DNA from: Acidobacteriota bacterium
Lineage (GTDB): Bacteria > Acidobacteriota > UBA6911 > RPQK01 > JAJDTT01
Assembly (NCBI GenBank): GCA_965209055.1
Contig: OZ242374.1
Coordinates: 5,728,001 to 5,792,000 of the forward strand
Direction of reading: 5' to 3'
Length of the DNA stretch: 64,000 bases
Part shown: piece after piece, positions 1 through 64,000 of the stretch
How the letters are laid out: each line of letters opens with the position of its first letter
How positions within the stretch are numbered: the stretch's first letter is position 1
Position numbers and translations under genes: made by a program
Notes under the pieces: generated by a model
Told to the model about the DNA's origin: nothing
The model's input: only the letters and a program-made list of their open reading frames with translations
The model's database searches: none

Positions 1-306
1 GTCGAACCGAATCCTGAGGATGTCGAAATCTGAACGGTCTACTGTGAAGAGGGCAGTGACGTTGTATGTCGTGCCACTGTGAATGAAGTCGTCGTCCGTG
101 AGCACCGAGGAACAGTCGGCCATCGCAGCATGGCCATTGTCGCAGCCCATGAAAGTACCATGGGATTCGACCAACCGGTCCACTGTGAGCGTTGCGGTCC
201 AGAGGGTCGTTTGCGCTAAGGCGGGAGGTGTCCAAGCAAGGGAGGACGCGCCCAGGATCAGCGCCACGCGGAAGGCGGCTCTGCTCGGCTCAAATGTCAA
301 AGTCAT
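1..306 (-). CDS. Secreted/surface protein, N-terminal part (runs off the window edge)
   Basis: Not in the ORF track because it has no stop in the window. Manual translation from ATG 306: MTLTFEPSRAAFRVALILGASSLAWTPPALAQ-TTLWTATLTVDR...GCDN...CSSVLTDDDFIHSGTTYNVTAL. Sec signal peptide ending ALA-Q; frame open to base 1. Confidence 0.7.
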   Translation of the reverse strand, partial: MTLTFEPSRAAFRVALILGASSLAWTPPALAQTTLWTATLTVDRLVESHGTFMGCDNGHAAMADCSSVLTDDDFIHSGTTYNVTALFTVDRSDFDILRIRFD

Positions 307-809
307 AAGATACTCCGAGTGTCAAGAATCTGTCATGTTTCATTGACTTTGTGCAGTGTTCGCTCCAGGGCGCAACGTCGTCACGACCACTGGTAAATTG
401 CTGGGTCTGGTGTTGGGACTGAGTAACTCATGAGAGCGCCAGACCCAAACCCTCCAAGCCCACTTCATCGGCGCGGCGAGTAGTGCAGTCCTGTGTAGTT
501 AAGTCTAAAGGCCCCAAATTAATTTACCGCGCAGACTCCTGGCGGGACGGAAGCGGACCGTTACTAGTAGCATACCGGCAGCAGAATGAAAGGGGCGGCG
601 GGCAGGTTGACGGCGAATGCCTCTGCAACCCTGATGGACTGACATGAAGGCGGGCGGCGGGAAGTCCTCGTCCAAAAGGGAGCGTATTTCATAGTCCGGA
701 GACTTCCGGTTTTGCCATGAAGGGATCTATCGGGGAAAAGATCGGTCGCTGCTCGGATCCATTGCCGCCACCGGCGCGCCGCGGCAAGTGGAGGTCAAGG
801 AGGCAATAA

Positions 810-1703
810 ATGAGAACCATCTACATCTTTTCCCTGGCCGTGGCGGTCATGATGCCCCTTCCCGGGGAGACCCCGAGGGAGGTGGAGAGACCGGGTCGGG
901 TCAAGGTTCTGGAGTCCCCTTCCGGGGTCCGTTTCGCTTTGCTGGGGGAAGCGGGTGAGGGGCCCGCTCCGACGATTCTTGTCTTCGGCGGAGGGATGCG
1001 TTCGGGGCTGGAGGGAAGGTCCGCCAAAATGTGTCGGATCCTGACTCGGCACGGGTTCCTTGCCGTCGCTCTGGACAGTCCCTGCCACGGCGAGGATCAG
1101 AGGTCCGGCGAACCCTTCGGCCTTGCCGGGTGGCGACACCGCCTGGAGAAGGGTGAGGAGTTCCTCGCCGACTTTCTGAAAAAAACCTCGTCGGTGCTGA
1201 ACCACCTGATCCGGCAGCAAGTCACGGATCCTGAGAGGATCGTGGCTTTCGGCCCCTCCCGCGGCGGTTTCCTGGCGCTGCACTTCGCCGCGGTCGAGCC
1301 TCGGATCGGCACCGTCGTCGCTTTCGCTCCGGTCACGGATCTGCTGGCCTTGCGGGAATTCCAGGGAACGGCGGACAAAGCTGCGGCCCGTTCTCTGGAC
1401 GTCATGGCGTTGGCGCCGAAACTGGCTGGGCGCCGCCTCTTCATCCAGATGGGACACAACGATCTGCGGGTGGGCGGCCATCACGCCATAGACTTCGCCT
1501 TGAGGCTCATGAAGCGGTCGCCCGATCAGATGAAGCCCTTGCAGGGCATCTGGTCGGGGGATGCGATCAAGCTGGTGATCACCCCCTCGGAGAATCCAAA
1601 CGGCCACACCACCTATGACGGAGCCCACCACGATGCTGCGGACTGGATCCTCCGCAGCGGAGAGAAAACCGGGCCGGAGGAGTCGTCGTGCGAATCAGAG
1701 TGA
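810..1703 (+). CDS. Alpha/beta-fold hydrolase, secreted
   Basis: RBS AAGGAGG upstream; signal peptide; G-P-S-R-G-G nucleophile elbow; C-terminal His (NGHT). Confidence 0.8.
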   Translation: MRTIYIFSLAVAVMMPLPGETPREVERPGRVKVLESPSGVRFALLGEAGEGPAPTILVFGGGMRSGLEGRSAKMCRILTRHGFLAVALDSPCHGEDQRSGEPFGLAGWRHRLEKGEEFLADFLKKTSSVLNHLIRQQVTDPERIVAFGPSRGGFLALHFAAVEPRIGTVVAFAPVTDLLALREFQGTADKAAARSLDVMALAPKLAGRRLFIQMGHNDLRVGGHHAIDFALRLMKRSPDQMKPLQGIWSGDAIKLVITPSENPNGHTTYDGAHHDAADWILRSGEKTGPEESSCESE

Positions 1704-2458
1704 TCAATCCCTTCGGCGGAACCGAGTTCAGGGGACGGGAGAATCTGGAGAGGATCAGGCGAAGCGGCACCGAGTTCGACATGGTCAACATCGCCGACGC
1801 TTATCCGCTGAAGAACAACCAGTTCCTCTACTTCCGGCACAAGTGCACCGATGCGACGCTGGAGCAGGTGACACAGGCCGAGAAGGACGGGTGCGAAGCC
1901 GTCTTCATCTCCTGCAACCTGGACATCGGACTCTACGAAGCCCGCTCTCTGGTGGACATTCCGGTCACGGCCACGCTAGAGTCCGCGGCCCTGATGGCCT
2001 ACGCCATGTGTGAACGGTTCTCCCTCGTCTCCGTGGACGACCAGAACGGACGCATCCAACGCATGATCCTGAGGCAGTACGGCCTGGACGGCAAAGTGGC
2101 TTCACACCGGTCGATCGGCATCGATGCCAATGACCTCTATCCGGAGAAGACTTCGGAAGACAAGGTCTACCGGCGCGCGGTCGAGGTGGCCCGGCAGTGT
2201 GTCCGGGAGGACGGCGCGGAGATGCTGATCTCGGGGTGCACTCTCATGGGTTCCGTGCTGACCCACCGCGGCGCCCAGGCCATCGACGAGATCGGCGCCC
2301 CGGTGATCGACGGCATGGTCACCGGCTTCAAGATGGCGGAAATGATGTGCGACATCTGCCGGTTGACGGGCCTGCCACCCGTGAGCCGAACGGGCTTCTT
2401 CCAGTTTCCTCCTGCGGACGACGTGAAGCAGTTGCGGGATTTCTACGGGCGGAGATGA
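1688..2458 (+). CDS. Asp/Glu/hydantoin racemase family protein
   Basis: MRIRVINP start; ISCNLDIGL and ISGCT catalytic Cys motifs; PVIDG. Confidence 0.85.
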   Translation: MRIRVINPFGGTEFRGRENLERIRRSGTEFDMVNIADAYPLKNNQFLYFRHKCTDATLEQVTQAEKDGCEAVFISCNLDIGLYEARSLVDIPVTATLESAALMAYAMCERFSLVSVDDQNGRIQRMILRQYGLDGKVASHRSIGIDANDLYPEKTSEDKVYRRAVEVARQCVREDGAEMLISGCTLMGSVLTHRGAQAIDEIGAPVIDGMVTGFKMAEMMCDICRLTGLPPVSRTGFFQFPPADDVKQLRDFYGRR

Positions 2459-3909
2459 GGGCTCAAGCCGCGCTTGGACCACGGACCGTACTTTGGCTGG
2501 TTTTTTCGGTCACCCTGCTGGGACTCACTTCAGCCTGCAACCGACGGCCGGAGAGGCCCAACATCGTCCTGATCCTGGCCGACGATCTGGCCTGGAACCA
2601 GTTGGGCTGCTACGGAAGCCGCTTCTACGAGACTCCCCATCTGGACGCTCTGGCGCGCCAGGGGATGCGTTTCACCGACGCCTACGCCGCCAGTCCCATC
2701 TGTTCCCCGACCCGGGCCAGCATCATGACGGGAAAGCATCCGGCGCGGCTCCGCGTCACCCAGTTCATCTCGCCGGGAGATTACGCCGGGAACGCCGTCA
2801 AGCTGTTGGAGCCGGACTGGACCCGACGTCTACCCCTGGAGGAGGAGACCATCGCCGAGGCGCTGAAGGATTCGGGCTATGTCACGGCGGCATTCGGCAA
2901 GTGGCATCTCAGCCAGGCCAAGACCCCTCCCGGGAGCCTGCCCTTCAATCCGGACAAGCAGGGTTTCGACGACCACTTCGTGACCTACAAGCCGGTCCCC
3001 CGCATGGCCCGTGAGTGGCAGACGCCGGAGAACGACGCCCACAACGTGGGAATCATCACGGACCGATCCCTGGAGTTCATGGAGAAGAACCGGGAGAGGC
3101 CCTTCTTCCTCTTCGTTTCGCACAACAGCGTTCACACCCCCCTGGTGGAGAAGGAGGCGCTGATCTCCAAGTACCGGGCGAAGCCGGATGCCGACGCGCC
3201 CACCAACCACCCGGTCATCGGGGCCATGATCGAGACCCTGGACCTGAGCGTCGGCCGGCTGCTGGCCAAACTGGACGAGCTGGACCTGTCCGGTAGGACC
3301 CTGGTCCTCTTCTTCTCGGACAATGGCGGTTTGGAATGGAGCGACGGCAACGGGCAGGGCCCCGCGAACCACCCGCTCCGGGCCGGCAAGGGAGACCTCT
3401 ACGAAGGAGGGATCCGGGTCCCCTTGATCGCCCGTTGGCCGACCGTGGCCGCCCCCGGCAGTGTCGTCGAGGAACCGGTCAGCAGCGTCGATCTCTTCCC
3501 CACGTTCGTGGAAGCCGCAGGAGGGGACGGCAAGCACGACGATATCGACGGCGTGAGCCTGCTGCCGCTCCTGCGAGGGGCCGCCTCGCTGGGCCGGGAC
3601 GCCCTCTTCTGGCATTACCCCCACTACCACGGTTCCGGCGCCCTGCCTTCGAGCGCCGTGCGGAAAGGGCGGTTCAAACTGCTGGAATGGCACGAGGAGA
3701 AGATCTTCGGACTGGAGAATCGCTACGAACTTTTCGACCTGACCGACGACCTGGGAGAATCCACCGACCTGGCGTCCGGCAGGCCCGAAAAGACCCGGGA
3801 GCTGGCCGCGGATCTGGAGAACTGGAGAAATTCGGTGGGAGCCCAGATGCCCCGACGTAATCCGGACTATCGATCCGCAGGAGGTCCCGACACGCCTCGA
3901 AGGGATTGA
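2455..3909 (+). CDS. Sulfatase (formylglycine-dependent, Cys type), probable lipoprotein
   Basis: PNIVLILADDL, CSPTRASIMTG, GKWHL, SDNGG. Start reassigned to ATG 2455 (ATGA overlap with the upstream stop); lipobox-like LTSAC. Confidence 0.92.
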   Translation: MRAQAALGPRTVLWLVFSVTLLGLTSACNRRPERPNIVLILADDLAWNQLGCYGSRFYETPHLDALARQGMRFTDAYAASPICSPTRASIMTGKHPARLRVTQFISPGDYAGNAVKLLEPDWTRRLPLEEETIAEALKDSGYVTAAFGKWHLSQAKTPPGSLPFNPDKQGFDDHFVTYKPVPRMAREWQTPENDAHNVGIITDRSLEFMEKNRERPFFLFVSHNSVHTPLVEKEALISKYRAKPDADAPTNHPVIGAMIETLDLSVGRLLAKLDELDLSGRTLVLFFSDNGGLEWSDGNGQGPANHPLRAGKGDLYEGGIRVPLIARWPTVAAPGSVVEEPVSSVDLFPTFVEAAGGDGKHDDIDGVSLLPLLRGAASLGRDALFWHYPHYHGSGALPSSAVRKGRFKLLEWHEEKIFGLENRYELFDLTDDLGESTDLASGRPEKTRELAADLENWRNSVGAQMPRRNPDYRSAGGPDTPRRD

Positions 3910-3972
3910 TCCGGTTCAAAGGAGCAACCGGGAACGGGTGGGCTGGATGCGCCGGAACTCAGCTCGACTCGC

Positions 3973-4740
3973 TCATGGCGCCGTTGCCCCGTCCAACTCG
4001 CGAACGTAGATGCTGCGAAACCAGAGCCGGTTGCCATGGCTCTGCAACTCGATCTGTCCGCGAGGATCGATCGGGCGGGACCGGTCCCATATATTCTCCA
4101 TCACCGCCTGATCGGTGACCAGCTTGCCGTTGAGCTTCACCGTGACCCGGTCGCCGACCATCTTGATGTAGAAGGTGTTCCACTGGCCTACAGGAAGGTC
4201 CGCATTCACCAGGGGAAAACGGGGATGGATCTTGTTGTTCCACAGTGCTCCCGAGCCCTTGTCGTTACCGTGCCTGCGGTACTTCTCGAACCTGGTGTCC
4301 CAGATCTGAACCTGGGGACTTCCGCGCAGGTAGATGCCGCTGTCGCCGCCTTCCAGGATCTTCCAGTCGACATACAGTTCGAAGTCACCGTAGTCCTTGT
4401 CGGTGCACAGGTTGTCTCCCTTGCCGTCGAACTCCAGAACACCGTCGACCACTTTCCAGTGGGCACGCATGCGCTGGTCGGCCTTCTTTTGAGCTTCCGC
4501 CAGTTCCCGCGGCGACATGGCAGCACGCTTGATGGGGTTTTCCACCAACCCCTTCCATCCGGCCAGGGTCTTGCCGTCGAAGAGTGCGGTAAAGCCTTCG
4601 GGTGGTTCCGGGCCGGATGCTGCCGAAAGCGGAGCCAGCATCGTGAAAAGGCAGGCGATTAGCCCGGGAAGCCAGGAGTTGCGACGGTAGTCTCGGATCA
4701 GGTTCGAATTCAGCCGGATCGGTGTCACGCGAAACAACAT
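3973..4740 (-). CDS. DUF1080 (3-keto-glycoside hydrolase-like) protein
   Basis: LFDGKTLAGW, YGDFELYVDWK, GDSGIYLRG, GQWN, GQIELQSHG. Start uncertain. Confidence 0.88.
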   Translation of the reverse strand: MLFRVTPIRLNSNLIRDYRRNSWLPGLIACLFTMLAPLSAASGPEPPEGFTALFDGKTLAGWKGLVENPIKRAAMSPRELAEAQKKADQRMRAHWKVVDGVLEFDGKGDNLCTDKDYGDFELYVDWKILEGGDSGIYLRGSPQVQIWDTRFEKYRRHGNDKGSGALWNNKIHPRFPLVNADLPVGQWNTFYIKMVGDRVTVKLNGKLVTDQAVMENIWDRSRPIDPRGQIELQSHGNRLWFRSIYVRELDGATAP

Positions 4741-5022
4741 GATTGCCAAGTGGCCGAAGTATACCACCGGCATTCCCAGAAAATCTGCTGCCTGGAGCCG
4801 GCAAGATACCGTGGAGTGGATCGGCATGATCCGGCCTGGGAAGAAACAGACCCTCCCTGACTTGGATTGGCCGGTCCGAGGGGTAAGTCCCGAGGCCCGG
4901 AACGCACCTCCTCAACTTGAAGCCGCTCATCGACAATTCCCGGCGCGAACGGCGTGCGACCGACTACGAGCGTATGGAAAAAGTCTCTGGAGAGGAAACA
5001 GGCGGAAAGATGACAGGAGAGG

Positions 5023-7902
5023 TCAAGGCTGGTAGTGGATCCAGGCCGGGGACCCCCAGGCCATCTCTCCATCTTCCTGGATCACGCGAAGATAATAGTA
5101 GCTCTCCCCCGGCTCGGAGGCGCCGTCCGCGTACTGGAACTTCACCTCCCTCTTGTCCGGCGTCACCGAGTACACGATCCGGTTGTCCTTGATGACGTCC
5201 ACGCGGCGGATGGCCTGCGTGCCCATGAGGTCGGCCTGGAGTCGAACCGGCGCCGTAGTTCGGAACGCCTCCCCCATCAGGTGCTCCCCGTCCGAGCCGA
5301 GGAATCGGACATCCAGGATGATGTTGTCGGTGGCGGCATAGGCCCGGCGGGCGCGTATGGCCTCCAGGAGCCCCTCCGGCGTCAGCTCTTCGGCGATCAG
5401 GCAAGCGTAGCTGATATGGGTGGATAAATGGTCCGAGGAGGCGATGAATCCCAGCTTGTAGCCCTTCTCCAACGCGCTCCAGGCCGTTCCCAACCGCCGA
5501 AAGGGCCGGTTGTCCTGCTCCAGCGTGGAACTGGGCCGACCCGTCATGGGCTGGGGGGCCCCCGGGTGCTCGTAGGTCTCCCGCATTCCCTGGAAGATCT
5601 CCAGCAGATGCTCGACCTTGGGGTCGTTGTCCCGCCAGTCGGTGCCGGAACCGGTCGCCATGGTGTGCGGAATGGAGGTTCCGTTCTTGCGCCGGAGGTG
5701 CCAGAAGAGCCTCTCGGCCCCCTCCAGCCCCAGGTGCTCGGCGGTCTCGATGGGAAGGATCGAGGTTCCCCGGCGGATGAAGAAGACGTTGCGGTGGCCG
5801 TTGGGGAATTCGAGGCTGCGCTCGTATCCGTAGAAGGCGGCGAAGCTCTCCAGTTGGAAGAGGTCGGCGACCTTCTGGTTCCGCCACCAGTTGTAGGGCT
5901 CGACGATCTCGTGGTTGTGGTCCGTGACCCCCAGGAAGTCCAGCCCCGCGGCGTCCCGGGCGTATCTGTAGGCGTCCACCAGGGAGCCGTCGCCCCCGCC
6001 GTCCAGGGAGATATCGGTGTGGCGGTGCAGGTCTCCCCGGTAGATGGAATAGGTCCGGCCTCGTGAGTGAATCCGGTAGGAGCGGATTCGCTCCAGGTCG
6101 CCGGCCTCTCCGGGATGGACGGGATCGAAGGGGTCTACGGGCGGAAGCTGAAGTCGAGACAACTCCATCGGCGCCGGCCCACCGCGGCCCAAGAGGCCCA
6201 CCATGACCTGCCCGTGCACCGCCAAAAACGATTTGGTGCTCCGTTTGTCGGTGGGCCAGACCGCCCAGACGCGGCCCTCCGGGTCCAGCGCGGACGCCGG
6301 CATCATGTCGTTTCGGCCCGCGCTGTGGAAAAGCGGGGTGGGACGAGTCCACCGGGACCCGTCGTATCGCAGGCAGACGATCTCCCACAAGGGGAAGTAG
6401 CGTCCGCGGCCCTCGGACTGGCGCATCTTCAGGTGCCGGGCCAGCAGCCAGGGACGACCCGACGCATCCATCTGGAGATGGGGCATCTCCCATTTCCCCT
6501 CCCCCAGGTGGACGTCGATGTCCTGAAGCGTAGTCATCCACTTTCCGCCGTCCAGGCAAGCCACCCGCAGTGTCCGGGTCTCGTAGAGCTCCGTTCCCTT
6601 GGCCTGGCCGCTTTGATCAATGAGGCGTCCCGTGTCCTTGCCCCACTGCGGTCCCGACTCGTGCCAGGCGATCCAGGTCCGGCCCTCGCCGTCCATGGCC
6701 ACCGAGGCACCGGCCTCGAATCGAGCCGTCCCAGCCACGCTCCGGACGTCCTCCCACAGCCCCGACCGCCGCAGCCGGAGATAGACGTCGTAGCTTCCGG
6801 AAGCGTAGCCGTCCCAGGCGATGGCCAAATCACCATGGGGACCCGCGGCCACCGACGGCCACCAGTTGTTTCCCCCGGCCGCCGCACCCTCACTGATCCG
6901 AACCTCCTCGCCCCAGTATTGGCCGTCGAAGTCCTGGGCCACGATTTGGGTCAAGCCGTCGATCGTCCTCTGCCAGACCAACCAGAGCCGGCCTTCCGAA
7001 TCCGTGACCGCCCGGTGGTAGACGTCCGGGCTGGGATGTTCGGTGAGCCGGTAGCGGAATGACCATCGCTCTCCATCGAAACTGCGCGCGTAGAGATCCC
7101 AGTTTCCTTCCACCTGGGCAGACCAGATCACCCAGATCCGCCCCTTGGAATCCTCGGCCACGGCGGTGCGAAACGCGTCCATGTCCTCATCCAGCAGGTG
7201 GACCGGGCCCCAGCCCGACTCGCCCCTTGACCGGGCCACGACCAGGTCCGCCTCGCCCTCGACGTATTCCTGCCACGCGGCCCAGAGCTTGCCGGATCGC
7301 GTCGATGTCATTGAAGGATAGTCCTGGATGTCGAAGCGCTCGGCGGCCAGAGGCGAAGACGGCGGGACCGATTCCGCCAGGACGGCTCCGTCCAGAAACG
7401 TCTCGGCCTGGAAGAGCTGGATGCCGCCGGGCCGGAGACTGAACGCTCCCTTCTCCGTCTCGACCCGGATGGGCTGATCTCCCGGATTCTCCAGGACGTT
7501 GACGATGACGCTTGGATGCCGGAGAGCGCTCCTCCCCCTTCGACCCCAACTCATGCGGGTGGCCGCCACCCAAGCCAGTCCGCTCTGGATCTGGTCGTTG
7601 GGCAGTTGAGGATCGGCGTCGACCGAGTGGATGCTGTCGAGGAAGCTGTGGCGGTAGATATTGGCCCGGAACTCGTCCGGCCTCAGTTCCAGCTCCTGAC
7701 CCGGGACCGGAACGAGCCTGCCGCTCCAGACTCCGGGTTCTTCATCGAGGAGCCCCAACCGGATCCGGAAGGAGGATTCGGGGAGCAGAGATTCAGTCGA
7801 CGGCGGCGGAGAGGGGCCGCCGGGCCGGCATTGGGTCAAGCCAAGGGCCAAAACCAGCACTCCGAGGCCCGATACCGGGACCGGCACGCGTCCGAATTCC
7901 AC
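5023..7902 (-). CDS. Large lipoprotein: beta-propeller region plus PHP-like (DUF3604/CehA-McbA-type) metallohydrolase domain
   Basis: GTG 7902 with GGAGG RBS; LGLTQC lipobox-like; GDLHRHTDIS, VTDHNH, IPHT and ASSDH metal motifs; C-terminal YYYLRVIQEDGEMAWGSP. Confidence 0.75.
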   Translation of the reverse strand: MEFGRVPVPVSGLGVLVLALGLTQCRPGGPSPPPSTESLLPESSFRIRLGLLDEEPGVWSGRLVPVPGQELELRPDEFRANIYRHSFLDSIHSVDADPQLPNDQIQSGLAWVAATRMSWGRRGRSALRHPSVIVNVLENPGDQPIRVETEKGAFSLRPGGIQLFQAETFLDGAVLAESVPPSSPLAAERFDIQDYPSMTSTRSGKLWAAWQEYVEGEADLVVARSRGESGWGPVHLLDEDMDAFRTAVAEDSKGRIWVIWSAQVEGNWDLYARSFDGERWSFRYRLTEHPSPDVYHRAVTDSEGRLWLVWQRTIDGLTQIVAQDFDGQYWGEEVRISEGAAAGGNNWWPSVAAGPHGDLAIAWDGYASGSYDVYLRLRRSGLWEDVRSVAGTARFEAGASVAMDGEGRTWIAWHESGPQWGKDTGRLIDQSGQAKGTELYETRTLRVACLDGGKWMTTLQDIDVHLGEGKWEMPHLQMDASGRPWLLARHLKMRQSEGRGRYFPLWEIVCLRYDGSRWTRPTPLFHSAGRNDMMPASALDPEGRVWAVWPTDKRSTKSFLAVHGQVMVGLLGRGGPAPMELSRLQLPPVDPFDPVHPGEAGDLERIRSYRIHSRGRTYSIYRGDLHRHTDISLDGGGDGSLVDAYRYARDAAGLDFLGVTDHNHEIVEPYNWWRNQKVADLFQLESFAAFYGYERSLEFPNGHRNVFFIRRGTSILPIETAEHLGLEGAERLFWHLRRKNGTSIPHTMATGSGTDWRDNDPKVEHLLEIFQGMRETYEHPGAPQPMTGRPSSTLEQDNRPFRRLGTAWSALEKGYKLGFIASSDHLSTHISYACLIAEELTPEGLLEAIRARRAYAATDNIILDVRFLGSDGEHLMGEAFRTTAPVRLQADLMGTQAIRRVDVIKDNRIVYSVTPDKREVKFQYADGASEPGESYYYLRVIQEDGEMAWGSPAWIHYQP

Positions 7903-8032
7903 TGAAGATCCTCCGAAAATGATGGTGATCCGGCCAGTCTCAACAATAACAGCCGAGTGGGACTGTCCAGCGGGTCGGAGACCGAACCGATGTTCAGAAC
8001 GCTTTCTTGTCCCGGCACCCGCCACACGGGAT

Positions 8033-9532
8033 TCAGTGAAACCGGAATGCGTACAGATGGGCGTCGCGGAGACGAATCCGCAGGCGAACCCGAAGGCCGG
8101 CGAAGCGGGCGAGGTCAACCCCGGGCTCCCACCGCACGATTCCCCCGGTTCGATCTCCGGCGATCCGAGGGCAATCCTTCATTCCCACACCCGGGAGCGG
8201 AGTTCCGGTTTCGTCCTGGAGCTCGACCCGAAGGCCGCCCCCTGCGCTGGTGCTGTAGTTGAGCTCCAGCCGGGCGCCCCTGAACACGATGGGCCGGGTC
8301 GTGAATTCACCCCATCCTTCATAGGGGCCTTCCACCGACACGAAGCCGTCGCTCCGCAGCGAGCACCGCCGGAGCCGGCATTCCGGCGAGCGGTACAGCT
8401 CCGTGTAGTACATGGAGATCTCGTCGGCCCCGGTGGGCACCACCCCCTGCCCCATGATGGGATTCCGGTCCACCCAATTGCGTTGGTCGAGACCCGGGCT
8501 CAGGAAAGGCTTCCGGAGCGGCCGCCGCCAATGCAGTCCGTCCCGGCTGGTGGCCAATTGAATGTCGGAGAGGCCGGTTTGATAAGGCAGGCTCTTGTCG
8601 TCCCTGACGTAGAACACCATGGGGAACATGAGAAAACTGCGGGCCGACCGGAAATAATTGACGGCGGCGTTGGTGTAGTGATGAAGGTTGGCGGGATCCT
8701 TCCGGTCCCGGGCCAACACCAGTTCCGGCTCCGACCAGTGGAGGAAATCCCGGGACTCGCAGCGCCGAATCGCTCGGCGGCCGCCTTGGAAACGGGACTT
8801 GTCCACTTCGGGCCGATTGTGGACATAACGCCGTCCTACGCGATCCCACATCACCGGACCTCCGGTCGACGTGTCGACGCCGCGCATGTAGATGACGTAG
8901 CGCCCGTGTTCATCGTCCCACAGCAGGGTGTTGTGGCTGTCGAAGGGCCCCGAGGTGACCAGGGGAGTCTCCCGCACCGGCTTCCAACCGATACCGTCCG
9001 AAGAGACATAACCGCGAAGCCCGCCGGAAGAGGCGATCATCTTGTAGCGTCCGGGACTTCCCGGCGGCTCGTTGGGATCCAGGATCTGGCTGGCGTTGTG
9101 CAGCTCGGCGCCTCCCAGGATGTTGTTGCCCCGGGAACCCTGGAAAGGGTGGAGGCCCAGGTTCGGTTTGGTCCAGCGGATGCCGTCGCCGCTTTCCGCA
9201 TAGCAGGTTCGGCGCCCCGCCCGGTAGCACATCTGATAGCGGCCGCCCGAGTGGACGACGGAGCTGTAGTGGATGCCTTCCGCTTCCCAGGGCCGGTCGC
9301 TCTCCAGCGCCGTTTCGCGGGGAACGGGACGGTGCAGCGCAAGTTCTATATTGCGTGTCGAATCGAACCAGAAGTCGTCCAGAAACAACTGCCGCCGCGA
9401 TCCGACGTCGACGGGTCCGGAGCGGTCGGGGACGGCGCTCCGGCCGGGCAGGAAAGCCCCTGCTCCCAGCGTCAGGCCGCCGACGCCCGCAGACTTGAGC
9501 CAGTCGCGGCGGGTCTCTCGACGCTTGCTCAT
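8033..9532 (-). CDS. Tat-exported five-bladed beta-propeller glycosidase-like protein (GH32/GH130-like)
   Basis: TRRDWLK twin-arginine signal; RQLFLDD; AESGDGIRWTKP; FDSHN; LRSDGFVSV C-terminal module. Confidence 0.72.
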   Translation of the reverse strand: MSKRRETRRDWLKSAGVGGLTLGAGAFLPGRSAVPDRSGPVDVGSRRQLFLDDFWFDSTRNIELALHRPVPRETALESDRPWEAEGIHYSSVVHSGGRYQMCYRAGRRTCYAESGDGIRWTKPNLGLHPFQGSRGNNILGGAELHNASQILDPNEPPGSPGRYKMIASSGGLRGYVSSDGIGWKPVRETPLVTSGPFDSHNTLLWDDEHGRYVIYMRGVDTSTGGPVMWDRVGRRYVHNRPEVDKSRFQGGRRAIRRCESRDFLHWSEPELVLARDRKDPANLHHYTNAAVNYFRSARSFLMFPMVFYVRDDKSLPYQTGLSDIQLATSRDGLHWRRPLRKPFLSPGLDQRNWVDRNPIMGQGVVPTGADEISMYYTELYRSPECRLRRCSLRSDGFVSVEGPYEGWGEFTTRPIVFRGARLELNYSTSAGGGLRVELQDETGTPLPGVGMKDCPRIAGDRTGGIVRWEPGVDLARFAGLRVRLRIRLRDAHLYAFRFH

Positions 9533-9732
9533 GAGATCCGGATCTTCCTTGTCTTGGGAGCCATTGCCCCAGCCGGCCCGATTGCGATCGCGAGGGGGCT
9601 GATACACCAAAGTGACGGGAGAGGTGGCAGCTTACTATGGGTTGATGGTGCTGGGCGAGCCGGCCCGCTGCCTTTCGTTTTCGAATCGTCAGCCTATACT
9701 CGATCCGGTCCGTACCGCACGAGGAGAATCGA

Positions 9733-10755
9733 ATGTCGAGATGGAATCCATTCCTGCTGTTGCTCCCGGCCGTATCCTTGGCCGCCGGCTGCGGGCCGCC
9801 GGGGGCCCGACTGGTCTCGGTCCAAAAGATCTGGGACCGGGCTCCCCATAGCGCCTTCACCGATCTGGTCCGCTTCCAGGACCGTTGGTTCTGCACTTTT
9901 CGGGAAGGAGAGAGTCACGTTTCCTCCGATGGAACCATCCGGATCATCACCTCGGCGGACGGGGAAACGTGGTCCTCTGTCGCCCACTTTCCCCGAGAAC
10001 CGGGACAGGATCTGAGGGACCCCAAGCTGGAGGTGACCCCGGACGGGCGTCTCATGGCGCTGGCGCTGGACCGGCGGGACCTGGCCGAGGACCACCTGGA
10101 GTTTTACTCGCTGGTCTGGTTTTCCCGGGACGGGACAGAATGGAGCACCCCTCAGCGGGTTGGCGAGCCCGACTTCCTGCTCTGGCGGGTCACTTGGCAT
10201 GAAGGGACGGCCTACGGCGGAGCCTACGCCGATCACCGGGCCGCCGGCCACCGCCCCAGCCAGGACGAGTTCGTCCGGCTCTACAAGAGCGAAGACGGAC
10301 TCCGATTCGAGACCCTGGTGCCCGTCCTTTTCGATCGCGGGTCTCCCAACGAAACCGCCATCGTGTTCCGGGACGATGGAACCGCTGTCTGCCTTCTGCG
10401 GCGCGACGGGGAGGACAACACCGCCCAGATCGGAACCTCGCAGCCGCCGTACACACAATGGAATTGGAAGGATCTCAACGTGGTCATCGGCGGTCCCGAC
10501 CTCCTGGTCCTGCCGGATGGCCGCCTGGTGGCGTCGGGCCGCCAGCACCTTCCCGGCGGCGAGCGCCGGACCCTCCTCTGGTGGATGGACCCGGAGGCAG
10601 CGACGGCAACCGAGATCCTGGAGTTGCCATCGGGGGGAGACACCAGCTACGCCGGAATGGTCCGGCACCAGGGGCTTCTCTGGATCAGCTACTACTCGTC
10701 CCACGAAGACAAGACCAGCATCTACCTGGCCAAGGTGGCCCTGCCCGGCGTGTGA
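9733..10755 (+). CDS. BNR/Asp-box sialidase-like lipoprotein
   Basis: LAAGC lipobox; HSAFTDL; Asp-box repeats SADGETW, SRDGTEW, SEDGLRF; GGDTSY. Confidence 0.8.
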   Translation: MSRWNPFLLLLPAVSLAAGCGPPGARLVSVQKIWDRAPHSAFTDLVRFQDRWFCTFREGESHVSSDGTIRIITSADGETWSSVAHFPREPGQDLRDPKLEVTPDGRLMALALDRRDLAEDHLEFYSLVWFSRDGTEWSTPQRVGEPDFLLWRVTWHEGTAYGGAYADHRAAGHRPSQDEFVRLYKSEDGLRFETLVPVLFDRGSPNETAIVFRDDGTAVCLLRRDGEDNTAQIGTSQPPYTQWNWKDLNVVIGGPDLLVLPDGRLVASGRQHLPGGERRTLLWWMDPEAATATEILELPSGGDTSYAGMVRHQGLLWISYYSSHEDKTSIYLAKVALPGV

Positions 10756-10770
10756 GTCGGCACTCCCGGC

Positions 10771-12234
10771 CTACCGGAACTTAAACGAATAGAGATCCGC
10801 ATCGTTCATGACGAAACGCAGCCGCACCGGCTTCCCGGCGATCCGGCTGAGGTCGCTGCCCCCCTTCCAGGAGACCACTCGCTCGATCTGGTCTCCGATG
10901 ATCCGGACGGCGTCGTCCGCCGAGAAACCGGCGATGGGATTTCCGCCGGAGTCCTGAATTTCGACCCGGAGGCTACCGGCCGCCGAGGTGGCGTAGTTGA
11001 TCACCAGCACGCTGCCGCTGAACCGGAGGGTCCTGGTGATCATCTCGGCCCCCTCGTAGGGGGCATGGACCGACGAAAAGCCATCCGTCCGCAACACCAT
11101 CCGCTCCAGCCGGGCGTTGGTCTGGCCGTAGTCCCGCTGGACGTAGAAGGACATCTCCGCCGGTCCGGTGGGAACCACTCCCAGCGCCGGGTAGTTGGTG
11201 CGCGAGGTCCAGTTGGTGAGGCCGATGCCGGGACGGACGAGGCTCTCCCGGAAGGTGAAATCATAGATGGTGGTGCCGGCGCGGCTGGTCAGGAGAACCC
11301 CATCCGCGATGTCCCGGACTCTCCAGTCCGGATCGCGCGGAAAGCCCGGGTCCGGGCCCAGTTCCGCCGTCTGGGCCTCGTCCAGGACCCGGCGGCCGGC
11401 TTGAAAACGGCCCGGCAAGGCCACGTAGATGTGGGGCGCCCGAAAGTACGGGTGGGTCTGATTGGTATAGAGATGCTGTGACGGAACCGTAGCGCCCGTA
11501 TCGCTATAGGTCATGAGCACGGGATCGGTCCAGTGGAGGAAGTCCCGGGAAGTGGAGCGCGCCACGGCCCGGCGCCCTCCGACGGCGTGCCGGGAGTAGA
11601 GGACGTAGCGCCCCTCCGCCTCCGACCAGAACATCACGTTTTGGGAGTCGAAGTGGTTCCTCAGCTTCCTGGGGACGATCGCTTCCTCGCGGACCAGCTT
11701 CCAACGAATGCCGTCAGCGGAGACGTAGCCGAGCAGTCCTCCCTTGGCTTCCATGTTCGCCTTGTAACGCTCCGCCGCCGGCACGCCCGGGCGGCCGTCG
11801 ATGAAGGGGCAGAACTGGCGTCCCGAATCCAGGATCACGTTGTTCTCGCGGCTCCCCTGAATCTGGAACAGACCCAAAGCAGGACGGGTCCAACGAATCC
11901 CGTCCCGGCTCTCGGCGTAGCAGGTGTTGGACTGAGCTCCCAGGCCACAGCGGTAGTACATGCGGTAGGTATCGCCGTCCGTGAGGATGGTGGTGTAGAA
12001 GGAGTACCAGTCCTCCCACGGTTTTTCATACGAGATGGCGACGCCTCCGGGCCGGGGAACGTGCAGTTTCAGGCGGGTTCCCCGGAGCTGTCCGATCAGG
12101 TGGTAGTCGACGAAGAGCTCCCGCCGGGAGCCGATGTCCAACGAGGCGTCGAAAACGGACTTCCCCCAAGCGGTTCCCGCCAAAGGAGCCGACAACAGGA
12201 ACGCCATTCCCAGAACCAACACTCTCCATCTCAT
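10771..12234 (-). CDS. Secreted beta-propeller glycosidase-like protein (paralog of 8033-9532)
   Basis: ATG 12234 with GGAGG RBS and signal peptide; RELFVD, AESRDGIRWTRP, FDSQN, LRTDGFSSV, DADLYSFKF. Confidence 0.75.
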   Translation of the reverse strand: MRWRVLVLGMAFLLSAPLAGTAWGKSVFDASLDIGSRRELFVDYHLIGQLRGTRLKLHVPRPGGVAISYEKPWEDWYSFYTTILTDGDTYRMYYRCGLGAQSNTCYAESRDGIRWTRPALGLFQIQGSRENNVILDSGRQFCPFIDGRPGVPAAERYKANMEAKGGLLGYVSADGIRWKLVREEAIVPRKLRNHFDSQNVMFWSEAEGRYVLYSRHAVGGRRAVARSTSRDFLHWTDPVLMTYSDTGATVPSQHLYTNQTHPYFRAPHIYVALPGRFQAGRRVLDEAQTAELGPDPGFPRDPDWRVRDIADGVLLTSRAGTTIYDFTFRESLVRPGIGLTNWTSRTNYPALGVVPTGPAEMSFYVQRDYGQTNARLERMVLRTDGFSSVHAPYEGAEMITRTLRFSGSVLVINYATSAAGSLRVEIQDSGGNPIAGFSADDAVRIIGDQIERVVSWKGGSDLSRIAGKPVRLRFVMNDADLYSFKFR

Positions 12235-12504
12235 GATCGAACCTCCATTTCCGCGTCTGCTGCAGCTTTGCCGCGCTGCCCCCGCATCACCGCGGGCGGG
12301 CCGGATCCCAGAGATTACAGGTCTCCGTCCGGAATCACCATACTCGGCTGGACCACTCCCCCGCTTCTTGTGCTCCGGAAAAACGGACTGTCCCTTCGTG
12401 GGAGAGTGCTCCCCAAAAAGCGGCCACTTTTCTTGCGCCGCCGGAATACGGCCTGTTCTAATGCCGAGTCTTACAATAAGCGCTTTTCGGAAGAGGAAAC
12501 CGAA

Positions 12505-13407
12505 ATGACAATTCCCTGGCTCCTGCTGGCGAGCTTCGCGGCGTGCACTTCGACCTTGGCAGGTGCCTGGACCCCGCCGGCGCCGACCCACGCCGACGTG
12601 GCCTACGGACCGCAAGCGCGCAACCGGCTGGATTTCTGGAAGGCGGAGGGCCAGGGTCCCCGCCCCCTCCTGGTCTTCATTCACGGCGGAGGTTGGACCG
12701 GCGGCGACAAGACCCGGCACTTGTCGGATTTCCGGCCTTACCTCAAGAAGGGCATCTCCTACGCCGCCGTCAACTACCGCCTGACCCCCGGGTCCCCCCT
12801 TCCGGCTCCGGTTCACGATGCGGCCCGGGCCATCCGGTTTCTGCGCTGGAAGGCCTCGGAGTGGAACCTCGACAAGCGTCGCATCGCTTTGACCGGAAGC
12901 AGCGCGGGAGCGTGCACCTCCACGTGGCTCCTGCTGCACGACGATCTGGCGGACCCCAACGCCGCCGACCCCGTGCTCCGCGAGTCGACTCGCGTGACGG
13001 CGGCGGCAGTTCACGGCGGACAGACCTCCATCGACCCCAAGGTGATCGAGCCCTGGTTGGGACCGAACGTCCTGAAGCATCGCATGATCAATATGGCGGT
13101 GGGCGAGAAGACCATCGAAGCGGCCCTGGCCAACTACGAGAAACACCGGCCCCTATACATCGAGTTCTCGCCCTACAATCATCTGACCGCCGACGATCCC
13201 CCGCTGCTGATGACGTATGGAAACAACATGACGCTCCCCTCGGAGGACGCGGGGCACGGGATCCACCACCCCGTCTACGGGATCAAGGTGAAGGAGAAGT
13301 CGGACCGTCTGGGACACGAGTGCCACTTGCTCATCGAAGGGGTATCGAAGTCGCCCCGGTACACGAACGCAATGGAGTTCTTGATGGCGAAGCTGCTGGG
13401 AGAATGA
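12505..13407 (+). CDS. Alpha/beta hydrolase (HGGG-type esterase/lipase)
   Basis: GAGG RBS; signal peptide; IHGGGW; GSSAG nucleophile; IHHP. Confidence 0.88.
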   Translation: MTIPWLLLASFAACTSTLAGAWTPPAPTHADVAYGPQARNRLDFWKAEGQGPRPLLVFIHGGGWTGGDKTRHLSDFRPYLKKGISYAAVNYRLTPGSPLPAPVHDAARAIRFLRWKASEWNLDKRRIALTGSSAGACTSTWLLLHDDLADPNAADPVLRESTRVTAAAVHGGQTSIDPKVIEPWLGPNVLKHRMINMAVGEKTIEAALANYEKHRPLYIEFSPYNHLTADDPPLLMTYGNNMTLPSEDAGHGIHHPVYGIKVKEKSDRLGHECHLLIEGVSKSPRYTNAMEFLMAKLLGE

Positions 13408-13450
13408 ATCGCAGATTCCGGGTCTGATTCGAAACGAAGGTGAAACCGCC

Positions 13451-14677
13451 ATGAGGAGCGCAGACGGCAACGGCTCTTCCTTGTCGCACTTGATCGGCTC
13501 CCGCAAACCCGGACTCACCCTGGAGCAGCCGTTTTACAACTCACCGCGGATCTTCGAGCTGGACATGGAGCGGATCCACCTGCGCCATTGGCAGATCGTG
13601 GGACACGTGAGCCGGCTGCCGGCCGCTGGCGACTATTTCCTCTACTCTCTGGGCGGAGAGTCGGTGGTGATCGTCCGGGACCGGAACGACGAGATCCGCG
13701 CCCTGCTCAATGTCTGCCGGCATCGCGGATCCAGGATCTGCCTGGAGGAGAAGGGTTCGGTCAAGCGCTTCGTCTGTCCTTACCACTCCTGGACCTACGG
13801 ATTGGACGGGTCCCTGCTCTCCGCCCGGCACATGCCCGACTGCTTCGATCGCAAGGATTTTCCCCTGCACCGTTGCCATGTCCGCGTTGTTGAAGGACTG
13901 ATCTTCATCTGCCTGGCCGAGGCGCCCCCGCCGTTCGATCCCCTCGCCCGGGACATCTCGAACCTCTTTTCTCCCCATGGATGGCCGGCAGCCAAGATCT
14001 GCTCGCGAGTCAGCCACGTCATCCGCGCCAACTGGAAGCTGGTGGCCGAGAACTTCTTCGAGTGCTACCACTGCCTTCACACGCATCCCGAGCTGACCTC
14101 CGTCATGAGCTACGTGCGGGCCGGCGAATCGAAGCGCTTCGGCGAGGAGCTGGACCGCTACACCTCCCGGTGGAAGAAGGAGATCTGCCGGACGGATCAC
14201 GATCCGGAGCCGTTCGACCGAGACACGGGAATCCAGCAGCACGGGGGCCGCCGACCCATCCGTCCGGGGTTTCTGACCCAAAGCCGGAACGGGGAACCCC
14301 TGGCTCCCCTCATGGGGGACTACGACGCCTACGACGGGGGGATCTCCTCCATCATGTTCTTTCCCATCAACTGGCTCGTCGCCACCAACGACTACGGAAT
14401 GGCGACCCGGTTCACGCCCCTCTCCGCCCAGGAGACCGAGGTGGAGCTCACCTGGCTCGTGCATCCGGACGCCGTCGAGGGCGTCGACTACGATCCGGAC
14501 GAGGTGACCTGGCTGTGGCTCAAGACGTTGGAAGAGGACAAGGAGATCTGCGAGAACAACCAGGCCGGCGTCAACAGCCGCTACTACCGTCCGGGAATCT
14601 ACAGTACCGCCGAGGAGACGGTGGACCGGTTCTGCCAGTGGTACCTGGAGGAGTTGGGCGCGAATTCCCCAAGCTGA
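13451..14677 (+). CDS. Rieske non-heme iron oxygenase alpha subunit (GbcA/Stc2-like clade)
   Basis: Rieske motif CRHRG...CPYHSW; NWKLVAENFFECYHC..HPEL; EEDKEICENNQAG. Confidence 0.9.
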   Translation: MRSADGNGSSLSHLIGSRKPGLTLEQPFYNSPRIFELDMERIHLRHWQIVGHVSRLPAAGDYFLYSLGGESVVIVRDRNDEIRALLNVCRHRGSRICLEEKGSVKRFVCPYHSWTYGLDGSLLSARHMPDCFDRKDFPLHRCHVRVVEGLIFICLAEAPPPFDPLARDISNLFSPHGWPAAKICSRVSHVIRANWKLVAENFFECYHCLHTHPELTSVMSYVRAGESKRFGEELDRYTSRWKKEICRTDHDPEPFDRDTGIQQHGGRRPIRPGFLTQSRNGEPLAPLMGDYDAYDGGISSIMFFPINWLVATNDYGMATRFTPLSAQETEVELTWLVHPDAVEGVDYDPDEVTWLWLKTLEEDKEICENNQAGVNSRYYRPGIYSTAEETVDRFCQWYLEELGANSPS

Positions 14678-14728
14678 GGAACAAGGACCAAGAGCGCACC
14701 CGTCCGGGGACAGACGCTCTCCGAATAC

Positions 14729-16054
14729 TCATTCTCCAGCGAAATCCGACTCCATCAGGCGCAGCCGCACGCCGGCAATGATCTCCCTCCTGCCGCCGGT
14801 GCGAATCCCCGCGTAGTGGGTCGTCAGCCAGATCTCACCGGGCCGGCGTTCGAACAGGAAAGGGTAGGAGAGCCACCCGCCGGGCTGCCGGGCCACCACC
14901 TGGGGGCGGATCCAGGTCTTGCCGTCGTCTTCCGAGAAGGCGATGGACAGCTCTTCCCGCTGGGAACTTCCGGGAATGCGGGAATAGGGAAACTCCCTGC
15001 GCGCTCCAGGCGTGCGGTTCCACTCCTGGAGCGTCATCCCCTCCGGATGGAGACGGTTCCAGGCCAGGACGAGACGACCGCTCGACAAACGGATCAGGTG
15101 GCCCGGGGCGCTGCTGGCGTCGATGCCGCTGGGACGGATCACCCGCCAGGAACGTCCCTCGTCCTGGGAGAACGCCTCCCAGAAGCGGTCCCAGTTGGTC
15201 CGGATCAGAGTCCAGATGCGGCCGTCCCGGAGTTGGACCAGAGTCGGCTCGATGGCCCCGTCGTGATGCCCGTGTCCACCCAGATCGATGAGATTGCTCT
15301 GTGCCCAGGTGCGGCCCGCGTCGTCGGAAAAGTAGAACACGAAGGCGTGGCGCCCCGGATTGCGCAGGACCCTCATCACGGGAACCACCACCCGGCCGGA
15401 GCTGGTCTCGAGAATGTCGACCATGGCCCCGCAGTATTCCCGGGAGAGGAGCCGGGCATCGATCCAACTCTCCCCTTCATCCAGACTGCGCATGGACCAG
15501 ACCTCGTTGAAGACGCCGGGGTCCGGTTCGTGGGTCTCGTTGTTCCAGCCCCATTTCCGGGTCTTGGTGTCCAGGAACACCAATACGACGGCGCCATCCC
15601 GGGTCTTGTGCAGGACGCGCCATTCCCGATGAATTTCGGGATCCCGGTCCCGGAACACGGGTCCCTTGCTGCTCCAGGTGCGGCCGTCGTCGCGGGAGAA
15701 GTGGGCTTCGTTGCCCTCCACCGTCATGAGCCGGCCGTCGTCCAGCAAAACGAAGGGCCCGTCGCGAGGTGTTGAGCCTGGGGGTGGGTCCATTCGGCCC
15801 GCTTTGCCGCTGCCACGAACCCTCCACCGAGGCTCGCCGGCCAGGGATTCAACCCCACCAGGGCGGCGAGTCCCATCGACAATATGGCCATCATTCGAAC
15901 CAGAGTATGCTCTGACATCCGAAATGTTCCTATCCACTGCCACATGCAGCGTTCCGGATGCGGCCGGAGCTGCGGTTCGCTTCGGTGGCCGGAACGGGTT
16001 ATTCAGTATAATCTCTCCGATTTTCCGGAGGATACGTTGTATCGGGTGTGTCAT
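14729..16054 (-). CDS. Sialidase/BNR-repeat family protein
   Basis: Multiple Asp-boxes (SRDDGRTW, SLDEGESW, SDDAGRTW, SQDEGRSW, SEDDGKTW); LSYP. Start uncertain. Confidence 0.8.
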   Translation of the reverse strand: MTHPIQRILRKIGEIILNNPFRPPKRTAAPAASGTLHVAVDRNISDVRAYSGSNDGHIVDGTRRPGGVESLAGEPRWRVRGSGKAGRMDPPPGSTPRDGPFVLLDDGRLMTVEGNEAHFSRDDGRTWSSKGPVFRDRDPEIHREWRVLHKTRDGAVVLVFLDTKTRKWGWNNETHEPDPGVFNEVWSMRSLDEGESWIDARLLSREYCGAMVDILETSSGRVVVPVMRVLRNPGRHAFVFYFSDDAGRTWAQSNLIDLGGHGHHDGAIEPTLVQLRDGRIWTLIRTNWDRFWEAFSQDEGRSWRVIRPSGIDASSAPGHLIRLSSGRLVLAWNRLHPEGMTLQEWNRTPGARREFPYSRIPGSSQREELSIAFSEDDGKTWIRPQVVARQPGGWLSYPFLFERRPGEIWLTTHYAGIRTGGRREIIAGVRLRLMESDFAGE

Positions 16055-16145
16055 TGGGACTTCAGAGCGGATCTGGCGGCGCCGTGACCTGAGAAACTCC
16101 AATGAAGTCGACCTTGTCAGCCGCATCGGGGAGAACACGGGAGGC

Positions 16146-18557
16146 ATGGGAATGATCGCTCGATCCAAGCTGGGTTGCGGTGCTGCACTGCTGGCCATCC
16201 TGTCCGGCATTCCGGCTGCGGCGCAAATGTCGACCGTTCGCGTGGGAACGGTGCTCGACGGCGCGGCCGATCGCGAGCTCGCATTTCGAGAGGCGGTCCG
16301 AAAAGAGTCCATTCGTCTCTTGGGCGGCCGCCATGACGTTTCCTTCCCACCCGAGAAACAAATGGTGGGTAATTGGACCGCCGAGACGTCCCGCCGACAC
16401 CTGAGCGCTCTGTTGGCGGACCCGGAAGTCGATGCGGTCCTGGTGCTCGGCATTGTGGGAGCCTCTCAGGCGGCGCGCGCCGCAGACCTGCCGAAGCCGG
16501 TGATTGCGGCGCCCGTGCTGAACCCTGAAGTCGAAGGCCTGCCCGTGGAAGTGCGCGAGCGCCCGACGCCCGGCAGGGAGAGCCTGTCCCGGCACCGGGT
16601 GAGTGGTGTCAGGAACCTGAGCTACGTCTCCTACAACCAGGATCTGGAGCGCGAGATCCGGGAGTTCCGCAAGCTCGCGCCCTTTTCCCGGCTCGCGGTG
16701 CTGACCATACCGCGCCTTGAGGAGTCGCTGCGAGCCATGCGCGGCGAATTCCGCCGCCGTCTCGCTCCCATGGGCATTGCCGTGGATTTCATAGTGGTGG
16801 GCAACTCCGCCGACGCAGCGCTTGACGCGTTGCCTCCCGATACCGAGGCGGTGATATTGGGCCTTCTGTCCCACCTCTCCCCAGGAGAGTTCGAACAGCT
16901 CATCGCAGGATTGATCGAGAAGAGACTGCCCTCCTACGCCCTCGCCGGAAGGACCGACGTCCAGCGCGGAGCGATGGCCAGTCTGAAGCTGGACCGCTCG
17001 GAGCAGTCGTTCGTCCGGCGCGTCGCCTTGAACCTCTTCAACATCGTACAGGGCGAGGCGGCGGCGGAGTTGCCCATCGACTTCAGCGTGGGCGAGCAGT
17101 TGACCCTCAACCTGACGACCGCGAGCGCCATCGGCGTCGACCTGAAGTTCTCCACCTTGACGGATGCCGAACTCCTGGGGGAGGCGGCCGCGCCGGCCGG
17201 GCGATTGCTTTCTCTCTCGGCCGTGGTGGAGGATGCCGTCAAGGTCAATCTCGACCTGGCTGCGGCCGGGAAGCGGATCGATGCCGGGCTGCGGCTGGTG
17301 AGCGAAGCTCGGGCGCCCTTGCTGCCGCGGGTGAGCGTTTCGGGCGGGGGCAGCAAGCTGGCCGGGGCGGGCGCCGTGTTCGGGGACCGCCAGCTTTCCG
17401 GTTCGCTCGGGTTCAGCCAGTTGCTGTATTCGGAACGGGTCCGGGCAGGCTACGACGTGGAGCGCCAGAGCCAGATCGCTCGCGAAGAAGAGGCGTGGCA
17501 GTTGCGGCTGGACATCGTGCTGGAAGCTGCCCAGAGCTATCTCGACGTCCTCCGCGCCAAGACCTACGACGCAATCCAGCGCAACAACCTGCAATTGAGC
17601 CGGTCCAACCTGAGTCTGGCGCGCCGTCGTTTCCGTGCCGGCGCGACCGGACGGGACGAAGTCCTGCGCTGGCGCAGCGAGATCGCCCGTAACCGGCTCG
17701 CCCTCCTGGAGGCATCGGCGCGTCGGAAGGCAGCCGAGATCGCCGTCAACCGCGTCCTCAACCGGTCACTGGAAGAACCGTTCCAGACCTCCGAAGCCGG
17801 TCTCGCCGACCCCGGCCTGACGGTCAACTTCGAACGTCTGCGACCCTACATCGAACGTCGGGGAGCGTTCGGTCTCTTTCGGCAGTTCATGACCTTCGAA
17901 GCGCTGGACGGCTCCCCGGAGCTGAGGCGGCTCGACGCGTCGATCCGGGCCCGCAAGAGAATCGTGCTGGCTTCCAAACGAGCCTTGTATCTGCCGGAAC
18001 TCGGGCTTGACGCGCAAGTGCAGGGACAGCGGAGCTCCGGTGGTCTGAGTCTCTTCCCGGAGGGACTCGGAGGGGGCGGGACGGACTGGAGCATCAGCGT
18101 TCGTGCTTCGCTACCCCTCTTCGAGGGAGGGGCGTTGCGAGCCCGCAGGAGCCGGGCGCAGATCGAACTCGAAGAAATGGCGATCGAGCGGACGGCCACT
18201 CGACTGGCCATCGAACAGCGGGTCCGTTCGGCCCTGTTGGAAGCCGGCGTCTCCTTCGCCGGGATCGAGCTGGCGCAGGAAGCCGCGTCCGCTGCCCGGG
18301 AGAACTTCGAACTGGTCCGCAACTCCTACTCGCAGGGTGTGGTGGGCATCATCCGGGTTCTGGATGCCCAGTCGCAAATGCTGGCCGCGGACCTGAGCGC
18401 GGCCAACGCCGTGTTCGACCACCTGATCCACTTGATGGCGGTGCAGCGCGCGGTGGGACGTTTCGATTATTTCCGATCTCCGGCGGAACGCGACGCCTGG
18501 CTCCGGCGATTGGAGAAGTTCTACCGGGAGAGAGGGCGCGATGTGCACACGGACTGA
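16146..18557 (+). CDS. TolC-family outer membrane efflux protein with N-terminal substrate-binding-like domain
   Basis: Signal peptide; ~350-aa alpha/beta N-terminal region ending LTLNLTTASAIG; then two OEP repeats (LLPRVSVS, YLDVLRA, PLFEGG, RVLDAQ). Confidence 0.85.
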   Translation: MGMIARSKLGCGAALLAILSGIPAAAQMSTVRVGTVLDGAADRELAFREAVRKESIRLLGGRHDVSFPPEKQMVGNWTAETSRRHLSALLADPEVDAVLVLGIVGASQAARAADLPKPVIAAPVLNPEVEGLPVEVRERPTPGRESLSRHRVSGVRNLSYVSYNQDLEREIREFRKLAPFSRLAVLTIPRLEESLRAMRGEFRRRLAPMGIAVDFIVVGNSADAALDALPPDTEAVILGLLSHLSPGEFEQLIAGLIEKRLPSYALAGRTDVQRGAMASLKLDRSEQSFVRRVALNLFNIVQGEAAAELPIDFSVGEQLTLNLTTASAIGVDLKFSTLTDAELLGEAAAPAGRLLSLSAVVEDAVKVNLDLAAAGKRIDAGLRLVSEARAPLLPRVSVSGGGSKLAGAGAVFGDRQLSGSLGFSQLLYSERVRAGYDVERQSQIAREEEAWQLRLDIVLEAAQSYLDVLRAKTYDAIQRNNLQLSRSNLSLARRRFRAGATGRDEVLRWRSEIARNRLALLEASARRKAAEIAVNRVLNRSLEEPFQTSEAGLADPGLTVNFERLRPYIERRGAFGLFRQFMTFEALDGSPELRRLDASIRARKRIVLASKRALYLPELGLDAQVQGQRSSGGLSLFPEGLGGGGTDWSISVRASLPLFEGGALRARRSRAQIELEEMAIERTATRLAIEQRVRSALLEAGVSFAGIELAQEAASAARENFELVRNSYSQGVVGIIRVLDAQSQMLAADLSAANAVFDHLIHLMAVQRAVGRFDYFRSPAERDAWLRRLEKFYRERGRDVHTD

Positions 18558-19749
18558 AGCAACTCGACCCGTGACCGGATTTCGCCGCCCGGCAGGACGC
18601 GTCCTCCGGGCAACGGCGAGGCTCCTCGGCGCGGCGGCGATGGCGTTCGGCGGCGGGTCCTGTGGATCCGGAGAGCGCCCGCAGGAACCACTTCCGGAAC
18701 CTCGGCCCCGTCCGGTCAAGTCCGTTGAGGTGTCCGCCCAGGGTGGAGCCCGGGTCCTCCGTTTCACCGGCGTTGCCAAAGCAGAGAGGAGTGCCGGCCT
18801 CGCCTTCCGAGTCTCCGGCAGGGTCCACAAGTTGCATGTCGAGCAGGGGGAAATCGTCCAGGAGGGGGCATTGATCGCAGAACTCGACCCGGTGGATCTG
18901 GAGATCCAGGTGCGCGAAATCGAAGCCTCCCTGTCCGAAGCCAAGGCCCGGGAGGTCCTGGCGACTTCAGAATTCCAGAGAATCCAAGGCTTGTACGAGA
19001 CGGACAGCGTCTCGCAGGGCGATTTCGAGTCGGCTCTGGCGCAGCGCGAATCGGCGCGGTCGCGAGTCGAATCGGCCCAACAGAGACTGGAGCTGTCCAA
19101 GTTGCAAGTCGGCTACGCCACACTGCGGGCGCCCGTCGCCTGCGCCATCGCCGAAGTCAAGGCGGAAGAGGGCGAGTTCCTCCAGGCCGGGTCGCCGGTG
19201 GTGGAGATGGTGACCGGACGGACTCCACAGGTCGAGATCAGCGTCCCCGAGAACCTGATCTCCCAGATACGAGGCGGCACAGCCGCGACCGTGACCTTCT
19301 CCGCGTTTCCGGGACGCACTTTCGCCGGCCGTGTGAGAAACGTGGGAATCGTCCCCTCCCAAGGGGTCGCCACCTACCCGGCGACCATCGAACTGCAGCG
19401 CACATGGCGCGACGAGTCAGGCGCTTCGAAGGGCGTTCCCATCGCTCCGGGCATGACCGTCGAGGCAGAGATCGAATCCTCCTCCGACGATGCCTCGTCC
19501 CGTCTCGTGGTCCCGTTGAGCGCCATCGCCTCCGATCGGGAAGGCACTTTCGCCTATATCGTCGAATTCGGCAGCGACCATCTGGGTTTCGCGCGGCGGC
19601 GGTCCGTAGAAACGGGGCGGCTGGTGGCCGGCGGCATTGAAGTCCTGACAGGGCTCTCCTCGGGGAACCAGGTGATCACCGCCGGCGTCAGCCGACTCCA
19701 GGACGGGCAGAAAGTGCGCCGGATCGCTCCGCCGCAGAGACAGCAGTGA
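18541..19749 (+). CDS. RND efflux periplasmic adaptor (MFP) subunit
   Basis: FRVSGRV, LRAPV, PGMTV, GLSSGNQVITAG motifs; lies between TolC and RND genes. Confidence 0.92.
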   Translation: MCTRTEATRPVTGFRRPAGRVLRATARLLGAAAMAFGGGSCGSGERPQEPLPEPRPRPVKSVEVSAQGGARVLRFTGVAKAERSAGLAFRVSGRVHKLHVEQGEIVQEGALIAELDPVDLEIQVREIEASLSEAKAREVLATSEFQRIQGLYETDSVSQGDFESALAQRESARSRVESAQQRLELSKLQVGYATLRAPVACAIAEVKAEEGEFLQAGSPVVEMVTGRTPQVEISVPENLISQIRGGTAATVTFSAFPGRTFAGRVRNVGIVPSQGVATYPATIELQRTWRDESGASKGVPIAPGMTVEAEIESSSDDASSRLVVPLSAIASDREGTFAYIVEFGSDHLGFARRRSVETGRLVAGGIEVLTGLSSGNQVITAGVSRLQDGQKVRRIAPPQRQQ

Positions 19750-22700
19750 ATCTCACGCGTTTCGCCATCTCCAACGACCGTCTCACCGCCGTCATTCTCC
19801 TGGCGACTCTGCTGGGCGGCGTCATCGCCATCCGGACCATGGAGCAAACCATGGACCCCGGCTTCACGATCCGCACCTGCCAGATCGTGACCGGTTTTCC
19901 AGGCGCAAACCCGGAACGCGTCGAGGATCTGGTCACGGACCAGATCGAGAAGGCGGTCCAGGAGATCCCCGAGATCGACTTCGTGAGCAGCACCTCGAAG
20001 ACCGGAATTTCCATCGTTTCCGTGAATATCCGAAACGAGTTCAACGACATGCGTCCGATTTGGGACAACGTGCGGCGCAAGGTGGAAGCGGTCGCCCGCC
20101 ACCTCCCCGAGGGCGCGTCTCAGCCGCAGGTGAACGACGAGTTCGGCGCCGTCTACGGAACGATCGTGGCCGTGACGGGAGACGGATTCGACTACCGCGA
20201 ACTGAAGGACGTGGCGCAGCAACTGCGGGACGCGCTGCTAAGGCTCGCCAACGCCGGCCGCGTGGACATCGTGGGGATGCAGGACGAGCGCATCTTCGTC
20301 ACGTACAACGACGTCCGGCTGGCCGAGCTGCAGCTCTCCGTAAGCCAGATCAGCCAGATTCTCGAGTCCCGCAACATCCTGATCTCCGGCGGAAGCATCG
20401 TGGAAGGGCGGGAGCGTTTCGAGTTGGAGCCGTCGGGGAGCTTCGAAACGGTGGAGCAATTGAAGCGGACCGTTATCAGCGCACCCGACCAACCGGAGTT
20501 CCTGCACCTGGAGGACATCGCGGAGGTGACTCGCGGCTACGTCGATCCCCCCGAGAGCATGGTGCGAGCCAACGGACGACCGGCCCTGGCCGTGGCGGTC
20601 TCGGTTCGAGAGGGCGGCAATGTCGTCGCGCTCGGAAAGGAATTGCGGGAAGCGCTCGACCGGCTGCGGGGCCGGTATCCGCTCGGGATCGATCTGGACA
20701 TCGTGGCCTTCGAGCCGGTCCGTGTCGAGAACAAGGTCAACGATTTCGCCATCAGCGTCCTGCAGGCCGTCGTCATCGTGCTGGGTTGCATGCTGCTCAT
20801 GCTCGGCCTGCGCACCGGTCTGGTGGTCGCGGCCCTGGTGCCCTGCGCCCTCCTGACCAGCCTCCTCGTGATGGCGTGGTTGGACCTGGGACTGAACCAG
20901 ATGACGCTGGCCTCGTTGATCATCGCCTTGGGCATGCTGGTGGACAATGCCATCGTCATGAGCGAATCCATCATGGTCGCCATGTCCCACGGAACTCCGC
21001 GCGTGCAGGCTGCCGTCCAGTCCGCCAAGGAGCTGCGCGTTCCATTGCTGACCTCTTCGCTGACGACCTCGGCCGCGTTTTTGCCGATCTATCTCGCAGA
21101 AGGCAGCATGGGCGAGTACACTGGGGTCCTATTCGTCGTCGTCACCATCGCGCTCCTCAGTTCCTGGCTGCTGGCGTTGACGGTCGTCCCCCTCCTGTGC
21201 TCCCGGTTCCTGCGCGTTCCCGCCGCCGAGCGCGGACATGAATACGCGAGTCTCTTCTATCGAGCTTACCGGGTTCTCCTGCTGGCCATGGTAAGAATCC
21301 CCCTTCTATCTACGGCTGTCGCCGTGGTCGTTTTCGTGGTCTCGCTCTGGGGATTCTCAAGGGTTCCCAAAGTGTTCTTCCCCGGCGACGACACGCCGAT
21401 GATGACGGCGGAGTTCAAGGCGCCCATCGGCACCTCCATCGAGGAGACCCGGCGGTTTGCCGAGGAATTCGACAACTATGTCCGGGAAGAACTTGCCGGC
21501 AACCCGGAACGTCCCGACGGAGTGGTCTCCTGGTCCACCTACGTCGGTCAGGGAGCGCCCCGCTTCACGCTCACCTATGGACCCGAACCACCGAGCCCGG
21601 AGTACGCCTACGGCCTCTTCAATCTCACGGCGGCGAATGTCCTTCCCGAGTTGGCGCGGAAGATCGAGCGATTCTGCGAAGACCGGCATCCTTCCTTCAT
21701 TCCGTCGGTCGGCCCGCTCTCCCTCGGATCCGTGATCCGGAACCCGGTGGAGATCCGGATCTCCGGCAACGACCGGGATCAGGTGTTCGCGATTGCGGAC
21801 GACGTCAAGAGCCGTCTTCGCTCCATCGAAGGGACCCGGAACGTGGACGACGACTGGGGTGAGATGACCAAGAAGTTGACCGTCGATGTCGATGCCGCTC
21901 GAGCGAAGCGCAACGGCGTCACCCATCAGGACATCGCGGTCTCGCTGAGGTCGATTCTGAGCGGGTACAAGGCGACCGAGTATCGCGAAGGATCCGAGAT
22001 CATCCCGGTGACGATTCGGTCCGTGGCGGCCGGCCGGCAGGACATCTCGAAACTGGAGAGCCTGAACGTCTTCTCCCAGAGCCGGGGCACGTCCGTGCCC
22101 TTGATGCAGGTGGCCGATCTGGCGCTCGGCTGGCAGCCGGCCAAGGTTCTGCGCCGGAACCGGCTGACCACCGTCACCGTATCGAGTGAACTGGAAGGCG
22201 GCGCCACCGCAGCCGAGGTCACCCGGCAGATCGGCGAGTGGCTGGAGGAAACGTCGCCGTCCTGGGCTGCCGGGATCTTCTACGAAATCGGAGGCGAAGT
22301 GGAGGAGTCCGCGCGCAGCGAGGGAGCGATCGTTGCCAAGCTTCCCTATGCGGCATTGCTGATCATCATCTTGCTGGTGGCGCAGTTCAATTCGATTCGC
22401 CGGTCTCTGATCGTCCTGCTGACGATTCCTCTTGCACTGGTGGGAACCGTGATCGGCCTGCTCGTGACGGCAGCCGATTTTGGATTCATGACCCTGCTCG
22501 GGCTTATCTCCCTGGCCGGCATCGTGATCAACAATGCGATCGTCCTGCTCGACCGGATCAGAATCGAGATCCGGGAGAAAGGCCGCACCCCCGCGCATGC
22601 CGTGATCGAGGCGTCCCAGCGCCGGTTGCGGCCCATCCTGCTGACCACCGTCACCACCATCGGCGGACTCTTGCCACTCTGGTTCGGAGGCGGCCCCATG

Positions 22701-22859
22701 TGGGAGACCATGGCAATCGCAGTGATCTTCGGCCTGGCGTTCGCGACGATTCTCACCCTGGGCGTGGTGCCGGTGCTCTACGCGCTCCTGTTTCGGGTGA
22801 AGTTCAAAGGTTTCCGCTACGAATCGGCGGTGGCGCGCACGGCGTCCCCCGAGGACTGA
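19746..22859 (+). CDS. RND efflux transporter permease (AcrB/AcrD/AcrF family)
   Basis: 1037 aa; GMLVDNAIV, GIVINNAIVL, RLRPILLTT. Confidence 0.95.
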   Translation: MNLTRFAISNDRLTAVILLATLLGGVIAIRTMEQTMDPGFTIRTCQIVTGFPGANPERVEDLVTDQIEKAVQEIPEIDFVSSTSKTGISIVSVNIRNEFNDMRPIWDNVRRKVEAVARHLPEGASQPQVNDEFGAVYGTIVAVTGDGFDYRELKDVAQQLRDALLRLANAGRVDIVGMQDERIFVTYNDVRLAELQLSVSQISQILESRNILISGGSIVEGRERFELEPSGSFETVEQLKRTVISAPDQPEFLHLEDIAEVTRGYVDPPESMVRANGRPALAVAVSVREGGNVVALGKELREALDRLRGRYPLGIDLDIVAFEPVRVENKVNDFAISVLQAVVIVLGCMLLMLGLRTGLVVAALVPCALLTSLLVMAWLDLGLNQMTLASLIIALGMLVDNAIVMSESIMVAMSHGTPRVQAAVQSAKELRVPLLTSSLTTSAAFLPIYLAEGSMGEYTGVLFVVVTIALLSSWLLALTVVPLLCSRFLRVPAAERGHEYASLFYRAYRVLLLAMVRIPLLSTAVAVVVFVVSLWGFSRVPKVFFPGDDTPMMTAEFKAPIGTSIEETRRFAEEFDNYVREELAGNPERPDGVVSWSTYVGQGAPRFTLTYGPEPPSPEYAYGLFNLTAANVLPELARKIERFCEDRHPSFIPSVGPLSLGSVIRNPVEIRISGNDRDQVFAIADDVKSRLRSIEGTRNVDDDWGEMTKKLTVDVDAARAKRNGVTHQDIAVSLRSILSGYKATEYREGSEIIPVTIRSVAAGRQDISKLESLNVFSQSRGTSVPLMQVADLALGWQPAKVLRRNRLTTVTVSSELEGGATAAEVTRQIGEWLEETSPSWAAGIFYEIGGEVEESARSEGAIVAKLPYAALLIIILLVAQFNSIRRSLIVLLTIPLALVGTVIGLLVTAADFGFMTLLGLISLAGIVINNAIVLLDRIRIEIREKGRTPAHAVIEASQRRLRPILLTTVTTIGGLLPLWFGGGPMWETMAIAVIFGLAFATILTLGVVPVLYALLFRVKFKGFRYESAVARTASPED

Positions 22860-23006
22860 GGACGCCGGAGTCGAGGCCGGCGCGGCCTCTGCTCCCATCT
22901 CGCGGAGAGCATCTTTCTCCGGGCAACTACGGGATCACCGGCCGCGATCCGCTGTCTGCCGGAATCTCCGGGCGGGTGAGGCATCGAACGATCCGTCCTG
23001 GAGAAT

Positions 23007-23080
23007 TGGCTGGGGGACAGGGATTCGAACCCCGATAACGTGGTCCAGAGCCACGCGTGTTGCCGTTACACCATCCCCCA
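23007..23080 (-). tRNA. tRNA-Gln (CTG)
   Basis: Minus strand TGGGGGATGGTGTAACGGCAACACGCGTGG-CTCTGGA-CCACGTTATCGGGGTTCGAATCCCTGTCCCCCAGCCA: cloverleaf, TTCGAAT T-loop, encoded CCA. Confidence 0.96.
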
Positions 23081-23102
23081 TCCGGTGGGCCGAACGGAGC
23101 GC

Positions 23103-23111
23103 ATTATAGCA
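23103..23111 (-). promoter_or_regulatory. Extended -10 promoter of tRNA-Gln
   Basis: Minus strand TGC-TATAAT followed by a GC-rich discriminator, 22 nt upstream of the tRNA. Confidence 0.7.
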
Positions 23112-23168
23112 AAACGGCTCCGCTCTGTCGGTCCCCGGCGGACCGCGTCGAGGGGTTCGGAGTCGGAG

Positions 23169-23573
23169 TTATTCCACCAGTTGCAGCCGCGTGGAAGCCT
23201 GATCCAAAAGGATGAGGGCGGCCTGGTAGTCGGTCCCGGGATCCCGGGAGCGGAGCATCTCCTCGGCCTTTTCCTTGTCCGCCCGGGCCTGGGAGGCGTC
23301 GATCTCTTGGGGGGACGCCACCTGCTCGGCCAGGACGATCACCCGGTCGGGAAGGACTTCGGCAAAGCCGGAGCTGCAGAACAGTTGGACGCGGTCTTCA
23401 CCCTCGGGGTAGGAGATGACGCCCGTCTTCAACTCGGAAAGGAGCGGCGCGTGGCCGGGAAGGATGCCCAGGTACCCTTCCGCCCCCGGAATGGTGACCT
23501 CGCCCACTTCGCCGCTGAAGACCAGCCGGTCCGGCGCCACGATCTCCAACTGAAGGGCCTCGGGTAGCGCCAC
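23169..23573 (-). CDS. atpC: ATP synthase F1 epsilon subunit
   Basis: LEIVAPDR, GYLGILPGHAPL, SGFAEV; last gene of the operon. Confidence 0.95.
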   Translation of the reverse strand: MALPEALQLEIVAPDRLVFSGEVGEVTIPGAEGYLGILPGHAPLLSELKTGVISYPEGEDRVQLFCSSGFAEVLPDRVIVLAEQVASPQEIDASQARADKEKAEEMLRSRDPGTDYQAALILLDQASTRLQLVE

Positions 23574-23575
23574 GA

Positions 23576-25024
<1,449 letters not shown>

Positions 25025-25903
25025 TCACCCTTCCAGGGCGTCCGCTCCGCTGACGATCTCGATGATCTCCGTGGTGATGGAAGCCTGCCGGATACGGTTC
25101 ATGGTCAGGGTCAACTTGTCGATCATCTCCTTGGCGTTCCTGGTGGCGGCGTCCATGGCCGTCATTCGAGCTCCGTGTTCGGCCGCCTCCGACTCCAGCA
25201 TTGCCCGGAAGATCTGAGTCTCCACGTGCCGCGGAAGCAGAAAGTCCAGCATCTCACGGGGCGGCTGCTCGTAGATGTAGTCGACTCCCAAATCCGCTTC
25301 CTGCTCGGCCTCCTTGATTTCGAGGCGCCGGATCGGCAGCAAAGGCTCCAGGACCACGTCCTGGCGCACCACGGATTTGAACTCGTTGTAAACCAGGTAG
25401 ACGGCATCCAGTTCGCTGGCCGAGAAATAGTCGATGATCCCCTTGCCGATCTCCCGGGCGTAACGGTGATCCACCCGGGTCATGATGTTCACGAACTCGT
25501 GGCGCACGGGCCAGGGCCGGCTCTTGAACCAATCCACACCCCGCCGCCCGACCAGCGTCAGGCTCAGCGTCCGGTTGGCCGCCTCGTCCTCGATGAAGCC
25601 CATGGCAGATCGGATGATGTTGGAATTGAAGGATCCGCAGAGCCCGCGGTCGCCCGTGACGACCACCAGCATCACTCTTTCGCGGTCCCGCTGTGCCAGA
25701 AGCGGGTGCTGGCCGGGATCGATCCGCCGGGCCATGGAATTGAGCACCGAGAGCATCCGGTTGGCGTAGGGCCTGGCCGCCACGATCCGGTCCTGGGCCC
25801 GCTTCAGCTTGGAAGCGGCCACCAGTTTCATGGCCCTGGTGATCTGCTGGATGTTCTTGACCGAGCGAACTCGCCGCCGGAAGTGAATCAGGTTGCCGGG
25901 CAT
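25025..25903 (-). CDS. atpG: ATP synthase F1 gamma subunit
   Basis: QITRAMKLVAASK, DRGLCGSFN, RQASITTEIIEIVSGA. Confidence 0.98.
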   Translation of the reverse strand: MPGNLIHFRRRVRSVKNIQQITRAMKLVAASKLKRAQDRIVAARPYANRMLSVLNSMARRIDPGQHPLLAQRDRERVMLVVVTGDRGLCGSFNSNIIRSAMGFIEDEAANRTLSLTLVGRRGVDWFKSRPWPVRHEFVNIMTRVDHRYAREIGKGIIDYFSASELDAVYLVYNEFKSVVRQDVVLEPLLPIRRLEIKEAEQEADLGVDYIYEQPPREMLDFLLPRHVETQIFRAMLESEAAEHGARMTAMDAATRNAKEMIDKLTLTMNRIRQASITTEIIEIVSGADALEG

Positions 25904-25959
25904 ATTGTTTCAGGCGTCCAGCCGAGACATCGGACTCGGGTCCGGATCGGATCCGGAGG

Positions 25960-27480
25960 TCAGGCCGCTTTCTCGGCCAGAAAACGCTCCTTGAACTCGG
26001 AAATGGCTGCGTTCATCTTCTGGGACAACTCGTCGTCCAGGGCCCCCTTGTCCAGGATCTCCTGCAAGACGCTGGCCTTGTTGGTATCCATGAAGCGGTA
26101 GAGACCGGCTTCGAAGTCGCCGAGATCCGTCACTTCCAAGTCGTCCAAGTGCCCTTGCGTGCCCGCAAATATGATCAGGATTTGTTTCTCCACGGCCAGT
26201 GGCGCGTACTGGGGTTGCTTCAGAAGCTCGGTCAGGCGCACGCCCCGGGCCAATTGCCGCTGCGAAGTCGGATCCAGGTCCGATCCGAACTGGGCAAAAG
26301 CCGCCAGCTCCCGGTACTGCGCCAAATCGAGGCGAAGGGTGCCGGCGATCTGCTTCATGGCCTTCATCTGGGCCGATCCTCCCACCCGGCTCACCGAGAC
26401 CCCCACACTGATGGCGGGACGGACCCCGGAATAGAACAGATCCGTCTCCAGGTAAATCTGGCCATCGGTGATGGAAATGACGTTGGTGGGAATGTAAGCG
26501 GAGATGTCTCCCGCCTGGGTCTCGATCACGGGCAACGCCGTCAGGCTGCCGCCTCCCCGTTCGTCGCTCAGCTTGGCGGCGCGCTCCAACAGGCGGCTGT
26601 GGAGATAGAAGACGTCCCCCGGGAACGCCTCGCGCCCCGGCGGCCGCCTCATGAGCAGGGAAATCTCCCGGTACGAGGCTGCGTGCTTGGACAGGTCGTC
26701 GTAGATGATGAGCGCATGCTGGCCCCGGTCCCGAAAGTATTCGCCGATGGCGCAGCCGGAATAGGGCGACAGATACTGCATGGTGGCTGGATCCGATGAC
26801 GAGGCCGAGATCACCACGCAGCGGTCCATGACGCCCGCATCCTCCAGAGTCTTGACCACCTGGGCCACGGTGGAACGCTTCTGGCCGATGGCCACGTAGA
26901 TGGAGATGACCCCCGAGTCCCGCTGGTTGATGATGGAGTCGATGGCGACGGCGGTCTTTCCCGTCTGACGGTCGCCGATGATCAGCTCCCGCTGTCCGCG
27001 CCCGATGGGGATCATGGAGTCGATGGCCTTCAGCCCGGTCTGCAACGGCTCGGCCACCGGTTGCCGGTCCACGACACCGGGCGCCAGACGCTCGACGGGC
27101 ATGTTGGCGTCGGTGGCGATGGGTCCCTTGCCGTCCTCGGGCCGGCCCAGGGCGTCCACGACCCGCCCCAACATGGCTTGTCCGGCGGGAACCTGCATGA
27201 TGCGGCCGGTCCGCTTCACCTGGTCTCCCTCCTTCACCTGATGAAATTCACCGAACAGCACGGCGCCCACGTTGTCCTCCTCCAGATTGAAGGCCAAGCC
27301 GTAAACGTCGTTGGGAAACTCCACCAGTTCCAGGGCCATGACCTTGTCCAAGCCGTGAACCCGGGCAATTCCGTCACCTGCCGAGAGGACGGTTCCCACC
27401 TCGCTGACCACCAGTCCCGTGTGGTAGTCCTGGATCTGACTTCTAATGATCTGACTGATCTCGTCCGCCTTGATCGCCAT
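25960..27480 (-). CDS. atpA: ATP synthase F1 alpha subunit
   Basis: [29 protein letters not shown]. Confidence 0.99.
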
Positions 27481-27567
27481 TTGTCTCTTCCTCTTGACCT
27501 GTCAATTCCGTCGAATCCCGATCCGGGAACGGCAGTCCGGCGCCGTGGCGCCGTTCACTCCAGCCGG

Positions 27568-28107
27568 CTATTCCTGGCCGATCCGCCGCCGGACCTCCTC
27601 CAACTGCGTCCGGATGGAGCCATCGTAGATAACGGATCCGACCTGGATCCTGAGCCCGCCGATGAGGGACTCGTCCTCCTCATAGGAAAGACGAACCCGG
27701 GCCCGTGAAATTTCCGAAAGAACTTCGGTGAGGCGACTCCGAACCTCCGAGTCCAAACCCCTCGCCGAGGTCACCACACCCCGGACGACGCCGGCCCGCT
27801 GGTCCATGGCCTCCGTGTAAGCCTCGACGTACTCGCCGTATTCCCCGATTCGACCGTTCTCAAGCAGCACCAGAATGAAGTTGACCGTGATGCCGACCAG
27901 GGAGAGCCGGCCCGCCAACTCCTCTGTGATCCTGCGCTTGGGAGCGAAGGGAATGGCCGGATTCATCAACGTCTCCACCAACTCGGGTGAAGCCTGCAGA
28001 GCCGCGCCAAACGAGTCCAGGTCTTCCTGGACCCGCGTCTCACGGCCCTCCTGAACGGCCACTTCGGCCAGGGCCCGAGCGTACCTGCGTGCCCGTGACG
28101 AAGCCAT
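27568..28107 (-). CDS. atpH: ATP synthase F1 delta subunit
   Basis: ARRYARAL, SLIGGLRIQVGSVIYDGSI. Confidence 0.95.
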   Translation of the reverse strand: MASSRARRYARALAEVAVQEGRETRVQEDLDSFGAALQASPELVETLMNPAIPFAPKRRITEELAGRLSLVGITVNFILVLLENGRIGEYGEYVEAYTEAMDQRAGVVRGVVTSARGLDSEVRSRLTEVLSEISRARVRLSYEEDESLIGGLRIQVGSVIYDGSIRTQLEEVRRRIGQE

Positions 28108-28128
28108 AGTCGGTTCCTTCCAACTTGC

Positions 28129-28710
28129 TCAGTTTCGGCTGTCGAGGTGCTCGACGGCCCGGCCCACGACCCGGGCGTCCTCTTCAGCCGTCAGCTCCTG
28201 ACTCAACCTCTGCCGGGCCAGGCCCACCGCCAGATCGGCGGCGTGGGACCGGATTTCGTTCCGGGCCACGCGAGTCAGCAACTGGATCTCCGTTTCCGCT
28301 CGCCGGGTCAGGCGGTCCACATCCCGTTGGCTCCGTGCCAACACGCGCTGCCGCTCCAACTCCGATTCCTCGATCGTGGTCTGCCTCATGCCGGCCAGTT
28401 CATCGTCGAGCCCCTCGATCTGCCCCTTGACCGTCGACAGCCGCTCTTCGGCCTCCTGCAAGGCTTGTCCCGCCGAGCTGATATTTTCCTCAATGCCACG
28501 CTTGCGGTCGACCAGAAACTGCCGCAGCGGAGCTCGTAGAAAGTAGACGATGATGCCCACCAGGACGGCGAGATTAAACCACCGGCCGGCGGTCTCGATC
28601 CAGCCCCAGCCGCTCCCTCCCGAGGCAGCGATCATGAGGGGCGCCGCCACCAGCAGCGCCAACCAGAGTCGCCCGTATCGCCGGCGCGAACCCTTTTCCC
28701 CTGTTCCCAT
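28129..28710 (-). CDS. atpF: ATP synthase F0 subunit b
   Basis: TM helix NLAVLVGIIVYF followed by a charged coiled coil; operon position. Start uncertain. Confidence 0.85.
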   Translation of the reverse strand: MGTGEKGSRRRYGRLWLALLVAAPLMIAASGGSGWGWIETAGRWFNLAVLVGIIVYFLRAPLRQFLVDRKRGIEENISSAGQALQEAEERLSTVKGQIEGLDDELAGMRQTTIEESELERQRVLARSQRDVDRLTRRAETEIQLLTRVARNEIRSHAADLAVGLARQRLSQELTAEEDARVVGRAVEHLDSRN

Positions 28711-28905
28711 GGAGGCTTCCGCCTGATCGTTCACGTTTTTTCGGTTCTCATCGGCCGGTAGCGGCTGATCCAACGGCGTTCAGGCGGCAACCGATAGCAT
28801 CCGGCTGTGTCGTCAAGCCTGAATTCCGGACCCGAGCTTGTACTCGGGTTGCTGTTCACCCTCCGGAAATTTCGGGAAAAGAAAACCGGGGAGGGCCGGC
28901 AGCCC

Positions 28906-29328
28906 TCAGGCCCGGTCCAGAATCCTGTCGGCCAGGATTCGCGCGGTCTCCCCGGCTTCGCGACTCAGATGCCGCTTGGCCGAGTCCAGATCCGCTTCGA
29001 TCTCACTCCTCGCGTTCGCCAGCATGGTCTCGGCCCGTTGGCGCGCTTGCGCAACTCGGTTGTTTCCCTCTTTCAGCGCGTCGGCTCGAACCGATTCCGC
29101 CAGCTTGTATCCCGCCTGCCTCTCCTCTGCCAGCTTCTGTTGGTATTCTTCGTGGAGAATCTGATGTTCATCCAGAATCTCCTGGACTCGACCGCTCACC
29201 TGGGTTGTCCGGGCCTGCCGTTCGGCCAGGACCTCGAAAAGGGGGCGAAAGAGCACCCGGTTGAGAATGAAAAGAGTGGTTAAAAATATGGCCGCCGCAA
29301 CCGGCAGCGTCCAATCTGGTGTCAGCAA
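28906..29328 (-). CDS. ATP synthase F0 subunit b'
   Basis: PDWTL...ILNRVLFRPL...ER then coiled coil; probable TTG start at 29328 with GGGAG RBS. Confidence 0.85.
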   Translation of the reverse strand: MLTPDWTLPVAAAIFLTTLFILNRVLFRPLFEVLAERQARTTQVSGRVQEILDEHQILHEEYQQKLAEERQAGYKLAESVRADALKEGNNRVAQARQRAETMLANARSEIEADLDSAKRHLSREAGETARILADRILDRA

Positions 29329-29448
29329 GGTTCTCCCACTCCCGTCTCTAGACGGGGCATCTTCTAACATGATCGTCCGACGCAGGTCAAGGAATCCGGG
29401 GCGAGCCCTCGCCAGCCAGTCGGCCCACGAGGAGGATGGTTACGGCAA

Positions 29449-32400
29449 ATGATCGCGCGTTTTATCCCGGTTGTCGTTCTCCTGTTTTCCTTTCCGGGAC
29501 TGGCCCAGAACCGGGCGACCACCGCCGAGATCACGGGCCTGCTCGAAGATACGACCGGCGGCGTCCTGCCCGGCGCCACCGTGACCGCCGTCAGTCCGGA
29601 CAACGGCCTGACCCGCGCCGCCGTCTCCGGCCCCATGGGGTCCTACAGCATCATGCTGTTGCCGCCCGGCCGGTATGACATCCGCGCTGAGCTACCCGGA
29701 TTCCGCGCCGTGCGTCTCGACGACGTGACGATCACCGTGGGCGCCCGCCGGACCATCAGTTTCACCCTCGCTCCTGCCGGTGTCGCGGAGGATGTCACGG
29801 TGACCGCAAGGACCTCCGCCGTCGAAACCACTACGGACACGTCCGACGTGACGCTCGACCGCCAGGCCATCGCGAACCTGCCCATCAACGGCCGGCGCTT
29901 CCACGATTTCGTCTCCCTGACTCCGACCGCCCAGGTCGAACCGCAGCGCGGCCAGATCTCGCTGGCGGGACAACGCGGCATCAACGGCAATGTCAGCATC
30001 GACGGCGCCGACTACAACCAGCCGTTCTTCGGCGGCATCCGGGGCGGAGAACGTTCGCAGTTCACGTTTACGATTCCCCAGGAGGCGATCCGCGAGTTCC
30101 GGGTGGTCAAGGCCGGCTACTCGCCCGAGTTCGGCCGGTCGACCGGCGGGCTCGTCAACGCCATTACCGAGTCGGGCACGAACGCAACCCACGGGTTGGC
30201 CTTCTATCTCCTGCGGCCCGAGCAACTCGCGTTGCAAAACGCGTTCGGCCAGGACGCGGCGCCGACGCAGCACCAGTTCGGCGGCTCCCTGGGCGGCCCG
30301 CTTGTCCGAGACCGGGCGTTCTATTTCGTCGCCTACGAACAGCAGGAGTTCAAGGCGGGGCGCGAGGTGCGTTTCACCCGGCTCTCCGGCTTCTCGCCCA
30401 CGGCGGCCAGCCGCGAAGGGTATGACCACTATCGTGGCCTCGAGACGCCTTTCGACGTGACCAACGACGCCAAAGCCTGGCTGGCCCGGTTCGACTTCGA
30501 CCTGGCGCGCGGGAATCGCTTCAACGTCCGCTACAACGGCAGCACGAACCGGGCGCTCAATTCAGACGGCGTCGGGGGCGTCATCGTTCCGACCACCCAC
30601 CGCTCGCTCGAAACCAACGGCACGGAGGAGAATTCGACGCAGACTGCGGTCGGCCAGTTCACCGGCGCGCCGTCATCCAACCTCCTCTTCGAACTGCGCG
30701 GGCAATATTCGCGGGAGGACCGGCCGCGCTCGGCCAATGCCCTCAAACCGCTCGTCGATCTGTCGCTCGGGGAATTCGGCACCCGCAGTTTCCGCCCCAC
30801 GACGCAGTACGACTGGCGTGCGCAGGCAGGCGGCAACGTGACGTGGCTCGCCGGCTCGCACGGGGTGAAGGCAGGATTCGACGTCAACCACGTCTTCATC
30901 GACCAGATATTCGGCTTCTTCCAGAACGGCGGCTATCTCGTCTTCGGCTCGGACGTCGAGACCACACTGGACATCATCGGCGTCGGCGGCGCCATCCCCA
31001 ACCGATTCGACTCGCGCTCATTGATCTACGTTCAGCAGATCGGAAACCTGAAAACCTCGTTCGCGACCGACGAGGTCGGACTCTTCGTGCAGGACGAGTG
31101 GCGCGTGGCGCCCACACTGACGGTCAACTACGGACTTCGCTGGGACGCACAACTCAATCCGGCCCCCGACGCCGACAACCGGATCCTGCTCGATCAACTG
31201 GGCGGCGTCAGGTTCCCCATCGACCGCACCGTCGACCCGTCGACGATCCCGAGCAGCCGTCAGCAGTTCGGTCCCCGGGCCGGCTTCGCGTGGGACCCCA
31301 CCGGCGGCGCGAAGACTGTGGTTCGGGGGTTCACCGGCATCTACTACGCGCGGACCCCGTTGCTGCTCCTGTCCGGTCCGGTGAACAACTTCCGCGTGCC
31401 GCCGGGTGACGTGACGGTGGCCCTGCCGTTTCGCGTCCCTCCGGGGAATCCGAATGACACCCTGTACGAGCAGATGAATCTGATCGGGATCGACCTCAAC
31501 GAGCGGACCCTCGACAACCTGCCGACGCTCACCCCGGACCAGATGTCGGCCATCGCCACCGCGCTCGGAATCGAGAACAACCCGTTCGCCGGCGCCCGCC
31601 TCACCCTGATGGACCGGGACTTCAGGAACCCCATGGCGAGGCAGCTTGGCGCCGGCGTCGAGCACGAGATCAGTCCCGGCTGGTCGCTGGGCGCCGACCT
31701 GCTCGTCGTCGACACGATTCACCTGCAACGCAACCGGGACCTCAACGTGCCGTTGCCGGCCGTGAGGCGCGACGATCCGGCGCAACGTCCATTCTTCGGC
31801 CTGCGGAGCGGAACGGCGCGGCCGGTGCCGGGACTCGACAGCGTGACGGTCCGCGAGTCGACGGCGTCGGCGCTTTACCGCGCGCTGACGGTCCGCTCGG
31901 AGATCCGCCGCTCCTGGGGACAATTCAGCGCCTACTACGTGTTGTCCAAAAACGAGTCCAACGACGACAACGAACGGTCGGCGAGCGGAGTGTCCTACGA
32001 GAACGGATACGACCTGGCCTCGGAGTACGGTCCCAGCAGACTCGACCGCCGACACCAGGTCCACGTGACGGGCGTGGTCATGCTGCCCGGAGACGTCGAT
32101 ATCTCGACCGGAATGTACATCTTCTCAGGCGCGCCGTTCGACGCTCGAATGGGCACCGATTCGAACGAGGACCGGGGCGGCGCCGACCGTCCCTACAGCG
32201 CGCCCGGCGTGCCGTTCACCAGAAACGCGTTCCGCGACGTGCCCGTTGCCGACATCAACCTGAGGGTGCAGAAGCGGTTCTCGACCGGCGCGGAACGGCA
32301 AGCGGTGGTTTCGCTGGAATTCTTCAACCTCTTCAACCGCGACAATGTCACGCTCCGCCAGGGTTTCTCCACCGTCGCCAACTATTGCGCCAGTTCGCGC

Positions 32401-32538
32401 GACTTGTCCTGTGGACTGGACGGAAGACCCTCGAACCCCAACTTCGCCCGGACCCGGGGCGAAGACGGCGAGTATCTGACGGGGAACATCCCGGGACCAC
32501 CCTTCCAGATGCAGGTCGGCTTTCGGCTGCTGTTCTGA
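29449..32538 (+). CDS. TonB-dependent receptor (Oar-like, N-terminal carboxypeptidase-regulatory-like domain)
   Basis: GGAGG RBS; signal peptide; DTTGGVLPGATV, LPINGRRF, QFGGSLGGP, FGPRAGFAWD; C-terminal QVGFRLLF. Confidence 0.93.
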   Translation: MIARFIPVVVLLFSFPGLAQNRATTAEITGLLEDTTGGVLPGATVTAVSPDNGLTRAAVSGPMGSYSIMLLPPGRYDIRAELPGFRAVRLDDVTITVGARRTISFTLAPAGVAEDVTVTARTSAVETTTDTSDVTLDRQAIANLPINGRRFHDFVSLTPTAQVEPQRGQISLAGQRGINGNVSIDGADYNQPFFGGIRGGERSQFTFTIPQEAIREFRVVKAGYSPEFGRSTGGLVNAITESGTNATHGLAFYLLRPEQLALQNAFGQDAAPTQHQFGGSLGGPLVRDRAFYFVAYEQQEFKAGREVRFTRLSGFSPTAASREGYDHYRGLETPFDVTNDAKAWLARFDFDLARGNRFNVRYNGSTNRALNSDGVGGVIVPTTHRSLETNGTEENSTQTAVGQFTGAPSSNLLFELRGQYSREDRPRSANALKPLVDLSLGEFGTRSFRPTTQYDWRAQAGGNVTWLAGSHGVKAGFDVNHVFIDQIFGFFQNGGYLVFGSDVETTLDIIGVGGAIPNRFDSRSLIYVQQIGNLKTSFATDEVGLFVQDEWRVAPTLTVNYGLRWDAQLNPAPDADNRILLDQLGGVRFPIDRTVDPSTIPSSRQQFGPRAGFAWDPTGGAKTVVRGFTGIYYARTPLLLLSGPVNNFRVPPGDVTVALPFRVPPGNPNDTLYEQMNLIGIDLNERTLDNLPTLTPDQMSAIATALGIENNPFAGARLTLMDRDFRNPMARQLGAGVEHEISPGWSLGADLLVVDTIHLQRNRDLNVPLPAVRRDDPAQRPFFGLRSGTARPVPGLDSVTVRESTASALYRALTVRSEIRRSWGQFSAYYVLSKNESNDDNERSASGVSYENGYDLASEYGPSRLDRRHQVHVTGVVMLPGDVDISTGMYIFSGAPFDARMGTDSNEDRGGADRPYSAPGVPFTRNAFRDVPVADINLRVQKRFSTGAERQAVVSLEFFNLFNRDNVTLRQGFSTVANYCASSRDLSCGLDGRPSNPNFARTRGEDGEYLTGNIPGPPFQMQVGFRLLF

Positions 32539-32795
32539 TCAGGCTTTCAATTTGGCTCTTCGGAAACGTTTGGGCAGGAGGGACGCCGGAGCGGCCGGGG
32601 CCCTCGCCGTCTCGGAAAAGGTCGCCGGGAGAGTGTGATGGACGCGATCAGCAACGACGGAAGTCTCACGGTCGTCAACGGCAACTGGGGTGGAGTGAGT
32701 CTGGCCTCCATACTGGCCGTCCTCGAAAGGGACTTCTGATTCTGCAGAACGGCTGAGTCTCTCTCAGCTCGGACGCAGGAATCGGCAATACCGGG

Positions 32796-34268
32796 TCAAC
32801 CGCTGCCGAACCAGCGGGAACTGACCACCTTCTGCTCGGTGTAGAAGTTCACGCCGTCCCGGCCGTGGGCATGCAGGTCGCCGAAAAAGGAACCTCTCCA
32901 CCCGGAGAAGGAGAAAAAGGCGAGAGGCACCGGAACTCCGACGTTGATTCCCACCATCCCCACCTGAACCCGGTTCTGGTATTCCCGGGCCGCCCACCCG
33001 CTCTCGGTGAAGATGGCGGTTCCGTTGCCGAACCGGTTGGCGTTGACCACTTCGATCGCCTCATCCAGGTCCTCGGCCTGGATGACGCAGAGAACAGGTC
33101 CGAAGATCTCGTCCTGGTAGATCTTCATCTTCGGTGAGACGCCGTCGAAGATGCTGGGACCCAGAAAATACCCGGACAGGTCGTCGACTCCGCTGTGACA
33201 GCGGCCGTCCAGAGCGAGTCGGGCTCCCTCATCCAGTCCCGTCTCAATGTATTCCAGCACGCGCTCCCGGTGAGGACCGGAGATCAACGGTCCCAGGTCG
33301 CTTCCGCCGTCCGCGGCCGCGCCCAATTGCAAGCTTTCCGCGCGGGACCTGACCTTCTCCATCAGAGGTTCGTGAACCTCTCCCACCGTCACCACGGCGC
33401 TGATGGCCATGCACCGCTCTCCCGCAGATCCGAATGCGGAACCGATGATGGCGTCGGCCGTCTTGTCCAGATTGCAGTCCGGCATGGCCACCAGGTGATT
33501 CTTGGCGCCGGCCAACGCCTGGACGCGCTTGCCGGCCATGCTGGCCGCCTCATAGACATAGCGGGCCACGGGGGCCGAGCCGACGAAGGAAACGGCACGG
33601 ACGGACACGTTTTCCACCAACGCCTCCACCGCTTCCCGGTCCCCCTGGACGACGTTGAAGACGCCGGGCGGCAGTCCGGCCTCCGCGAACAGCTCCGCCA
33701 GGCGCAACGCGGTGCCCGGCACCTTCTCGGACGGCTTCAGAACGAACGCGTTGCCGCAGGCGATGGCGACGGGATACAGCCACATGGGCACCATGGCGGG
33801 AAAGTTGAAAGGCGTGATCCCGGCGCACACACCCAGCGGCTGCCGGAAACTGGCGCAATCCAGACCTCGGGAGACATTCTCCACCGTCGAGCCCTGGATC
33901 AGGGTGGACATGCCGCAGGCGAACTCCACCACCTCGATACCTCGCCGAACCGACCCTTGCGCTTCCTCCGGGATCTTGCCGTTCTCCCGCGAGACCCATT
34001 CGGCCAGCTCCTCAAGGTTTTCTTCCAGGAGCTGCTTGTAACGGAACAGGATCCGGCAGCGCTCCACCACGGGTGTGTCGCGCCAGCCGGGGAACGCCGC
34101 CGCGGACGAAGCGACCACCTCGTCGACTTCGGCCCTGGAGGCGAAGGGGACATGGGCCAGAAGTTCTCCGGTCCCCGGGTTTCGCAATTCTCCGCACCGG
34201 GATGAGTTCGAGGGTGCCCGAACCCCGTCTACGAACGAATCGACTCGAGGAACATTACGCTGCATCAT
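32796..34268 (-). CDS. mmsA: CoA-acylating methylmalonate/malonate-semialdehyde dehydrogenase
   Basis: ITPFNFPAMVP, LKPSEK, GAKNH, GSAGERCMA, EIFGPV, FFGDLH. Confidence 0.92.
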   Translation of the reverse strand: MMQRNVPRVDSFVDGVRAPSNSSRCGELRNPGTGELLAHVPFASRAEVDEVVASSAAAFPGWRDTPVVERCRILFRYKQLLEENLEELAEWVSRENGKIPEEAQGSVRRGIEVVEFACGMSTLIQGSTVENVSRGLDCASFRQPLGVCAGITPFNFPAMVPMWLYPVAIACGNAFVLKPSEKVPGTALRLAELFAEAGLPPGVFNVVQGDREAVEALVENVSVRAVSFVGSAPVARYVYEAASMAGKRVQALAGAKNHLVAMPDCNLDKTADAIIGSAFGSAGERCMAISAVVTVGEVHEPLMEKVRSRAESLQLGAAADGGSDLGPLISGPHRERVLEYIETGLDEGARLALDGRCHSGVDDLSGYFLGPSIFDGVSPKMKIYQDEIFGPVLCVIQAEDLDEAIEVVNANRFGNGTAIFTESGWAAREYQNRVQVGMVGINVGVPVPLAFFSFSGWRGSFFGDLHAHGRDGVNFYTEQKVVSSRWFGSG

Positions 34269-34312
34269 TCACACCCTTATCCGAGGACGTCTGGAGACGG
34301 TCCGAACGAAAC

Positions 34313-34341
34313 TTGAAAACGATTGCAGGATTTCCGAGAAT
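34313..34341 (+). promoter_or_regulatory. Putative sigma70 promoter of the fur-like gene (near-leaderless)
   Basis: TTGAAA-N17-GAGAAT, 11 nt before ATG 34353; no Shine-Dalgarno. Confidence 0.4.
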
Positions 34342-34352
34342 GAATCCCGCTC

Positions 34353-35303
34353 ATGAGCGCTGCCAGAGAAATCTCGGAAGAACTGGAGATCTTCTCCAAA
34401 TACCTGAAAGAACGGGGTCTACGCATGACCCACCAACGCCGGAAAGTGGTGCAGAGCTTCCTCCGGACCAGCGGCCACGTGAGCATAGATGAGCTACATC
34501 AACTGGTCAAGCAGAGCGATCAGCGGATCGGGGCGGCGACTGTCTTCCGCACGCTCAAGGCCCTGACCGCCTGCGGGCTGGCCCGGGAAGTCGACCTGCA
34601 CGACGGGCGGACGCGCTTCGAGCCTCAGTACAAGAGGCCCCACCACCACCATATGGTGTGCGTCAAATGTCAAGGCACCATCGAGTTCCTGAGTCCCGAA
34701 CTGGAGCAGGTCCAGTCCCGCATCGTCTCCAACTACGGGTTCAATCCGGTCCAGCATCAGCTACAGATCTTCGGAGTTTGTGAAGAGTGCCAGAACAAGG
34801 TCGAGACCCACCTGGATCCGGTGAGATCCGATCTGGTCTTTGCCCGGGACGCTTTGAGGATCGCCATAGCGACCGAAAAACGGGGCGTCAACTTCTACAG
34901 CACCGCCTCCGAGCTGGTGAGCCACGCCTCGACCAAGTCCACGTTTCTCAGAATGCTGGAGGATGAGGAGAGTCATCTGAAGCAGCTTCAGGTGCAATGG
35001 GATCGTCTGGTTGCCGATGACGAAAGGGTGCTGAATGCGCCGGTCTTCCTGGATTTCGACTTCGATACCTTGAAACGGATCTTTCCCGGAAAGGACCAGA
35101 TCAAGGCTCAGCTTCGGGACAACCTGACTGCGGCCGAGGCGTTGAAGATCGCCATGAAGATGGAGAAGGACGCCTACGACTTCTTCCACGACTATGCCGA
35201 CAAGTTCGAGGACACCCAGGGCAAGGAGATCTTCCTGAAGTTCGCCGAAGAGGAGTGGGAGCACTTCACCGAGATCCGCAGGGAATACGAAGCCCTGTCC
35301 TGA
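34353..35303 (+). CDS. Fur-family regulator fused to a rubrerythrin/ferritin-like di-iron domain
   Basis: N-terminus: LRMTHQR, ATVFRTL, HHHHMVCVKC, GVCEEC. C-terminus: AIATEKRGVNFY...EDEESH and AMKMEKDAYDFF...EEEWEH. Confidence 0.88.
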   Translation: MSAAREISEELEIFSKYLKERGLRMTHQRRKVVQSFLRTSGHVSIDELHQLVKQSDQRIGAATVFRTLKALTACGLAREVDLHDGRTRFEPQYKRPHHHHMVCVKCQGTIEFLSPELEQVQSRIVSNYGFNPVQHQLQIFGVCEECQNKVETHLDPVRSDLVFARDALRIAIATEKRGVNFYSTASELVSHASTKSTFLRMLEDEESHLKQLQVQWDRLVADDERVLNAPVFLDFDFDTLKRIFPGKDQIKAQLRDNLTAAEALKIAMKMEKDAYDFFHDYADKFEDTQGKEIFLKFAEEEWEHFTEIRREYEALS

Positions 35304-35362
35304 CAAACCCCGGCAGAAGCCGTCACGGCATTCGGCGATCAACCTGAAACGGGTGCTGGCAA

Positions 35363-35935
35363 ATGCAACTCCGGCTGGAGGGTAGTGTCCTGGAACTGGT
35401 CCAGGGGGACATCACCCTCCAGCAGGTGGACGCCATCGTCAACGCCGCCAACCGGCGGCTGGCGGGTGGAGGAGGGGTGGACGGCGCCATTCACCGGCGC
35501 GGCGGGCCCGCCATCATGGAGGAGACCCGCCGCCGGTATCCCGAGGGCTGCCCCACGGGTCAGGCCGTCATCACCGGAGCGGGAGACCTCCCGAGCCGCT
35601 TCGTCATCCACGCCGTGGGACCGGTCTGGAAGGGCGGAAGCCAGGGCGAACCCGCCCTGCTGGCCTCCGCCTACCGCTGCTGCCTGGATGCGGCGGTGAC
35701 CCGCGAGTGCCGCGGCATCGCCTTCCCTTCCCTATCGACCGGAGCGTACCGCTATCCGGTGATCAAGGCCGCCCGGACCGCCGTTTCCGCCGTCATCGAG
35801 TTTCTGGAGGAACGCAGGGCCCCGGAACTGGTCCGATTCGTCCTCTTCGACGAGGCCACGTGGCGCGCATACGCCGCCGCCCTGACCAGCGTCACCGGAT
35901 CTGGAAAGAATAGAGATCCGCGTTCTTCAGGATGA
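35363..35935 (+). CDS. Macro-domain O-acetyl-ADP-ribose deacetylase (YmdB-like)
   Basis: GDIT, IVNAAN..L.GGGGVDGAIH, VIHAVGP, FPSLSTGAY. Confidence 0.93.
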   Translation: MQLRLEGSVLELVQGDITLQQVDAIVNAANRRLAGGGGVDGAIHRRGGPAIMEETRRRYPEGCPTGQAVITGAGDLPSRFVIHAVGPVWKGGSQGEPALLASAYRCCLDAAVTRECRGIAFPSLSTGAYRYPVIKAARTAVSAVIEFLEERRAPELVRFVLFDEATWRAYAAALTSVTGSGKNRDPRSSG

Positions 35936-37394
35936 AACGGAGCCGCACCGGATGGTCCAGCTCATCCAGACTGCGTCCGCCGTCCCACTGGACCTTCTGG
36001 CCCACTCCGTTTCCCTCGATGGGCCGGCAGGCCTCCCGCTCGAAACCGGCGAGCGGCTTGCCGAACTGAGTGAGAGCCTCGACCCTCAGGGATCCTCCAG
36101 CGGCGTCGACGTTCACCCGGAGCTCGCCTCCCTGGAAGCGGAGGGGCCAGGTGGTCAGGAGGCCTTCTTCCTCTCCGGCGCGGACCGAGACGAATCCATC
36201 CGGCCGCAGACGGGCAAGGCCCAGGGCGTCCCCTTCCAGGATGCGGCCCTTGTATTCGGTTCCGACCAGTGCGAAGAGGTTGCGATGGGGCACACTGGAG
36301 CCCCGGTAGTAGATCCGGATCTCCTCGTCCCTCAAGACGGCGCACTCGGGATAGACCCGCTTGCCTTCCCAGGTTCCCGGGGTCCCCTTGAGAAAGATGT
36401 GACGGTCGCCGACCCGCGTCCACTTCTTGCCGTCCCGGCTGAAGGTGAGCTGGGCGTCCAGCGTGAAGTTGAAACCGTCCATGAATTCGGGGTCGCCCGT
36501 GTATTCGTGATAGACGATCAGCATCCCCACGTACCCGCTCTCATAGGGAAAGACGGGCATGTAGTAGAACTCCGTGCCGGCGCCGTCCCGCTCGTCAGGC
36601 ACCACGACCTCCTTGAGATCGGTCCAAAGGGTGAAGTTGAAACTCTCCGCCAGACCGACTACCCGCGTGGGGTAGGCTTCCGGAGTCCGGATCTTGGACC
36701 AGCGCAGGACGTGACCGGCGTTGGGACGGTGATAGTAGACGTAGCGCTCGCGGCGCTGATCCCAGAAGGGGGTCGAAAGCCCGTCGCCGGCGGGCACGAT
36801 CACCGGATACGGGTGCGACTCCCAGCGATGCCCGTCGGAAGACCAGCCGACACCGATGCCGTAGGTGTCGTATTTCATGAAGGCCATCTTGTACGGGCGC
36901 TCCGGGTCGTGATCGTCATAGAAGACCCTGATCTCGGTGATGTCCTCCGGTATGACCAACAGGTTGTTCTTGCGGCTTCCCTCGAATTCCCGGAGGCCCA
37001 GTTCGGGACGCCGGAATCGAATCCCGTCCGCCGAGGTGGCCAAGCAAAGATAGTTCGTGGATTCGGGCCGGACGTTGTACCAGAGTTTGTAAAGACGCTC
37101 CTTTTCGTCGTAAATCACGTTGGAGTAGAGGATCCGGTTGCCCTCCCAGGGCCGTTCCGCCTTGAAGATCGGATTCTCCGGCGCCTTCCGGGCGACGTGG
37201 ACCCAACGGGCCGCGTTCTCGATCCGGTCGATGAGCCAGTCGTCCAGGAAGAGCTGCCGCTCGGGACCCACCTCCCGGACCGGAGCTTGCCGCTTGATGT
37301 CGTCGAACCCCTGCGCCCGGACCGAAATACAGATCGCCAGCCCCAGCAGGCCCAGAACGATCAACTGCCTCCCGAACTTGAACCGCGTCTTCAT
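35892..37394 (-). CDS. Secreted beta-propeller glycosidase-like protein (third paralog)
   Basis: ATG 37394 with AGGAGG RBS; signal peptide; RQLFLDD, ATSADGIRF, LRPDGFVSV, NADLYSFQI. Confidence 0.78.
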   Translation of the reverse strand: MKTRFKFGRQLIVLGLLGLAICISVRAQGFDDIKRQAPVREVGPERQLFLDDWLIDRIENAARWVHVARKAPENPIFKAERPWEGNRILYSNVIYDEKERLYKLWYNVRPESTNYLCLATSADGIRFRRPELGLREFEGSRKNNLLVIPEDITEIRVFYDDHDPERPYKMAFMKYDTYGIGVGWSSDGHRWESHPYPVIVPAGDGLSTPFWDQRRERYVYYHRPNAGHVLRWSKIRTPEAYPTRVVGLAESFNFTLWTDLKEVVVPDERDGAGTEFYYMPVFPYESGYVGMLIVYHEYTGDPEFMDGFNFTLDAQLTFSRDGKKWTRVGDRHIFLKGTPGTWEGKRVYPECAVLRDEEIRIYYRGSSVPHRNLFALVGTEYKGRILEGDALGLARLRPDGFVSVRAGEEEGLLTTWPLRFQGGELRVNVDAAGGSLRVEALTQFGKPLAGFEREACRPIEGNGVGQKVQWDGGRSLDELDHPVRLRFILKNADLYSFQIR

Positions 37395-37553
37395 GGACTT
37401 CCCTCCTGACGTGTCACCCGCTCCCGGTGGCGGCAGTATACCGGTCTGGTGAGAGCTTCGAGAAAACGCCGGTACCGTCTGCGCCGGGTCAGGTCCTCGA
37501 GAAACTTCATCCCGGGCCATCCCGTAGAATGGGTCACAGGGGAGGTGGGAAGA

Positions 37554-37748
37554 GTGTTTTCGGAATGGTATCTCAGTCGACGTTACGCCAAGGGACTTGC
37601 CGAGGGGCGGGCCGAGGGGCGGGCCAGAGAGCGCAAGCGTTGGGAAACCTGGAACCGGGCACGGATGGCCGCCGAGGAACAAGGCAGAGAGTTCACCGAG
37701 CCGCCTCCCGAGCCTTCGGACGATCGTCAGCCCCGAGAGCACGGGTGA
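37554..37748 (+). CDS. Small charged hypothetical protein (64 aa)
   Basis: GGAGG RBS before GTG 37554; MFSEWYLSRRYAKGLAEGRAEGRARERKRWETWNRARMAAEEQGREFTEPPP. Confidence 0.6.
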   Translation: MFSEWYLSRRYAKGLAEGRAEGRARERKRWETWNRARMAAEEQGREFTEPPPEPSDDRQPREHG

Positions 37749-37949
37749 AGGACTCCTCACCAGACCCTGAACCGGGACGCACGCCTGCGGGCCGCCTCTG
37801 GTAGAGGCGGCCCACCTGTGTTTGGCGTCATGACATGCGGCGGGAGGAGTTCCCCCCCATCAGGCCGAATCGTCCCAAGTCATTTAATTGAGGGAAGTGC
37901 CGCATCACCCCCGGCTGTTGCGGACGGACGAGGCTGCTAATCTAAGGCA

Positions 37950-39782
37950 ATGCATGCGAAAGGGTTACTTCTGTCTCTGTCGGGGCCGGAAGAACCGAAC
38001 GGAGGCGCCAACGGGCGCACCGGCGCCGAAGGGGTTCACTGGAACCTGGACGACCTCTATCCCGGCCCCGACGCCCTGGAGAGGGATCTGGAGCGGACGC
38101 AGGACCAAGCGGCCGGTTTCGCCGAGCGGTATCGGGATCGGGTGGGCCGCCTCGACGGCCGTGAGCTGGCTCAGGCCGTCCGCGAGTACGAGGCTTTGCA
38201 GGTCGGTTTGGGACGGGCCGGCTCCTATGCCTACCTGCACTGGTGCACCGATACGCAGGATTCCCGCCGCGGCGCCATCCTGCAGAAGACGCGGGAAGCC
38301 TCGACGCAACTGGTCCGCAAGATCCTCTTCTTCGAACTGGAGTGGCTGCAATTGGACGAGGGGCGGGCGGCCGAGTTGCTTTCCAGCCGGGAGCTGCAAC
38401 CCTTCCGGCACTACCTGGAGGTGGAGCGGCTGCGGGCTCCCCACGTCCTGAGCGAGCCGGAAGAGAAGATCCTGGCGGAAAAGCGGGTGACCGGCAGATC
38501 CGCATGGAATCGCCTCTTCGACCAGATGCACGGTGCCGCCCGCTATACCTGCGGGGATCGCAAGCTGACCCGCGAGGAACTGCTCTCCCGCCTCTATGAC
38601 CCGAACCGGGAGGTGAGGCGGGAATCGGCGTTGGCCTTCAGCCGGGGCCTGGAAGAGCGGGTCAGCGAGATGGCCTTCATCTCCAACACCATGCTGGCCG
38701 ACAAGGCCTCCGACGACCGGCTCAGGAAATTCCCCCACTGGTTGGCCAGCCGGAATCTGGACAACGAGATCAGCGATGACGCCGTCCAGGTCCTGGTGAA
38801 GGCGGTGACCGGACGCTACGACCTGGCGGCCCGCCACTACCGTCTCAAGCAGCGCCTGTTGAACCTGGACACCTCCTGGGACTATGACCGCTACGCCCCC
38901 GTCGGCATGGCCACCGCCCGGTATTCGTGGGCCACCGCCCGTGAAACCGTCCTGGAGGCGTACGGGGCATTCCATCCCTCCATGGAATCCATCGCCGCCC
39001 GTTTCTTCGATGAACGCTGGATTGACGCTCCGCCCAATCCGGGAAAATCGGGGGGCGCCTTCAGTCATCAGACCGTCCCCCCGGTTCACCCCTACGTCAT
39101 GATGAACTACACGGGAAACATTCGCGACGTGCAGGTCCTGGCCCACGAACTGGGGCACGGGGTCCACCAGTACCTCTCCCGAACCCAGGGCTACCTGCAA
39201 TCCCGTCCGCCCCTGACCACTTCGGAGACGGCCTCCGTCTTCGGGGAGATGCTGGTCTTCGATCACCTGCTCCGCAACGAGCCGGAGCCCGGGGTCCGGC
39301 TGTCCATCCTGGTCGGCAACATCGACGACACCATGGCCACCGTCTTCCGGCAGATCGCCCTGCATCGCTTCGAGGAGCGGACGCACAACGCGCGGCGGGA
39401 CGAAGGTGAGCTGTCGGTCGAGCGATTCAATGAACTCTGGATGGAGACTCAGGAAGAGATGTTCCGGGGAAGCGTTCGCCTGGGAGAGCACTACGGCACC
39501 TGGTGGAGCTATATCCCTCATTTCATCCACACCCCCGGGTATGTCTACGCCTATGCTTTCGGCAAGCTGTTGGTCCTGGCCCTGTACGGCCGCTACAAGC
39601 AGGACGCGAACGGATTCGCCGAGGAGTATCTGGGGGTCCTGGAGGCCGGAGGCTCGGACTGGCCGCACGTCATGTTCCAGCCCATGGGCGTGGACCTCAC
39701 CGACCCCGATTTCTGGAATACTGGCCTCTCCATGACCGAGGACATGATCCGGCAGGCGGAAGAACTGAGTGAGTCCAACTGA
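37950..39782 (+). CDS. pepF: Oligoendopeptidase F (M3B peptidase)
   Basis: WNLDDLY, GKSGGAFS, LAHELGHGVH (HExxH), ETASVFGE, WSYIPHF..PGYVYAYAFG. Confidence 0.93.
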   Translation: MHAKGLLLSLSGPEEPNGGANGRTGAEGVHWNLDDLYPGPDALERDLERTQDQAAGFAERYRDRVGRLDGRELAQAVREYEALQVGLGRAGSYAYLHWCTDTQDSRRGAILQKTREASTQLVRKILFFELEWLQLDEGRAAELLSSRELQPFRHYLEVERLRAPHVLSEPEEKILAEKRVTGRSAWNRLFDQMHGAARYTCGDRKLTREELLSRLYDPNREVRRESALAFSRGLEERVSEMAFISNTMLADKASDDRLRKFPHWLASRNLDNEISDDAVQVLVKAVTGRYDLAARHYRLKQRLLNLDTSWDYDRYAPVGMATARYSWATARETVLEAYGAFHPSMESIAARFFDERWIDAPPNPGKSGGAFSHQTVPPVHPYVMMNYTGNIRDVQVLAHELGHGVHQYLSRTQGYLQSRPPLTTSETASVFGEMLVFDHLLRNEPEPGVRLSILVGNIDDTMATVFRQIALHRFEERTHNARRDEGELSVERFNELWMETQEEMFRGSVRLGEHYGTWWSYIPHFIHTPGYVYAYAFGKLLVLALYGRYKQDANGFAEEYLGVLEAGGSDWPHVMFQPMGVDLTDPDFWNTGLSMTEDMIRQAEELSESN

Positions 39783-41046
39783 AATGTCCGAAACCCCGCA
39801 TCTCCGGCGCAAGGGATTACCGTTCCTCCCGGGAATCGGCTTCATTTTCGTGTTGGCGTTCTGTCTCGGCGGGCTGCGGGCCGGCGACTGGCCCCAGTTT
39901 CTGGGACCGACTCGAGACGGCGTCTATGCCGGGAAGGACCTGGCCCGCCAGTGGCCCGCTTCGGGACCACGCGTGCTCTGGAAGCGGGAGGCCGGACAAG
40001 GGTTCGCCAACCCCATCGTGGCGGGCGGCACCCTGATCCTCTTTCACCGGGTGGACGGCCGGGACGTCGTGGATGCCTTGGGAGCGGACGACGGCCGGGA
40101 GTTGTGGACCTTCTCCTACCCGACCGACTACCGGGACGACTTCGGCTTCGACGAGGGGCCCCGGGCCAGTCCGGCGGCGGACGGCGACCGGATCTACACC
40201 TTCGGCGCTCAGGGAATCCTCCAATGCCTGGGCCTGGGTTCGGGCAACCGCATCTGGCAGGTGGACACCCGGGCCCAATTCCGACCGCGCAAGGGCTTCT
40301 TCGGCGCAGCCTGTTCCCCACTGGTCCGGGACGGGGCCGTTTTCGTCCATGTGGGCGCCCAAGGCGCCGGCGTCGTGGCGTTCGACGCCGACACGGGACG
40401 GACCCTCTGGAAGGCCACCGACGACGAGGCGGGCTACTCCTCTCCGGTGCACGCCTCCATCGGGGGCAGGCCGTGGATCGTCTCCTTCACCCGAAACGGC
40501 GTGGTCTCCATCGACCCGGCCAACGGAAGAGTCGGCTTCCGAGTGCGCTGGCGGTCGCGAAGCCGGGCTTCGGTCAACGCGGCCGTTCCCCTCATCGTCG
40601 GCGACCGGATCTTCGTATCGGCCAGCTACAGCACCGGCGCCCTGCTGCTGGATGCCGCCGGAGAGTCGCCCGAAAAGATCTGGACTTCCAACGACGCCCT
40701 CAGCAACCACTATGCCACCAGCGTCTACCGGGACGGCTATCTCTACGGTTTTCACGGCCGCCAGGAATACGGTCCCAGCCTGCGTTGCGTCGAGTGGGAA
40801 ACGGGATGGGTCAAGTGGAATCAGGGCGGATTGCGTGCCGGGACCGTCACCCTGGCCGGCGACCGGCTTTTGGTCCTGACCGAGCGGGGTGAATTGATCC
40901 TGGCCGCGGCCGATCCCGAGGAATTCCGGGTGATCTCGCGCGCCAACGTTCTGGAGGGCACGGTGCGTGCCTATCCGGCCCTGGCCCGGGGCCGCCTCTA
41001 TGCCCGAAACGAGACGGCGCTGGTCTGTGTCGACTTGAGAAAATGA
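39769..41046 (+). CDS. PQQ-like beta-propeller repeat protein, secreted
   Basis: DWPQFLGPTRDG N-terminus; repeated DA.TG..LW units; GYSSP; LVCVDL end. Confidence 0.87.
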   Translation: MSPTEMSETPHLRRKGLPFLPGIGFIFVLAFCLGGLRAGDWPQFLGPTRDGVYAGKDLARQWPASGPRVLWKREAGQGFANPIVAGGTLILFHRVDGRDVVDALGADDGRELWTFSYPTDYRDDFGFDEGPRASPAADGDRIYTFGAQGILQCLGLGSGNRIWQVDTRAQFRPRKGFFGAACSPLVRDGAVFVHVGAQGAGVVAFDADTGRTLWKATDDEAGYSSPVHASIGGRPWIVSFTRNGVVSIDPANGRVGFRVRWRSRSRASVNAAVPLIVGDRIFVSASYSTGALLLDAAGESPEKIWTSNDALSNHYATSVYRDGYLYGFHGRQEYGPSLRCVEWETGWVKWNQGGLRAGTVTLAGDRLLVLTERGELILAAADPEEFRVISRANVLEGTVRAYPALARGRLYARNETALVCVDLRK

Positions 41047-41139
41047 GATGGAACGACGACGCCCGGCTGGAATGCGGGCGGCGGAAAGAGTAGCCTGGAA
41101 TGACCTGCTTTCGACACGACCCAATGGGAGGATAAGACA

Positions 41140-42465
41140 ATGGTGAAGCCGATCGAGCGAAGGAGTTTCCTGAAGAGTTCCGCCGGTGTGGTGGCTACGG
41201 CCGCCGTGGGCACCGGTTCCGCCGCCGGCCTCCTGTCCCGGGCCGATGCCAACGACACCATCCGGGCGGGAGTGGTGGGACTCCGAGGACGGGGCAGGTC
41301 TCACATCAAGGGTTTCGCCGGATTGCCGAAGGTGGAAGTCGCGGCGTTGTGCGACGTGGACGAAAACATCATGGCCGAGCGTGCCTCCGACCTGGAAGAG
41401 CTGACGGGGCGGAAGGCCCGGACCTACACCGACATGCGCCGCTTGCTGGAGGCCAAGGACATCGACGTGGTGGGATTCGCCACGCCCAACCACTGGCACG
41501 CCTTGGGCGGGATCTGGGCCTGCCAGGCGGGCAAGGACGCGTACGTGGAGAAACCCTGCTCCCACAACATCTGGGAAGGCCGAAAGCTGGTGGAAGCGGC
41601 CCGCCGTTATGGCCGGATCGTCCAGCACGGCACCCAGTCCCGGTCCAGCGCCGGTGTTCGCGAGGGAATCCGGAAGCTCCGGGAAGGGGTGATCGGGGAC
41701 GTCTACATGGCCAAGGGACTCTGCTACAAGTGGAGGAACACCATCGGCCACACCCCGGAAGAGCCGGTTCCGGGCGGCGTCCACTACGACCTGTGGCTGG
41801 GTCCCGCGCCCCAACGCTCCTACAGCCGCAACCGGTTTCACTACAACTGGCACTGGCACTGGGACTACGGCAACGGCGACATCGGGAACCAGGGCGTGCA
41901 CGAGATGGACATGGCGCGTTGGGGGCTGGGAGTCGGCTTGCCCACCCGGGTCCAGTCATCCGGCGGCCACTACATGTTCGACGACGACCAGGAGACGCCA
42001 AACTGCCAGTTGGCCACTTTCGAGTACCCGGACCAGAAGAAGCAACTGGTCTTCGAGGTGCGCCACTGGATCACCAATCATGAAGCCGGCCTGGGCAAAG
42101 GCGAGTCCAACGAGGTGGGGGTCCTCTTCTTCGGCTCCGAGGGCTACATGGTCATGCAGGGCGGCAAGGGTTACCGCACCTACCTGGGACGGAAACGGGA
42201 GCCGGGAGCGACCCGCATGGAAGGGGGCAACAACTTCGCCAATTTCATCGAGGCCGTCCGCTCCCGCCGGACGGAGGACCTCAACGCCGAGATCGAAGAG
42301 GGCCACCTCTCTTCGGCGCTCTGTCACCTGGCGAACATGGCCTATCGCACCGGCCGGACGCTGGATTTCGATCCGGAGACCGAGACGGTCCGGGGCGACG
42401 GCGAGGCCAGCACCCTGCTGACGCGCGATTACCGAGCCCCCTTCGTGGTCCCCGAAGTGGTCTGA
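41140..42465 (+). CDS. Tat-exported Gfo/Idh/MocA oxidoreductase
   Basis: ERRSFLK Tat signal; GLRGRG; ATPNHWH; YVEKP; QHGTQSRS. Confidence 0.92.
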   Translation: MVKPIERRSFLKSSAGVVATAAVGTGSAAGLLSRADANDTIRAGVVGLRGRGRSHIKGFAGLPKVEVAALCDVDENIMAERASDLEELTGRKARTYTDMRRLLEAKDIDVVGFATPNHWHALGGIWACQAGKDAYVEKPCSHNIWEGRKLVEAARRYGRIVQHGTQSRSSAGVREGIRKLREGVIGDVYMAKGLCYKWRNTIGHTPEEPVPGGVHYDLWLGPAPQRSYSRNRFHYNWHWHWDYGNGDIGNQGVHEMDMARWGLGVGLPTRVQSSGGHYMFDDDQETPNCQLATFEYPDQKKQLVFEVRHWITNHEAGLGKGESNEVGVLFFGSEGYMVMQGGKGYRTYLGRKREPGATRMEGGNNFANFIEAVRSRRTEDLNAEIEEGHLSSALCHLANMAYRTGRTLDFDPETETVRGDGEASTLLTRDYRAPFVVPEVV

Positions 42466-42514
42466 GTCCCCCGGAATGGAAGCGGGTCCGCCGGAGGCCG
42501 GTGGACCCTGTCGT

Positions 42515-42590
42515 GGGCGGTTAGCTCAGCTGGGAGAGCACCTCCCTTACAAGGAGGAGGCCGGCAGTTCGAACCTGCCACCGCCCACCA
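42515..42590 (+). tRNA. tRNA-Val (TAC)
   Basis: GGGCGGTTAGCTCAGCTGGGAGAGCACCTCC-CTTACAA-GGAGGAGGCCGGCAGTTCGAACCTGCCACCGCCCACCA. Confidence 0.97.
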
Positions 42591-42602
42591 GCCCCCCGCC
42601 GT

Positions 42603-43431
42603 TCACGATTCCGCAGACTTCCGGTTCAACTCCTTCGATCGGGCCGTCGCCGCCGCCACCGCGCTCATGAGCGCGGCCCGCAGGCCCCGGTCTTCCAGCT
42701 CCCTCAATGCCGCCGCGGTGGTGCCCCCGGGAGTCGTCACCCGATCCCTGAGCACCGCCGGATGCTCGCCGCTTTCCTGCACCTGCATGGCCGCCCCCAA
42801 CACGGTCTGGGCGGCCAGCTTCATGGCCACCTCCCGGGGGAGGCCCATGTGGACCCCGCCGTCGCAGAGGGCTTCGATGACGGTGTAGACGTAGGCCGGA
42901 CCGCTGCCGCTGAGTCCGGTGACGGCGTCCAGGAGCTTCTCCTCCACCCGGACCACATTTCCCACCGCCCTGAAGAGGGTCTCGGCGACCTGGTAGTGCT
43001 CTTCGGCCGCCGGATCGCAACCGGCGATGGCGCTGGCCGCGGCATCCACGGTGGCAGCGATGTTCGGCATGACCCGGATAACCGGGTTGTTCTTCCCCAG
43101 TAGGTCTCGAATGCGGCTGCTCTCGACCCCGGCCAGGATCGAGATGACGAGTTGACCGGGCCGCACGGAACCGCGAATGCCGGCCGCCACCTGGGGAAGG
43201 ATCTGAGGCTTGACCGCCAGCATGATGACGTCGGCTCCGGCGACATGGGGCCCCGGGTCGACGTCGACATTCACGCCATGGCGCGACCGGAGCGTTTCCA
43301 GAAGGCCGGGCAGGATGTCGATCACGGTGACCCTGCGGGCCGGCGCCAGTCCGGACTGGATGATCCCCCGGAGCAGAGCCGCTCCCATGTTTCCGTCCGC
43401 CACCGATCAGTAGAACGCTTTTTTCCTGCAT
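42603..43431 (-). pseudogene. proC: Pyrroline-5-carboxylate reductase, frameshifted near the N-terminus
   Basis: MQEKSVLLIGGG (from 43431) and GNMGAALLRG...RVMPN...SGSGPAY...TTPGGTT are in different frames, joined by a CGGA tandem duplication at 43392-43399. Could be a sequencing or assembly error. Confidence 0.75.
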
Positions 43432-43457
43432 GGGAATCTTTGCCTTCGGAGGATATC

Positions 43458-44609
43458 ATGAGCGACTCACGGAGATTCCGGATCCCCGGAGGCGGGGCAT
43501 CACGTCGCCGTAGTAAACTGGGCCGGACAACCGCGGAACGAGCGATGGAGAATCGATACGAACGCTGGGCCAAAATCTCCCTGAGCGGGGACCTCTTCCC
43601 CCGGGTAGAGGCCATGGAGGTCCTGACCGATCCCGCCGTCGACATCCTCCGCCTGGCGGCGGCTGCCGGCGACGTGCGGATGGCCCGCTTCGGGCGCAAG
43701 GTGAAGGTCCACCAGATCAACAACATCAAGAATGGCCTCTGCCCCGAGGACTGCGGCTACTGCGCCCAGTCCAAGATCTCCCAGGCCCCGCTGCGCAAGT
43801 ACGCCATGAAGGACGAGGAATCCATCGTCCAGGAGGCCCGGGAGGCCAAGGAGCAAGGGGTCTACCGGTACTGCATGGTGGCCAGCGGCCGCGGACCCAC
43901 TCCCCAGGAGGCGGCCAAGCTCGCCCGGATCATCCGCCGCATCGACCAGGAGGTGGGGATCCGGACCTGCCTCTCGGCGGGCCTGGTGGACTTCGAGAAG
44001 GCCAGCCTGTTCAAGCGGGCCGGCCTGGATCGGCTCAACCACAATCTGAACACCAGCCGCCGCCACACCGGCAGCATCGTGGGCACCCACACCTACCAGG
44101 ACCGGATCGCCACCCTGGAAGCGGCCAGCCGAGCCGGCCTGGAGAGCTGCAGCGGCATGATCACCGGAATGGGCGAGACGGACGAGGACATCCTGGACGT
44201 GGCGTACGAGCTCCGTTCGCTGGAGGTCCCCTCCATCCCGGTCAATTTCCTGATCCCCATCGAGGGCAACCCGGTGTACGACTTCGATCAACTCTCGCCG
44301 CGCCGCTGCCTCCGGATTCTGTGCGCCTTCCGGTTCATCAATCCCCGGGCGGAGATCCGGGTCGCTGCCGGTCGGGAGGGGCACCTCCGCCAACTGCAGG
44401 TCCTCTCCCTCTATCCGGCGAACTCCCTCTTTGTGGACGGTTACCTGGCCACCCGCGGCGACCCCAAACAGCCGGTCTACCGCATGATTCGCGACGCCGG
44501 TTTCGAAATCGAAGGGGAACCGCCTTCCGGCAGTCCCCGGACCTCGGGTCAGAATTACGCCATCGACGACAATCCCAGCATCCTGAATCCCAAGACGGCG
44601 CGTGTGTAG
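43458..44609 (+). CDS. bioB: Biotin synthase (radical SAM)
   Basis: GGAGGA RBS; CPEDCGYCAQS; NHNLNTS; IPVNFL.PI.G; RVAAGRE. Confidence 0.94.
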   Translation: MSDSRRFRIPGGGASRRRSKLGRTTAERAMENRYERWAKISLSGDLFPRVEAMEVLTDPAVDILRLAAAAGDVRMARFGRKVKVHQINNIKNGLCPEDCGYCAQSKISQAPLRKYAMKDEESIVQEAREAKEQGVYRYCMVASGRGPTPQEAAKLARIIRRIDQEVGIRTCLSAGLVDFEKASLFKRAGLDRLNHNLNTSRRHTGSIVGTHTYQDRIATLEAASRAGLESCSGMITGMGETDEDILDVAYELRSLEVPSIPVNFLIPIEGNPVYDFDQLSPRRCLRILCAFRFINPRAEIRVAAGREGHLRQLQVLSLYPANSLFVDGYLATRGDPKQPVYRMIRDAGFEIEGEPPSGSPRTSGQNYAIDDNPSILNPKTARV

Positions 44610-44637
44610 TGGCAAGATGAGGAGGGAGGAACCGGAA

Positions 44638-45573
44638 ATGAACTCCCGATCCGGCCCGCCGCCTCTCCAAAAGGGCATCATCTCCGTCATCCAGACCCCC
44701 TTCGATTCCCAGGGCGCCGTAGACCAGGCCTCCCTGGACAACCTGGTGGAGGACGCCATCGCCGGAGGGGTAAACGGTTTCCTGGTACCGGCGGTGGCCA
44801 GCGAGGTCGCCTGCCTCACCGCCGATGAGCGCGCCGGCATCGTCCGGCGCGTCGCCGGGATCGTGGCCGGGCGTGTCCCCATCATCGTGGGAGCCTCCGA
44901 CTCCCGGCCTCGCGTCTGCATCGAGCAGGCAAAACTGGCCCGGGAGGTCGGGGCTGCCGCGTACCTGGTGGCGGTGCCCACCGAGCTGTACCAGGAACCG
45001 GAACGGGTGGAGCCGTTCTTTCGGGAGGTGGTCGAGGGCGCCGGGGACTTCCCGTTGATGCTGCAGGACCTGGATTTCACCGGTCCGGGCCTGACTCCCG
45101 AAATGATCCGCCGGCTCACGCAGGTGCTTCCCAGCTTGTCCTCGCTCAAGATCGAGTCGAATCCGGCCGGACCCAAGTACACGGCCATCCGGGAAATCTG
45201 CGGAGGCGGGATGTTCCTGGCCGGAGGTTGGGCCATCGCCCAGATGATCGAAGCGCTGGATCGGGGCGTGGACGCCATGATTCCCGAATGCTCCATGGTG
45301 CGGGTCTGGTCGGCCGTCGACCGCTGTTACCGCAGCGGCCGCCGCGAGGAAGCGATCCGACTCTTCAATCGCGTCCAGCCTGTGGTGGGGTTTACGCACC
45401 AGGACCTGTCGGTGGCCATCGCTTTCGGAAAACGGCTGCTGGTGCGGAGAGGCATTTTCGCCACGGAGTACACGCGGTTCGGAGATTTCCGGTGGGACCG
45501 GTACAACGGCCGTGTCGCCGGCGAGCTCATCGATTACTACTTGGAGTTGGAGGCGTCCGTCTCCGCTGCTTGA
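44638..45573 (+). CDS. Dihydrodipicolinate synthase-family aldolase/dehydratase
   Basis: GIISVIQTPF, VASEV..LT..ER, Schiff-base Lys in LKIES; GGAGG RBS. Confidence 0.82.
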   Translation: MNSRSGPPPLQKGIISVIQTPFDSQGAVDQASLDNLVEDAIAGGVNGFLVPAVASEVACLTADERAGIVRRVAGIVAGRVPIIVGASDSRPRVCIEQAKLAREVGAAAYLVAVPTELYQEPERVEPFFREVVEGAGDFPLMLQDLDFTGPGLTPEMIRRLTQVLPSLSSLKIESNPAGPKYTAIREICGGGMFLAGGWAIAQMIEALDRGVDAMIPECSMVRVWSAVDRCYRSGRREEAIRLFNRVQPVVGFTHQDLSVAIAFGKRLLVRRGIFATEYTRFGDFRWDRYNGRVAGELIDYYLELEASVSAA

Positions 45574-45593
45574 GCCCGGGAAAGGAGAGCCTG

Positions 45594-47966
45594 ATGCAAG
45601 AATCCTGGATCGCGCGTAGTGGAGACAGCCGGGTCCTGATTCCGCTCGGACTGTTTCTGGCAATCGCGGTGCTGAGTGCCGGCCGCGCAGAGGCTTCCAC
45701 TGCCCCCCCGAACTGCGCCATCGTCCTGGGATCCGAGGCGCCGGAATTGGAGCGCTACGCCGCCCGCGAGCTGCGCCGCTACCTGGGCGACTTGTACGGC
45801 ATCCAGGCGTTTCCACGTGCGGCGATTTCCCCTCAGGCCGACGTCAACCTGATTCTGGGAAGCCCGGGGACGAACCGGGCCGTCTCCCTGGTGATGGGCG
45901 AGGCGGGATGGCCCCGGGTCAGCGACCAGGGACTGGTCCTGAAGACCGTCTCCTGGAACGGCAAACCGGCGGTGATCGTGGGGGGAGGCAGCCCGGCGGC
46001 GACGCTTTGGGCCGTTTACGACTTCCTGGAACAGTTGGGGGTCCGTTTTCTGCTGGAAAAGGACGTGCTTCCCGCCCGTCCAGCCCCGTTCCCGCCCCCA
46101 AGCCTGGACAAGGTCCAGGAGCCCCGCTTCCGGTTCCGCTCCTACCGGGCCATCAACAACCTGGCCACGTCGCTCATCTTCTACGGAATGGACGACTACC
46201 GGCACCTCATCGATCAACTGGCCAAGTTGAAGTTCAATGTCCTGTACTGCCAGATCTATCCCCATCAGCCCTTCGTCCATTTTCAGTTCCGGGACCAGCC
46301 CAAGACGACGGGTGTGTTCCATTACGGATGGAAGGTGCCGATTCACGGAGAGACCATCGGGCGCGAGCTCTTCGGCGGCCGAACCGAGTTGGTGAACCCC
46401 GACATGGCCGGGGCCGAGACCTACCAGGAACGGGTTCGCGCCGCCCAGAAGCTGCTGCACGACCTGCTGGCCTACGCCAAGAGCCGGGGGATGCAGACCG
46501 GCATCAACTTCCGGATCAACCAGTTCACCAACGAGTTCAACTGGCGGCTCCCCGAATGGTCCGACCGGGAGTATGTCCCGCGGGAGTTGATGGAGGGCAC
46601 GCACAACGGACGGCTGGGCATCTCCGAATACGGCGTGGACCCCACGGCCTTCCCCTACATGACTCCGGACAATCCAGCGGTCACCGGTCTGAACAAGGCC
46701 ATCATCCAGGCCCACATCAACACCTATCCGGAGGCGGATTTCTACGGCCTGACCCAGCCCGAAAATCCGGGAGGCGGCGAGTACTACAAGACCATGTGGA
46801 AGCGCCTGGACCGCAAGTACAAGCTGGAACCGCGGTTCAGCCTGGAAAAGATGGAGGAATCGGCCCGAACCAATATCCTGCCGGTGGGGGTCCGCGCACC
46901 AGGCCGTCCACTTTATGAACTCAAGGGAGCCATCGCCAACGCCGATACATTGGACAAGCTGCTCAACGAGGAGCGGATCCTGGAAGGGACCGCCAATCCG
47001 GACGCCACCGTCGTGGTCGCCACCTTCAGCGACGAGTTCTACCCGGTCATGCTCAAGATCTTTCCGGAAAGGTCGATGCTCCTGGTCCGGATGGACTACC
47101 TGACCTCGCTGGCGGCCCGCCGCGCGGAGATGCTTTCCTTTGCCAGCGAGCATCCGGGGCAGGTGGCCACCCTGGCCACCCTGGCGGACGACAACGTGGG
47201 CATCCTGCCCCAGCTCCCCACGCAGCCGCTTCATCGCATCCTTCAGGCCATGGAGCGCTATGGCGTGCACGGATTCTTCGGCCGCCAGTTCCTGGTGACC
47301 AAGCTGGAAGCGGGAACGGCCTATCTGGCCCAGGCGTCCTGGTCCTCCGAGGCGACTCCCGAGTCGGTCTATCGGGACCAGGTGGAACAGGTCTGCGGCT
47401 CCGAAGCCGTCCCCGAGATGCTGGAGTTCTACCGGATCCTGGAACGGGCCACGGCCCGGGGAGACGAGATCGCCATGGGATTCCTCTTTCCGGTCACCCG
47501 GATGATGCGAAAGCACTGGCACAGCCAGAAAGGTCCGGTGCCGGAATGGAACGAATTGAAGGCCTACTACGTGGAGACCATCCCCCTGCTCGAGTCCGCT
47601 CTGACGAAGACTCGGCCCGAGGGACGGAGCTACCTGGAGCAGCTTCTGGGGCAGGTGCGTTTCGGTGTCGACTACATCGAAGCCGTGCAGACGGTTCGCC
47701 GAGCCCGGGTCGAGTACGACCTCTCCCAACAGGCCTTCGTCCAGAAAGACGCCCGCAGCTTCGAGAAGCGGATCCGGGGAGCCCACGGGCAACTGGAAAA
47801 GGCGGTGGATCTCCTGGGTTCGGGCATCCACTCCTGGGCCGGCGCCGTCCGCGATCCTTCGGATCTGGGGGCCCTGGGTGTCCTCAACTACTTCTGCCGC
47901 GACTACCTCAAGGGGGTCGCCCTGGACGTCTACCTGGAAGCGGAGAACTGGAGAATGCGGTTCTAA
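45594..47966 (+). CDS. Secreted glycoside hydrolase-like protein (GH20/GH67-type N-terminal domain)
   Basis: AAGGAG RBS; signal peptide; AARELRRYL, GGSPAATLWAVYDFLE.LGVRF, PRFRFR, IDQLAKLKFN. Confidence 0.7.
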   Translation: MQESWIARSGDSRVLIPLGLFLAIAVLSAGRAEASTAPPNCAIVLGSEAPELERYAARELRRYLGDLYGIQAFPRAAISPQADVNLILGSPGTNRAVSLVMGEAGWPRVSDQGLVLKTVSWNGKPAVIVGGGSPAATLWAVYDFLEQLGVRFLLEKDVLPARPAPFPPPSLDKVQEPRFRFRSYRAINNLATSLIFYGMDDYRHLIDQLAKLKFNVLYCQIYPHQPFVHFQFRDQPKTTGVFHYGWKVPIHGETIGRELFGGRTELVNPDMAGAETYQERVRAAQKLLHDLLAYAKSRGMQTGINFRINQFTNEFNWRLPEWSDREYVPRELMEGTHNGRLGISEYGVDPTAFPYMTPDNPAVTGLNKAIIQAHINTYPEADFYGLTQPENPGGGEYYKTMWKRLDRKYKLEPRFSLEKMEESARTNILPVGVRAPGRPLYELKGAIANADTLDKLLNEERILEGTANPDATVVVATFSDEFYPVMLKIFPERSMLLVRMDYLTSLAARRAEMLSFASEHPGQVATLATLADDNVGILPQLPTQPLHRILQAMERYGVHGFFGRQFLVTKLEAGTAYLAQASWSSEATPESVYRDQVEQVCGSEAVPEMLEFYRILERATARGDEIAMGFLFPVTRMMRKHWHSQKGPVPEWNELKAYYVETIPLLESALTKTRPEGRSYLEQLLGQVRFGVDYIEAVQTVRRARVEYDLSQQAFVQKDARSFEKRIRGAHGQLEKAVDLLGSGIHSWAGAVRDPSDLGALGVLNYFCRDYLKGVALDVYLEAENWRMRF

Positions 47967-47981
47967 CGGGATAACGAATCA

Positions 47982-49040
47982 ATGGAATCAAGAGTCTTTT
48001 CGGCCGACGAGTTGAGGGATCTGGCCCGGCGTATCTTCGCCGCCGCCGGCAGCAGCGATGGGGAGGCGGTCACAATCGCCACCCGCCTGGTGAAGAGCAA
48101 CCTGGTGGGGCACGACTCCCACGGGGTCATCCGGATTCCGCGCTATTGGGAGTGGATCAGGAAGGGCCTGGTCCTGCCCAACCGGAAAGTGACGTTCGTC
48201 CTGGACCGGGGTCCCGTCGCCGTGCTGGACGGAAACAGCGGTTTCGGGCAGTCGACGGGAGAGCAGACCATGGAGATCGCCATCGACCGGGCCCGGCGCC
48301 ACGGTTGCAGCATGGTGGGACTCCGGAACACGGGACACCTGGGCCGGATCGGCGATTGGCCGGAGATGGCGACTGCCGCGGGAATGCTCAGCCTGCACTT
48401 CGTGAACACCAGCGGAATGGGCAACCTGGTGGCGCCCTACGGCGGCAAGGACCGGCGCCTCTCCGCCAATCCCATCGCCTGCGGCGTGCCTCAGCGGGAG
48501 GGCCCTCCCCTCATCATGGACATGTCCGCCTGCATGATCGCCGAGGGGAAGGTCCGGGTGGCCCTCCACAAGGGCGTGCAAGTCCCCGACGGATGCCTCA
48601 TCGACTCGGAGGGCCTTCCCACCACCGATCCGGAACTCTTCTACCGGCATCCTCCCGGTTCCATACTCCCCATCGCGGGACACAAGGGCTACGTCCTGAG
48701 CTTCATGATCGAAATACTGGCGGGAGCCCTCACCGGAGGATCGTGCACCAATCCCGCCAACGCCCACAAACTGGCCAACGGAATGTTCACCATCGTCATC
48801 GACCGGAGCTGGTTCGCAGACCGTGACGAGTTCTTCGACGAGGTCGACCGGTACGTCCACTACGTGAAGAGCTCCCGGACCATCGATCCCGACGGCGAGA
48901 TCCTGGTCCCCGGCGAGTTGGAGGTGCGCACTTCGAAGACGCGAACGCGGGAGGGAATTCCTCTGGCCGGCACCACCATCGGGCAGATCCTCCAGGTCTG
49001 CGAAGAGCTGAACATCGACTCGGGGTGGCAGGCCGGCTGA
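47982..49040 (+). CDS. Ldh2-family (malate/lactate/ureidoglycolate) dehydrogenase, HcxB/YbiC-like
   Basis: GHDSHGVIR, GHLGRIG, ANPIA, GHKGY, PGELE. Confidence 0.9.
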   Translation: MESRVFSADELRDLARRIFAAAGSSDGEAVTIATRLVKSNLVGHDSHGVIRIPRYWEWIRKGLVLPNRKVTFVLDRGPVAVLDGNSGFGQSTGEQTMEIAIDRARRHGCSMVGLRNTGHLGRIGDWPEMATAAGMLSLHFVNTSGMGNLVAPYGGKDRRLSANPIACGVPQREGPPLIMDMSACMIAEGKVRVALHKGVQVPDGCLIDSEGLPTTDPELFYRHPPGSILPIAGHKGYVLSFMIEILAGALTGGSCTNPANAHKLANGMFTIVIDRSWFADRDEFFDEVDRYVHYVKSSRTIDPDGEILVPGELEVRTSKTRTREGIPLAGTTIGQILQVCEELNIDSGWQAG

Positions 49041-49079
49041 CCGGACCGGCTCCTTCCCGTCCTCTCCGGCAGATGCGCC

Positions 49080-50006
49080 ATGGGCCTGATGGATTGGATC
49101 AAGGCAGCCGACTATGGCGTGGCCCTGCCCACCATCTCGAAGCTGCCGCGTGCGCTGGCCTACGGCCTGGCCGATCTCCGGGGAAGATTGCTCGCCTGCG
49201 CGCTCCGCGACTCTTTCGCCTGGGCCTCGCGAAACGTCGAGTCCACATTTCCCCATCGCAGCGCGGCTGAGCGCCGAAGGATCGTCATCGGCCACTACCA
49301 GGCCGAGTCCCGCAACGAGATGGAGGCGTTCTGGTACCCGAAGCCCTTGGACCATCTCCAATCCTTCGTCCGGTGCACCGGTCTGGACACCCTGCGGGAA
49401 GCCGCCGCCGCCGGAGACGGCGTCCTCCTCTTTTCCGGCCACATGGGGAGCACCGGGCTCTTCTTCGTCTTCACCGGCAAGAGCGGAGTCCCCATGAACA
49501 TCGTCGGACGGTCCATCGAACCGGAGGACAACCCGCTGCATCCGGCGGTTCTCCGTTACAACCGGAAACGGGTCCGCTGGATCGAAACGGCCATCGGACA
49601 CCCCTTTCTCATGACCGGACGCGGCAACTACTCCAGGCTCGTGGAGAAGCTTCGGTCCGGAGAGGTCGTCATGATGCTGGCCGATGTGGCGCCCACACTG
49701 GTGAACCCGAAACACACGACGGAGGTGAGGTTCTTCGGCCGGCGCGCCTGGTTCCCCAACGGCATCGCCAGCCTCTTCTTCACCACCGGATCCCGTCTTC
49801 TCCACTGGAGGATCCACAGAAACCAGGAGACGGGCCACCAGGAGATCGAGATCTCGGAGGTGACGGACTCCTTCCGCTCCGCCGCCGGCAGAGCGGAATT
49901 CATGCAGAAGCTGGTGGGACTGCTGGAGCAGGATATCCGCAGTTACCCCGATCATTGGTTGAGTTGGGACTCGCTGGAACACTACTTCCGGCAACCGGAA
50001 GGGTAG
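49080..50006 (+). CDS. Lipid A lauroyl/lysophospholipid acyltransferase-family protein
   Basis: GVLLFSGHMG, MLAD, VRFFG, IRSYPDHWL.W. Confidence 0.75.
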   Translation: MGLMDWIKAADYGVALPTISKLPRALAYGLADLRGRLLACALRDSFAWASRNVESTFPHRSAAERRRIVIGHYQAESRNEMEAFWYPKPLDHLQSFVRCTGLDTLREAAAAGDGVLLFSGHMGSTGLFFVFTGKSGVPMNIVGRSIEPEDNPLHPAVLRYNRKRVRWIETAIGHPFLMTGRGNYSRLVEKLRSGEVVMMLADVAPTLVNPKHTTEVRFFGRRAWFPNGIASLFFTTGSRLLHWRIHRNQETGHQEIEISEVTDSFRSAAGRAEFMQKLVGLLEQDIRSYPDHWLSWDSLEHYFRQPEG

Positions 50007-50024
50007 GAGGGATCCAACGGCGCC

Positions 50025-50456
50025 ATGACCCGATGGATGGCCTTGGACGTGGGTTCCAAGCGGTGCGGAGCCGCCATCACCGACCCCCTGAAATTGACGT
50101 CCCGTCCACTGCTCACGTTTGAACGGAAGAGCCTGGAGGAGGATGTGGCGAGGATCACCGGACTCCTGCGGGAATACCGCGTGGAGAGACTGATCGTGGG
50201 GCAACCCCGGCATCTGAGCGGCCGGCCCAGCTCCATCGCGCAAGCCGCCATCCCCCTGGTGACCCGGCTGCGCGGACTGGGGACGGTTCGGGTAGAGTGG
50301 ATGGACGAACGCCTGTCGACCAAGGAGGCCGAATCGGTCATGCGGGAACTGGGGATCCCGCCCCGCCAGAGGCGGCAGAAGAAGGACGAATTCTCGGCGG
50401 CGGTGATTCTGAAATGGTACCTGGAAGAGCGGGCCACTCCCGGATCGCGGGGATGA
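50025..50456 (+). CDS. ruvX: Putative pre-16S rRNA nuclease / Holliday junction resolvase YqgF
   Basis: ALDVGSKRCGAAITD, DERLST, DEFSAAVIL. Confidence 0.92.
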   Translation: MTRWMALDVGSKRCGAAITDPLKLTSRPLLTFERKSLEEDVARITGLLREYRVERLIVGQPRHLSGRPSSIAQAAIPLVTRLRGLGTVRVEWMDERLSTKEAESVMRELGIPPRQRRQKKDEFSAAVILKWYLEERATPGSRG

Positions 50457-51451
50457 TCCGGCGACTGCTGATCGCGGCCCTGATTCTGGTTGCAATGGCC
50501 CGGGCCGGGTCCAACTGGTGGGACGCCCGCATCAGCGAACCCCATCTGGGGCGTACGACCGGGAGCCGGCTGCTGACCGTGCCCTTCGGAGCGTCGGTGA
50601 GAGGAATCGGCCGGATGCTCCAGGAAGCGGACGTCATTCGGTCCGGCCTCGTCTTTGCGGCCTATGTTCGGTGGAGTGGCGCCGACCCTCTCCAGGCGGG
50701 CGAATACCTTTTTGAGAATCCCGCCAGCCTGACCCAAGTGGTGCAGGTCCTGAGGGAGGGCCGGGTTCACCAGTATCGCATCACCATCCCCGAAGGATTG
50801 ACCCTGGACGAGATCATCGACCGTTTCGTCCAGGAAGGATTGGGACTGCGGCACGAGCTGGAGCCTCTCGCCGCCCGCATCGACCTGCTGGGCGGCCTGG
50901 ACCCCGAGGCCACGGACCTGGAGGGCTACCTGTTCCCCGACACCTACCACTTCACGCGTTCAGACCGGGAGTTGACCCTGGTCTCCACTCTGGTGACCCG
51001 CTTCAAGGAGGTGTGGACCCCCCAGCGGCAGAAGCGCGCCGACGACCTGGACCTCACCATCCGGGAGGTGATCACCCTGGCCTCTCTCATCGAGAAGGAG
51101 ACCGCGCTCCCTGCGGAGCGGGCTCTGGTTTCCGCCGTGTTTCACAACCGGCTTCGGCGGAACATCAAGCTGGACTGCGACCCGACGGTCATCTACGCCA
51201 TCCGGAAGAGCGGCGACTACGACGGAGTGCTTCACAAGAGCGACCTGAGCCTGGACTCTCCGTACAACACCTATCTCTACGCGGGACTCCCTCCCGGCCC
51301 CATCGCCAACCCCGGGACCGCATCCATCGACGCCGCCCTCCACCCGGCCCCGGTCAGGCACCTCTATTTCGTCTCCCGGAACGACGGCAGCCACGTCTTT
51401 TCCACCAGCTACCGGGCGCACCAGCGGGCCGTGCGCCGTTACCAGCGCTGA
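50453..51451 (+). CDS. mltG: Endolytic transglycosylase MltG
   Basis: TIPEG, LEGYLFPDTY, LASLIEKE, SPYNTY..GLPPGPIANPG; ATGA overlap with ruvX. Confidence 0.95.
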   Translation: MIRRLLIAALILVAMARAGSNWWDARISEPHLGRTTGSRLLTVPFGASVRGIGRMLQEADVIRSGLVFAAYVRWSGADPLQAGEYLFENPASLTQVVQVLREGRVHQYRITIPEGLTLDEIIDRFVQEGLGLRHELEPLAARIDLLGGLDPEATDLEGYLFPDTYHFTRSDRELTLVSTLVTRFKEVWTPQRQKRADDLDLTIREVITLASLIEKETALPAERALVSAVFHNRLRRNIKLDCDPTVIYAIRKSGDYDGVLHKSDLSLDSPYNTYLYAGLPPGPIANPGTASIDAALHPAPVRHLYFVSRNDGSHVFSTSYRAHQRAVRRYQR

Positions 51452-51532
51452 CACCCGGCCGGAAAACCACGACTCGCCCCCTCCAATCGGTTCAGCAGTT
51501 AGGTGCTTGCTGATAGACTGTCAACGAGTGGC

Positions 51533-52099
51533 ATGGGACACAAGCTGGTCTGGACGTTACTGACCCTCCTGGCTCTGGCCGCCGCCGAGGCCGGGGCGCA
51601 AAAGAGATTCGAACCCCCGATGCGCCTGGGGGTCCCGTTTCCCGCGGCGTGGAAGGCCATGCTGGAAGTCCTGCAGCGCGAGGAATGGGAGCTGGTCAAG
51701 AAGGACAGGGGCAGGGGCGAGATCGTGACCGGATACCGGAATTACATGTCGGGTCCCTTGACGGCCGGCCATCTCGACAAGATCGGAGTCCGTCCCCGGC
51801 TGCCTGACGGGGAGTGGGTTCGGGTCCGCTACCGTTACGATCTGTCGGTGAGCCTGATCCGGGAGCGCCAGACCATGGTCACCGTCGACAGTGACATCCA
51901 GGCACTCAAACGTGATTTTCTGGGCCGTGAGGAGTGGGTGGAAATCGATTCCACCGGCCGGGTGGAGAAGCAGTTGCTGACCGCATTCGGACAAACCCTG
52001 TACGGCGCCGACTTTTCCCTGGACAAGCGCCGCAAGGGTATTCTGGGGCTGCCTCCCATCGGGGAGGGCCGCGCGCCGGCGAAGCCGCCCGGAAATTAA
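51533..52099 (+). CDS. Secreted hypothetical protein
   Basis: Signal peptide ending AGA-Q; co-oriented with neighbours; plausible coding frame. Confidence 0.65.
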   Translation: MGHKLVWTLLTLLALAAAEAGAQKRFEPPMRLGVPFPAAWKAMLEVLQREEWELVKKDRGRGEIVTGYRNYMSGPLTAGHLDKIGVRPRLPDGEWVRVRYRYDLSVSLIRERQTMVTVDSDIQALKRDFLGREEWVEIDSTGRVEKQLLTAFGQTLYGADFSLDKRRKGILGLPPIGEGRAPAKPPGN

Positions 52100-52241
52100 A
52101 GGGAAGTAAAACCAGAGACGCCGGCGCGATCATGGCGGCGGCGCGTGTTCGCCGGGAGCAGGTTTTCGCGGACGACACCTTGGTTCGCGATTCCGCACCG
52201 GTCCAAGGCGTCAAGACTTTTTCCACGACTGCTGAAATCCG

Positions 52242-52910
52242 ATGGATCATCCCGTCCTGCGAATCATGGACTTTCCCCTTCAGGTCGCTCTCTGGGTCTT
52301 CCTCGTCTCCTTCCTGATATTCCTGCTGGTGGTCCGATATCGCATCCGCGCCCGAAAATTCAGCCTCAAGGACTATTTCCGTGAGGAGTTCGATCGATAC
52401 TACCGGGAGAAACTCGAAGAGACCTCCGGCAAGCCGGGCCCGACCGAACCCTGGACCGCCACCCGGAACGAGTTCCGCATCGTCTTCCAGGTCATGCTGT
52501 TTTCCATCCTGCTGGCCGTCGGCTCCTTCGTGGGTGCGAGCTTCGTGCCCATCCCCTACCTCAAGAACTGGACCGGGGTCGAGTCCATCGAAACGGCGCC
52601 TCTGAGACTGGTCGCCCTCTCCTATGATCGGTTCTTTACGGGATTCTCCCTCAAGGGGGAGATCTGGAATCAGGGACAGCTTCCTCTCAAAGGAATCTCG
52701 GCGCGCGTCCGGATCTGGGGACAGGATGACGAGCTGCTGGAAGAAATCATGGCAAAGGTGAAGCCGGACGTGTTGGGTCCCGAGTCTTCGGGCAGTTTCG
52801 ACATGAAATTCTCGCAGAAGTCCCCTTCCCAGCTCTACGGGTACGAGGTGGCCTTCGTCGATCCCGACGGTGTCGAGACGCCGCACATCCGGGGATTCGA
52901 TGCCCCCTAG
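52242..52910 (+). CDS. Hypothetical membrane protein (two TM helices plus periplasmic beta-rich domain)
   Basis: Two hydrophobic segments; C-terminal GEIWN.G...LGPESSGSF beta-sandwich-like region. Confidence 0.65.
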   Translation: MDHPVLRIMDFPLQVALWVFLVSFLIFLLVVRYRIRARKFSLKDYFREEFDRYYREKLEETSGKPGPTEPWTATRNEFRIVFQVMLFSILLAVGSFVGASFVPIPYLKNWTGVESIETAPLRLVALSYDRFFTGFSLKGEIWNQGQLPLKGISARVRIWGQDDELLEEIMAKVKPDVLGPESSGSFDMKFSQKSPSQLYGYEVAFVDPDGVETPHIRGFDAP

Positions 52911-53151
52911 TCCGCATTTCTCACCAGGGGGCGTGACGATCGCGCAGGATTTTCGCCCTCAGCGCGTGCTCGCGACCGAGAGCATAGTGGTGACTACGTT
53001 TGAGGGAGCATGTGCGCGCTGAGGGAGAAAAGACCAGCGAGCGCGCGCCCAGCGCAGTCTGTCGTAGAGGAACTTTGGGAAAATTCGCGCAAATGTTCAA
53101 AAGTAGGTTCTTTTTCTTCACGTCGTAGCGGCCTGGTGAGAAATGCGGGCT
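52909..53151. mobile_element. MITE-like palindromic element (~243 bp)
   Basis: Perfect 17-bp inverted repeat CCGCATTTCTCACCAGG (52912-52928) / CCTGGTGAGAAATGCGG (53132-53148), extendable to 19/20. Internal IR at 52950-52966 / 53015-53031 (16/17). Confidence 0.75.
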
Positions 53152-54906
53152 GAGCCAGCCGGAGCCGGTCGAGCGTGGGCCCTGGCCACCTTGATCCCCT
53201 ACCTGAGGCAATACCGCGCCCGCATCGCGACCGGTGTCGTGATGGTCCTCATGACCAATGTGGCGGTGGTCGTCACGCCCCAGGTCCTGGGATGGGCGGT
53301 CGATGATCTCACCGAGGGAGCCGACGCCGGCCTCCTGCTCCGCTACGCCGGACTGCTGCTGGCCTTGAGCTGTGCCGAGGGCCTTTTCCGATACCTGATG
53401 AGGTGGATTCTCATCGGCGTCTCCCGACGGATCGAATTCGACCTGCGCAACGACCTCTTCCGGCACCTGCAGCGGCTGACCCCCTCCTTCTACCAGCGGC
53501 ATTCCACGGGAGACGTGATGGCGCGGTCCACCAACGACCTGGGCGCCGTTCGAATGGTGCTGGGACCGGGCATCATGTACTCGGTCAACACCCTGTTCAT
53601 GGTCCTGCTGACCGTCACCATACTGATTCGAACCGACGCCGGCCTGGCCCTTCTCACCCTGGCCCCCCTCCTGCTGGTCTCCTACTGCGTCAAGTTCTTC
53701 GGGCGCAAGATCCACCAGAGATTCGAAAAGATCCAGGAACAGTTCTCGATGCTGACGACCCTGGTTCAGGAGAACGTCTCGGGAATCCGGGTCGTCAAGG
53801 CCTACAACCAGGAGTCCGCCTTCGTCAACCGGTTTCGAGACGCCAACCGGGAATACATGAAGCGGAGCATGGCCCTGGTCAAAGTCTGGGGGGTCTTCTA
53901 TCCCCTACTCGCATTCCTGTTGGGCCTTTCGGCCGTCTTTCTCCTCTGGTACGGAGGACGGCAGGTCATGGACGGAGCGCTGTCTCTCGGCGCCCTGGTC
54001 TCATTCATCTTCTATCTGGCCCGTCTGACCTGGCCCACCATCGCCCTGGGATGGGTCATCAACACCTTCGAGCGGGGGTCGGCGTCCATGGGCAGGATCA
54101 ACCGGATCCTGGCGACCCAACCGGACGTGCTGGACGATGGCGGCCTTCCGGCCGAGGCCGTCGAAGGCCGGGTGGAAGTCAAAAACCTCACCTTTTCCTA
54201 CAACGGGACACCGGTTTTGAAAAACCTGGAATTCGAGCTTCCCGCGGGCGACACACTCGCCATCGTGGGCAGCACCGGAAGCGGAAAATCCACCTTGGTG
54301 CATCTGCTCTGCCGCCTTTACCCGGTGCCCAGGGGACGGATCCTCATCGACGGCAGGGATGTCAACGACATTTCCCTGACCCACCTGCGCAGGAGCATCG
54401 GCTGCGTTCCCCAGGACACGTTCCTCTTTTCCGAATCGATCCGGGACAACCTGGCGTTCGGAGCACCGGACGCCTCCGACCAAGCCATCCGGGAGGCTGC
54501 GCACACCAGCAACATCCTGGGAGAGATTCAACGCTTCCCCGACCGGATGGCCACTTTCGTGGGTGAGAGAGGCCTGACCCTCTCCGGTGGACAGAAACAA
54601 CGGATGACCATTGCGAGAGCGCTCCTGACGGACCCCAGGATCCTGGTTCTGGACGACTCGCTCTCCAGCGTCGACACCTACACGGAGGAGGAGATCCTGA
54701 AGCGGCTCGCTCCCGTCATCGCCGGAAGAACCACCATCCTCATCTCCCACCGCATCTCGACGGTCAAGGGGGCGGACCAGATCCTGGTGTTGGAACGGGG
54801 ACGAATCGTGCAGAAAGGAAGGCACCGCGAGTTGCTCCGGACCGCGGGTCCCTACGCCGAAATGCACCGAAAGCAGTTGCTGGAGCAGGAGCTGGGAATC
54901 GCATGA
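53143..54906 (+). CDS. ABC exporter, fused permease/ATPase (MdlA/YheI-like)
   Basis: TMD plus GSTGSGKST, LSGGQKQR, ILVLDD (degenerate Walker B). Confidence 0.92.
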   Translation: MRAEPAGAGRAWALATLIPYLRQYRARIATGVVMVLMTNVAVVVTPQVLGWAVDDLTEGADAGLLLRYAGLLLALSCAEGLFRYLMRWILIGVSRRIEFDLRNDLFRHLQRLTPSFYQRHSTGDVMARSTNDLGAVRMVLGPGIMYSVNTLFMVLLTVTILIRTDAGLALLTLAPLLLVSYCVKFFGRKIHQRFEKIQEQFSMLTTLVQENVSGIRVVKAYNQESAFVNRFRDANREYMKRSMALVKVWGVFYPLLAFLLGLSAVFLLWYGGRQVMDGALSLGALVSFIFYLARLTWPTIALGWVINTFERGSASMGRINRILATQPDVLDDGGLPAEAVEGRVEVKNLTFSYNGTPVLKNLEFELPAGDTLAIVGSTGSGKSTLVHLLCRLYPVPRGRILIDGRDVNDISLTHLRRSIGCVPQDTFLFSESIRDNLAFGAPDASDQAIREAAHTSNILGEIQRFPDRMATFVGERGLTLSGGQKQRMTIARALLTDPRILVLDDSLSSVDTYTEEEILKRLAPVIAGRTTILISHRISTVKGADQILVLERGRIVQKGRHRELLRTAGPYAEMHRKQLLEQELGIA

Positions 54907-56696
54907 TCGAGTACGACCAGGACGAGATCCTGGGCCGGGTCTACGACGGGCGATTGGCGCGGCGGATGCTGGGATATCTTCATCCCTACCGCTGGGTCGT
55001 GGGCGCGTCGGTCGCGCTGCTCCTGCTGGTGTCGGCCCTGCAACTGGCGGGTCCGCTCCTGACCCTGATCGCCATCGACGACCACATCCGCGTCGGCGAC
55101 CGGACCGGGCTCACCTATCTGGCGCTGCTCTACCTGGGCCTCCTGATTCTGCAATTCGGCTTCACTTTCGCACAGACCTGGCTGATGAACTGGACCGGGC
55201 AGCGGGTCATGCACGATCTGAGGGTCCAGATCTTCCGTCACGTCCAGACGTTGCACGTCGGCTATTTCGACAGGAATCCGGTGGGTCGCCTGATCACCCG
55301 CGTGACCAACGACGTGGACGTGCTCAACGAGCTCTTCACGGCGGGCGTGGTGAGCATCTTCGGGGATATCTTCCTGCTGGGCGGCATCGTGACGGTCATG
55401 CTCTGGCGGGATTGGCAATTGGCCCTGGTCACCTTCTCCGTCCTGCCTCTCATCTTCGTGGCCACCATGATCTTCAAGATCAAGGTTCGAGGATCCTATC
55501 GATGGGTCCGGGCCTGCGTGGTCAAGATCAACGCCTTCCTTCAGGAGAACATCACCGGCATGCCGGTGGTGCAGGTCTTCGTCCAGGAAGACCGCAAGTT
55601 CGGCCAGTTCCGGGAACGGAACCGGGAGCACCTGCAGGCCAATATTCAATCCATCTTCTACTACGCCATCTTCTATCCGGTGATCAACCTGGTGGGCGCG
55701 CTGGCCATCGCCCTGATCCTCTGGTACGGAGGCGGCCGCGTGCTGGACGGAGTCCTGACCCTGGGCACGCTCGTGGCCTTCCTTCAGTATTCGGAGCGCT
55801 TCTTCAAGCCCATCAGCGACCTGAGCGAAAAGTTCAACATCCTGCAGAGCGCCATGGCCAGCTCGGAGCGGATCTTCAAGCTCCTGGACACGCGGGCCCA
55901 GGTTCGGCCTCCGTCGAAACCCACACCGCTGCCGCCGGGCGGCGGGGCCATCGAGTTCCGCAACGTGACGTTCGCCTACAAGGAAGATACGCCGGTCCTG
56001 CGAAACCTGAGCCTGAGGATTGCCCCTGGCGAACGAGTGGCCATCGTGGGACCCACCGGTGCGGGAAAGACCACTCTCATCAACCTGATCTGCAGGTTTT
56101 ACGACGTCCGGAACGGGGGCATTCTCATCGACGGAATCCCCATCGCCCACCTGGACCCGGGGGAACTGAGGCGCAGGATGGCGGTCGTGCTCCAGGATGT
56201 CTTTCTCTTCAGCGGCACCATCGAAGAGAACGTCCGGCTCTGGAGGGCTCCCATCGACCGGCCCCAAGTGACGGAGGCGGTGCGCCACGTCAATGCCCTG
56301 GACTTCATCCGGGAGAAACCGCGGGGACTCGACTCGCCGGTGACCGAAAGGGGCGCGTCGTTGTCCGTGGGACAGAGGCAGCTGTTGGCCTTCGCCCGGG
56401 CCCTGGCTCACGACCCCAGAATCCTGATCCTGGACGAGGCCACCTCGTCGGTCGACACGGAGACCGAGATTCTCATCCAGGACGCGTTGAACACGCTCAT
56501 GGAGGGACGAACCTCCATCGTCATCGCCCACCGCCTCTCCACCATCCAGAACTGCGACCGCATCGTCGTTCTCCGCCAGGGCAGAATCGAGGAAGAAGGC
56601 ACCCATCAGGAACTGCTCAAGCTGCGGGGGCTCTATTACAAGTTGTACCAGCTCCAGTACCAGGATGAGGCAATAGGCGTCGGCAGTGAGGCGTGA
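54903..56696 (+). CDS. ABC exporter, fused permease/ATPase (MdlB/YheH-like)
   Basis: TMD plus GPTGAGKTT, LSVGQRQL, ILILDEATS, IAHRLST; partner of the upstream gene. Confidence 0.93.
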   Translation: MIEYDQDEILGRVYDGRLARRMLGYLHPYRWVVGASVALLLLVSALQLAGPLLTLIAIDDHIRVGDRTGLTYLALLYLGLLILQFGFTFAQTWLMNWTGQRVMHDLRVQIFRHVQTLHVGYFDRNPVGRLITRVTNDVDVLNELFTAGVVSIFGDIFLLGGIVTVMLWRDWQLALVTFSVLPLIFVATMIFKIKVRGSYRWVRACVVKINAFLQENITGMPVVQVFVQEDRKFGQFRERNREHLQANIQSIFYYAIFYPVINLVGALAIALILWYGGGRVLDGVLTLGTLVAFLQYSERFFKPISDLSEKFNILQSAMASSERIFKLLDTRAQVRPPSKPTPLPPGGGAIEFRNVTFAYKEDTPVLRNLSLRIAPGERVAIVGPTGAGKTTLINLICRFYDVRNGGILIDGIPIAHLDPGELRRRMAVVLQDVFLFSGTIEENVRLWRAPIDRPQVTEAVRHVNALDFIREKPRGLDSPVTERGASLSVGQRQLLAFARALAHDPRILILDEATSSVDTETEILIQDALNTLMEGRTSIVIAHRLSTIQNCDRIVVLRQGRIEEEGTHQELLKLRGLYYKLYQLQYQDEAIGVGSEA

Positions 56697-56713
56697 GAGA
56701 AGATCGAGGGGTA

Positions 56714-58153
56714 CTAGCTGGCGCCGCGGCCCCAGACGACGGCCGGGATGGTCTTGAGCAGAATCCAGAGATCGAGCTTCAAGGACCACTGGTCGATGTA
56801 TTGGAGATCCAGCTTCATCCATTTCTGGAAATTCAGTTCGTTGCGGCCGGAGATCTGCCAGAGGCAGGTGATGCCCGGCTTGACGCTCAGCCGCCGCCGC
56901 TGACTCCGGGAATAGTGGCGGACCTCCTCGGGCAACGGCGCCCGGGGGCCGACCAGGCTCATCTCGCCTCTCACCACATTGGCCAGTTGCGGCAGTTCGT
57001 CGATGCTGTACCTGCGCAGAATGCGCCCCACGGGAGTCACCCGGGGATCTTTGCGCATCTTGAACACCGGGCCGTCCATCTCATTGAGATGCCGGATCTC
57101 CCGGAGCTGGTCTTCGGCTCCCTCCACCATGGTGCGAAATTTGACCAGGCTGAACTCCCGGCCGTAGAGACCGCGCCTGACCTGGCGGTAGAAAACCGAT
57201 CCGGATGAGGTGAACTTGATCAGCGCCATGGTCAGGAGCATGAATGGAGCCGCCAGCGCCAACAGAGCCGAGGCCAGCACGCAATCCATGACCCTCTTGA
57301 CCACCAGGGCCACGCTCTGATCCGGGGCCGTAGAGAAGGTGATGAGGGGAAGCTCCTCCAGATAATCGAGCGATAGTCTGGAAATGGAGGTGGGGAAAAA
57401 GTCCGCGGCGATCCGGGTCCGGATTCCGAGCTCCTCGCAGAATCCAAGCACCTCCTGAAACTGCCGGGTGTCCTCCGGCTGTGCGCCCACGAATATGATC
57501 TCGTCCACCACCAGACGGTCCATGAGCAGGCCGGGAAGATCCTCCAGCGAGCCCAGGATCCGGATTCCGGAAACCTCTTTCCATGGTTCATCAGGGGCCA
57601 GGTGTCCGACGACACGGTAGCCCCACTTTCGGAACCGGCCCAGCACCTGGCTGACAGACTTGGCCCGGGAGTCGATTCCCACGATCAGGATCCTGACCTG
57701 ATGGTGCTCGTTGACGTTCCGGGTCCTCAAGATCCAATGCAGCACAATGCGGTTCAAACCCAGGAAAAGACCCGAGAGTCCGATGAAGACGAAAAAGACG
57801 GGCCGGCTGACATCCACGTTGAAGACGAAGACGAAGAAGCCCACGGCGAGACCCGCGGCGCAGACGAAGCGGCCGATGCGGAACAGGTGCTGGGAGGCGG
57901 AGACCTGGTAGAAACGGGAGTACCGTTGGGTGATCCTGAGGATGGGAATCCAAATCGGCAATACGGCCAGCAGATAGAGCAGATAGTGGGAATAGGGCAG
58001 CAGTTTCGGATGGAATGCGGGCGCGATGGAGGCCGGCGCCCATTCCACAAGAATGGACCGGGAGAAATAGGCCAGGGTCAAGGCCAGAAAGGCCACGGCG
58101 ATGTCCGCTGCCTGAAGCAGGTTGCCGTAGACTTGAGACTGGCGATCGAACAT
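56714..58153 (-). CDS. Polyprenyl-phosphate sugar phosphotransferase (WcaJ/WbaP-like)
   Basis: N-terminal TMs; KRVMD, KFRTM, DPRVT, DELPQL, MSLVGPR, KPGITCLWQ. Confidence 0.93.
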   Translation of the reverse strand: MFDRQSQVYGNLLQAADIAVAFLALTLAYFSRSILVEWAPASIAPAFHPKLLPYSHYLLYLLAVLPIWIPILRITQRYSRFYQVSASQHLFRIGRFVCAAGLAVGFFVFVFNVDVSRPVFFVFIGLSGLFLGLNRIVLHWILRTRNVNEHHQVRILIVGIDSRAKSVSQVLGRFRKWGYRVVGHLAPDEPWKEVSGIRILGSLEDLPGLLMDRLVVDEIIFVGAQPEDTRQFQEVLGFCEELGIRTRIAADFFPTSISRLSLDYLEELPLITFSTAPDQSVALVVKRVMDCVLASALLALAAPFMLLTMALIKFTSSGSVFYRQVRRGLYGREFSLVKFRTMVEGAEDQLREIRHLNEMDGPVFKMRKDPRVTPVGRILRRYSIDELPQLANVVRGEMSLVGPRAPLPEEVRHYSRSQRRRLSVKPGITCLWQISGRNELNFQKWMKLDLQYIDQWSLKLDLWILLKTIPAVVWGRGAS

Positions 58154-58212
58154 CTCGGTGTCGTCCCCGCACCGGCCGGCCGGACCTGACCGGGAGTCGG
58201 CGGTCGTTCAAT

Positions 58213-58923
58213 TCAGCAATCGGCCAAGTCCCCGATCCGGGGAGGCCGGGCCATGAGGAAACCCTCCGCCAGGGAGCATCCTACTAGAGTCCCCACGTGC
58301 ATGTGGAAACTCCGGATCCGTTCCAGGAACGTGGGATCGCTGAGATAGGTGGCGGGCTCGCGCGAATCCGGACGATGCAACTGGGACGCGAAGGCCTTCA
58401 AAGCGTGCTCCTTCTGCTCGTAGTGGTCCGATATGTCCACGCCGACGTGGGGCACGACCGGTTCATCGAAATGGGTCCAGTAGGCGATCCGCCGCGGACG
58501 GAATCGCTGTTGCGACGTGTCGATGGCCGCCAGGCCGGCGTGATGAACCGCCTCCTCGACCAGGATGGAAGCCTTGCCATGGTCCGGGTGGCCCCATTTG
58601 GAGTGTGTCAGGACCAGTTTGGGCCGGCACTTCCGGATCACTCGAATCAACGCCAACCGGCTCTCTTCATCGGGACTCAGGTTCCCGTCCCTCAGGCCCA
58701 GGTTCAGCCGGAAGTCCAGACCCAGGAGAGCAGCCGCGCGGCGGGATTCCAGGGCCCGGGTCTCCATGGTGCCGCGGGTTCCCAGTTCGCCGCGCGTCAG
58801 ATCCACGACGCCCGTGCGGCGGCCCAGCGACTTCAGGCGAAGCAGAGTCCCGCCGCAACCCAACTCGACGTCGTCGGGATGCGCCCCCACGGCGAGAACG
58901 TCGACTGGCCTGGGTTCAAACAT
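58213..58923 (-). CDS. bshB1: Bacillithiol biosynthesis deacetylase (PIG-L family)
   Basis: GAHPDDVELGCGGT, DLTRGELGTRG, HPDH; adjacent to bshC. Confidence 0.88.
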   Translation of the reverse strand: MFEPRPVDVLAVGAHPDDVELGCGGTLLRLKSLGRRTGVVDLTRGELGTRGTMETRALESRRAAALLGLDFRLNLGLRDGNLSPDEESRLALIRVIRKCRPKLVLTHSKWGHPDHGKASILVEEAVHHAGLAAIDTSQQRFRPRRIAYWTHFDEPVVPHVGVDISDHYEQKEHALKAFASQLHRPDSREPATYLSDPTFLERIRSFHMHVGTLVGCSLAEGFLMARPPRIGDLADC

Positions 58924-60556
58924 GGATCACCTGGTGGTCCATGCAGAAAGGATCGATCGTTTCCAACAGGCCGTCGATGAACCCGGGCCCCTCCTCCATC
59001 AGGAATTGGTTGAAGTTGACGACCCGTTCCTGCAGCTTTCCCTGAGGATGAAGACGGGTCTGGAGATGGTCCAGATGGCGGCCGGCGACGCCGTCGCGGG
59101 TCCGGTAGTTTTCCAGGAATCGCTTCTCCACCCTTTCCATCTGATAGAAGACTCGTTTCCAAGCCCGGGGGACCATCTTGCCGAGACTCGGGTCCACGCG
59201 GACAATGTCCCCCTGCAGCCGGGTCAGGCTCTCCCGAACCACGTCGGCAACCCGGTCGAACTCGTCCAGGACCTGCTTTGATGCTCCGGTCCTGGCGACG
59301 CGTTGGGTGATGCGGGAGGCACCCAGGGAGAGCAGCTCGACCAGATCCAGCGAGTGCTTCTTCAGCAGCCGCTGGGACTTCCGGTCCACTACCGTGACCC
59401 CGGCCCTGGGAAACACGCAGCATTGAATCTTCCAGTAGGGACTGATGGCGCCGACCTGGCTGAAGTAGGCGACCTCCGCCGGCCCTCCTACGTAGGCCAC
59501 GGTAGGGAACAGATGATCCTGAATGATGGGCCGCAACAACACGTTGGGACCGAACTCTCCGGTTCCGGTTCGTATCCGGTCCAGCAGTTCCTCCGCCGGC
59601 AGCCGGAGAGTGCGGCTTCCGCGACTCCAATAGGCTCCCGACCGGTAGTCCAACTTGTAACGCCGTCTCTCCTCGAGCCAGAAGAGGAGTGATTCGGAGC
59701 CCTCCACAGGCACCTGCGCCCGGTGACCTTCCGCCTCCAGCTCCCGGCCGCGGGCCTGCAGGGAGCGGATCAGACACTTCCGCTCCACGACCGCCGTCTC
59801 GAAGACCGGTCTCAACGCATCCTTGTATCCGGAGTGGAGCGCGTCGAAGAGAATGAGTCCCTGGTTTCGAAAGAGGCGGCCGAGCCACCGGCCCTGGGCA
59901 TCGGTAAAGAACGTACCGGGCGCGTAGGCCGATTCGAGGGTCCGGAGGACCTCTTCCCGATATTCGGAAACGGGAGCGCCGTCCTGGAGCCTCTTCAGGG
60001 GATCACCGGTCGCTTCCAACGAAACCGTGCCCACCATGGTCGCCGAAGGGGGGGAGGGACCGGAATACCCCAGCCGAAGCAGCGATCCTTGCGGATCGAA
60101 AAAGGCCGTGGAACGGGACTCCAGAAAATCGGAGTCGTCGGAAGGAAGCCAGAAGACGGGAACCGCCGCGTACCCTCCCGCCTCCAGGATCCGGGCCAGG
60201 CTCACGGCGGTCAGCGCCTTGTAGACGGAGAGGGCCGGTCCGCCGAACAGGCCCAGTTGTTGGCCCGTGACTACGGCCACGGTCCCGGGATCCCGCAGCT
60301 TCTCGATGTTCTCGCGGGTAGAGGAGCCCGAGCCCACCCGGGCATTGAAATCGAGGAGCATCCGGACGAGGGCCTCACGGGGCAACCGGGAGTCCCGTTT
60401 TCGCGCGGCCTCGGCTCTCTCACCCAGAGCCTCCGGACCCGTGTGCGCCGTTCCGGCCGGATAGAGGGGCGCGACCTGGTCGAAATCGTACAGATACTGG
60501 AGAAATAGCCGACTCTGCCCCGGCAACCGGCGGCGGTCGAGACGATCGAGTCTCAT
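58916..60556 (-). CDS. bshC: Bacillithiol biosynthesis cysteine-adding enzyme
   Basis: VVTGQQLGLFGGP..VYK, PVFW...DD.DF.E, PNVLLRP, YVGGPAEVAY, LQER. Confidence 0.93.
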   Translation of the reverse strand: MRLDRLDRRRLPGQSRLFLQYLYDFDQVAPLYPAGTAHTGPEALGERAEAARKRDSRLPREALVRMLLDFNARVGSGSSTRENIEKLRDPGTVAVVTGQQLGLFGGPALSVYKALTAVSLARILEAGGYAAVPVFWLPSDDSDFLESRSTAFFDPQGSLLRLGYSGPSPPSATMVGTVSLEATGDPLKRLQDGAPVSEYREEVLRTLESAYAPGTFFTDAQGRWLGRLFRNQGLILFDALHSGYKDALRPVFETAVVERKCLIRSLQARGRELEAEGHRAQVPVEGSESLLFWLEERRRYKLDYRSGAYWSRGSRTLRLPAEELLDRIRTGTGEFGPNVLLRPIIQDHLFPTVAYVGGPAEVAYFSQVGAISPYWKIQCCVFPRAGVTVVDRKSQRLLKKHSLDLVELLSLGASRITQRVARTGASKQVLDEFDRVADVVRESLTRLQGDIVRVDPSLGKMVPRAWKRVFYQMERVEKRFLENYRTRDGVAGRHLDHLQTRLHPQGKLQERVVNFNQFLMEEGPGFIDGLLETIDPFCMDHQVIHV

Positions 60557-60609
60557 GCGGCCGCCAGTTTAACAGCCCGTGGCAAGAGTCATCACCGACT
60601 GTCAAACCG

Positions 60610-60651
60610 AAAGTCCCGCGCGGCACCGGGACCGATGCCGCGCGGGACTTT
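60610..60651 (-). terminator. Intrinsic terminator hairpin downstream of comEA (possibly bidirectional)
   Basis: AAAGTCCCGCGCGGCA / TGCCGCGCGGGACTTT perfect 16-bp inverted repeat with T runs on both strands. Confidence 0.75.
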
Positions 60652-60725
60652 TATCAGGGACCGCCGGGTTCAGCGTCCTCGGAACCCCGCGCCTTGAGAA
60701 GACCGGAACGTTGCGGCACAGACCG

Positions 60726-61040
60726 CTACGGGCGCTTCGCCTGTTCCTTGGATGGAGTGGGGGTGGCCTTGACCATGATCCGGTCCCTGAGCCTCAGAAA
60801 AGTTTTCTCACCGATGCCCCGGACGTTCATCAGGTCTTCAATCCGCTTGAAGGCTCCGTTTTTCTCCCGGAACGCCACGATTCGCCTGGCGATTGCCGGT
60901 CCGACGCCGGGGAGAGCGTCCAACTCTTCCACCGTCGCCTGATTCAGATCCAGTTTGTCCGCAGCCGCCACATCCGGGCACCAGAGCCAGGGCATGGCCA
61001 TCAGCAAGGTCGAGAACAACAGAATCTTTCGCATGTGCAC
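60726..61040 (-). CDS. comEA: ComEA-family helix-hairpin-helix DNA-binding protein
   Basis: AAGGAGG RBS; signal peptide; LNQATVEELDALPGVGPAIARRIV..R...G.F..IEDL..VRGIG. Confidence 0.88.
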   Translation of the reverse strand: MHMRKILLFSTLLMAMPWLWCPDVAAADKLDLNQATVEELDALPGVGPAIARRIVAFREKNGAFKRIEDLMNVRGIGEKTFLRLRDRIMVKATPTPSKEQAKRP

Positions 61041-61065
61041 CTCCTTATGGGTTGTTATTTCGTTT

Positions 61066-62315
61066 GGGAATTACAAAGTGCAGTTGACACTTTACAGTTC
61101 TGGCGCCACGCTCAGCCTACTGGCCCACGTTCCGGCGCCCAGGGCAAAATTCCCGGCCCTGAGAATGTTCAGGGCCGCGTTGTGGTCCCTGTCCATTCTG
61201 AGATCGCAGGCTGAGGAGCGATACGTCTCGCTCCTCCCAGGTCGATTCCTGACGCCACACCGGTGACAGTCCCGCGACGTGTATTTCGGGTCCACTTCCA
61301 CGAACTCCCGCCCGGCCCACTCTGCCTTGTACTGGAGTTGATTGCGGAGAATGCCCCAGGATTGAGTCGCAATCTCACGATTCAGGCCCTTCTTGTTCAA
61401 ACCCTTCGTGGTCATACCTTTGACGTTCAGTTTCTCGACGGCAATCCGGCCATGCTCCCGGATAATTCCGGTGGTATGCCGATGGCACACATTCCGGTTC
61501 CTGACTTTCTCCCGATAGCGGAGTCGGGCCAGTTGACGGACCCGCTTCTTTCGACGGTTCGACCCCTTCTTGCTTCTTGCGATCGCTCTCTGCTGCTGCC
61601 GGACCTCTGGCCAGTCTCTCCGGTTCCGTTCGATCCGTTCCCCAGTGGACATAACCGCCCGCTTGCGAACTCCAAGATCAATGCCCACCGCAGACGGGCA
61701 TTCCGGCAACGGTTCCTTCTCCACCTCGTAGACCAGATCGACGTAAACCCGATTCGGCTTGCGGACGATCCGCAACGCTTTCAGTTCACCTTCGGGCAGG
61801 GGTCGAGCAGGAAACAACCGAAGCGTGGGGAATCCCTTGATCCGGATCGCGAATCCGCACTTGCGCTTCTTCACCATCGTCGTCTTCGGGTCCACAAAGT
61901 CGATGGTCTCCATCCGCGCGATGGGCCGGAACCGGGGATGCCCCGGCTTCTCCCCCGCCTTGCAGCGACGAAAGAACGCTTGGTAAACCCGGTCCAATCG
62001 AAACAACATTCCCCTTTCGGCCTTGACAGCAATGGACCCCAGTCCTTCCGGGTCGGCCTTGCGCTTCCGGGTCAATCCCTTCATCTGGTCATACAGGGAG
62101 ACGCTTTTCCTGTCCTTCTCCCAGGCGTTCTTTCGCTCCTCCAGGGCGGAGTTGTAGAGACGGTTCAAGACGGACCGAATCCAGTCGAGACGCCGCACCC
62201 CATTCTTGGAGAGTTTCGCCCGGCATTGGAAAGTTGCGTGAGAAATCATTAGATGGATGAGTACTCAATTGGCATGACATTGGTCAACGCACGTCAATTA
62301 GTCTTTATAATTCCC
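61066..62315 (-). mobile_element. Non-autonomous 1250-bp TIR element carrying only tnpB (IS1595-like ends, 8-bp TSD)
   Basis: Ends GGGAATTACAAAGTGCAGTTGAC (61066-61088) and reverse complement GGGAATTATAAAGACTAATTGAC (62293-62315), 18/23 identical. Flanked by direct repeat TTTCGTTT at 61058-61065 and 62316-62323. Confidence 0.85.
61092..62249 (-). CDS. tnpB: RNA-guided endonuclease TnpB family protein
   Basis: LYNSALEER, AFFRR...KPGHPRF, RuvC-I GIDLG, GSNRRKK, RuvC-II AVEKL, YKAEWAG, TSRDCHRCG, RuvC-III DRDHNAALNI. Confidence 0.95.
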   Translation of the reverse strand: MISHATFQCRAKLSKNGVRRLDWIRSVLNRLYNSALEERKNAWEKDRKSVSLYDQMKGLTRKRKADPEGLGSIAVKAERGMLFRLDRVYQAFFRRCKAGEKPGHPRFRPIARMETIDFVDPKTTMVKKRKCGFAIRIKGFPTLRLFPARPLPEGELKALRIVRKPNRVYVDLVYEVEKEPLPECPSAVGIDLGVRKRAVMSTGERIERNRRDWPEVRQQQRAIARSKKGSNRRKKRVRQLARLRYREKVRNRNVCHRHTTGIIREHGRIAVEKLNVKGMTTKGLNKKGLNREIATQSWGILRNQLQYKAEWAGREFVEVDPKYTSRDCHRCGVRNRPGRSETYRSSACDLRMDRDHNAALNILRAGNFALGAGTWASRLSVAPEL

Positions 62316-62375
62316 TTTCGTTTCCTATCTGAGCCTAACGTCCCGGGTGGAAAAAACGCGAAGCGGAGCGGCGGC

Positions 62376-63629
62376 TCACCCGGCAACTGGTGATTGGACG
62401 CCGTTGCAGAGATAGTCGAAAATTTCGTAGTTCCGGGCTCCCTGGGCCGCCCGGGACTCGTACTCGCCGCTCAGCGGTTCCGAGAGCAGCATGGGGACCA
62501 TCACCTCGTGGCGTCCGCCGTGGGACCGCAGGGGTTCGTTCAGGACGCTGAGATCGTGGTCGGCGGGGGTCTTCCCGATGACGGCGCCGGCGTCCGCCAT
62601 CACGACCAGATCGCCGATGCGGTCGGCCGGCAAATCCAGTTCCCTCGACGCCGCAGTGCGATCGTAGACTTCGTCGATGCCGGGCAGCCGGCGGATCCAA
62701 GCAGCCACGGAAGTGGTCTCCGCGGGTTCGGCCACGTGCACCATGACCGCCGAACCCAGGGATCCGTGATGAACGACGTAGGGGTCCGTGATGGGACAGA
62801 CCACTCGGTTCCCCTCTCCGAAACGGTCTCGCAGCAGAGATTCCAGATAAACGACGTTAGGGCTCCCGCCGGGTCCGGTTTTGGCGTTCATGCCGTGGTC
62901 AGCCGTCACTCCAACCCGGGCGCCGGTCTCCAGCAGCGCACCGATCTCCCGGTCCAGCGCCTGGTGAAAATCGAGCGACTGGTCAGACTCGGGAGGAAAT
63001 TTGTGCTGCATGTAGTCGGTCAGGGACAGAAAGAGAAAATCGGCCAGTTTCCTCTGCACGAGGCGGACACCGGCCGCCAGCACGAAGAGGCTGGCGCCGG
63101 CGCTGTAGATCTCCGGCTGCGGCCTGCCCACCAGGTCCTCCAGGTTCCCAATGCCGTGGGTCCCGACGGTGGCGGCCGCGGCCCGCTCCGATGAGAAGGC
63201 GATTCCATCCAGGTCCTTCGTCAGCAGGTCCCGAAGTTTTTCCTTGGCCGTCACCATCGCCACCTTCCTGCCGGCACGGGACGCTGCCGCCAGAATCGTG
63301 TCGCATCGGACATAGCGGGACGAGTTCATCATCAGCTCCCGGCCGGTCCGGGGATCGAGGAAGAAGTTGCCGCTGATCCCGGTGACGGAAGGAGGAACCC
63401 CGGAGACGATGCAGGCATTGTTCACGTTGGTGAAGGAGGGGAGGGCGCCCCGGACCACGGTCTCGAATCCGGCTTCAGCCAGACCGTCCAAATGGGGCAT
63501 GCGGCCGCGATTCCGGGAAACCTTCAGGTACTCGGGGCCGCATCCGTCGATGCAGACCACCGCCAGCGGCTTGGCCGGAGGCCGGTATTGCACTCCGTTG
63601 ACCCGGAAAGGCGTCGTGCTGATCCGCAT
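62376..63629 (-). CDS. phnA: Phosphonoacetate hydrolase
   Basis: VCIDGC, PSFTNVNN, TAKEKLR, TDYMQHK, TADHGMNAK, PITDPYVVHHG, LRSHGG. Confidence 0.92.
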   Translation of the reverse strand: MRISTTPFRVNGVQYRPPAKPLAVVCIDGCGPEYLKVSRNRGRMPHLDGLAEAGFETVVRGALPSFTNVNNACIVSGVPPSVTGISGNFFLDPRTGRELMMNSSRYVRCDTILAAASRAGRKVAMVTAKEKLRDLLTKDLDGIAFSSERAAAATVGTHGIGNLEDLVGRPQPEIYSAGASLFVLAAGVRLVQRKLADFLFLSLTDYMQHKFPPESDQSLDFHQALDREIGALLETGARVGVTADHGMNAKTGPGGSPNVVYLESLLRDRFGEGNRVVCPITDPYVVHHGSLGSAVMVHVAEPAETTSVAAWIRRLPGIDEVYDRTAASRELDLPADRIGDLVVMADAGAVIGKTPADHDLSVLNEPLRSHGGRHEVMVPMLLSEPLSGEYESRAAQGARNYEIFDYLCNGVQSPVAG

Positions 63630-63639
63630 CAGGCCGCCG

Positions 63640-63999
63640 TCAAACGGAGAAATACCAGCGCAGAATCCCGGGGCCCCAGAACGCGGCCGCGGCCGATGCC
63701 ACGCCCAGGAACGTTCCGAACGGCAACGGGTAGCTCCGTCCCTTGGAGCGGGCCCGCATGTAGATGGAGCCGGCGGCGGCCCCGATCACCGAACCCACGA
63801 AGACGCTCAGCAAGGCGCACCTCCAGCCCAGGAAGGCGCCCAGCATGGCGGTCATCTTGACGTCGCCGCATCCCATCCCGTCCACCCCCGAAAAACGGCG
63901 GTAGAGCGCAGCGACCAGCCACAGGAAGCCACCTCCCAGCCCGGCTCCCAGGAGGGAGAATCCCAGGTGGTCCCAGGCGGGTAGCGACGCCGGCCCGGT
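63640..63999 (-). CDS. pilD: Prepilin peptidase (A24), C-terminal part
   Basis: Frame open to the window edge; GMGCGDVKM.AMLGAFLGW and PFGTFL motifs. Confidence 0.88.
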   Translation of the reverse strand, partial: TGPASLPAWDHLGFSLLGAGLGGGFLWLVAALYRRFSGVDGMGCGDVKMTAMLGAFLGWRCALLSVFVGSVIGAAAGSIYMRARSKGRSYPLPFGTFLGVASAAAAFWGPGILRWYFSV

Positions 64000-64000
64000 C

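Follow-up and report, generated by a model that had tools for sequence, protein, structure and literature searches.

A transposase-less IS1595-type element whose inverted repeat appears to double as part of a TnpB omega-RNA scaffold

The window, that is, the whole 64,000-nucleotide stretch of Acidobacteriota DNA analyzed here, carries on its minus strand a 1,250-bp tnpB-only element (61066..62315), delimited by a pair of terminal inverted repeats (TIRs), identical flanking 8-mers, and empty sites in related genomes. The left TIR (62293..62315, minus strand) starts GGGAATTATA, a tip motif common to the PF12762-bearing elements of G260 and G000; G000 is the genome carrying the window element, G148, G088, and G260 are other genomes compared, and L-numbers denote tnpB loci. 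This repeat is 78% complementary over 23 nt to the right TIR (61066..61088, minus strand). The same 8 bases abut both element ends perfectly (left copy, 62316..62323; right copy, 61058..61065; minus strand), and two genomes of the same genus hold an empty site with a single copy of the 8-mer, exact in G148 and with one mismatch in G088. The target-site duplication of the window element is real. TIRs together with a duplication of at least 7 of 8 bases were found at 26 of the 38 tnpB loci examined, and 12 of the 38 had no detectable TIR and duplication pair. L030, a 94%-identical copy, occupies a different site with a different 8-bp duplication; since tnpB elements occur as copies at separate sites with differing duplications, they have been mobile in the past.

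Matches to PF12762 (DDE_Tnp_IS1595) numbered 8 in G000, 17 in G260, and 1 in G148, and the copies bearing this domain included 11 from G260 and 3 from G000 with GGGGATTATA-type TIRs and perfect, AT-rich 8-bp duplications; G000 encodes three intact IS1595 transposases. Over about 24 nt, the TIR of the L036-type tnpB elements hardly differed from the G260 IS1595 TIR. Because the ends of the tnpB elements match those of transposase-bearing IS1595 elements in the same genomes, we assign the window element to a non-autonomous IS1595 type. Its TIR tips and 8-bp duplication are like those of elements encoding DDE_Tnp_IS1595, and it has no DDE transposase gene of its own, for which there is no room since tnpB (ORF 61092-62249, including the stop) takes 1,158 of the 1,250 bp. 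Judged by these ends, the element would be mobilized in trans by an IS1595 transposase. G148 carries 4 tnpB copies and 7 scaffold matches, yet its one PF12762 match is interrupted by a stop.

IS200/IS605 elements have no TIRs and no target duplication, end in asymmetric hairpins, and have the Y1 TnpA target at their left end, and IS607 elements use a serine-recombinase TnpA and also have neither TIR nor duplication. Membership in IS200/IS605 was rejected given the 23-nt TIR, the 8-bp duplication, and a score of 159 bits against NF038281 (IS200_TnpB; cut-off, 425), and membership in IS607 given the same TIR and duplication and 121 bits against NF038280 (cut-off, 350). The IS1595 family (ISNwi1 group) reportedly includes insertion sequences with passenger genes, as Siguier and colleagues in 2009 and ISfinder are said to have it. 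With these the window element shares the type of TIR tip and the AT-rich 8-bp duplications, and it differs from them in having no internal transposase, in its tnpB cargo, and in a right TIR that also appears to encode RNA structure. A metagenome scan, run with broad patterns that were too general, kept 80 loci, two of which (L077 and L078; 45% identity) had IS1595-type ends; a single locus passed the strict TIR/duplication test among the 74 of these 80 that were tested.

The tnpB gene (61092..62249, minus strand) is intact and encodes 385 amino acids. Two domains scored above their cut-offs, OrfB_IS605 (PF01385, E value 1.2e-17) and Cas12f1-like_TNB (PF07282, E value 1.2e-23), and the NCBIfam model guided_TnpB (NF040570) gave 197 bits (cut-off, 100). 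ISDra2 TnpB was matched across residues 30-372 (E value 1.9e-29). The RuvC residues D191, E272, and D355, invariant in all 10 copies of alignment A1, align with the catalytic D191, E278, and D361 of ISDra2. One zinc-finger cysteine is lost (C345S), a change private to this copy. H262 and K263 of ISDra2, which contact the pseudoknot and the -1A, align with the conserved H256 and R257 of the window protein. The locus thus has the OrfB_IS605 and TNB domains, the D-E-D triad, and, computationally, a structured 3' scaffold with a guide-adjacent pseudoknot that characterize the TnpB family; by its sequence, the protein would perform RNA-guided, TAM-dependent DNA cleavage.

The final ~96 nt of the element (61161-61066) fold like the core of the solved ISDra2 omega-RNA. 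As described in the relevant passages of Nakagawa et al. 2023 (PMC10097598; PDB 8H1J, 8EXA, and 8BF8, structures of ISDra2 TnpB with its omega-RNA), that RNA runs from stem 1, with a pseudoknot strand in its loop, through stems 2/3 and stem 4 to the pseudoknot 3' strand, an unpaired A, and the guide. On the minus strand of the window, the predicted stem 1 analogue spans 61140..61161 (arms 61161-61156 and 61145-61140; RNAalifold), with the pseudoknot 5' strand (61154-61149) in its loop. It is followed by a stem 2/3 analogue (61102..61139), in which an outer helix (61139-61134 with 61107-61102) encloses inner helices. This part corresponds to the GC-rich structured stretch that the original prediction had placed at the tnpB 3' end, and which we locate at 61145 to 61098. 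The stem 4 analogue (61072..61096) has arms at 61096-61088 and 61080-61072; in the ViennaRNA fold it is longer, with 10 pairs and a loop of 5 nt. Its 5' arm contains the tnpB stop codon (61094-61092), 26 nt from the element end at 61066 just as first described, and its loop and 3' arm are TIR sequence, so that the proposal of a hairpin built from the TIR holds. The last six TIR bases (61066..61071) form the pseudoknot 3' strand.

This last hairpin was present in all 27 distinct 3' tails, starting 5-7 nt past a conserved RGAAC and ending 6-8 nt before the element end, with the same geometry despite different inner-stem sequences. Taken alone, the window hairpin folds weakly better than shuffled sequences (z = -1.9), and 21 of the 27 tails reached z <= -1.9; the 6 that fold no better than shuffles are mostly decayed copies. 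For the 261-nt region, the folding z-score is -4.57, a value matched by none of 200 shuffles. Hairpin and pseudoknot are valid on the sense strand only, because of their G.U pairs. An upstream alternative pairing of the stem 1 5' arm, seen in the minimum-energy fold of the window sequence, was rejected because it is lost in subfamilies with a changed arm. Rfam returned no family at gathering score, its 11 matches at E <= 10 all lying far below. A scan of 60900-62450 for terminators and sigma-70 promoters found none, and the hairpin is therefore not a typical intrinsic terminator.

Comparison across copies revealed covariation in the stems and the pseudoknot. In alignment A2 (18 sequences), 94.6% of cells pair versus 30-48% in slid controls, and both sides changed in 12 pairs versus 3-6 in the controls; for A4 (20 sequences) the corresponding values were 97.0% versus 33-50%, and 14 pairs versus 2-6. 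Neither number of both-side changes was reached in 500 shuffles. Such changes affected 3 of the 6 pairs of stem 1 (98-100% of cells pairing) and 9 of the 14 pairs of stem 2/3 in A4 (99% pairing). For the pseudoknot alone (41 distinct rows), 95.9% of 246 cells pair, and 9 cells show a double change versus at most 1 after sliding. Two pseudoknot positions covary: one changes from G:C to A:U in 3 distinct rows, the other from U.G to A:U in 6 and to C:G in 2. As many pairs changed on both sides (2) in 82 of 500 shuffles, and when slid by -1 the strands still pair in 82.5% of cells, owing to runs of G and C. In L056, the stem 1 loop is the complement of the right end and not of the left end. Conservation and covariation of the hairpin among homologous 3' ends had been named as a check on the original prediction; its position is kept throughout, and its outer four pairs do not covary.

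The scaffold also occurs apart from tnpB. A covariance model search of G000 found 4 scaffolds, two of them in tnpB-less elements, one of 257 bp (G000:4815243-4815499) and another at G000 1427848-1427953, both with compensated stems. Across the genus there were 43 scaffold matches in 6 of 9 genomes, and the remaining 3 genomes had no tnpB match either. Since tnpB-less elements keep the structure with compensated stems, and given this distribution across the genus, the conserved structure is not a coding by-product. Stand-alone omega-RNAs have reportedly been described, by Altae-Tran and colleagues in 2021; the two copies in G000 resemble them in keeping the full scaffold without tnpB and differ in lying within IS1595-type TIRs, like miniature inverted-repeat elements.

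The insertion junctions revealed a one-sided bias. Leaving out the 12 of 38 loci without a TIR and duplication pair, the base at -1, directly left of the duplication, was G in 27 of 28 tnpB-element insertions, and the mirrored position on the right was G in 12 of 28 (Fisher, 1.8e-5). The duplication itself started with A in 26 of the 28. GA was found at the left junction only in 18 insertions and at both junctions in 7, and TC at the right only in 0 (binomial, 7.6e-6). Among transposase-bearing IS1595 copies, a small control of 12 copies from one genome, G stood at -1 in 3 of 12 and the orientation bias was absent. Duplications are AT-rich, and their positions 4-8 show no fixed motif; conservation is seen at base -1 and base 1. 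Subfamilies whose two TIRs are near-identical show the bias as well. Were the left flank a TAM that the ...CCC of the TIR cannot mimic, an orientation-specific G-A would be expected at the left junction, and the oriented bias looks like a TAM footprint. The candidate TAM in the window is the GG at 62324..62325 (minus strand), directly 5' of the duplication.

Transcription running out of the element would make the guide from the right copy of the duplication and the host flank. The scaffold topology places the predicted guide region at 61046..61065 (minus strand), and the flank quoted in the original prediction indeed reads from 61065. Its proposal that duplication plus flank forms the guide is the one we favor, amended in that the first duplicated base, A (61065), may be an unpaired scaffold base ahead of the guide and not guide position 1. 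The predicted guide region overlaps the 5' leader of a downstream HHH_3 gene.

RNA libraries made up 4 of the 22 sequencing runs listed, and in each of them less than a fifth of the words were present. RNA contigs were compared at a likeness of at least 92%, and the matches are assembled contigs of relatives that are 92-95% similar. One contig of 3,609 nt, which two runs from a single study both yielded, has the final ~270 nt of a related tnpB connected to 3.3 kb of different flank. These contigs were set aside as evidence of transcription, as they show no ends, strand, or level and may include DNA carry-over.

Taken together, we consider it probable that this stretch supplies the guide-proximal part of an omega-RNA scaffold of ~96 nt and that its ISDra2-like TnpB is the sole cargo of a transposase-less IS1595-type element. 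The idea of a rewired omega-RNA, in which the TIR stands in for the IS605 right-end hairpin, has gained comparative support from the covarying stems, the TIR-tip pseudoknot, the ISDra2 topology, and the G-A junction, though not from the outer four pairs of the hairpin. The RNA would run from stem 1, with a loop that pairs with the six terminal bases of the element, through stem 2/3 and stem 4 to the pseudoknot 3' strand and the guide. Because right-TIR sequence makes up both the last hairpin and the pseudoknot strand, the TIR would have two uses: an IS1595 DDE transposase, provided in trans, would read it as DNA, and the scaffold would contain it as RNA. The complex would recognize the unoccupied site, where the target is preceded by the left-flank ...GG, and in the occupied site it would meet the ...CCC of the TIR. 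Empty alleles would then be cut and repaired from an occupied copy, and the element would be kept or spread.

Three other readings were weighed against this omega-RNA scaffold. The structure might instead bind transposase as DNA, affect mRNA stability, or regulate tnpB translation, with G-A reflecting the target preference of the mobilizing transposase. The stem 1 loop resembles the TIR tip and so could be an internal transposase site, and the small transposase-bearing control set may omit the true mobilizer. Against this, the G.U pairs restrict hairpin and pseudoknot to the sense strand, the order of parts is that of the ISDra2 RNA, the tnpB-less mini-elements keep the scaffold with compensated stems, and the scan found no terminator-like site. 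The persistence of the junction bias in subfamilies with near-identical TIRs also speaks against a transposase preference, and a DDE synaptic complex, being two-fold symmetric, would not be expected to yield a one-sided bias. We regard this explanation as unlikely.

A guide boundary elsewhere is less probable still. Many TnpB TAMs are AT-rich, as the duplications here are, and with a real scaffold the whole 8-bp duplication could belong to it and act as the empty-site TAM, the guide starting after it, as has been proposed for eukaryotic Fanzor1/Fanzor2* elements. In the passages of Yoon et al. 2023 (PMC10711439) on these systems, the RNAs reach about 15 nt past the duplication, and TIR and duplication are placed in the scaffold. 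Conservation in our set falls on base -1 and base 1 and not on positions 4-8; moreover, TAM and target would then also be present at the right junction of an occupied site, making the element's own locus a target. Empty and occupied sites are distinguishable solely by the base left of the duplication. We give this arrangement a slim chance. The second boundary put forward in the original prediction, with the scaffold ending in the hairpin loop and the TIR as a guide fixed in all copies, is hardly credible. The one point for it is that the loop TCAA may resemble IS608-type cleavage sites, but the would-be guide bases are paired, in the hairpin 3' arm of all 27 tails and, for the last six, in the pseudoknot. 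Conservation of the loop sequence does not extend across subfamilies, and a guide of TIR sequence would find its match in the element's own ends.

Under the favored reading, with a predicted ~96-nt scaffold, the locus shares with ISDra2 the order of RNA parts and a protein alignable over residues 30-372. ISDra2 has no TIR and no duplication, is mobilized by Y1 TnpA, and has as its TAM the TnpA target TTGAT; in the window, a DDE-type TIR forms the last hairpin and pseudoknot strand, a scaffold of about 96 nt compares with one of 116, and the candidate TAM has G (or GA) at its end. The passages of Altae-Tran et al. 2023 (PMC10691335) on TnpB branches DDE-1 to DDE-6 describe association with DDE transposases, solo TnpBs with the same ends, inverted terminal repeats, and solo tnpB genes presumed to move in trans; our element shares the last two. 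There the tnpB 3' end lies "within 250 bp" of the transposon end, compared with 26 nt here, and those passages describe no scaffold structure, TIR-tip pseudoknot, or junction bias. IS1595 has 0 occurrences in the main text of that paper, and ISL2, IS630, and IS1031 are the families named for DDE-associated TnpB in the part of a 2026 review that treats them. For Fanzor1/Fanzor2* and IS607 TnpB RNAs, the relevant passages of PMC10711439 likewise put the TIR and one or more flank bases in the scaffold. The Fanzor1/Fanzor2* elements described there occur in eukaryotes or viruses and have short, fixed duplications, whereas ours is bacterial with a variable 8-bp duplication in which constraint is apparent at the first base only. 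A literature search, judged partly by titles and the starts of abstracts, found no paper on IS1595-type TnpB and none on the RNA or TAM of prokaryotic DDE-type TnpB elements. As TnpB has already been linked in print to DDE transposons in general, the locus adds mechanism and detail and not a new principle.

The locus would place two simultaneous constraints, a transposase binding site and an RNA scaffold, on one DNA segment, and it offers a compact nuclease candidate (385 amino acids, a ~96-nt scaffold, and possibly a G-ending TAM). TnpB is considered beneficial in IS605 and IS607 because excision there is scarless, and the element returns once the restored site is cut. Such a benefit is harder to explain for a DDE cut-and-paste element whose 8-bp duplication varies, and the passage of a review (PMC13565253) on this point holds that DDE excision itself leaves a break, making the benefit of TnpB less obvious. 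If the one-sided G-A bias is a TAM footprint, the IS605/IS607 logic would work here too, with a simple rule for telling occupied from empty sites.

We tentatively put these parts together, as a possibility somewhat short of even. TnpB and its RNA would be a keep-or-spread device of a DDE cut-and-paste family, in which the IS1595 TIR tip has been turned into a pseudoknot strand, and the base left of the duplication would let one ribonucleoprotein separate empty from filled sites. The repeat tip (...CCC, then A) would have its mirror image in the TAM (...GG, then A), and tnpB-less mini-elements would borrow the nuclease in trans. If this is true, TnpB-driven homing would not be tied to scarless Y1 or serine transposition.

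The element at 61066-62315 on the minus strand (1,250 bp, with tnpB as its sole gene) is a real insertion from a mobile family. Its 23-nt left (62315-62293) and right (61066-61088) inverted repeats, read on the minus strand, are 78% complementary, and both ends are flanked by the identical 8 bases. The neighbors are a type I phosphodiesterase-family gene on one side and a small HHH_3 (ComEA-like) gene on the other. Using the HHH_3 gene and its leader as query across the genus, the insertion site was located in seven other genomes; G148 showed an empty site, with left flank, a single 8-mer, and right flank and nothing in between, and so did G088, apart from one mismatch. Scanning species genomes recovered 36 tnpB loci. 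Their source assemblies are of Acidobacteriota, one under the label Aminicenantes (94% identity, different site), and of Binatia (52% identity), Bryobacterales (53%), SAR202 (45%), and an alphaproteobacterium (46%). Inverted ends with an 8-bp duplication (at least 7/8 bases matching) were found in 26 of 38 loci, including L054, in which the TIR matches only 10/16. The other 12 were truncated, decayed, or rearranged, yielded no pair of TIR and duplication, and were excluded from junction counts.

The intact tnpB ORF (62249 to 61092, minus strand) encodes 385 aa with Pfam matches to OrfB_IS605 and Cas12f1-like_TNB, and scores 197 bits against NCBIfam guided_TnpB (cut-off 100); it falls under the cut-off of both the IS200/IS605-specific and the IS607-specific NCBIfam models. 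ISDra2 TnpB aligned to it across residues 30-372 (E 1.9e-29). Within the genus, 10 copies at 75-81% protein identity occurred in three genomes; a phylum sample gave any match (E ≤ 1e-30) in 7 of 401 genomes. D191, E272, and D355 are invariant and the ORF is intact in all 10 genus copies. The window copy alone among the 10 has its third zinc-finger Cys replaced by Ser (C345S; codon 61215-61217, minus strand); L030, a 94% identical copy at another site, retains Cys.

Matches to the IS1595 transposase domain (PF12762, DDE_Tnp_IS1595) numbered eight in the source genome and 17 in G260. In G148, four near-identical tnpB copies and seven scaffold matches accompany a single PF12762 match, which contains a stop. 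Clear ends (TIR at least 17/20, duplication at least 7/8) were resolved for 12 of 23 PF12762 loci, 11 of which begin GGGGATTATA, with AT-rich duplications of 8 bp. Among the PF12762-bearing elements of the source genome, those of 4,799, 7,465, and 3,119 bp have TIRs of 23-24/24 and a perfect duplication each. The tip motif is common to these and the tnpB elements, and one tnpB subfamily shares about 24 nt, which marks the window element as a transposase-less IS1595-type element, presumably mobilized in trans. We take the tip motif and 8-bp duplication to fit the ISNwi1 group of ISfinder. We also observed a 1,372-bp IS1595-type shell (L196, G000:C1:6066994-6068365; TIR 24/24, perfect duplication) whose single sizeable ORF encodes a protease of the trypsin family (322 aa; PF00089, E 1.3e-14). 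Altae-Tran et al. 2023 (PMC10691335) described six TnpB branches that are associated with DDE transposases and have inverted repeats; in these, tnpB stops at most 250 bp short of the end of the transposon, and mobilization in trans is probable for solo copies. IS1595 is absent from the main text of that paper, on which point its supplements may bear. A 2026 review names ISL2, IS630, and IS1031 and is doubtful that TnpB benefits DDE elements (PMC13565253). Literature searches found no paper on the RNA or TAM of an IS1595-type TnpB.

The GC-rich stretch, hairpin, and flank of the original prediction are all present as described, the tnpB stop codon (61094-61092, minus strand) lying 26 nt short of the element end. 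RNAalifold on the final 230 nt of 18 elements (alignment A2) gave two well-supported helices. The loop of the first is complementary to the element's final 6-7 bases and varies along with the tip: GGGAAU with AUUCCC in the window type, GGGGUU with AGCCCC in most copies, GGGGAU with AUCCCC in mini-elements, and GGGACU with AGUCCC in the Binatia copy, where it fits that copy's own right end and not its left. Paired cells reached 94.6% in A2 (30-48% in slid controls) and 97.0% in the 20-sequence alignment A4 (33-50%), with 12 (3-6 when slid) and 14 (2-6) pairs changed on both sides, counts that 0/500 shuffles reached in either alignment. Counted alone in a model-made alignment of 41 distinct rows (the model itself lacks the pseudoknot), the pseudoknot had 95.9% of cells paired and nine double-change cells, versus at most one in slid versions; this covariation comes from two positions, a count of such pairs that 82/500 shuffles reach, and 82.5% of cells still pair at a slide of -1 because of G and C runs. 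Our confidence in the scaffold is high.

Because its inner stem varies, the last hairpin could not be aligned across subfamilies. When the 27 distinct tails were folded singly, every one formed a hairpin at the same place (z ≤ -1.9 in 21); the four outer pairs of this hairpin are conserved, without covariation. Several G.U pairs make the structure valid on the sense strand only, as had been claimed.

The covariance-model check suggested with the prediction was run on the source and genus genomes with R1, a model of the scaffold, which found it outside the training set and without tnpB. Across the genus there were 43 matches in six of nine genomes; the other three likewise lack a tnpB match. 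The four scaffolds in the source genome comprise two tnpB genes and two tnpB-less elements outside the window. One is a 257-bp mini-element (G000:C1:4815243-4815499; L165:144-400) with window-type TIR, a perfect 8-bp duplication, and a G|A left junction. The other (G000:C1:1427848-1427953; L169, L197; 81 bits), absent from the training set, has a candidate left TIR (16/23 by eye) and a decayed duplication. In both, the stems show compensating changes and all six pairs of the pseudoknot form; the structure is not a by-product of coding. Bryobacterales tnpB copies have weaker matches immediately upstream, on the other strand (L059:1296-1404 and L064:1395-1503, both minus strand; 47 and 44 bits), which may represent a second element that is degenerate and inverted.

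In the 116-nt ISDra2 core, the loop of stem 1 provides the 5' strand of the pseudoknot; after stem 1 come stems 2, 3, and 4, the 3' strand of the pseudoknot (-6 to -2), an A at -1 that stays unpaired, and the guide (PMC10097598). The window scaffold has its parts in identical order on the minus strand: stem 1 analogue (61161-61156 with 61145-61140), loop strand of the pseudoknot (61154-61149), stem 2/3 analogue (61139-61102), linker (61101-61097), stem 4 analogue (61096-61072), pseudoknot 3' strand (61071-61066), and flank A (61065). In ISDra2 TnpB, H262 and K263 make contact with the pseudoknot and with -1A; the residues aligned to them here are H256, invariant in the 10 copies, and R257, nearly so. 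This common order bears out the idea that the TIR provides what the IS605 right end provides. Fanzor RNAs include TIR and duplication (Yoon et al. 2023, PMC10711439).

Two guide boundaries had been proposed. If the scaffold stopped in the hairpin loop, the TIR would be a fixed guide; this reading fails because its guide bases pair within the scaffold. With the scaffold ending at the TIR tip, the guide would be duplication plus flank, which the junctions support. Across 28 independent insertions (26 loci plus the metagenome-scan loci L077 and L078), G stood immediately left of the duplication in 27 and A at duplication base 1 in 26, versus 12/28 at each mirrored right-side position (Fisher 1.8e-5 and 1.1e-4). 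In 18 insertions GA marked the left side alone, in none did TC mark the right side alone, and 7 had both (binomial 7.6e-6); transposase-bearing copies had G left of the duplication in 3/12. One-sided bias is not expected of a symmetric transposase complex, but it is of a TAM present in the empty site, since ...CCC takes its place at the occupied junction. By analogy, the first duplicated A may correspond to -1A of ISDra2; IS607 offers a parallel in which a flank base is incorporated into the scaffold (PMC10711439). We infer the TAM, the precise point at which the guide begins, and any cleavage, and hold with moderate confidence that a flank-derived guide functions with a left-flank TAM.

The HHH_3 gene (60726-61040, minus strand) has its start codon 25 nt downstream of the element end. 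Directly after it lies a 20-nt inverted repeat (60610-60651, 95% complementary), probably its terminator, for which Rfam gave weak look-alikes, every one far under threshold. RNA-library contig X15, from a relative, has a further, different TIR adjoining the HHH_3 gene. Read-through from the element would cover the leader and ribosome-binding site of this gene, and the predicted guide overlaps the leader. G260 carries another tnpB subfamily at the orthologous position (L160/L171; window 61058-61066). This copy, 649 bp long, has an internal deletion and a perfect duplication of its own; it directly follows the same left flank and has the same orientation. The shared position may mark a hot spot or a single site that was targeted repeatedly.

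Follow-up and report, generated by a model that had tools for sequence, protein, structure and literature searches.

TnpB, from which Cas12 descends, is also a compact genome editor. Its known mode of action, in which an RNA guide directs it to cut the donor site again once the element has left, was established for IS605 and IS607, whose excision leaves no scar. How the nuclease could be of use to a DDE transposon, with the target duplications left by the latter, is a question that has been raised for the eukaryotic Fanzors and in a 2026 review, which calls TnpB-DDE associations rare in prokaryotes. The same question is posed by a locus in the window considered here, i.e. the whole analysed stretch of 64,000 nucleotides from a 6.08-Mb Acidobacteriota genome (G000), in which a tnpB gene lies between DDE-type ends.

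The unit is 1250 bp long (window positions 61066-62315) and is bounded by two 23-nt terminal inverted repeats (TIRs), GGGAATTACAAAGTGCAGTTGAC at 61066-61088 and GTCAATTAGTCTTTATAATTCCC at 62293-62315, which agree at 18 of 23 positions (listed as an inverted repeat with 78% complementarity). Outside them, a perfect 8-bp target-site duplication (TSD), TTTCGTTT, is found on the plus strand at 61058-61065 and is repeated directly at 62316-62323. Read in the sense of tnpB, which lies on the minus strand, the TIR at 61066-61088 is the right end (RE), with the IS1595-type terminus GGGAATTAC... (compare GGGGATTATA... at IS1595 termini), and the TIR at 62293-62315 is the left end (LE; GGGAATTATAAAGAC...); in the same sense, the TSD copy adjoining RE reads AAACGAAA, while the copy at 62316-62323 adjoins LE. 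The original prediction had described this length, these TIRs, the perfect repeat and tnpB as the sole gene, and all of these features were seen again. A search near the gene (TIR of at least 12/16 with an exact 8-bp TSD) returned exactly one solution bracketing tnpB. Over the whole genome, 23-mers matching the TIRs with up to five mismatches are confined to both ends of the unit and both termini of a single 257-bp MITE, and the pattern is therefore beyond chance.

The neighbours of the unit are a ComEA-like gene and a gene of the phosphodiesterase family; in the spacer separating them, the unit inserted into an AT-rich 8-mer, and these 8 bp were duplicated. A sister genome (G001) carries the empty site, ...GGTTTTCGTATCCTATC..., with a single TTTCGTaT and unchanged spacing, the region being shorter than in G000 by the unit plus one 8-mer. 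The empty allele that had been proposed as a check on the prediction is thus found in a close relative.

Further copies tell the same story in the genus. Besides G000, eight genomes of the genus were searched, and five of them contained tnpB matches (between 1 and 17 each); the 32 searched genomes of other genera had none. TIRs could be called in 28 of the 29 full-length copies examined, and among these 28 units the two TSD copies agree at 8/8 positions in 19, at 7/8 in three and at 6/8 in one, these TSDs being AT-rich and different from one another, as anticipated for other copies with 8-bp duplications of their own. The second of the two tnpB genes in G000 has TIRs matching at 20/24 positions, a value equalled by 0 of 200 shuffles. 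For the 1244-bp subfamily, five genomes were searched for LE copies or MITEs beyond those known, and none was found. These data show that the unit belongs to a multicopy, transposing family.

A rival reading would make the unit a canonical tnpB-only element of the IS200/IS605 family (IS1341 group) or of IS607, with TIRs and repeat due to chance or to hairpin ends. Distant relatives are indeed of IS605 type, with a Y1 TnpA directly upstream in 4 of 20 examined loci, and G000 contains two weak Y1_Tnp matches, which are distant from the unit and belong to ORFs 307 and 394 aa long; no canonical small Y1 TnpA was found near its two tnpB genes. Against this, IS605 and IS607 elements lack TIRs and TSDs (PMC13565253, PMC6188088), while the unit has both, its kind of ends is common to DDE-bearing insertion sequences (ISs), and exactly one 8-mer stands at the empty site. 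The empty site and the TSDs of the multicopy family, 19 of them perfect and differing, refute the canonical reading and that of chance TIRs, and we consider it extremely improbable.

Ends of the same kind can be recognized on transposase-bearing elements in the same genomes. G000 contains seven matches to DDE_Tnp_IS1595; IS1595 elements of three lengths there (2450, 3119 and 4799 bp) end in TIRs that are perfect over 16 nt (GGGGATTATA... or CGGAATTGTA...) and are flanked by TSDs of 8 bp. In comparison, the unit ends read GGGAATTA(C/T)A; no IS with ends identical to those of the window unit was found in G000, the best agreeing over the first 10-11 nt only. A closer candidate partner is a 1762-bp IS that is multicopy in G005, G007 and G002; comparison of its TIR, GGGGATTATATACGAAAGTG, with the LE of tnpB units in the 1244-bp subfamily gives 24 identities over 26 positions. 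The transposase of the autonomous IS carries the Pfam domains DDE_Tnp_IS1595 and Zn_ribbon_IS1595. There are 17 DDE matches in G005 and nine in G007, both rich in tnpB units, and 12 in G002, which has no tnpB. The search for autonomous IS1595 elements with matching ends, suggested together with the original prediction, was successful in G000 and in its sister genomes (24/26 at the left end), and the AT-rich TSDs of about 8 bp that it ascribed to this family were borne out by the autonomous copies and by ISApl4 (PMC12561309).

Across 37 tnpB loci, which together span 242 kb, no transposase was found in cis. Since the unit has no transposase of its own, it would be an IS1595 derivative and not an autonomous IS. 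We regard it as very probable that it is a non-autonomous IS1595-family transposon, whose TIRs enclose a structured RNA module and no gene except tnpB. The capture of TnpB by IS1595-type ends, proposed from the window alone, agrees with the ends shared with DDE-bearing ISs, with the empty site and with the multicopy TSDs. From the shared ends and the co-occurrence we infer that mobilization occurs in trans: a DDE transposase of IS1595 type, supplied by another element, would bind the ends and move the unit.

The tnpB gene (61092-62249, minus strand, 385 aa) is the only long ORF in the unit with a family match (Pfam OrfB_IS605, 1.2e-17, and Cas12f1-like_TNB, 1.2e-23), and its product matches ISDra2 TnpB (8bf8) over residues 30-372 with an E value of 1.9e-29. 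The RuvC triad, D191, E272 and D355, aligns with ISDra2 TnpB; the three acidic residues, already noted in the original prediction, are intact in the window copy and invariant across the nine aligned family members. The gene is under purifying selection, with dN/dS of 0.13-0.24 among the copies within the genus and of 0.32 against a copy from Binatia.

It should be noted that the zinc finger of the window copy, a point missed in the earlier reading, is formed by C328, C331, S345 and C348 and is therefore not a full C4 finger: the third Cys is replaced by Ser in this copy only, and the other eight aligned copies keep Cys at 345. Because of Cys345Ser, the window copy may be impaired; the second copy in G000 is an example of a family member whose finger is intact. 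The zinc finger is absent from some TnpB branches (PMC10691335).

At the 3' end of tnpB lies an omegaRNA-like structured module of three hairpins (61102-61199, minus strand), which overlaps the C-terminal codons of the gene and is followed by RE about 13 nt downstream. RNAalifold gave 30 pairs, 11 of them with compensatory changes. Paired cells amounted to 95.1%; the figure for shuffles was 87.1% (0/500), and sliding the partners lowered it to 35-45%, pairs being counted on the same alignment that gave the structure, whose rows are related. The single-sequence fold had z = -4.14. A covariance model recognized the module in the 257-bp MITE (83 bits) and, weakly, on the 3' side of tnpB in Y1-linked relatives (L150, 24.7 bits; L156, 21.7 bits). 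Rfam gave no match in 60700-62700 at E up to 1, and scans for sigma-70 promoters and intrinsic terminators returned 0 sites of either kind, which is uninformative. Metatranscriptome contigs from four RNA-library runs, 90-99% alike, cover parts of tnpB and RE, the uncovered parts being uninformative; as these contigs carry no information on strand or ends, and may derive from DNA carry-over, they are silent on the omegaRNA. The module may be an omegaRNA scaffold descended from IS605-type ancestors. Were transcription to proceed through RE into the flank, the guide would consist of the TSD plus the downstream flank, and the RE-side TSD copy (61058-61065) would supply its first bases.

It could also be that tnpB is inert cargo, i.e. 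that the window copy, and perhaps the lineage, rides IS1595 ends without any use of the nuclease. Such a reading would accommodate the Ser in the zinc finger of the window copy alone, and a review sees no obvious need of TnpB in DDE elements (PMC13565253). However, the invariance of the RuvC triad in nine copies, the low dN/dS values, and an RNA module with compensatory changes that is kept even in the MITE all count against this alternative and make it improbable.

The association is not restricted to the genus. A Binatia relative (52% identity) has a TIR of 17/20 and a TSD of 7/8, and ends of the same type were found in an Alphaproteobacteria metagenome-assembled genome (46% identity) and in metagenome contigs at about 40%. 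IS1595-like ends are thus retained by relatives in other phyla with identities as low as about 40%, while more distant ones are of IS605 type, with Y1 TnpA; close and fairly distant homologues are bounded by TIRs and TSDs, a point that the original prediction had put forward for checking. In a quick IQ-TREE analysis, from which four rows with internal stops (L114, L128, L186 and L157) were dropped, all 11 TIR-bounded rows are grouped together by a branch with an SH-aLRT of 99, and L124 and L132 lie within this clade, yet without TIRs. A search for TIR plus TSD in distant relatives (at least 13/18 and at least 7/8, respectively) covered 66 of the 80 metagenome loci and gave 0 of the 58 that have both flanks, and the control also gave 0. 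When only TIRs were considered, L127 alone stood out (19/22, compared with a control maximum of 16); the IS1595-like ends of L126 and L128 were judged by eye only.

The junctions of these insertions may offer a clue to what TnpB might do in such an element. The comparison covered 23 tnpB-unit insertions from a few subfamilies (five of the called units were left out because of their poor TSDs, and L109 had no call) and 24 insertions of autonomous ISs. In tnpB sense, 22 of the 23 tnpB units have G immediately before the left TSD (position -1), compared with 10 of 24 autonomous copies (Fisher p = 8.9e-5), and the first base of the TSD (+1) is A in 21 of 23 compared with 13 of 24 (p = 0.008). The motif is one-sided: 20/23 tnpB units have GA at the left junction and 4/23 have its mirror image, TC, at the right one, whereas the corresponding figures for the autonomous ISs are 6/24 and 5/24. 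In the window, the flank concerned is GATAGG (62324-62329, minus strand), a candidate TAM-like position, and an independent insertion in G005 begins after the same GATAGG. The -1 G is also present in the Binatia, Alphaproteobacteria and L127 units. Within the flank only -1 is conserved, with a weak signal at -2 and -3, a small number of positions by the standard of TAMs. The one-sided junction motif appears to be new and is TAM-like.

A functional reading of the motif can be outlined. An oriented G (often GG), adjoining the left TSD on its 5' side and preceding A-W-W, would be the TAM or a portion of it. With such a TAM, an empty site that has been restored (TAM-TSD-flank) would be open to cleavage by TnpB, and an occupied site, with an RE that ends in C, would be spared; the DDE element would in this way gain RNA-guided retention. 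Only those insertions that land by the motif in the right orientation would be kept or re-copied, and retention of this kind would generate the one-sided junction motif. That the oriented G/A-W-W is a TAM, and that TnpB cuts the empty site to the benefit of the DDE element, is in our opinion possible, and we propose it tentatively. The broader view, in which the retention logic of TnpB has been re-fitted to a DDE transposon with an 8-bp TSD, the guide starting with the TSD and the TAM being the G-rich left flank, perhaps extending into A-W-W, is rather unlikely.

The motif might instead have nothing to do with TnpB, reflecting an asymmetric target preference of the transposase acting on unequal LE and RE, or the preference of an IS1595 transposase other than those sampled. 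LE and RE of the tnpB units do differ consistently (e.g. A compared with C at position 5 in the 1244-bp subfamily), unlike the perfect TIRs of the autonomous ISs, and the sample is small, with 23 and 24 insertions and about two strongly conserved positions. Yet the motif persists across subfamilies with differing LE/RE contrasts (own1, L092, L095, L096, L098 and L099 types), the occurrence of the -1 G in the Binatia, Alphaproteobacteria and L127 units does not favour a transposase preference, and the motif lies exactly where a TnpB TAM is expected, on the tnpB-sense strand, 5' of the left end. We consider a target preference a serious contender, somewhat short of an even chance. The motif yields a concrete prediction of TAM and guide, and the family provides dozens of fresh insertions with clean junctions, a candidate helper IS and a MITE containing only the RNA module. 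If the re-fitted retention proved true, the family would be a tractable prokaryotic model for Fanzor-like nucleases serving TIR/TSD transposons, and the motif would be the first sign of a TnpB shaping the insertion landscape of a DDE element.

The general design of the unit is not new in kind, and the caution expressed with the original prediction about its novelty was apt. DDE-linked TnpBs with inverted ends, including solo copies mobilized in trans, were described in 2023 (Altae-Tran et al., 2023, PNAS; PMC10691335), the associated branches being named DDE-1 to DDE-6. As in those branches, tnpB lies within an inverted-terminal-repeat element, here with repeats shared with DDE-transposase elements, and its 3' end is within 250 bp of the element end; as in the solo tnpBs of that study, the ends are nearly identical to those of transposase-bearing elements and mobility is active. 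The partner family differs: the main text of that article names IS630 and, supplements aside, contains the word 'IS1595' 0 times, and a review lists ISL2, IS630 and IS1031 as DDE partners (PMC13565253), while here it is IS1595. Furthermore, tnpB is never in cis with the transposase here (0/37 loci), and the one-sided junction motif goes unmentioned in the accessible part of PMC10691335.

With the IS1595 ISs, the unit has in common the GGGGATTATA-type TIRs and the AT-rich 8-bp duplications, also known from ISApl4 (PMC12561309), for which a DR-joined circular form has been reported. These ISs often carry passengers here, such as methylases and REase-like ORFs, and a literature search found no paper on passengers in the ISNwi1 group of IS1595. 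Unlike them, the unit lacks a transposase, its cargo is an RNA-guided nuclease with its RNA module, and the one-sided motif is seen only at tnpB-unit insertions. With the IS1341 group of IS200/IS605 it shares tnpB as the sole gene, a homologous TnpB, and a 3' RNA module still weakly recognizable in Y1-linked relatives; those elements, however, have no TIRs or TSDs and depend on a Y1 TnpA, whereas the unit has both, with DDE-type ends. The label 'IS200/IS605 family' on tnpB genes can therefore misstate the mechanism of mobility.

The closest parallel in eukaryotes is provided by Fanzor1 and Fanzor2*, which reside within TIR/TSD cut-and-paste transposons (Bao and Jurka, 2013, PMC3627910; Yoon et al., 2023, PMC10711439). 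The present unit differs in being bacterial, in encoding a typical short TnpB near ISDra2-like enzymes (E 1.9e-29), and in having IS1595 as its partner; Merlin, the eukaryotic relative of that family, does not appear in the lists of Fanzor carriers consulted here (the word 'Merlin' occurs 0 times in the accessible text of PMC3627910). In both cases, however, a TnpB-family nuclease has been captured by unrelated DDE transposons and occurs in non-autonomous, nuclease-only copies, and in both the guide-RNA scaffold would enter the TIR and the TSD would be part of the RNA/TAM logic.

The unit that carries tnpB in the window is 1250 bp long (61066–62315) and is flanked by two copies of TTTCGTTT (61058–61065, repeated at 62316–62323), while its ends (61066–61088 and 62293–62315) are inverted repeats matching at 18/23 positions. 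Its sole gene is a 385-aa ORF (61092–62249, minus strand) with the Pfam domains OrfB_IS605 and Cas12f1-like_TNB, residues 30–372 of which align with the TnpB of ISDra2 (E 1.9e-29). This confirms the original prediction of a unit bounded by terminal inverted repeats (TIRs) and a target-site duplication (TSD) and containing tnpB alone. The complete RuvC acidic triad that had been claimed is also present, as D191, E272 and D355, invariant across nine family members; among the same nine, the third zinc-finger Cys is changed to Ser in the window copy only. In the whole genome (6.08 Mb), the 23-mers of the unit ends, with up to five mismatches allowed, were found elsewhere only at both ends of one 257-bp MITE, and a joint search for TIRs plus an exact TSD gave one single solution bracketing the window tnpB. 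A chance origin of the repeats was excluded on these two grounds.

The neighbours of the unit, both on the minus strand, encode a 104-aa ComEA-like helix-hairpin-helix protein and a PF01663 phosphodiesterase-family protein. The ComEA-like gene runs in the same direction as the unit, which sits about 8 nt upstream of that gene's ribosome-binding site, AAGGAGG (61034–61065). Read-through from tnpB and the right end of the unit (RE, in tnpB sense) would make a putative guide and also drive the ComEA-like gene. In a relative, an RNA-library contig spans the gene and the RE.

The window's assembly (G000) contains a second tnpB copy (75% protein identity), and none beyond these two. It lies in a 1255-bp unit with 20/24 TIRs, a match reached in 0/200 shuffles, and a decayed 6/8 TSD. 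Among the 40 related genomes searched, the TnpB protein occurs in five of the eight others of the genus, at 1 to 17 matches per genome, and in none of the 32 from other genera. A first tally found perfect 8-bp TSDs, together with TIRs of the GGGG(A/C)TTATA type at a fixed distance from tnpB, at 15 of 25 full-length loci. In a second tally, which largely re-samples the copies of the first and is therefore not independent of it, 29 copies gave 28 TIR calls (all but locus L109), and the expected variety of TSDs was found: 8/8 in 19 units, 7/8 in 3 and 6/8 in 1, all different and AT-rich. The TSDs were poor in the remaining five, L093, L094, L097, L100 and L103, of which L100 reads ATTTGATT by eye. 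L093, L094 and L103 have good TIRs and mismatched flanking 8-mers, and may have arisen when copies recombined with each other, which would make them rearrangement breakpoints. Two units with perfect TSDs (L113:2948–4326 and L120:2946–4351) are 1379 and 1406 bp long, versus 1228–1265 bp elsewhere.

The predicted empty allele was found in G001, a genome of the same genus without a tnpB match, which reads CACCTCCTTATGGTTTGGGTTTTCGTATCCTATCTGAGCC at the insertion site, with a single 8-mer; the length of the site is exactly that of the window's assembly less the unit and one 8-mer. In G005, another genome of the genus, the same spacer has received an independent insertion. This unit belongs to another subfamily, has lost internal sequence and is flanked by a different TSD (TTGGGTTT).

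The original prediction that tnpB had been captured by IS1595-type ends, and that autonomous IS1595 elements with the same kind of TIRs should exist, is supported by the window's assembly and by sister genomes. DDE_Tnp_IS1595 matches number 7 in the former and 1 to 17 in the latter, with 0 in G003. Four elements of the window's assembly resolve to perfect 16-nt TIRs and 8-bp TSDs: one of 4799 bp (GGGGATTATACAGTTG), one of 3119 bp (GGGGATTATATACGAA) and two copies of 2450 bp (CGGAATTGTACGCTTT). A 1762-bp IS (TIR GGGGATTATATACGAAAGTG, 8-bp TSDs), whose transposase has DDE_Tnp_IS1595 and Zn_ribbon_IS1595 domains, is multicopy in G005, G007 and G002; its terminus is identical at 24/26 positions to the left end of the tnpB units of 1244 bp found in G005 and G007, and the homology ends after about 25 bp. 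AT-rich 8-bp direct repeats, and a circular form joined via the repeat, are reported for ISApl4, of the IS1595 family (PMC12561309). No IS1595 transposase is present in cis in 37 tnpB loci (242 kb in total). Y1_Tnp gave two weak matches only in the window's assembly, both distant from tnpB: L220 (G000:C1:1142970–1143203, 30.8 bits) and L221 (G000:C1:3750831–3751106, 23.6 bits). Their ORFs, of 307 and 394 aa respectively, are too long for an IS200 TnpA, and may be REP-associated tyrosine transposase-like genes. Because the ends are shared with IS1595, the TSDs are of 8 bp and no transposase is found in cis, we infer that the tnpB unit is mobilised in trans by an IS1595 transposase, a reading that is strongly indicated.

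The autonomous IS1595 elements of the genus carry passengers of their own (L060:696–2457; L009:995–3426, where the element runs on; L007:1050–3444): a 110-aa Mrr/NA-iREase1-like ORF in the 1762-bp IS, a D12-class adenine methylase in the 3119-bp element, and a fusion of an N6_N4 methylase with an NA-iREase1 domain in the 2450-bp element. The 4799-bp element (G000:C1:1716560–1721358, partly covered by L006), with perfect TIRs and the TSD AATTGAAT, contains a 323-aa transposase gene and several unannotated ORFs, one of 538 aa.

The tnpB cargo looks functional and under purifying selection, judging from dN/dS values of 0.13–0.24 among copies of the genus and 0.32 against a copy from a Binatia MAG. 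When the 3'-terminal 180 nt of 13 units were aligned, they gave a fold of three hairpins and 30 pairs, with compensatory double changes at 11. As the structure derives from the same alignment, and its rows are related, the proportion of paired cells (95.1% vs 87.1 ± 0.9% shuffled, 0/500) and the covariation score (0.309 vs 0.167 shuffled, 0/500) are to be read accordingly; sliding the partners left 35–45% of cells paired. In the window, the module (about 61102–61199, minus strand; single-sequence fold z = −4.14) overlaps the C-terminal codons of tnpB, and some 13 nt separate its end from the RE. A covariance model derived from this alignment matched the deleted G005 unit (208 bits), the Binatia unit L118 (98 bits), the 257-bp MITE (L224:544–707, 83 bits), the metagenomic relatives L128 (59 bits) and L127 (30 bits), and the 3' ends of the Y1-linked relatives L150 (24.7 bits) and L156 (21.7 bits). 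These matches fit an omegaRNA (TnpB guide RNA) scaffold of IS605-type ancestry. The module region has no match in Rfam, and RNA-library contigs cover relatives' copies and carry neither strand nor end information. The MITE itself (L224:544–800; G000:C1:4815243–4815499, outside the window) has TIRs of the same type (GGGGATTATAAAGAC...) and is flanked by a TSD of its own (TACCCTTT). Over the first 164 nt it matches the omegaRNA-like module plus the RE, and it could effectively be a guide-RNA-only derivative, servable in trans by a TnpB.

A one-sided motif emerged when the 23 good-TSD insertions were set against 24 autonomous copies of IS1595, the former read in the direction of tnpB and the latter in that of the transposase gene. 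G at −1, just 5' of the left TSD, occurs in 22/23 tnpB units vs 10/24 autonomous copies (Fisher p = 8.9e-5), G at −2 in 14/23 vs 4/24, and A at +1, the first TSD base, in 21/23 vs 13/24 (p = 0.008). The left-junction GA is found in 20/23 vs 6/24, and the mirrored TC at the right junction in 4/23 vs 5/24. The −1 G is also present in copies outside the count (L100 by eye, the MITE, the deleted G005 unit, L121 and L127), and the two insertions that independently hit the spacer between the ComEA-like and phosphodiesterase genes share their orientation, the TSD of each starting directly after GATAGG. The motif lies where the TAM, the short motif required next to a TnpB target, is expected, and is a candidate TAM, possibly reaching into the TSD, as has been proposed for Fanzors (PMC13565253, PMC10711439). 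Since the RE ends in C, the occupied site would be spared. An asymmetric target preference of the transposase would produce such a motif as well and is a serious rival; the sample, 23 tnpB insertions and 24 IS copies, is small.

Outside the genus, the Binatia copy (52% identity) lies in a unit of 1264 bp whose TIRs (GGGATCTATATACC...) match at 17/20 positions and whose TSD matches at 7/8, and an Alphaproteobacteria MAG copy (46%) has GGGGATTATGTAGGAAAGTG upstream, its contig stopping within the gene. Among metagenome contigs at about 40–45% identity, L127 has IS1595-like ends (19/22), L128 has an RE only, and L126 is degenerate; the other 55 of the 58 testable distant relatives (31–39%) resemble the control in this respect. 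A neighbour scan of 20 distant loci (67 ORFs) found a Y1 TnpA directly upstream of tnpB in four and a DDE gene near tnpB in none. A quick tree of 36 rows (four left out for stops) places the 11 TIR-bounded rows together on the same side of a branch whose SH-aLRT is 99, apart from the clade that contains the Y1-linked rows. L124 and L132, whose ends could not be defined, group with the TIR-bounded rows. The simplest reading is a single capture of an IS605-type TnpB by IS1595 ends. Two TnpB relatives, L124 (inside the TIR clade with no detectable TIRs) and L135, are followed immediately downstream by genes of the phage-integrase family (L124:4321–4752 and L135:2340–3560), recalling the tyrosine-recombinase associations reported in 2023.

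IS605 and IS607 elements are described as having neither TIRs nor TSDs (PMC13565253; PMC6188088), whereas the window unit has both; according to Bao and Jurka (2013; PMC3627910), TnpB-only elements have neither. Altae-Tran et al. (2023; PMC10691335) presented six branches of TnpBs associated with DDE transposases. Inverted terminal repeats occur in all six, and the tnpB 3' ends lie at most 250 bp from the transposon end; the ends of solo TnpBs were nearly identical to those of transposase-bearing systems, implying mobilisation in trans. The only DDE family named in the main text of that paper is IS630, IS1595 not being mentioned there, and a 2026 review (PMC13565253) gives ISL2, IS630 and IS1031 as partners of an association that it calls rare in prokaryotes. 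Of nine papers that mention both TnpB and IS1595, none deals with their association, judging by title or abstract. The kind of element was already described in 2023; the present member has IS1595 as its partner and is apparently always non-autonomous. The case is documented by an empty site, a helper IS, a MITE with the RNA module and purifying selection, and the junction motif lifts it above routine interest.
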